Positions 1 to 18,213 of a stretch of DNA of 18,213 nucleotides are shown one piece after another. The position numbers and the translations under genes are program-made. Where the stretch lies: positions 1 through 18,213 of the forward strand of contig JBHIAT010000064.1 in the NCBI GenBank assembly GCA_046758705.1. Direction: 5' to 3'. Numbering within the stretch: position 1 is the first letter of the stretch; every line of letters starts with the position of its first letter. Source of the stretch: Candidatus Bipolaricaulia bacterium. Its GTDB lineage: Bacteria > Bipolaricaulota > Bipolaricaulia > JBHIAT01. Under the pieces are notes generated by a model, which was not told where the DNA came from, searched no databases, and worked only from the letters and a program-made list of their open reading frames with translations.

Positions 1-189
1 CATCTCGGCGCTCTTCGGAATGTTTCGGGAGGCCGGCTTGTAATCGACCGTCACCTTGAGCACCTGGCCACCCTCCATCTCCTCCAGGGCGAGCTTCGTC
101 TTGACGAACGTGTACGGGCAGACCTCACCCGTCAGGTCGATCTCCTTATCGACTTTCTGTTTCACTGCTAACGTCGCAGAATGCTGCAT
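1..189 (-). CDS. TusA/SirA-family sulfur carrier protein (5' part, runs off window edge; not in ORF track)
   Basis: Manual translation from ATG at 189: MQHSATLAVKQKVDKEIDLTGEVCPYTFVKTKLALEEMEGGQVLKVTVDYKPASRNIPKSAEM. It has the TusA D-L-x-G-x-x-C-P motif and a GGGAG SD upstream. Confidence 0.9.
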   Translation of the reverse strand, partial: MQHSATLAVKQKVDKEIDLTGEVCPYTFVKTKLALEEMEGGQVLKVTVDYKPASRNIPKSAEM

Positions 190-215
190 AATCGATCAAC
201 TCCCTGAAGCCGAGA

Positions 216-587
216 TCAGATGAATGTCACCACCGTCTCCGGGCCGACCGCTTCCTGGAGGGTCAACAGAAACCCGGTGACGTCCTCGAAGGTGACGCCC
301 TCGTCAAGCATCTCCTCAGTGATCCCTAGCGCTTCCAGCATCTGGAACGAGGGGGCACAGGCGCAGACGTGCACCCCCTGGCCCAAAGCGTCCTTGAAGT
401 ACCGATCGATGGGCGGCATTCCCTCAAGCCTGATCGCGTTGCGTCGTTCAGGATGAACCAAGTCAAGGCCATCCATGGTGGAATAGATATGGGCTTCATT
501 TCCCATCGCCGCCGCGCCCATCGCGAACGTCAGCGCCGGATAGACCCGCTTAGGGTCGTTGGAGAGTAATACGATAAACAGCTTCAT
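216..587 (-). CDS. DsrE/DsrF/DrsH-like (peroxiredoxin-like) sulfur relay protein
   Basis: 123 aa with YPALTFAMGAAAMG..IYSTMDGL and VCAC motifs, ending in VTFI, typical of DsrE-family proteins. GGAGG SD upstream. Confidence 0.85.
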   Translation of the reverse strand: MKLFIVLLSNDPKRVYPALTFAMGAAAMGNEAHIYSTMDGLDLVHPERRNAIRLEGMPPIDRYFKDALGQGVHVCACAPSFQMLEALGITEEMLDEGVTFEDVTGFLLTLQEAVGPETVVTFI

Positions 588-599
588 CAGGATCCCTCC

Positions 600-1445
600 T
601 CAGCGTTCGATCGGGACGTTTACCAGGCTGCCGTATTCGGTCCAGGAGCCGTCATAGTTACGGACCTGGGAGTAGCCAAGCAGCTCCTTCAGCACGAACC
701 AGGTATGGGACGAGCGCTCGCCGATGCGGCAGTAGGCGATGACCTCGCTCTTGGGTTTAACGTCTCCGTAGAGTGCCTTGAGCTCATCAACCGACTTGAA
801 CGTTCCGTCCTCGTTCGCCGCCTTGCTCCAGGTGATGTTCAACGCACCGGGGATGTGCCCCGGCACCTGAGCCTGCTCCTGGGACAGATGGGGCGGAGCG
901 AGCAACTCCCCACGGAACTCCTCGGGTGAACGAACATCCACGAAGGCGGCGTCGTTGCGTTCCACCCGCTCAAGCACAAGGTTTCGGAATGCCCGCAACT
1001 CAGCTCGCGGCTTCTCCGGCAGCGTGACCGGTTGATTGGCTGGCGCGACGTTCGGGACTTCGGTGACCAGCTGCCGGTTCTCCAGCTCCCACTTCTTGCG
1101 ACCACCGTTCATCAGTCGGACGTTCTCTACGCCCCAGTACTTGAGATACCAGTAGGCGTAAGCGGCGAACCAGTTGTTGTTCCCGCCGTAGAGAACCACG
1201 GTCGTCTCAGGGGAGACCCCGGACCGGGCAAGCAGCTCCTGAAGGTCCGTCCGACCGATGAAGTTTCGACGGAGGGAATCGTGCAGGTCGTCCTGCCAGT
1301 GCCAGGCGATCGCACCCGGAACGTGGCCCTTCTGATAAGCTTCGGTGTCCTCATCGACCTCGACGATCCGGACGTTCGGATCGTTCAGCTGTCCTTCAAC
1401 CCATTGGGTGTCAACTAAAGCGTTCGGATTGGCATATTCGGCCAT
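600..1445 (-). CDS. Tandem-domain rhodanese / thiosulfate sulfurtransferase (SseA/CysA-like)
   Basis: GHVPGA and GHIPGA repeats, VDVRSPEEF, active-site loop YCRIGERS and C-terminal YDGSWTEY. Strong AAGGAGG SD. Confidence 0.95.
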   Translation of the reverse strand: MAEYANPNALVDTQWVEGQLNDPNVRIVEVDEDTEAYQKGHVPGAIAWHWQDDLHDSLRRNFIGRTDLQELLARSGVSPETTVVLYGGNNNWFAAYAYWYLKYWGVENVRLMNGGRKKWELENRQLVTEVPNVAPANQPVTLPEKPRAELRAFRNLVLERVERNDAAFVDVRSPEEFRGELLAPPHLSQEQAQVPGHIPGALNITWSKAANEDGTFKSVDELKALYGDVKPKSEVIAYCRIGERSSHTWFVLKELLGYSQVRNYDGSWTEYGSLVNVPIER

Positions 1446-1491
1446 TTTTGTTTCCTCCTTCTTTCTTTTGTTGGGAATTAGATGCTTGTGG

Positions 1492-1536
1492 GTAGGAGCG
1501 TAAATGGGGTTTAGCCGTTCACCCCATTTACGCTAC
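1492..1536. repeat. Intergenic inverted repeat (14-bp perfect stem, 10-nt loop)
   Basis: AGCGTAAATGGGGT (1497-1510) pairs with ACCCCATTTACGCT (1521-1534), flanked by GTAG (1492) and CTAC (1533-1536). No U-tract on the coding strand. Confidence 0.85.
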
Positions 1537-1760
1537 TTACACTTCTTGAGGGTAAGCTTCCAACTTCCCTGGTCTTCCTGGGTCTCGACCAGTTCGTGTC
1601 CGGCGTTCTTCGCCCAGTTCGGGATGGTCTCGGTCGCCTCGAAGTTGTCGATCCACAGCTCGAGGAGGTCCCCGACTTCGAGCTCGGCCACCCGCTTCTT
1701 GGTGCTCATCAACGTGTAAGGGCAGATCTCACCGCGGATATCAAGCTGGTGCTTCGCCAT
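1533..1760 (-). CDS. TusA/SirA-family sulfur carrier protein
   Basis: Likely start is the ATG at 1760 with SD GGAGGTGA: MAKHQLDIRGEICPYTLMSTKKRVAELEVGDLLELWIDNFEATETIPNWAK..., 75 aa. The ORF-track extension to 1874 lies inside the upstream gene. Confidence 0.92.
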   Translation of the reverse strand: MAKHQLDIRGEICPYTLMSTKKRVAELEVGDLLELWIDNFEATETIPNWAKNAGHELVETQEDQGSWKLTLKKCK

Positions 1761-2589
1761 TGACTTCACCTCCATCTTCAACCGGCAGATCGTCCCGGTT
1801 GCCCCACTCACCCCATGAGGCGTCATAGACCCGAACGTTCGGGTAGCCCAACAGCCGCATGGTGAAGTAAGCATGTGCCGATCGGACGCCGGTCTGGCAG
1901 TAGTTCACCAGCGTTCGCTCCGGATCCAGTCCCGCCTCCCGATAGATCCGATCGAGTGCCTCAGGAGGCTTGAACCGGAGGTCGTCAGGGTCCAGGCTCA
2001 TCTCCCATCGGACGAGGATCGAGTCCGGGATGTGTCCGCCCCGTTTTGACAGCACGTCCTCACCGGTGTACTCTTCAGGTGAGCGATTATCGACGATCTG
2101 GACGTCGGGATCGTTCAGGTGTTCCAAGATCCACTCCCACTGCGCATGTCGCTCGGGGATCGGTTTGGCGTTGAACGATCGGGGCTCGACATCGGGGATC
2201 TCGGTTGAGATCGGTTTTTCGCTGGAAATCCATTCTTCGATGCCACCATCGAGCAGTCTGACCTGGGGATGACCGTAGTACTCGAGCGCCCAGAACAGAT
2301 AGGCGGCGTCGACCTGGCCTCGCTCCCCGTAGATGACCACCGGGGTCCGTTCGTCGATGCCGACCCTGCCGACGACCTCAGCGACCACCTCCCTGGGGGC
2401 GACAACCCGGGCCCCGTTCTGGAGCACCGTGACCTCCATGACGAACAGATTGACCGCTCCGGGGATGTGCCCGGCGATGTATTTCGGGTAGATGCGGGCG
2501 TCGACAATTCGGAGATCCGGATCGTCGAGCCGGCCCTCGAGCCAATCGGGGCTGACAAGCAGTCCGTGGTGCTCATCCATCGGGATCAT
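1741..2589 (-). CDS. Tandem-domain rhodanese / sulfurtransferase
   Basis: GHIPGA, GGHIP, VDNRSPEEY, active-site loop YCQTGVRS and YDASWGEW. Start is either 2589 (ATGA overlap with upstream stop) or 2580. Confidence 0.93.
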   Translation of the reverse strand: MIPMDEHHGLLVSPDWLEGRLDDPDLRIVDARIYPKYIAGHIPGAVNLFVMEVTVLQNGARVVAPREVVAEVVGRVGIDERTPVVIYGERGQVDAAYLFWALEYYGHPQVRLLDGGIEEWISSEKPISTEIPDVEPRSFNAKPIPERHAQWEWILEHLNDPDVQIVDNRSPEEYTGEDVLSKRGGHIPDSILVRWEMSLDPDDLRFKPPEALDRIYREAGLDPERTLVNYCQTGVRSAHAYFTMRLLGYPNVRVYDASWGEWGNRDDLPVEDGGEVNGEAPA

Positions 2590-4013
2590 TTCCCTCCAGC
2601 GTCTCTGATGCGAAAATCCTCGGGCCAATCAGCGATGTATCGCCTGGCGATCTCGGGGACAGAGAGCGTCCCCATCCCGGCTCTCTTCGCTGTCACCGTC
2701 CCGATTACCTGGGGATCGTAGTCGAGCGCTTCCAGCTCCCGTCTGACCTGCTCGATCACGCGTTCGGAAGCGATGATCGCCACCGCGCCGTTCGTCCCTG
2801 AGGTGCCGTTGGGAATGATGAACTGCTCGGTTGCAACCTGGACGGCACGCTCGTATTGAATCGGGATCTCTTCGAGATCGACATCGACGCCGGCGAGTTC
2901 GGCAATCTCCTGAAAGATCCGAATTCCGGGGCCGGAGAGATCTCCGGTGACCTTGATATGTCGATCGGGATCGAACGATTCGTCGAACGCCGGGCTGTAA
3001 CGGTTGATGAGCCGGCCGACCTCCAGGTTCGGGCGACTCATCACCTCGATGACCTGGTCTTTCATCTCCCTCAACGCTTCGGGATCGAAGCCAAGTTCTC
3101 CGAGATAGTCGGGGCCCATGATCAGTCCATCGATGTACAGGTTGATCGGTGCCAGATCACCGAGCGGCCGGTGGACCAAGATGCGGTCGCCGCGCTCCAG
3201 GTGGTCGTAGAAGGTCGGTGTCCGCTTGCCCGTCTCGCCGAAGGCGGTCACTCCGAGCAGCAGTGTCCGCTCTGAGACCGGTTCCTGCTCGACGAGTTCC
3301 ATGTCGTAGCGCTCAGCATACGCGCTCATGTTTTCCAAGAGCGCCTCACGCAACGTCGGGTCAGGAGCCGCATAGACCGGATAGAGTCGCAGGTTCTCGA
3401 CCGCCCCCAGAGAGAACAGGTCGTTGAGCGCGTTGCTGAACGCTGTCGCAATCTGTGCCTCATCCCTCAGGTCGAGCGTCGGATCGATGAGCTGGATGGT
3501 ATCGTTGTTCACCACCAGGTAGCCGGTCGGGTCTTCCCGACCATCGCCGGTCTTATAGAAGTCGAACAGGGTGAACTCATCGTCCTTGGAGTAAGCCTCG
3601 ATCGTGTGACCCTTCCCCACCGTCATCCGCACTCCCTGAGCGGCGATTTGCTCATAGAGGTTCAGCCACCTCTGCTTGAGCACCTCCGGATCATGGACGC
3701 GATAGATCGATGTCAGGGTGATCGCCCGCTCGGGGTTGAACTCTCGAAGCCCGTTGACGCTCGGCTCATTCGACCGATAGATCCGACGCATAATCTTCGG
3801 TTCCCCATATTTCAAGGAGATGTCGGCATCCTCCCGTGCCGCCAGGGCGATCCCCTTCGCCTCTAATGGGCCACGAATCTCCCTGAGCGCGGGGTAGACG
3901 ACCCGATCGAGGTCGATCTTCACCGAGCATCCGCACGCGAGCTTCCGCGGATCGATGTTCATGTCGTTAAAGTAAGCTTCAATCTCTTCCCAACTCCGCA
4001 GTTGAAGACTCAT
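2586..4013 (-). CDS. SelD-related (PurM/AIRS-fold) putative sulfur metabolism protein
   Basis: N-terminal LACGCSVKID (SelD C-x-x-K), NNDTIQLIDP, SNALNDLFSLG, GDRILVHRPLG, TGDLSGPG and GTNGAVAI align by eye with SelD motifs. 475 aa, longer than canonical SelD. GGGAGG SD. Confidence 0.8.
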   Translation of the reverse strand: MSLQLRSWEEIEAYFNDMNIDPRKLACGCSVKIDLDRVVYPALREIRGPLEAKGIALAAREDADISLKYGEPKIMRRIYRSNEPSVNGLREFNPERAITLTSIYRVHDPEVLKQRWLNLYEQIAAQGVRMTVGKGHTIEAYSKDDEFTLFDFYKTGDGREDPTGYLVVNNDTIQLIDPTLDLRDEAQIATAFSNALNDLFSLGAVENLRLYPVYAAPDPTLREALLENMSAYAERYDMELVEQEPVSERTLLLGVTAFGETGKRTPTFYDHLERGDRILVHRPLGDLAPINLYIDGLIMGPDYLGELGFDPEALREMKDQVIEVMSRPNLEVGRLINRYSPAFDESFDPDRHIKVTGDLSGPGIRIFQEIAELAGVDVDLEEIPIQYERAVQVATEQFIIPNGTSGTNGAVAIIASERVIEQVRRELEALDYDPQVIGTVTAKRAGMGTLSVPEIARRYIADWPEDFRIRDAGGK

Positions 4014-4106
4014 GAATTCCTCCCGTCTCCGTTCGTCTTGATCGCTGTACTATAGAGCGTCTGTGCCTTCTCGTCTGTAATGATGATTACATCCCGATAT
4101 CGGCGA

Positions 4107-5099
4107 TCACCATTTGAACGTGTTGGTTGACAGATACCGATCACCTCCGTCGGGAAACAGGACCACGATCGTCCGTTCCTCATTCGATTTCGATTCCGAA
4201 TACCGTTCAGCAAGGCGCAGCGCGCCGAGGAATGCAGCGCCGGCCGAGGGGCCAACGAGCAGCCCTTCCTTACGGCCGATCCGCCGCGCGGCCCACTTCG
4301 CCTCCTTATCTTCGATCTCGATGATCTCGTCGATCCACGACTCGTGGTAGATACCCGGTTTTTTATTGCCCACCGGCCGTCGCAGACCCATGATGTAATC
4401 CTTGGGCCACACCGAGATCACCTCGGTCTCGGGATGGCTCTCCTTGAGCCGGGTCGAGACGCCCATGAGCGTGCCGGTCGTTCCCGACGGAGCGACGAAC
4501 GCGTCGACGTGACCGAGCGCGTTCAGGATCTCCCTGCCGGTCGTCTCGTAGTGGGCGAACGAGTTGGCTTCGTTGAAGTGCTGAGCGATCCAGACGTAGC
4601 CGTCCCGCTCGCTCAACTCCCGAGCGGCGGCGATGGCGCCGTCGGTGCGCAACTCGCCCGGCGTTAGCCGAATCCGGGCCCCGTAGGCCCGGATCATCCG
4701 ACGGCGTTCCTCGCTCACGTTGTCAGGCATCAGGATCAATACCCGGTGGCCGAGGGTCCTGCCCACCATCGCCACCGAGATTCCGGTGTTGCCCGAGGTC
4801 GCTTCGACGATCGTTGCTCCTGGGGTCAGCTTGCCTCGTTCGATGGCGTCGGCGATCATGTAAAGGACGATCCGGTCCTTAAGCGACCCCGAAGGGTTGT
4901 ACCCCTCGAGCTTGGCGTATACGGTGACATTCTCGTAAGGGTTGAGCCTGCAGATTTTCACCACGGGTGTGTTTCCGATCAGATGCAGGACCGAGCCCTG
5001 ATGGGTTTGCAGGATCTCTGCCACCTGACGCCGCACGGCCTCGGCATGTTCGGTGGCTAAGATCGGACTCTCCAAAGAGGGGCTACTTCGTACAGACAT
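4107..5099 (-). CDS. cysM: PLP-dependent cysteine synthase family protein, CysM-like
   Basis: IGNTP, KLEGYNPSGSLKDR (PLP Lys), EATSGNTG, SGTTGT and GPSAGA motifs. The IMGLRR loop resembles CysM (GIRR) rather than CysK (QGIG). AAGGAG SD precedes the ATG at 5099. Confidence 0.85.
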   Translation of the reverse strand: MSVRSSPSLESPILATEHAEAVRRQVAEILQTHQGSVLHLIGNTPVVKICRLNPYENVTVYAKLEGYNPSGSLKDRIVLYMIADAIERGKLTPGATIVEATSGNTGISVAMVGRTLGHRVLILMPDNVSEERRRMIRAYGARIRLTPGELRTDGAIAAARELSERDGYVWIAQHFNEANSFAHYETTGREILNALGHVDAFVAPSGTTGTLMGVSTRLKESHPETEVISVWPKDYIMGLRRPVGNKKPGIYHESWIDEIIEIEDKEAKWAARRIGRKEGLLVGPSAGAAFLGALRLAERYSESKSNEERTIVVLFPDGGDRYLSTNTFKW

Positions 5100-5192
5100 T
5101 AAAACGCTCCTTACGAATAGGTTGAACAAACTAGAGGATTCCAGAGGAACGGAACCAGATGGGAATCTATCAGAATGGAGGCGAGCTTGATC

Positions 5193-5249
5193 TCAGCGCA
5201 TCGGACCCGAATCGGAGTTCGGGCGACAAACACGATCACCTCGAGTCAT
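5193..5249 (-). CDS. Putative leader peptide/uORF MTRGDRVCRPNSDSGPMR
   Basis: GGAGGTGA SD 7 nt before the ATG at 5249, TGA at 5195-5193. Lies between the promoter and the cysM-like gene. Confidence 0.4.
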   Translation of the reverse strand: MTRGDRVCRPNSDSGPMR

Positions 5250-5290
5250 CCCACACTCACCTCCGCAGGCTCACCTTGTGAGTTTAAGAT

Positions 5291-5315
5291 TAACCGGAGC
5301 ATTTTACTCCGTATT
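5291..5315. promoter_or_regulatory. Putative operator palindrome (Rrf2-family-like) downstream of the sulfur operon promoter
   Basis: TAACCGGAGCATTTTACTCCGTATT: CGGAG-N7-CTCCG with AT-rich centre and flanks, about 20 nt downstream of the -10 box. Confidence 0.5.
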
Positions 5316-5335
5316 TAGCTACAAACACTGGGGTA

Positions 5336-5364
5336 ATTGTAACAGAATGAACCGCACCTGTCAA
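5336..5364 (-). promoter_or_regulatory. Sigma70-type promoter of the sulfur operon
   Basis: TTGACA (5364-5359), 17 nt, TACAAT (5341-5336), with an extended -10 TG. Confidence 0.8.
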
Positions 5365-5423
5365 GCCCTTGGCTCTCAAAAGCTGTACAAAAGGCGCTTT
5401 CCGTCGATAACGCTCGTTAGCCT

Positions 5424-6152
5424 TTAAGCGAACCGTTTTACATATTCCTCGTGAGGGTGGACGACGATATCCTCGAAGACCATATGAGTCGGGGTTCCGG
5501 CGACATACAGCACCATCCCCGCAACGTCGTCCGGGCTCAGGAAGTTGGCGGTGTCCGGCGGATTCGGAACCAGATCCCAGAATGGGGTGTCGATCCCACC
5601 GGGACAGAGGGTATCGACACGGACCCCGTGGTGGATCGCCTCCTTTTTCAAGCTGCCGGCGAAGCCGACCAGGGCAAACTTGGTAGAAACGTAGGCACTC
5701 TCGCCCGGCAGACCGTATTTGCCGGCAACCGATGCAATGTTGATAATGTGGCCGGACCTCTGGTCCTTCATCCTCTCGTAGGCAGCCTGGGCACAGTAGA
5801 TCGCGCCCTTGAGGTTGGTGTCGAACAGCACCTCCAGATCTTCGCCCTTCACGGTTTCGATCGGACCGTAGATTCCCAGACCGGCGTTGTTGACGAGGAT
5901 GTCAATCCGCCCGTACTGCTCCACCGTCCGGGCGATCAGTGCCTCACATTGTTCTCGGCTGCGGATATCGGTCGGAACGGGGAGCGCCTCGCCTCCCTGT
6001 GAACGGACCTCGTCAGCGACCACCTCAAGCTTCTCGGCGGTTCGGCCCGCCAGGATCAACTTGGCCCCGTTGGCTCCAAGGAGCTGGGCGGTCGAGCGAC
6101 CGACCCCGCTGCCCGCGCCGGTGATTACGACTGCTTTGTCTGCAACATTCAT
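5424..6152 (-). CDS. Short-chain dehydrogenase/reductase (SDR) family oxidoreductase
   Basis: TGAGSGVG, NNAG, ASVAG and YVSTK (YxxxK) motifs. ATGA overlap with the upstream gene. Confidence 0.95.
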   Translation of the reverse strand: MNVADKAVVITGAGSGVGRSTAQLLGANGAKLILAGRTAEKLEVVADEVRSQGGEALPVPTDIRSREQCEALIARTVEQYGRIDILVNNAGLGIYGPIETVKGEDLEVLFDTNLKGAIYCAQAAYERMKDQRSGHIINIASVAGKYGLPGESAYVSTKFALVGFAGSLKKEAIHHGVRVDTLCPGGIDTPFWDLVPNPPDTANFLSPDDVAGMVLYVAGTPTHMVFEDIVVHPHEEYVKRFA

Positions 6153-6793
6153 CTCGATGCCTCCTTTCTGGTACTTTGTATCCCAGGTTCAGGGGTATAG
6201 GTGGGTCGCTCCATCGAGAAGACCTCCTGCACCCGGCAGTAGAGGTTCCCTCCCAGTCGGCCGATCGGTTGCAATCGCTCGATGTCGACGACGCCATCTT
6301 GAAGCAGGTCGTCGCGAACGTGAAGTTGGATCACCTCGCCGATGATCACCGTGCTCGCCCGGCTCACCTCGGTGAGGTGAGTCAGCTTGCATTCCATTTG
6401 GATCGGTGCCTCCCCGATCCGTGGTACCTGAACCATCACGCTCTGCCTCGCGGTCAGCCCCGCCTCGGTGAACTCGCTGAGCCCGCTGGGAAAGTCCGTG
6501 GCCGCCTGATTCATCCGATCTGCCAGCGCCTCATCGATGACGTTCACCACGAACTCTCTGGACCGTTCGATATTCTTAAGCGTGTCCTTCTTCTCACCGC
6601 CCCGCCGATGGCTGACCGAGATCATCACCATCGGTGGGTTCGTCGAAACGCCATTGAAAAAGCTGAACGGGGCCGCGTTGGGTACACCGTCCTCACCGAC
6701 GGTGGAGACGAACCCGATCGGACGGGGAACGATACAACCGATCAGCAACCGATGTGACTGCACAGGGTTCAACGTCTTGGGATCGATCTGCAT
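6149..6793 (-). CDS. Flavin reductase-like (DIM6/NTAB family) FMN-binding protein
   Basis: IVPRPIGFVST..G..NAAPFSFFN, KKDTLKNIE..REFVVN and PIGRLGG motifs. Confidence 0.92.
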   Translation of the reverse strand: MQIDPKTLNPVQSHRLLIGCIVPRPIGFVSTVGEDGVPNAAPFSFFNGVSTNPPMVMISVSHRRGGEKKDTLKNIERSREFVVNVIDEALADRMNQAATDFPSGLSEFTEAGLTARQSVMVQVPRIGEAPIQMECKLTHLTEVSRASTVIIGEVIQLHVRDDLLQDGVVDIERLQPIGRLGGNLYCRVQEVFSMERPTYTPEPGIQSTRKEASR

Positions 6794-6799
6794 GTCGGA

Positions 6800-7849
6800 T
6801 CATTCCTCCTCGTCCCTGACTTCGGCGGCGAGCCACGCAGGGACTTTCAGCTGTTCGCCGAGGTGATCCCCGTCCTCGTCGATGAGAAAGCCTGGACCTC
6901 GTGTCGCGATCTCAACGATGACCCCGTCAGGGTCTTGGAAGTAGATCGACTTAAAGTAGGTGCGGTCGATCACCTCGGTCGTTGCGATGTCGAGGCGGTT
7001 CAGGTGGTCCTTCCAGGCCAACTGCTCTTGCTCATCCTCGGCAACCAAGGCGATGTGGTGGGTCAGGCCGACACTGGGAAAGCCACGCCGCAGATCTGGG
7101 TACTCGAAGACGGTCACCAGCGTCCCCGGCCTGCCGATCTCATCCCCGAAGAACAGATGTCGGTGGTCGGGATCGTCAAAGTTCTGGGTCTGCTTGACGA
7201 GCCGGAACCCGAGCGCCTCGGTGTAGAACCGGATCGTCCGGTCCATATCGGAGCCGAGCAGACTGACATGGTGTAGCCCTTGCAATCGCATCTCCGCCGT
7301 GATCTCATCCACGTCACCGATCGCCTCAAGACGTGCCTCGATCTCCGGATCGCGGCCTCGGAGTTGAGGGCGCTGATACATCTGAGGCGGGGGGTTCAAC
7401 GCCTGACCGAGGTGGTTCTCATCTTCATCGATGAGGAAGCCTGGGCCGCGGGTGGCGATCTCGAGGATGATTCCGTCGGGATCGTGAAAGTAGATCGACC
7501 GGAAGTAATTTCTATTATAGGGGCCGGAGACCCGCACATCGTGCCCTTCGAGCCAGTTCACCCAGTGGCATTGGGCGGTCTCATCGGCCACGATGAACGC
7601 AGTATGGTGGTTGACGCCGACGCCCATCCGACCAGGGCTTCCGTCTGGGTACTCGAAGAAGGTCATCAACGTCCCAGGGGAACCGACCCGATCGCCAAAG
7701 TAGAAATGTTTGGCGGACGGGTCATCGAAGTTGACCGCTCGCTTGACGAGCCGTAGACCGAGCAGTTCGGTGTAGAACCGGATTGTCTCCTCCATATCCG
7801 CGCAGATGAGGGTAACGTGGTGAAGACCGTGCGTGTTGAGTTTCGGCAT
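6800..7849 (-). CDS. VOC/glyoxalase-family ring-cleaving dioxygenase-like protein (MhqO/PcpA-related), internally duplicated
   Basis: GLHHV, RFYT..LG.RLVK..NFDDP, RxYFxSIYFxDPDG and EIATRGPGF are each present twice. Confidence 0.9.
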   Translation of the reverse strand: MPKLNTHGLHHVTLICADMEETIRFYTELLGLRLVKRAVNFDDPSAKHFYFGDRVGSPGTLMTFFEYPDGSPGRMGVGVNHHTAFIVADETAQCHWVNWLEGHDVRVSGPYNRNYFRSIYFHDPDGIILEIATRGPGFLIDEDENHLGQALNPPPQMYQRPQLRGRDPEIEARLEAIGDVDEITAEMRLQGLHHVSLLGSDMDRTIRFYTEALGFRLVKQTQNFDDPDHRHLFFGDEIGRPGTLVTVFEYPDLRRGFPSVGLTHHIALVAEDEQEQLAWKDHLNRLDIATTEVIDRTYFKSIYFQDPDGVIVEIATRGPGFLIDEDGDHLGEQLKVPAWLAAEVRDEEE

Positions 7850-7879
7850 CTATTCGTCCCCCATGGTGAAAGCTTTTGA

Positions 7880-7931
7880 TGTGACAGGATCGGTCACAGA
7901 TAAGGGTAGCAGATCGCTCGGTGGGTTTCAA
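7880..7931 (-). promoter_or_regulatory. Putative promoter and operator of the dioxygenase operon
   Basis: TTGAAA (7931-7926), 17 nt, TACCCT (7908-7903) with extended TG. The inverted repeat TGTGAC-N7-GTCACA (7880-7898) sits at the predicted +1. Confidence 0.5.
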
Positions 7932-7973
7932 GACTGTGGAGTCAACACACAATGTCAAGATCCTCATTGAAAC

Positions 7974-9392
7974 TCAAGTTTCCTCCCAGAGCTTGCTTAT
8001 TGCATCCAGCGTGAGTGTAACCACGCCGGCCTCCCGGGCCAGGCGCTTTGCCTGCGGAGTGAAACCGGCCCGACTGACGGCTAGCAGATACTCCTTCCGC
8101 GTCTCCCGGTGCCACATGATCCGCGCTTTCCGCTCCAGCAGATCTCTGATGAGCCTGTGTCCGACCGGTCGGGCAGTCCATTTCACCTCACCGAACAGGA
8201 TGGTGTTATCACGCTCGTTGACGGCCACTACATCAATCTCTTCACCAGTCCGGCTCCACCAGCGCCCGATCTGAGTGAAATCAAGTGAAATCCCGTTGAG
8301 TTCGTGATGATTGTAAGCGATCAGCACCTCCCGGACGATCTGCTCGAACGTCGGGCCGACGAAGGCATCCAGATTCTTCTTGATGAACTCGATCACCGTA
8401 GTTGTGTTACCGAGCTCCAGGGCGCTGAAGTTCGGATAGATAAACCGATACCAGAAGCGAAAAAAGTTCTCTGAGATCTGGTAACGTCCCATCTTCTGTT
8501 TTCCTAACACCGGCGCTTCGGGGATGACCAGGTCCATCAGCTTATGGAGCGTCTTCAGGTAATAGGGAAGTTGTGTTGCCTCGATCCCCACCTGATCGCT
8601 GATCTCCTTGACGGTCGCCTTGCCGGAGGCGATGGCGTGAAGGATGGAGTTGTATCGACCGATTTCCTTAAGTTCCGCGGTTAGCAGGGTCCGAGGCTCC
8701 TCCCGAAGTGGAGCGCCCGGTGCAACGATCAGTGCCTCAATAATCTTCAGGATCTCTTTCTTTCGAGATCGTTTCACCAGGTCGAGGTAGTAGGGAGTCC
8801 CACCAAAGACGGCGTAAATCCTCACCTTATCAACCTCGTTCAATCCCTCGAACATCGATCGCATCTGCTGGTAGTTGAAGGGTTTGATCTTCTGGATTCC
8901 GGTCGTCCGGCCGAACAGTGGGGCGGTAGCCGATAGTGCGACCTTCTGCATCATCCCGATCGAGGAGCCCATGAGAACAGCCATCACCGGCAGGTCTTTC
9001 AGAGTCTGATCCCATTCATACTGAAGTCGTGTGATGACCCGGGGCGAAGTGGACAGCAGCCGTTGAAACTCGTCGAGAGCGAGGATGAGCAAACCACGCT
9101 TCGCCTTCTCGTTGAGATATGTGAAGAAACTCTCGATCCGGTTGAAATCGACCAGATCGCTGGTCTGTTCACGAATCGACTGGGAGAAGCTTTGAAACAG
9201 GTCTCGCTCCTCGGCGAGGTCTGTGTAGAGATAGATGCCACCTTCGGTCCGCCTGAGGAACTCTTGGATCAGGGTCGTCTTGCCGACACGCCTCCTGCCG
9301 TAGAGGACGATCAGTTCACCGAATCGGGTCGCTTCGACTGATCGCTTTCTCTGAAGTAGATAGTTCAATTCGGCTTCTCGATTGTAAAACAT
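7974..9392 (-). CDS. Archaeal-type ATPase (AAA+/STAND-like) with winged helix and C-terminal DUF234-like PD-(D/E)XK nuclease domain
   Basis: MFYNRE.EL start, Walker A YGRRRVGKT, Walker B LDEFQ, GGTPYY, NFFRFWYRF and WW...EIDVVA...FGEVKW. Confidence 0.9.
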   Translation of the reverse strand: MFYNREAELNYLLQRKRSVEATRFGELIVLYGRRRVGKTTLIQEFLRRTEGGIYLYTDLAEERDLFQSFSQSIREQTSDLVDFNRIESFFTYLNEKAKRGLLILALDEFQRLLSTSPRVITRLQYEWDQTLKDLPVMAVLMGSSIGMMQKVALSATAPLFGRTTGIQKIKPFNYQQMRSMFEGLNEVDKVRIYAVFGGTPYYLDLVKRSRKKEILKIIEALIVAPGAPLREEPRTLLTAELKEIGRYNSILHAIASGKATVKEISDQVGIEATQLPYYLKTLHKLMDLVIPEAPVLGKQKMGRYQISENFFRFWYRFIYPNFSALELGNTTTVIEFIKKNLDAFVGPTFEQIVREVLIAYNHHELNGISLDFTQIGRWWSRTGEEIDVVAVNERDNTILFGEVKWTARPVGHRLIRDLLERKARIMWHRETRKEYLLAVSRAGFTPQAKRLAREAGVVTLTLDAISKLWEET

Positions 9393-9405
9393 TTGGGATA
9401 CCGAA

Positions 9406-9449
9406 GTTATAGTTGAAACTATTATAGTCTAAACTATAATTATTGTCAA
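9406..9449 (-). promoter_or_regulatory. Consensus promoter overlapped by two tandem palindromes
   Basis: TTGACA (9449-9444), 17 nt, TATAAT (9426-9421). Palindromes ATTATAGT-CTAA-ACTATAAT (9421-9440) and GTTATAGT-TGAA-ACTATTAT (9406-9425). Confidence 0.85.
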
Positions 9450-9488
9450 GGATCATCCCGACCACAGCTGAGACTCGGATGGCATACC

Positions 9489-10343
9489 CTATCCCTGATC
9501 TCTTTTCCCACGGATTCTTTCCCATCCTCCCAGTCCTCCAGTCCATCCCTGGGCGAACTGGCGGGGGAGGAGCAGGTAGATGAGAACGATCGGGATGAGC
9601 GCGATCTCCAGGCCGGCGAACAACAGATCCCAACGATGGCTGTAGGTGTTGAAGAACTCGCTGATGCCCAGAGGGATCGTCTTCAGTCGATCCGATCGGA
9701 GCAACACGAGCGGTAGGAACAGGTCGTTCCAGATGGTGACGAAGTTGAGAATGGCGACGGTCGCCAGGGCAGGGCGCAGGAGCGGCAGGACGATCCGCCA
9801 GTAGATCCGCAAGTCGCCCGCCCCATCGATCCGGGCGGCCTCCTCGATCTCCCGGGGCACGCCCCGCAAGAAGTGGGCGAGGATGAAGATGGAGATGGGC
9901 ATGCCGATCCCCATATAGACCAGGATCAGTCCGGTCCGCGTGTCGAGCAGATGCAGGTCGCGGAGCAGGGTGAAGATCGGCAGAACCGCCAGCCGAAACG
10001 GTAGCATCAACCCGGCCAAGAAGTATAGCGACAGAATCATGCCGGACCGAACAGGGAGGCGGGTCAGGGCGTAAGCGGCCATCGAGCCGAACGCCAGGAT
10101 TCCGACCACCGAGACACCGCTGACCCACAGACTGTTCTTGAACGAGATGCTGAAGTCGGCACGCTGCCAGGCTTCGATGTAATTTCCCCAACGCGGTGGG
10201 TAGGGGAGACCAAACGGATCGGTGAAGATCCCGGTCGGATCCTTGAGTGAGTCAAGTAACCCTATGGACAATGGGAGGAGGGCGACGAGGGCGTAGCTGA
10301 GTAGTAGGCCTTGGATCCCGAGCTTCACGATACGGGTGTGCAT
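9489..10343 (-). CDS. Carbohydrate ABC transporter permease (MalG-like)
   Basis: Multiple TM segments, EAA loop VPREIEEAARIDGA, WNDLFLP. Confidence 0.93.
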   Translation of the reverse strand: MHTRIVKLGIQGLLLSYALVALLPLSIGLLDSLKDPTGIFTDPFGLPYPPRWGNYIEAWQRADFSISFKNSLWVSGVSVVGILAFGSMAAYALTRLPVRSGMILSLYFLAGLMLPFRLAVLPIFTLLRDLHLLDTRTGLILVYMGIGMPISIFILAHFLRGVPREIEEAARIDGAGDLRIYWRIVLPLLRPALATVAILNFVTIWNDLFLPLVLLRSDRLKTIPLGISEFFNTYSHRWDLLFAGLEIALIPIVLIYLLLPRQFAQGWTGGLGGWERIRGKRDQG

Positions 10344-10361
10344 CCCTTCCCCCTTGTCAAG

Positions 10362-11285
10362 CTAAGGTTGGAGATCGATGTAGATCCTCCAAAGCCGATG
10401 GACTAGCACAAGCGATCCGACGAGGACGGGGATCAGGATCAGGGTGGCGATCGCGGCACCCATCCCGATCCCCATGCCGAACACGTCATCCGGTCCGCCG
10501 AACGCCGTTCGGTAGAAGAAGGTCGCGAGCAGGTCGGTCGCCCCAGAGGGGCCGGCCGTGATCCCCTCAAGCGCGAAGACGATATCGAAGGCGTTGAAGC
10601 TGGCGATCAGGTTCAGGAACATGAGCACCAGGAACGTCGGTCGGAGGAGCGGGAGTTCGACGTGGAAGAACTCCTGAAACCGGTTGCAGCCATCGAGGCG
10701 AGCCGATTCCCGGTACTCGTCTGGGATGGCAAGCAGGGCGGCCAGGAAGATCAACACCGGAAAGCCGAGCAATCGCCAGCTGAAGACGAAGGCGACGGTG
10801 GGCAGGGCCCACCTAGGATCCCCAAGCCACGGTTTGGCCAGCGCCCCCAGGCCGATAGCCCTGAGCCCCTGGTTGACCAACCCCCACTGAGGGTTGAGGA
10901 GTAAGCTCCACAGGAACCCCACCACCACGACCGACAGCGCGTAAGGAAGCAGGTAGGCGATCTGGTAGAATCCGATCCCCCGGACCCCGGCGCGCAGCAT
11001 CAGAGCGATCCCCAGGCCAGCGATGGTGGTGACGGCCATGGTGAGTCCGAAGAAGGTCAGGTTGTGGCGCAACGCCGCGTAGAACGCCTCAGAGAGCGAC
11101 GGCTCGCTGAGCAACCGGACGTAGTTCTCGATGCCGATGTAATGGAGCGGGCCGATCCCTAACCAGTCGGTGAAGCTGTAGCGGATGTTGTTCACAAGCG
11201 GCCAGACGACGAACGTTGAATAGAGGAGGAGCGCCGGAACCAGCATCATGAGGTAGCCATGCTTGCTCAGGAAGCGGCTCATCAC
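10362..11285 (-). CDS. Carbohydrate ABC transporter permease (MalF-like)
   Basis: SFTDW..GIENY, EAA loop IPDEYRESARLDG, multiple TM segments. Confidence 0.93.
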   Translation of the reverse strand: MMSRFLSKHGYLMMLVPALLLYSTFVVWPLVNNIRYSFTDWLGIGPLHYIGIENYVRLLSEPSLSEAFYAALRHNLTFFGLTMAVTTIAGLGIALMLRAGVRGIGFYQIAYLLPYALSVVVVGFLWSLLLNPQWGLVNQGLRAIGLGALAKPWLGDPRWALPTVAFVFSWRLLGFPVLIFLAALLAIPDEYRESARLDGCNRFQEFFHVELPLLRPTFLVLMFLNLIASFNAFDIVFALEGITAGPSGATDLLATFFYRTAFGGPDDVFGMGIGMGAAIATLILIPVLVGSLVLVHRLWRIYIDLQP

Positions 11286-11298
11286 ATCACGATCGACC

Positions 11299-12606
11299 CT
11301 AACGGTCGAACGACCAGCCGGGGTGCCACCACCCGGAGATGCCGACCTGGATCCGTCTCGCCGCCTCCTCCGGGGGGATGAGGCCGGCGACCATCTCCTG
11401 GAGGTTTCGCTGCATCAGCTGGGTGATCGACGGGCGTCCCAGATTGAAGACCGAACCATTGGCATAGATCGGCTCCAGGGCCCGGTCCAGAAAGCCGAGC
11501 GCCTGGTGAGACAGCGGCAGATCGTCGTCAATGACCACCCCGGGAACGGGCGAGATGATGTTCAGCTTCCGCGCCAACAGCTCGCCCATCTCCCGGCTTG
11601 CCAGGAAGTTCGCCAGTCGCAGCACCGCCTCCCGTTTCTCCTCAGGAAGGCGCGCGTTGACCGCGATACCCGCGGCTATAAAAGTATAGGCAAGTGGCTC
11701 CTGGGACCGATCCCGGGGCGGGGCGAGGAACATCCCGATCTTCCCCTCGATCTCGGGATTGATCAGCCGGTGTAACGTCAGTCGTTCGATCCCACCAAAG
11801 ATCATGGCCACCTCGCCGTTGGCGAACGCAGTGGCCTGATCCATATCGTTGGTGGCCATGAAGTCCGGTTGAAAGTAGGGGACAAGCTCAAGCAGCATCC
11901 TCAGGCTGTCGACGAACTTCTCGTCGGTGAAGTTGACCTGTCCGGCAACCAGTTGTTCGGTCCATTCGTTCCGCAAGAACGAGGCGCCGATCACTTCATG
12001 GATCAGCATCCACATCCATGCCTCCCGTCCGGCCACGAAGAACGGAGTCACCCCGTTCGTCTGCAGTGTGCGGGCAATCTCCAACAGCTCGTCCCAGGTA
12101 CTGGGCTCACGCAGGTCGAAGCGCTCAAAGATCTCGGTGTTATAAAAGATCTGGAGTGTCTGGATCGAGGTGGGGATCGCATAGATCTGACCCCGATAGC
12201 TGACCGCCTCCCGTGACACCTGGGAATACTCGGCCAGGATCGGGATCCGATCGTCCAACGGCATCACCAGACCGGCCCGTGCGTAGAGAGCAGGCATGGG
12301 GTTCGTCCGCACCAGGAAGATATCGGGCCCCCGCCCTGCCTGAAGCGCGATGTTGAGCACGGAGTTATAGAGCGGCGCAGCGATCCCCCTGGTGTGGAGC
12401 TCAATCTCGGGGAAGCGGCGTTCGGCCTCGGCGAACTCCTCCCGGAGCAGGGCCGCCGGACCCCATACCCAGAAGCTGACCCTGGTCCGCTCCGCGGCCA
12501 CTCCGTTCACGAGGATCAGGAGCAAGAGAAAGATCAGGGTTACAAACGAGCCAAGAAACCTGCGTTTCAACTGAAGCTTCACCCCACGGCGATTGCCATC
12601 CATCAT
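11299..12606 (-). CDS. ABC transporter extracellular solute-binding protein (family 1, sugar-type)
   Basis: Signal peptide without a lipobox Cys. GPDIF, GQIYAIP..IFYN.EIF, P.TWDELL and FANGEVAM motifs. Confidence 0.9.
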   Translation of the reverse strand: MMDGNRRGVKLQLKRRFLGSFVTLIFLLLLILVNGVAAERTRVSFWVWGPAALLREEFAEAERRFPEIELHTRGIAAPLYNSVLNIALQAGRGPDIFLVRTNPMPALYARAGLVMPLDDRIPILAEYSQVSREAVSYRGQIYAIPTSIQTLQIFYNTEIFERFDLREPSTWDELLEIARTLQTNGVTPFFVAGREAWMWMLIHEVIGASFLRNEWTEQLVAGQVNFTDEKFVDSLRMLLELVPYFQPDFMATNDMDQATAFANGEVAMIFGGIERLTLHRLINPEIEGKIGMFLAPPRDRSQEPLAYTFIAAGIAVNARLPEEKREAVLRLANFLASREMGELLARKLNIISPVPGVVIDDDLPLSHQALGFLDRALEPIYANGSVFNLGRPSITQLMQRNLQEMVAGLIPPEEAARRIQVGISGWWHPGWSFDR

Positions 12607-12627
12607 ACCTCCCTGAGAAGCGGACTG

Positions 12628-15411
12628 TCAAGGTTGCACATCTTTCCGTTCATCCCTCATCCGGTGCGTCAGGAGCGCGGGGAGCAGCGTGAGGCTGAAC
12701 AGGGTGGTGAACCCGATCCCGAGGGTCGCTGAGATGCCGAGCATCTGGGTCCCGGGCGTTCTAGCGAACAGCAGGCTTCCGAAGACCATCAGCGTGGTCA
12801 ACGAGGTAACCAGGATCGCCAGGCCGGTGGAAAGCAATGCCCGTTTGATATCGTGCACCTCCCGGTAGCCATGAAGCAGATGGATGCCATGGTCGACCCC
12901 GATGCCGATCAACAGCGGGGAGATCAGAATGTTGATGAAGTTGAAGCTGATTCCCAGAATGCCCATCCCCCCGAGCATCCACGCGTACCCCAGCGCCAGG
13001 GGCAAGATCGCCAGCAGTGCGTCTCTGATTCTCCGGAAACTCCCAATCAGTAAGAGCAAGATGACGGCGACGGCAATCGCCGTCGACACCCAGAAGTCGC
13101 GCTTGATATAATCGGCCAACCGGCCTTGGATCATCGCTAACCCCAGAAAATCCTCAGCGAACTCGGAGGCACGGTTAACGAACGCGTTCAGCTGATCTTC
13201 CTGGAATATTTCGGGGCCGACGTGGGCGTAGATGACGAACTCGCCCTCGGGCGTAAGATAGCGGCTCCTCAGGGCGTTGGGGAGGCTCATTGTCAAGGTG
13301 CGCAGATCGATCCCCTCCTCAGTGGGGGCGATGTTTACACCATTAAAGAGTGTCTCGAACTGTACGCTCAACTGTTTAACCCCATCCTCCAGTTCTCGGA
13401 GGTCGGCGACCGTCCCGGATCGGTTCAACTGGATCAACTGCCCACGGAGGCCGGTGAGCTGGCCAATCAGTCCTTGAAGCTTTATCATCAGATCCCCGTG
13501 GCCGGACAGCGATAACGCCATCCCGAGGGGGGATAGGTTGAGGAGAAGTCGATCGATCTCCTCCAAGATCATGCGGCGCTCCTCCAGGTTGGTGCGTATC
13601 CAGGAGAGCTCCCGGCCTCGCTCACGGATCGCATGGGGCAGTGATGCAAGTCGAGTGAGCGTCTCGGTCCGCTCAGTGTAATCGGCGGGAAGCAAACTCT
13701 TGATCGAGCTGGTCGCGTTCACCATCGTCAGATCAGCCAAATTTTTCGAGATAAGTTCGAGTTCTTGGGATGTTTTGGCGAAGAATAAGAAGAAACGACC
13801 CAAATTTTTGACCTGTTGAGGCCCAAAATGCTCTTCAATTCGTTTTAAAGTCCGTTGACTCTCTAATCCCTGAGGTATAAGTCGCTCCTCCGAGAAGATG
13901 AACCGCACCCGGGCCGCTTGGGAAACCATGAACAGGGTGAGGAGAACGGTGATGATCATCAAGCCCGTCCTCCGCCTCAGGATCGTTCCTGCTAGACCTG
14001 GACCCCATCTCGGTCGCCTGCGGGGCGTCAGCGGCAGACGGAACGGAAGCCGGCGGTCGATGCGATGCACGGTGACGATGAGGGCGGGCATCACGAACAA
14101 CTCGGCGACGAAGGTGGCGAGCACGCCGCCCCCCCCGATTATCCCCATCTCATAGAGACCTCGGGAGCGAGCTACCAGTAAGCTGAGGAAGACGAGCGTG
14201 GTGGTGAACGCGGCCGTCAGCGTCGCCTCCCCCTTGTTGAGGATCATCGACTCGATCGCCTCCGGCACACTCTTTCCGAGTTCCCGTTCCTCGCCATACC
14301 GGGCCAGGAGGTGGATCCCGTAGTCGATGCCCAGCCCCAGGATCACAGCGGGCAAGAATCCGGTGATCAGATTCAGATGGCCGATGGTGAGCTTGGCCCA
14401 GGCGAGCATCATGACCACACCCATCCCCAGGGGGATGAGGATCAGCACGGTATAGAGCGGAGTCCCGAAGAACAGCAAGAAGATGATGGCCACCCCGACC
14501 GAAGAGATGATGGTGATGAACCGGATATCCTCCCGGATGATCCGATTTTGCTCGTGGGTGGCGAGATAGGATCCGGTGAGGTTCACTTCAATCCCCTCGG
14601 CTTCGAGCGGTTTGAGCTGGGATCGGACCGTCTTCACGATCCGGGCGTTGTAGGCAAGACTCCGTTGCGAACCCAGCCGGGGTCTGACGTTGACGAGCAG
14701 CATCCGGCCGTCTGGTGACAGGTAGAGATGCTCCTCCTCGGCTTGGCTCAACCGGGCATCCATCGCCTCTGTCAGCTCGAGGAGAGAAGCGAGTTCCACC
14801 CGCCTGACCTCCAGGTCGGAGAGCTCCCTGAGCGCGTGTGCCACTTGGTCGTTCAACCGGCCCAGTTCCTCCAACCGCCGGGCGATCCCTTCAGGATCCA
14901 CCCGCCCGCCGCTGCCGGCCGGCGCCTCTTCGATCGCCCGATTCAGCTCCCGGTAGATCTCGGCCAGACGTGATTCTGTGGGAGGAAGCTCGGGGCGCGT
15001 CAGGAACGCGTCGAGCTCATCGCGGTGACGCTCCACGGCCTCCGCCACCTCCCCGCTCAGGATGGGGCGGAGGGGTATCGCCCCCTCACCATAGCGGACC
15101 TCCACGATCTCCTCATCGCGCAACAGCGAGATGGTCAGTTGTTCAGCGGCCTGCTTCAGCCGTTCTTCATCCGCGTTCGCTGACGCGAGCAATACCGTCA
15201 GGTAATCCGCTCCGGAGATCGTACGCTCCCGTCCCTGGAACGTCTCGATGAGTGGGTCCCCGTTTGGGAATAGGGTCAGGGTTGAGCTATCGACCTTCAG
15301 ATCGCGAATATAGAGGCCAGAACCCAGAGTCAGTCCGGTGAAGACGACCAGGATCCATCCACTATAAGACCGGATTAATCGGTAGATCGCTCTCAGGAAG
15401 CTATTTCTCAT
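12628..15411 (-). CDS. MMPL/RND-family transporter (HpnN/MmpL-like)
   Basis: 927 aa with two repeats of 1+5 TM helices carrying GLGIDYGIH and GIGVDHGIH, and large helical extracytoplasmic loops. Confidence 0.9.
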   Translation of the reverse strand: MRNSFLRAIYRLIRSYSGWILVVFTGLTLGSGLYIRDLKVDSSTLTLFPNGDPLIETFQGRERTISGADYLTVLLASANADEERLKQAAEQLTISLLRDEEIVEVRYGEGAIPLRPILSGEVAEAVERHRDELDAFLTRPELPPTESRLAEIYRELNRAIEEAPAGSGGRVDPEGIARRLEELGRLNDQVAHALRELSDLEVRRVELASLLELTEAMDARLSQAEEEHLYLSPDGRMLLVNVRPRLGSQRSLAYNARIVKTVRSQLKPLEAEGIEVNLTGSYLATHEQNRIIREDIRFITIISSVGVAIIFLLFFGTPLYTVLILIPLGMGVVMMLAWAKLTIGHLNLITGFLPAVILGLGIDYGIHLLARYGEERELGKSVPEAIESMILNKGEATLTAAFTTTLVFLSLLVARSRGLYEMGIIGGGGVLATFVAELFVMPALIVTVHRIDRRLPFRLPLTPRRRPRWGPGLAGTILRRRTGLMIITVLLTLFMVSQAARVRFIFSEERLIPQGLESQRTLKRIEEHFGPQQVKNLGRFFLFFAKTSQELELISKNLADLTMVNATSSIKSLLPADYTERTETLTRLASLPHAIRERGRELSWIRTNLEERRMILEEIDRLLLNLSPLGMALSLSGHGDLMIKLQGLIGQLTGLRGQLIQLNRSGTVADLRELEDGVKQLSVQFETLFNGVNIAPTEEGIDLRTLTMSLPNALRSRYLTPEGEFVIYAHVGPEIFQEDQLNAFVNRASEFAEDFLGLAMIQGRLADYIKRDFWVSTAIAVAVILLLLIGSFRRIRDALLAILPLALGYAWMLGGMGILGISFNFINILISPLLIGIGVDHGIHLLHGYREVHDIKRALLSTGLAILVTSLTTLMVFGSLLFARTPGTQMLGISATLGIGFTTLFSLTLLPALLTHRMRDERKDVQP

Positions 15412-15430
15412 CTACTTGACAAACCCACCC

Positions 15431-15459
15431 ATTCTACCGGAAAGTCCGGCCGCGCTCAA
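15431..15459 (-). promoter_or_regulatory. Putative promoter of the MMPL-ABC operon
   Basis: TTGAGC (15459-15454), 17 nt, TAGAAT (15436-15431), giving a very short leader to the ATG at 15411. Confidence 0.5.
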
Positions 15460-15512
15460 CTGTTCCCGACACACCTTGCGGCGCCGAGGTGAGGTTGGGG
15501 GAGGCAATGCGG

Positions 15513-15547
15513 AAGTTGCTCCTCTCTGATAGGGAGCAACTTTTTTT
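15513..15547 (+). terminator. Intrinsic terminator-like hairpin
   Basis: AAGTTGCTCC, 9-nt loop (TCTCTGATAG minus one base depending on register), GGAGCAACTT, continuing into a T7 run. No upstream plus-strand gene is evident. Confidence 0.55.
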
Positions 15548-15563
15548 CGCTCCCCGAGTATTT

Positions 15564-15592
15564 TTGACAATCCGGTGAACCGGTGCTATAAT
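15564..15592 (+). promoter_or_regulatory. Consensus sigma70 promoter of the spt operon
   Basis: TTGACA (15564-15569), 17 nt, TATAAT (15587-15592) with extended TG. The spacer contains the palindrome CCGGT-GA-ACCGG. Confidence 0.85.
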
Positions 15593-15694
15593 TTGGCCAA
15601 ATTGGGATGGACTGCTGAGTCCTTGATCCCGGATATGCAGATCTATATGCCCCTCAAGGAGGTCAAAAAGGAGGAGGATTCTAACCTAACCCCC

Positions 15695-16876
15695 ATGAGT
15701 TTATTCGAAAAATGCCGGCAGTTTACCGAGGCCAGGCAGGCTCAGGCTGCTGGTTATTATCCTTATTTCATCCCAATCCAGGATGCGGACGCTACCGCGG
15801 TGGTGATCGACGGGAAGCAGAAAGTGATGATCGGTTCGAACAACTACCTCGGGCTGACCCACCATCCCAAGGTGATCGAGGCGGCGGAACAGGCGCTGAA
15901 AAAGTACGGCAGTGGCTGCACGGGAAGCCGCTACCTCAACGGGACTCTGGCTCTTCACGAGGAGCTCGAGGCCAAGCTGGCGGACTTTCTACATATGGAG
16001 GCAGCGTTGGTCTTCAGCACCGGTTTCCAAACCAACCTGGGCATTATCTCCGCGCTGGTGGGGGATGGCGATGCGGTGTTCATCGACAGGCTAGATCACG
16101 CGAGCATCGTCGATGGGTGTCGATTATCCTATGGTGAGACGATCCGGTTCCGGCATAACGATATCGACGATCTAGAGCGAGCGGTCGTGGAGGTCGGTCC
16201 AGAGAAGGGCAAGCTGATCGCCGTCGACGGGATCTACAGCATGGATGGGGACATCGCCGACATCCCCGGGATCCTGTCCATTGCCCAAGAATACGGGTGT
16301 CAGTTGATGATCGACGATGCCCATTCGATCGGCGTGCTTGGGGAGAACGGCCGGGGGACCGCCGAGCACTTCGGGGTGGAGGACCAGGTGGATCTGATCA
16401 TGATCACGTTCAGCAAATCGTTAGCCAGCATCGGGGGGATGGTCGCGGGCGACGAAGACGTCATCCATTACATCAAACATTATGCGCGTAGCATGATCTT
16501 CAGTGCCAGCGCGCCGCCGAGCTCGGTCGCCACCGTCATCGCCGCTCTGGAAGTTATTCAGGAGGAGCCAGAACGACAGGAGAACCTGTGGCGCAACACA
16601 AGAAAGATGAAGCGGGAGTTCAACCGGCTGGGCTTCGATACGGGGAAGAGTGAGACACCCGTCATCCCGATCATCGTGAGGGACGTGATGAAGACCGCCT
16701 TTCTGTGGCGACGGCTCTTCGACGAGGGGGTGTTCACCAACGTGGCGATCAGCCCGGCTGTCCCTGTGGGCAGTGAGCGGTTGCGGACGAGCTACATGGC
16801 CACCCATACGGACGAACAGCTCGATTTCGTCCTGGATAGGTTCGAGAAGATCGGGAAGGAGTTGAGGATCATCTAG
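15695..16876 (+). CDS. spt: Alpha-oxoamine synthase, probable serine palmitoyltransferase
   Basis: YYPYF, GSNNYLGLT, GCTGSRYLNGT, DHASIVDG, DDAHSIG, TFSKSLASIGG (PLP Lys) and RLRTSYMATH resemble bacterial SPT, and the neighbours are bCerS-like and ACP. Start uncertain (15635, 15647 or 15695). Confidence 0.8.
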   Translation: MSLFEKCRQFTEARQAQAAGYYPYFIPIQDADATAVVIDGKQKVMIGSNNYLGLTHHPKVIEAAEQALKKYGSGCTGSRYLNGTLALHEELEAKLADFLHMEAALVFSTGFQTNLGIISALVGDGDAVFIDRLDHASIVDGCRLSYGETIRFRHNDIDDLERAVVEVGPEKGKLIAVDGIYSMDGDIADIPGILSIAQEYGCQLMIDDAHSIGVLGENGRGTAEHFGVEDQVDLIMITFSKSLASIGGMVAGDEDVIHYIKHYARSMIFSASAPPSSVATVIAALEVIQEEPERQENLWRNTRKMKREFNRLGFDTGKSETPVIPIIVRDVMKTAFLWRRLFDEGVFTNVAISPAVPVGSERLRTSYMATHTDEQLDFVLDRFEKIGKELRII

Positions 16877-16902
16877 CGATCTGGTGATCGAGTAGAGCCA
16901 TC

Positions 16903-18027
16903 ATGGCGATCGAAGTGGTTCCGGTCCGTTCGAAGCGAGACTTGCGTCGGTTCATCAAGTTCCCCTGGACCGTTTATCGGAATGATCCGAATTGGGTCCC
17001 TCCACTCATCAGTGAGATGAAGAAGTTTCTTGATCCTAACAAGAACCCGTTCTTTGAACACGCTGATGTGGAGCTGTTTCTGGCTGAAGAGGATGACCGG
17101 GTGCTCGGGAGAATCGCGGCGATTGTGAACCATAACCATATCGAATTACATGATGAGCAGGCAGGGTTCTTCGGATTCTTCGAGGTGCTGGACCGGTATG
17201 AGGTCGCTGAACGGCTGCTGGCGACTGCTTGTGACTGGTTGCGGAACCGGGGGATGGAGATCGCCCGGGGACCGGCGAACTTCTCCTCTAACGATGAGTG
17301 GGCGTTGTTGATCGAAGGGTTCGATGAGCCTCCGGTGGTCATGATGCCCTACAACCCGAAGTACTACATCGACTTTTTGGAAAGATTCGGCTTCAAAAAG
17401 GCGAAAGACCTGTTCGCCTACGTGATCACCGAGGAGGATCTGCCTGAGAAGCTCGTCAACCTGATCAACTGGATCGAGGTGATCAAAAGGAGAAAGGGAA
17501 TCACGATCAGGAAGGGTAATATGAAGGCGTTCGATCAAGAGGTAGAAATCATCAAAGAGATCTATAACTCCGCCTGGGAGAAGAATTGGGGGTTCGTCCC
17601 GATGACCGATCGCGAAGTTCAGCATCTGGCGAGCAACCTGCGGCGGATTATCGATCCGGATTTCGCCTTCTTTGCTGAGATCGGAGGGGAGCCGGTCGGT
17701 TTTGCACTCTCCATTCCGGACATCAATCAAGCGCTCATACGCATCAACGGGAGATTGTTCCCGTTTGGGATATTCAAGCTGCTTTGGGCATCAAGAAAGA
17801 TCGATACCCTGAGGTTTATCCTCATCGGGACCAAAGCGTCGTATCGCAATATGGGGATCAACGCCCTGTTCTACTATGAGATGTTCCATGCCGGTCAGAA
17901 GAAGGGATATAAAAAGGCGGATTTCTCATGGGTTCTGGAAGATAACACGGTAGTGACAAGTATTCTGGAGAAAACGGGCTCAAAAATTAAAAAGAAGTAT
18001 AGAGTATATGACTTTCAGCTGCATTAA
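16903..18027 (+). CDS. GNAT-fold protein, YghO / bacterial ceramide synthase (bCerS)-like
   Basis: DLRRFIKFPW..Y..DPNWVPPL, GRIAA, GFFGFFE, MMPYNP.YY, YN.AW..NWGF.P and SWVLEDN motifs. Directly downstream of spt. Confidence 0.75.
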   Translation: MAIEVVPVRSKRDLRRFIKFPWTVYRNDPNWVPPLISEMKKFLDPNKNPFFEHADVELFLAEEDDRVLGRIAAIVNHNHIELHDEQAGFFGFFEVLDRYEVAERLLATACDWLRNRGMEIARGPANFSSNDEWALLIEGFDEPPVVMMPYNPKYYIDFLERFGFKKAKDLFAYVITEEDLPEKLVNLINWIEVIKRRKGITIRKGNMKAFDQEVEIIKEIYNSAWEKNWGFVPMTDREVQHLASNLRRIIDPDFAFFAEIGGEPVGFALSIPDINQALIRINGRLFPFGIFKLLWASRKIDTLRFILIGTKASYRNMGINALFYYEMFHAGQKKGYKKADFSWVLEDNTVVTSILEKTGSKIKKKYRVYDFQLH

Positions 18028-18064
18028 TAATCTTCATTAGATTGAGAAAAAGGAGGGGGGCAAG

Positions 18065-18213
18065 ATTCCCAAAAAATCATTAGATCGTGAGCAGGTGGCG
18101 GATCAGGTAAAGCAGGTTATCCAGGCGCAGCTCCGGATCGATGCGGTCTCAGAAAGTGCCTCGTTTGTGGATGATCTCGGAGCCGATTCTTTGGATGTCA
18201 TCGCGATGGTGAC
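18065..18213 (+). CDS. Acyl carrier protein (5' part, runs off window; not in ORF track)
   Basis: (I)PKKSLDREQVADQVKQVIQAQLRIDAVSESASFVDDLGADSLDVIAMV contains the phosphopantetheine motif DLGADSLD. Start is either ATT at 18065 or GTG at 18095. Confidence 0.9.
   Translation, partial: MPKKSLDREQVADQVKQVIQAQLRIDAVSESASFVDDLGADSLDVIAMV

Follow-up and report, generated by a model that had tools for sequence, protein, structure and literature searches.

The operon and its carriers

The window analysed here is an entire contig of 18,213 nucleotides from a 93.9%-complete genome of Candidatus Bipolaricaulia bacterium. The first-pass annotation of this DNA had described seven co-oriented genes at its left end; all seven are open frames of the minus strand, with full-length family matches in profile searches (Table 1). 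There is no in-frame TGA in any of the seven frames, which agrees with its statement that they contain no in-frame selenocysteine (Sec). It had also called the genes tightly spaced or overlapping, and this holds for part of the operon. The SelD-like stop and the rhodanese 1 start overlap in ATGA, and rhodanese 1 and TusA 1 overlap by 20 nt, whereas gaps of 93, 87, 12 and 26 nt were found elsewhere. The 93-nt gap, without overlap, separates the CysM-type and SelD-like genes. The CysM-type start is the ATG at 5099, which is preceded by AAGGAG; the longest frame begins with TTG at 5129. The ribosome sites of TusA 1 and rhodanese 2 are GGAGGTG and GAAGGAGG, respectively.

Table 1. Features of the operon and its upstream region in window coordinates.
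Feature	Position	Strand	Evidence	Remark
TusA 2	1..189	-	PF01206, 61.0 bits	Cys in EVCPYT; 3′ end cut by contig end
DsrE-like sulfur carrier	216..587	-	PF13686, 42.4 bits; PF02635, 27.8 bits	
Rhodanese 2, tandem-domain	600..1445	-	PF00581, 119.1 bits, 2 stretches	Cys in CRIGERS
Intercistronic hairpin	1497..1534	-	Folding	14 bp, no U-tract; between TusA 1 and rhodanese 2
TusA 1	1533..1760	-	PF01206, 78.1 bits	Cys in EICPYT
Rhodanese 1, tandem-domain	1741..2589	-	PF00581, 137.3 bits, 2 stretches	
SelD-like enzyme	2586..4013	-	NF038049, 452.5 bits (cut-off 250)	475 aa
Divergent CysM-type PLP cysteine synthase	4107..5099	-	PALP, 238.1 bits	
Leader, promoter-like site to CysM-like start	5100..5335	-	Sequence	~235 nt
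Sigma-70-like promoter (candidate)	5336..5364	-	11/12 consensus matches	TTGACA-17-TACAAT with TG extension

The "one clear promoter" of the first-pass annotation is indeed the single sigma-70-like site in region 1–5600, but shuffled versions of the region contain 1.6 of them on average, so the match to the consensus does not prove a promoter. The leader downstream of it gave a fold z-score of −1.33, and we did not find it conserved upstream of CysM in L121, L122, L130 or L127. An Rfam search of the whole window at E≤1, leader included, found no family. The hairpin between TusA 1 and rhodanese 2 has a folding energy of −25.2 kcal/mol and a z-score of −5.51, equalled by 0/200 shuffles.

Rhodanese 1 carries its cysteine in the C-terminal domain (motif CQTGVRS), and orthologues 48–56% identical follow the SelD-like gene in L121, L122 and L130. 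TusA 1 has orthologues of 55% identity at the same position in L121 and L130. The match of the truncated TusA 2 covers PF01206 profile positions 1–48 of 70; contigs from two runs reach ~250–260 nt beyond position 1. Cys77 of the DsrE-like protein is invariant in 4/4 aligned sequences, and its orthologue (64–65% identical) occurs near CysM/SelD-like in L050, L124 and L133. The "Prx-like" COG2210 partner of archaeal SelD-like genes is presumably also a DsrE-like protein.

The SelD-like enzyme

The SelD-like protein is a clear member of NF038049, the curated NCBIfam family "SelD-related putative sulfur metabolism". This bears out its earlier assignment to an archaeal SelD-like family. Its AF2 model has a pLDDT of 92.9, and among solved structures selenophosphate synthetases match it best (Foldseek E 6.9e-18). 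In a fold comparison with SelD, ThiL, HypE and PurM, the VIA-align Z scores were 27.5 for human SPS1, 25.1 for E. coli SelD, 23.9 for HypE, 21.8 for ThiL and 20.4 for PurM, so that SPS1 and SelD are the nearest folds. Its loop reads Cys27-x-Cys29-x-x-Lys32. Cys29 and Lys32 are invariant in 25/25 aligned sequences, and Cys27 is a second invariant cysteine in the bacterial clade. In an alignment with three canonical SelD proteins, Asn194, Asp198 and Asp358 fall on Asn89, Asp93 and Asp228 (hhalign probability 96.3, E 1.7e-9). The model and alignments show a predicted SelD-type fold with a Cys-x-x-Lys loop.

Like canonical SelD, the protein thus has a PurM-superfamily fold nearest SelD, a cysteine at the Sec/Cys position, three residues ahead of the lysine, and aligned Asn/Asp ligands. 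Unlike it, the protein has no TIGR00476 match and carries an insertion of ~90 residues with an invariant GKGH (133–136). Both family profiles and the tree place it outside SelD.

According to the available text of Li et al. 2014, BMC Genomics 15:908 (PMC4210487), SelD-like occurs only in Sulfolobales and Thermoproteales and is absent from bacteria. We found it in 8/184 genomes of the phylum (Bipolaricaulota/Acetothermia group), and in the tree the bacterial clade is nested among archaeal sequences. As far as that text describes the crenarchaeal family, the two share NF038049, the Cys-x-x-Lys loop, the SelD-type residues and a SirA/TusA partner. The bacterial clade differs in its invariant Cys27, the lack of an acylphosphatase fusion, and the CysM-type gene directly upstream. 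Our literature search found no experimental test of NF038049.

A CysM-type gene upstream of SelD-like in the bacterial clade

The PLP enzyme scored below the NCBIfam cut-offs for cysKM (TIGR01136, 302.1 vs 344.15) and cysM (TIGR01138, 294.1 vs 394.2). It matched E. coli CysM (2bhs) with 225 bits, compared with ~168 bits for the mycobacterial enzyme. The short CysM loop is present, and an Arg-Arg pair aligns with residues 210–211 of the 2bhs chain. The nearest outside relatives bear the names cysteine synthase B or S-sulfocysteine synthase.

The PLP gene is first in the operon, and the enzyme has weak NCBIfam matches to desulfhydrase and dehydratase models. It might then run in the opposite direction, as a desulfhydrase-type donor of sulfide or persulfide to the SelD-like protein, in the way proposed for NifS-like lyases and SelD. 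The available part of PMC13188914 names Sec lyase and Cys desulfurase among the proposed donors of selenium to SelD. We regard such a reversed flow as very unlikely. The best matches are biosynthetic CysM/CysK proteins, the CysM-type anion loop is retained, and the importer (see below) and rhodaneses already encode a separate sulfur supply.

A CysM-type gene lies directly upstream of SelD-like in 4/80 genome loci, all of them bacterial, and in 9/14 metagenome loci (3 of these 9 lie on contigs that also appear among the genome loci). The order CysM-SelD-like-rhodanese-TusA is repeated in L121 and L130; L122 has YeeE-TusA in addition. In L023 and L050 the two genes overlap start to stop. The link is missing from the bacterial-clade loci L005, L006, L040 and L132. 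Of the 80 SelD-like loci, 50 have a same-strand TusA gene within 400 nt, and 22 have a rhodanese within 3 kb. The CysM subclade (membership, at least 330 bits) occurs in 7/184 phylum genomes, 6 of which also have SelD-like. The CysM-type and SelD-like trees are congruent, with the same main split at SH-aLRT 100 in both. Thus, the CysM/SelD-like/rhodanese/TusA arrangement is conserved and co-inherited within the bacterial clade. What is new here is this bacterial SelD-like clade with a divergent CysM-type synthase directly upstream.

In archaea, by contrast, CysM was found upstream in 0/72 loci and a PALP gene beside SelD-like in 0/12 Pfam-scanned loci. The CysM link is thus confined to the bacterial clade and does not extend to the entire SelD-like family.

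In the Acidobacteriota locus L008, SelD-like-TusA-rhodanese adjoins CCG, Fer4, GcvH-like, LplA and DsrE genes, with an SQR/FCSD-like gene nearby. Such transferase sets accompany sHdr systems in the available text of PMC11094781. TusA, DsrE and rhodanese could on this basis form an accessory relay of dissimilatory sulfur oxidation that feeds an sHdr-type or similar system. For our operon this is extremely improbable: the L008-type genes are absent from the window and from the other 7 bacterial loci, and the adjacent enzyme in the window is a cysteine synthase.

Probable sulfur source and proposed fate of activated sulfur

The same genome encodes a TsuA-like thiosulfate importer (YeeE) with TusA on another contig, a part of the system missing from the first-pass annotation, and the TsuA-like/TusA pair lies inside the operon in L122, L023, L005 and L132. 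On the TsuA model, YeeE scored 314 bits in this genome, 281 in L005 and 253 in L023 (curated cut-off, 400), compared with only 113–115 on YedE/FdhT. Its presence suggests that the sulfur comes from thiosulfate, for which YeeE would be the importer. ATP sulfurylase, a sulfite-reductase-type gene and a second CysK are also present, so the sulfur route of the operon is accessory.

The absence of selA, selU and tRNA-Sec noted earlier for the window extends to the whole 93.9%-complete genome. No profile matched selA or mnmH/selU, no tRNA-Sec was found among its 47 tRNAs, and selD was not found (best score 49.2 bits vs a cut-off of 125). The first-pass annotation had named grouping with canonical SelD in a genome with full Sec machinery and an unconserved neighbourhood as computational findings against its reading; neither was observed.

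These absences speak against a role in selenium metabolism, in which the SelD-like enzyme would make selenophosphate for use or detoxification and the CysM-type enzyme free selenocysteine. Several observations lean that way: the SelD fold with its Cys-x-x-Lys loop, TusA matches to YedF models below cut-off, archaeal YeeE partners that lean to YedE/FdhT, and a YqeB-family gene in this genome. An association of YedE/YedF/SirA with SelD is reported in the available text of PMC5322559. We nevertheless consider selenium a very improbable substrate. YqeB occurs in 33/184 genomes, of which 29 have neither SelD nor SelD-like, and the bacterial-clade importers score far better as TsuA. Genomes with SelD (4/184) and SelD-like (8/184) never overlap in the phylum, but this is expected by chance (~0.2 genomes) with both genes rare.

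We propose, tentatively and as a reading with nearly as much for it as against it, that the operon uses ATP to activate relayed sulfane sulfur for cysteine synthesis, via a putative thiophosphate. The TsuA-like/TusA pair would import thiosulfate or a related sulfane compound, and the rhodaneses would take up the sulfane sulfur as a cysteine persulfide. TusA and the DsrE-like protein would hand it on to the SelD-like enzyme, at the mobile N-terminal Cys loop (Cys27/Cys29/Lys32). This enzyme would spend ATP, as SelD does with selenide, and form an activated sulfur, most simply monothiophosphate. Thiophosphate could then act as the nucleophile on the CysM-type aminoacrylate to give S-phosphocysteine, and from it cysteine and phosphate. 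Its shape may suit the enzyme, as we take it to resemble thiosulfate, the adapted substrate of CysM. For sulfur, the scheme would parallel the route from selenophosphate to selenocysteine, with a PLP enzyme that would use up the activated chalcogen. Unlike SelA, which works on tRNA, the PLP enzyme here has the CysK/M fold, which acts on free amino acids, and the genome lacks Sec machinery. Against the scheme, conversion of S0 to thiophosphate requires two electrons, for which there is no evident source. The 93-nt gap between the CysM-type and SelD-like genes, the lack of the CysM link in archaea and in four loci of the bacterial clade, and the CysM scores under both NCBIfam cut-offs also count against it. 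We found no paper in our literature search that links thiophosphate to a cysteine synthase.

Alternatively, the direct substrate of the CysM-type enzyme might be thiosulfate, with S-sulfocysteine as the product, or a persulfide on a carrier. The available text of PMC12895370 describes CysM as the thiosulfate-adapted isoform with a characteristic Arg, and that of PMC13188885 reports that cysteine synthases can use persulfides such as glutathione persulfide. Because CysM uses thiosulfate directly and cysteine synthases accept persulfides, the PLP gene can be explained without a thiophosphate step. In this reading, the rhodaneses, TusA and DsrE would only shuttle sulfane sulfur, and the job of the SelD-like enzyme would be unrelated, with a sink such as a donor for cofactor or RNA thiolation. 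A different sink is obligatory in archaea without an adjacent CysM, where SelD-like accompanies TusA, YeeE and rhodanese, and TtuA-type and ThiF-type genes lie near SelD-like in L053 and L022. The TsuA-like importer and TusA share the operons, as direct assimilation would have it. In addition, genome G092 has the CysM subclade paired with a rhodanese and no SelD-like; therefore, the CysM-type enzyme can function in the absence of SelD-like. We judge direct assimilation unlikely. It leaves unexplained the near-confinement of the CysM subclade to SelD-like genomes (6/7), the upstream adjacency, the overlaps in L023 and L050, and the common tree split.

Two known systems resemble parts of the proposed thiophosphate route. 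In the available text on the E. coli TsuA/TsuB (YeeE/YeeD)-CysM route (PMC11073785, PMC12895370), a TsuA-like importer, a TusA-like partner and a CysM-type synthase act together; this trio is found in one genome here and in a single operon in L122. Compared with that route, the NCBIfam scores are below cut-offs (TsuA 314 vs 400; CysM 294 vs 394). The tandem rhodaneses, a beta-propeller protein and the SelD-like enzyme are additions relative to the route as described there (PMC11073785, PMC12895370).

The second resemblance concerns the donor. If the proposed donor is correct, the CysM-type enzyme would be served by a dedicated ATP-activated sulfur donor and not by free sulfide. In the CysO-MoeZ-CysM system of Mycobacterium tuberculosis, a CysM-type enzyme is likewise fed by a protein thiocarboxylate, which is made by an adenylating enzyme. 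The PDB chains 3dwg and 3dki, which are among the CysM-type matches, presumably belong to this system. Unlike in CysO-MoeZ-CysM, no ThiS/MoaD-like carrier was seen here, and the ATP-using enzyme belongs to the PurM/SelD type.

Li et al. 2014 (PMC4210487) proposed thiophosphate as the SelD-like product and, in the available text, tested a link to cysteine only via SepRS/SepCysS, with none found. The conserved operon gives this 2014 thiophosphate idea for the SelD-like family a concrete test.

Gene content and layout of the operon

Seven open frames follow one another on the minus strand within positions 1-5364, each with a family match in Pfam or NCBIfam (table). The first-pass annotation had read seven co-oriented sulfur genes here, and these frames and matches bear it out. 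It had also described the genes as tightly spaced or overlapping, which holds in part. The SelD-like stop codon overlaps the rhodanese 1 start in an ATGA, and rhodanese 1 and TusA 1 overlap by 20 nt, whereas the remaining intergenic gaps are 93, 87, 12 and 26 nt. The expected Cys is present in every sulfur carrier, that is in both rhodaneses, both TusA proteins and the DsrE-like protein. The window TusA motif is CPYT, whereas the motif quoted in PMC5322559 is CPXP.

Features of the operon and of two further gene rows in the same genome
Feature	Position	Strand	Evidence
CysK/M-like PLP enzyme	4107-5099	-	PALP 238.1 bits (cut-off 35)
SelD-like protein, 475 aa	2586-4013	-	NF038049 452.5 bits (cut-off 250); no Pfam match
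Tandem-domain rhodanese 1	1741-2589	-	PF00581 137.3 bits, two domains; Cys in CQTGVRS
TusA 1	1533-1760	-	PF01206 78.1 bits; Cys in EICPYT
Tandem-domain rhodanese 2	600-1445	-	PF00581 119.1 bits, two domains; Cys in CRIGERS
DsrE-like protein	216-587	-	Cys77 shared by all 4 aligned sequences
TusA 2, truncated at contig end	1-189	-	PF01206 61.0 bits; Cys in EVCPYT
Sigma-70-like site TTGACA-17-TACAAT, TG-extended	5364-5336	-	11 of 12 positions
Hairpin, perfect 14 bp, no U-tract	1497-1534	-	-25.2 kcal/mol, z-score -5.5
Beta-propeller (cut by contig end)-rhodanese-YeeE-TusA	contig C104, locus L093 1167-3894	-	
MocA-YqeB-XdhC/YqeB-N row	contig C140, locus L120 5062-8177	-	YqeB 288 bits (cut-off 220)

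The hairpin begins within the TusA 1 stop codon and divides the operon into four genes (CysM-SelD-like-rhodanese-TusA) and three (rhodanese-DsrE-TusA). The four-gene part, 5' of the hairpin, is the module that recurs in two other loci, L121 and L130. Downstream of the sigma-70-like site lies a 235-nt leader. A riboswitch in this leader was considered and rejected: no Rfam match was found across the whole window at E<=1, the fold z-score was -1.33, and the leader was not conserved against four related loci. In the metagenome loci L130 and L127, TCGCCTTTGT occurs twice in a common stretch upstream of CysM (L130 3760-4040, L127 380-660) and may be an operator. This stretch is absent from the window leader.

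The window is one entire contig (C64, 18,213 bases) of its assembly. The assembly comprises 3.70 Mb in 319 contigs and is 93.9% complete and 4.7% contaminated. The stretch is covered by contigs from three DNA runs of one study, labelled hydrothermal vent metagenome, and a single metagenome contig spans positions 835-5400. Inside rhodanese 2 (694-1180) the contigs break in all three runs, with loose ends and, in one run, one 422-nt skip. The probable cause of these breaks is variation between strains, or cross-assembly with paralogous rhodaneses. At the other end of the window (12628-18027), the minus strand encodes a 927-aa HpnN/BstA-like RND transporter. Facing it are a GNAT-domain protein and a serine-palmitoyltransferase-like enzyme that scores 544.6 bits on NF047600 (cut-off 640). 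The locus may serve the synthesis and export of a sphingolipid- or hopanoid-type lipid.

Family, predicted fold and descent of the SelD-like protein

The archaeal SelD-like family named by the first-pass annotation is confirmed: the window protein passes NF038049, its residues 13-462 aligning to positions 8-456 of the 465-position profile. This match is the only one in the genome. Among the models of related enzymes, selD (TIGR00476) gave no match at E<=0.01, and thiL (20.8 bits) and hypE (18.5 bits) matched weakly. The family is rare. A profile search of 1.84 billion proteins returned 94 representatives at E<=1e-30, and a word-indexed search returned 118 clusters at E<=1e-5.

Across 25 diverse members, Gly28, Cys29, Lys32, GKGH133-136, Asn169, Thr172, Asp177, Asn194, Asp358 and Thr404 are invariant in all 25, as are the stretches Leu196-Leu199 (including Asn197 and Asp198) and Gly406-Ala410. 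Cys27 is additionally invariant in 23 members of the bacterial clade. An AlphaFold model built from the family alignment had a pLDDT of 92.9 and a pTM of 0.92, with a lower pLDDT of 74 in the Cys-x-x-Lys loop. The solved structures closest to this model are selenophosphate synthetases (Foldseek E 6.9e-18). By VIA-align, human SPS1 scored Z 27.5 (rmsd 2.9 over 308 residues) and E. coli SelD 25.1, followed by the weaker HypE (23.9), ThiL (21.8) and PurM (20.4). Profile-profile comparison with three canonical SelD proteins of related genomes gave a probability of 96.3 (E 1.7e-9), and aligned Asn194, Asp198 and Asp358 with Asn89, Asp93 and Asp228 of canonical SelD. Cys29-x-x-Lys32 mirrors Sec/Cys20-x-x-Lys23 in the canonical SelD of relatives. 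Asp62 and Asp171 were paired with SelD Asp53 and Asp70 by counted spacings rather than by alignment. By the same counting, 33 residues separate the Cys from the next acidic pair in both proteins, and beyond this spacing the SelD-like protein carries about 92 extra residues, which contain GKGH. The insertion (residues about 64-165) also holds an invariant Arg76 and a nearly invariant Tyr120 among the 25 members. Searching the ESM Atlas with residues 60-170 returned nothing above chance level. As the selD model is not reached, the protein is by prediction a SelD-type ATP enzyme, but not a SelD.

To place the protein, we built a maximum-likelihood tree by a quick search; it holds 81 rows, with three partial sequences left out and three SelD as outgroup. 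In line with these profile results, the SelD-like protein does not group with canonical SelD: all 78 SelD-like rows form one side of the SelD-rooted tree (support 100). The window protein falls within a 7-row bacterial clade (SH-aLRT 100). Sequences of Baldrarchaeota and Methanoperedens form the sister group of this clade (support 99), which is nested in archaeal diversity. The sequence from Acidobacteriota is placed elsewhere. This nesting and the separate Acidobacteriota sequence suggest at least two transfers from archaea to bacteria, a direction that we infer across a long outgroup branch.

Li et al. 2014 (PMC4210487) describe the SelD-like family in Sulfolobales and Thermoproteales and state that no sequenced bacterium or eukaryote has it. 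Its neighbours there are SirA-like and 'Prx-like' COG2210 genes, an acylphosphatase fusion occurs in Thermoproteales, and thiophosphate synthesis is proposed as its function. The window protein does not match that range of hyperthermophilic Crenarchaeota, as it belongs to a bacterial clade. Further loci are titled Thaumarchaeota, Halobacteria, Hydrothermarchaeales and Acidobacteriota. These bacterial and other archaeal members widen the range of the family and leave membership unaffected. Two reviews, of 2022 and 2026, restate Li et al. 2014 without new data. Our literature search found neither experimental work on the family nor a bacterial description of it; the NCBI model NF038049 already names proteins from bacterial MAGs. 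The family and its thiophosphate hypothesis are known, having been published more than 10 years ago. The literature searched describes neither the bacterial clade nor the conserved association of this clade with a dedicated CysM-type synthase and a TsuA-like importer.

Neighbourhoods and the CysM-type enzyme

We searched 80 genome loci by tblastn with the window proteins as queries. In 50 of the 80 loci a TusA gene lies no more than 400 nt away on the same strand, and 22 have a rhodanese within 3 kb. The two TusA genes and the DsrE-like gene beside SelD-like in the window match the described neighbourhood of the family. With the window protein as query, a DsrE-like gene was found in only 2 of the 80 loci, so outside the window support for the DsrE part of this neighbourhood is weak.

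In four of the 80 loci (L007, L023, L026 and L050), all bacterial, SelD-like is immediately preceded by the CysM-type gene; none of the 72 archaeal loci has this arrangement. Pfam searches of eight bacterial loci found TusA in 5, PALP in 4, rhodanese in 3, and a YeeE-type transporter, a beta-propeller and DsrE in 2 each, with acylphosphatase in 1. In 12 archaeal loci the counts were TusA 8 (a minimum, as the ORF filter lost at least one TusA, in locus L022), YeeE 4, rhodanese 4, acylphosphatase 2 and PALP 0. For metagenomes, a scan with a single protein query returned none and a scan with the bacterial-clade alignment returned 14 loci. Nine of these 14 have the CysM-type gene immediately upstream of SelD-like, and three of the nine are contigs already among the genome loci. 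The gene order CysM-SelD-like-rhodanese-TusA of L121 and L130 is that of the window; L122 reads CysM-SelD-like-rhodanese-rhodanese-YeeE-TusA and L023 CysM-SelD-like-propeller-rhodanese-YeeE-TusA. The CysM and SelD-like frames overlap by 4 nt in L023 and L050. Conservation of the neighbourhood with CysM, on which the first-pass annotation depended, was found in bacterial loci but not in archaeal ones.

In an Acidobacteriota MAG, locus L008 (2420-12228) carries the row SelD-like-TusA-rhodanese-acylphosphatase-TusA, back to back with genes for an ArsR regulator and for CCG, Fer4, thioredoxin, GcvH-like, DsrE and LplA proteins, and with an SQR/FCSD-like gene nearby. This SelD-like gene would have reached bacteria independently, and its setting is one of sulfur oxidation.

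The PLP enzyme passed Pfam PALP. It did not reach the cut-offs of cysM (TIGR01138, 294.1 bits against 394.2) or of the cysKM subfamily (302.1 against 344.15), and we therefore name it CysM-type and not CysM. Its best alignment among solved structures of known type was to E. coli CysM (225 bits). The PLP lysine motif SLKDR, the Asn loop TSGNTG and the short loop IMGLRR align to that enzyme without long gaps, and the Arg-Arg of the short loop aligns to residues 210-211 of chain 2bhs. In contrast, the loop at this place is longer in the CysK-type chain 9jxu and in the second CysK of the genome (contig C224, 336 bits). According to PMC12895370, CysM is the isoform suited to thiosulfate, an anion, and bears a characteristic Arg.

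In a large protein collection, 31 clusters form a CysM subclade at 333-441 bits. Below it there is a gap, followed by ordinary 302-aa proteins titled 'cysteine synthase B / S-sulfocysteine synthase', whose scores do not exceed 277 bits. Eleven of the 31 clusters are on contigs equal in size to SelD-like contigs, which is indirect evidence. Among 184 species genomes of the phylum, SelD-like occurs in 8, this genome included, and the CysM subclade in 7 (at least 330 bits, 52-65% identity; the next match scored 264 bits). Six of those seven genomes also have SelD-like. In one phylum genome, G072, the CysM-subclade gene is unlinked and beside a MOSC gene. Trees of both proteins split the window, L121, L122 and G072 from L050, L130, L127, L007 and L023 (SH-aLRT 100 each), and from this shared main split we conclude that the pair is co-inherited.

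The CysM-subclade genome that has no SelD-like, G092, carries a rhodanese gene after its CysM-subclade gene and a full SelA-SelB-SelD set away from it. We treated this coincidence with canonical SelD as chance (n=1). At its locus L118 (4480-9962), selA-selB precede a tandem pair of selD genes, and the first of the pair holds an in-frame TGA.

Putative sulfur supply and the candidate thiophosphate route

The gene anatomy and its conservation are established; the mechanism below is what we infer from them. Thiosulfate or a similar compound would first be imported. Uptake of thiosulfate by YeeE/YeeD is known (PMC11073785). The one YeeE-type gene of the genome lies on contig C104, in a module that follows SelD-like in relatives and whose rhodanese appears membrane-anchored from a hydrophobic stretch in its translation. 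This YeeE passed Pfam Sulf_transp (287.5 bits against 27). On the TsuA and TsuB models (NF052577, NF041048) it scored 314.1 bits for TsuA, below the cut-off of 400. The module's TusA reached neither TsuB/YeeD (48.1 bits against 147.5) nor YedF (62.1 against 79). TsuA-model scores were 314 bits for this YeeE, 281 for that of locus L005 and 253 for that of L023, and YedE/FdhT scores were 113-115 bits; three archaeal YeeE partners lean the opposite way, to YedE/FdhT over TsuA. The C104 module may continue the window operon past position 1, a plausible join given how the genes are arranged in L122, L023 and L132. No overlapping sequence was found between the window start, inside TusA 2, and the C104 end, inside the beta-propeller gene.

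Sulfane sulfur would then pass to the rhodaneses and be relayed by TusA and the DsrE-like protein to the SelD-like enzyme for ATP-dependent activation, and the activated product would be consumed by the CysM-type enzyme. Thiophosphate is the phosphorus analogue of thiosulfate, the anion to which CysM is adapted. By general chemistry, S-phosphocysteine would yield cysteine by simple hydrolysis, with no reductive step, unlike S-sulfocysteine. Such a route from thiophosphate to cysteine would be the exact sulfur parallel of the route from selenophosphate to selenocysteine. That thiophosphate is a real metabolite, made by the SelD-like enzyme from rhodanese/TusA sulfur and ATP and turned into cysteine by the CysM-type enzyme, is a tentative proposal that we consider rather unlikely to hold as a whole. 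The main alternative is that the CysM-type enzyme uses thiosulfate or persulfide directly (PMC13188885) and that the SelD-like enzyme feeds another sink. Sulfur might also flow in the reverse direction, or the operon might serve dissimilatory oxidation. The genome also encodes ATP sulfurylase and has a gene of sulfite-reductase type, which makes the operon an accessory route. The best score for cysE in the genome was 44.6 bits against a cut-off of 210.65.

A further alternative is that the substrate is selenium instead of sulfur. The absence of selenium traits, noted at first for the window, extends to the genome: selA, mnmH and tRNA-Sec (among 47 tRNAs) were not found in this 93.9%-complete assembly, and the best selD score was 49.2 bits against a cut-off of 125, at loci other than SelD-like. 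Canonical SelD is present in 4 of the 184 phylum genomes and never alongside SelD-like. We also considered whether SelD-like substitutes for SelD in supplying the labile Mo-cofactor ligand and rejected this, with YqeB present in only 2 of 8 SelD-like genomes and 2 of 4 SelD genomes, uncorrelated with either in the phylum. YqeB occurs in 33 of the 184 genomes. Because 29 of these 33 have neither SelD nor SelD-like, the 'selenium-dependent' label of the YqeB family looks doubtful in this phylum.

Next to archaeal SelD-like genes, no adjacent gene reveals the consumer of the product. The bacterial operon offers a candidate consumer, the CysM-type enzyme, and a candidate source, the TsuA-like importer and the rhodaneses. 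A vague 'sulfur metabolism' label thus becomes a two-enzyme assay with recombinant proteins, and the hypothesis is directly testable. With candidate producer and consumer encoded side by side, the Bipolaricaulota operon would be the place to prove a thiophosphate route. If true, it would be the first biological role of thiophosphate and a third sulfur feed to cysteine synthase, after free sulfide/thiosulfate and protein thiocarboxylate. Thiophosphate made and used in this way would be new sulfur biochemistry and would inform the question of how the activation of selenium and that of sulfur diverged. Even otherwise, the operon would be a new accessory route from thiosulfate to cysteine in an uncultured phylum.
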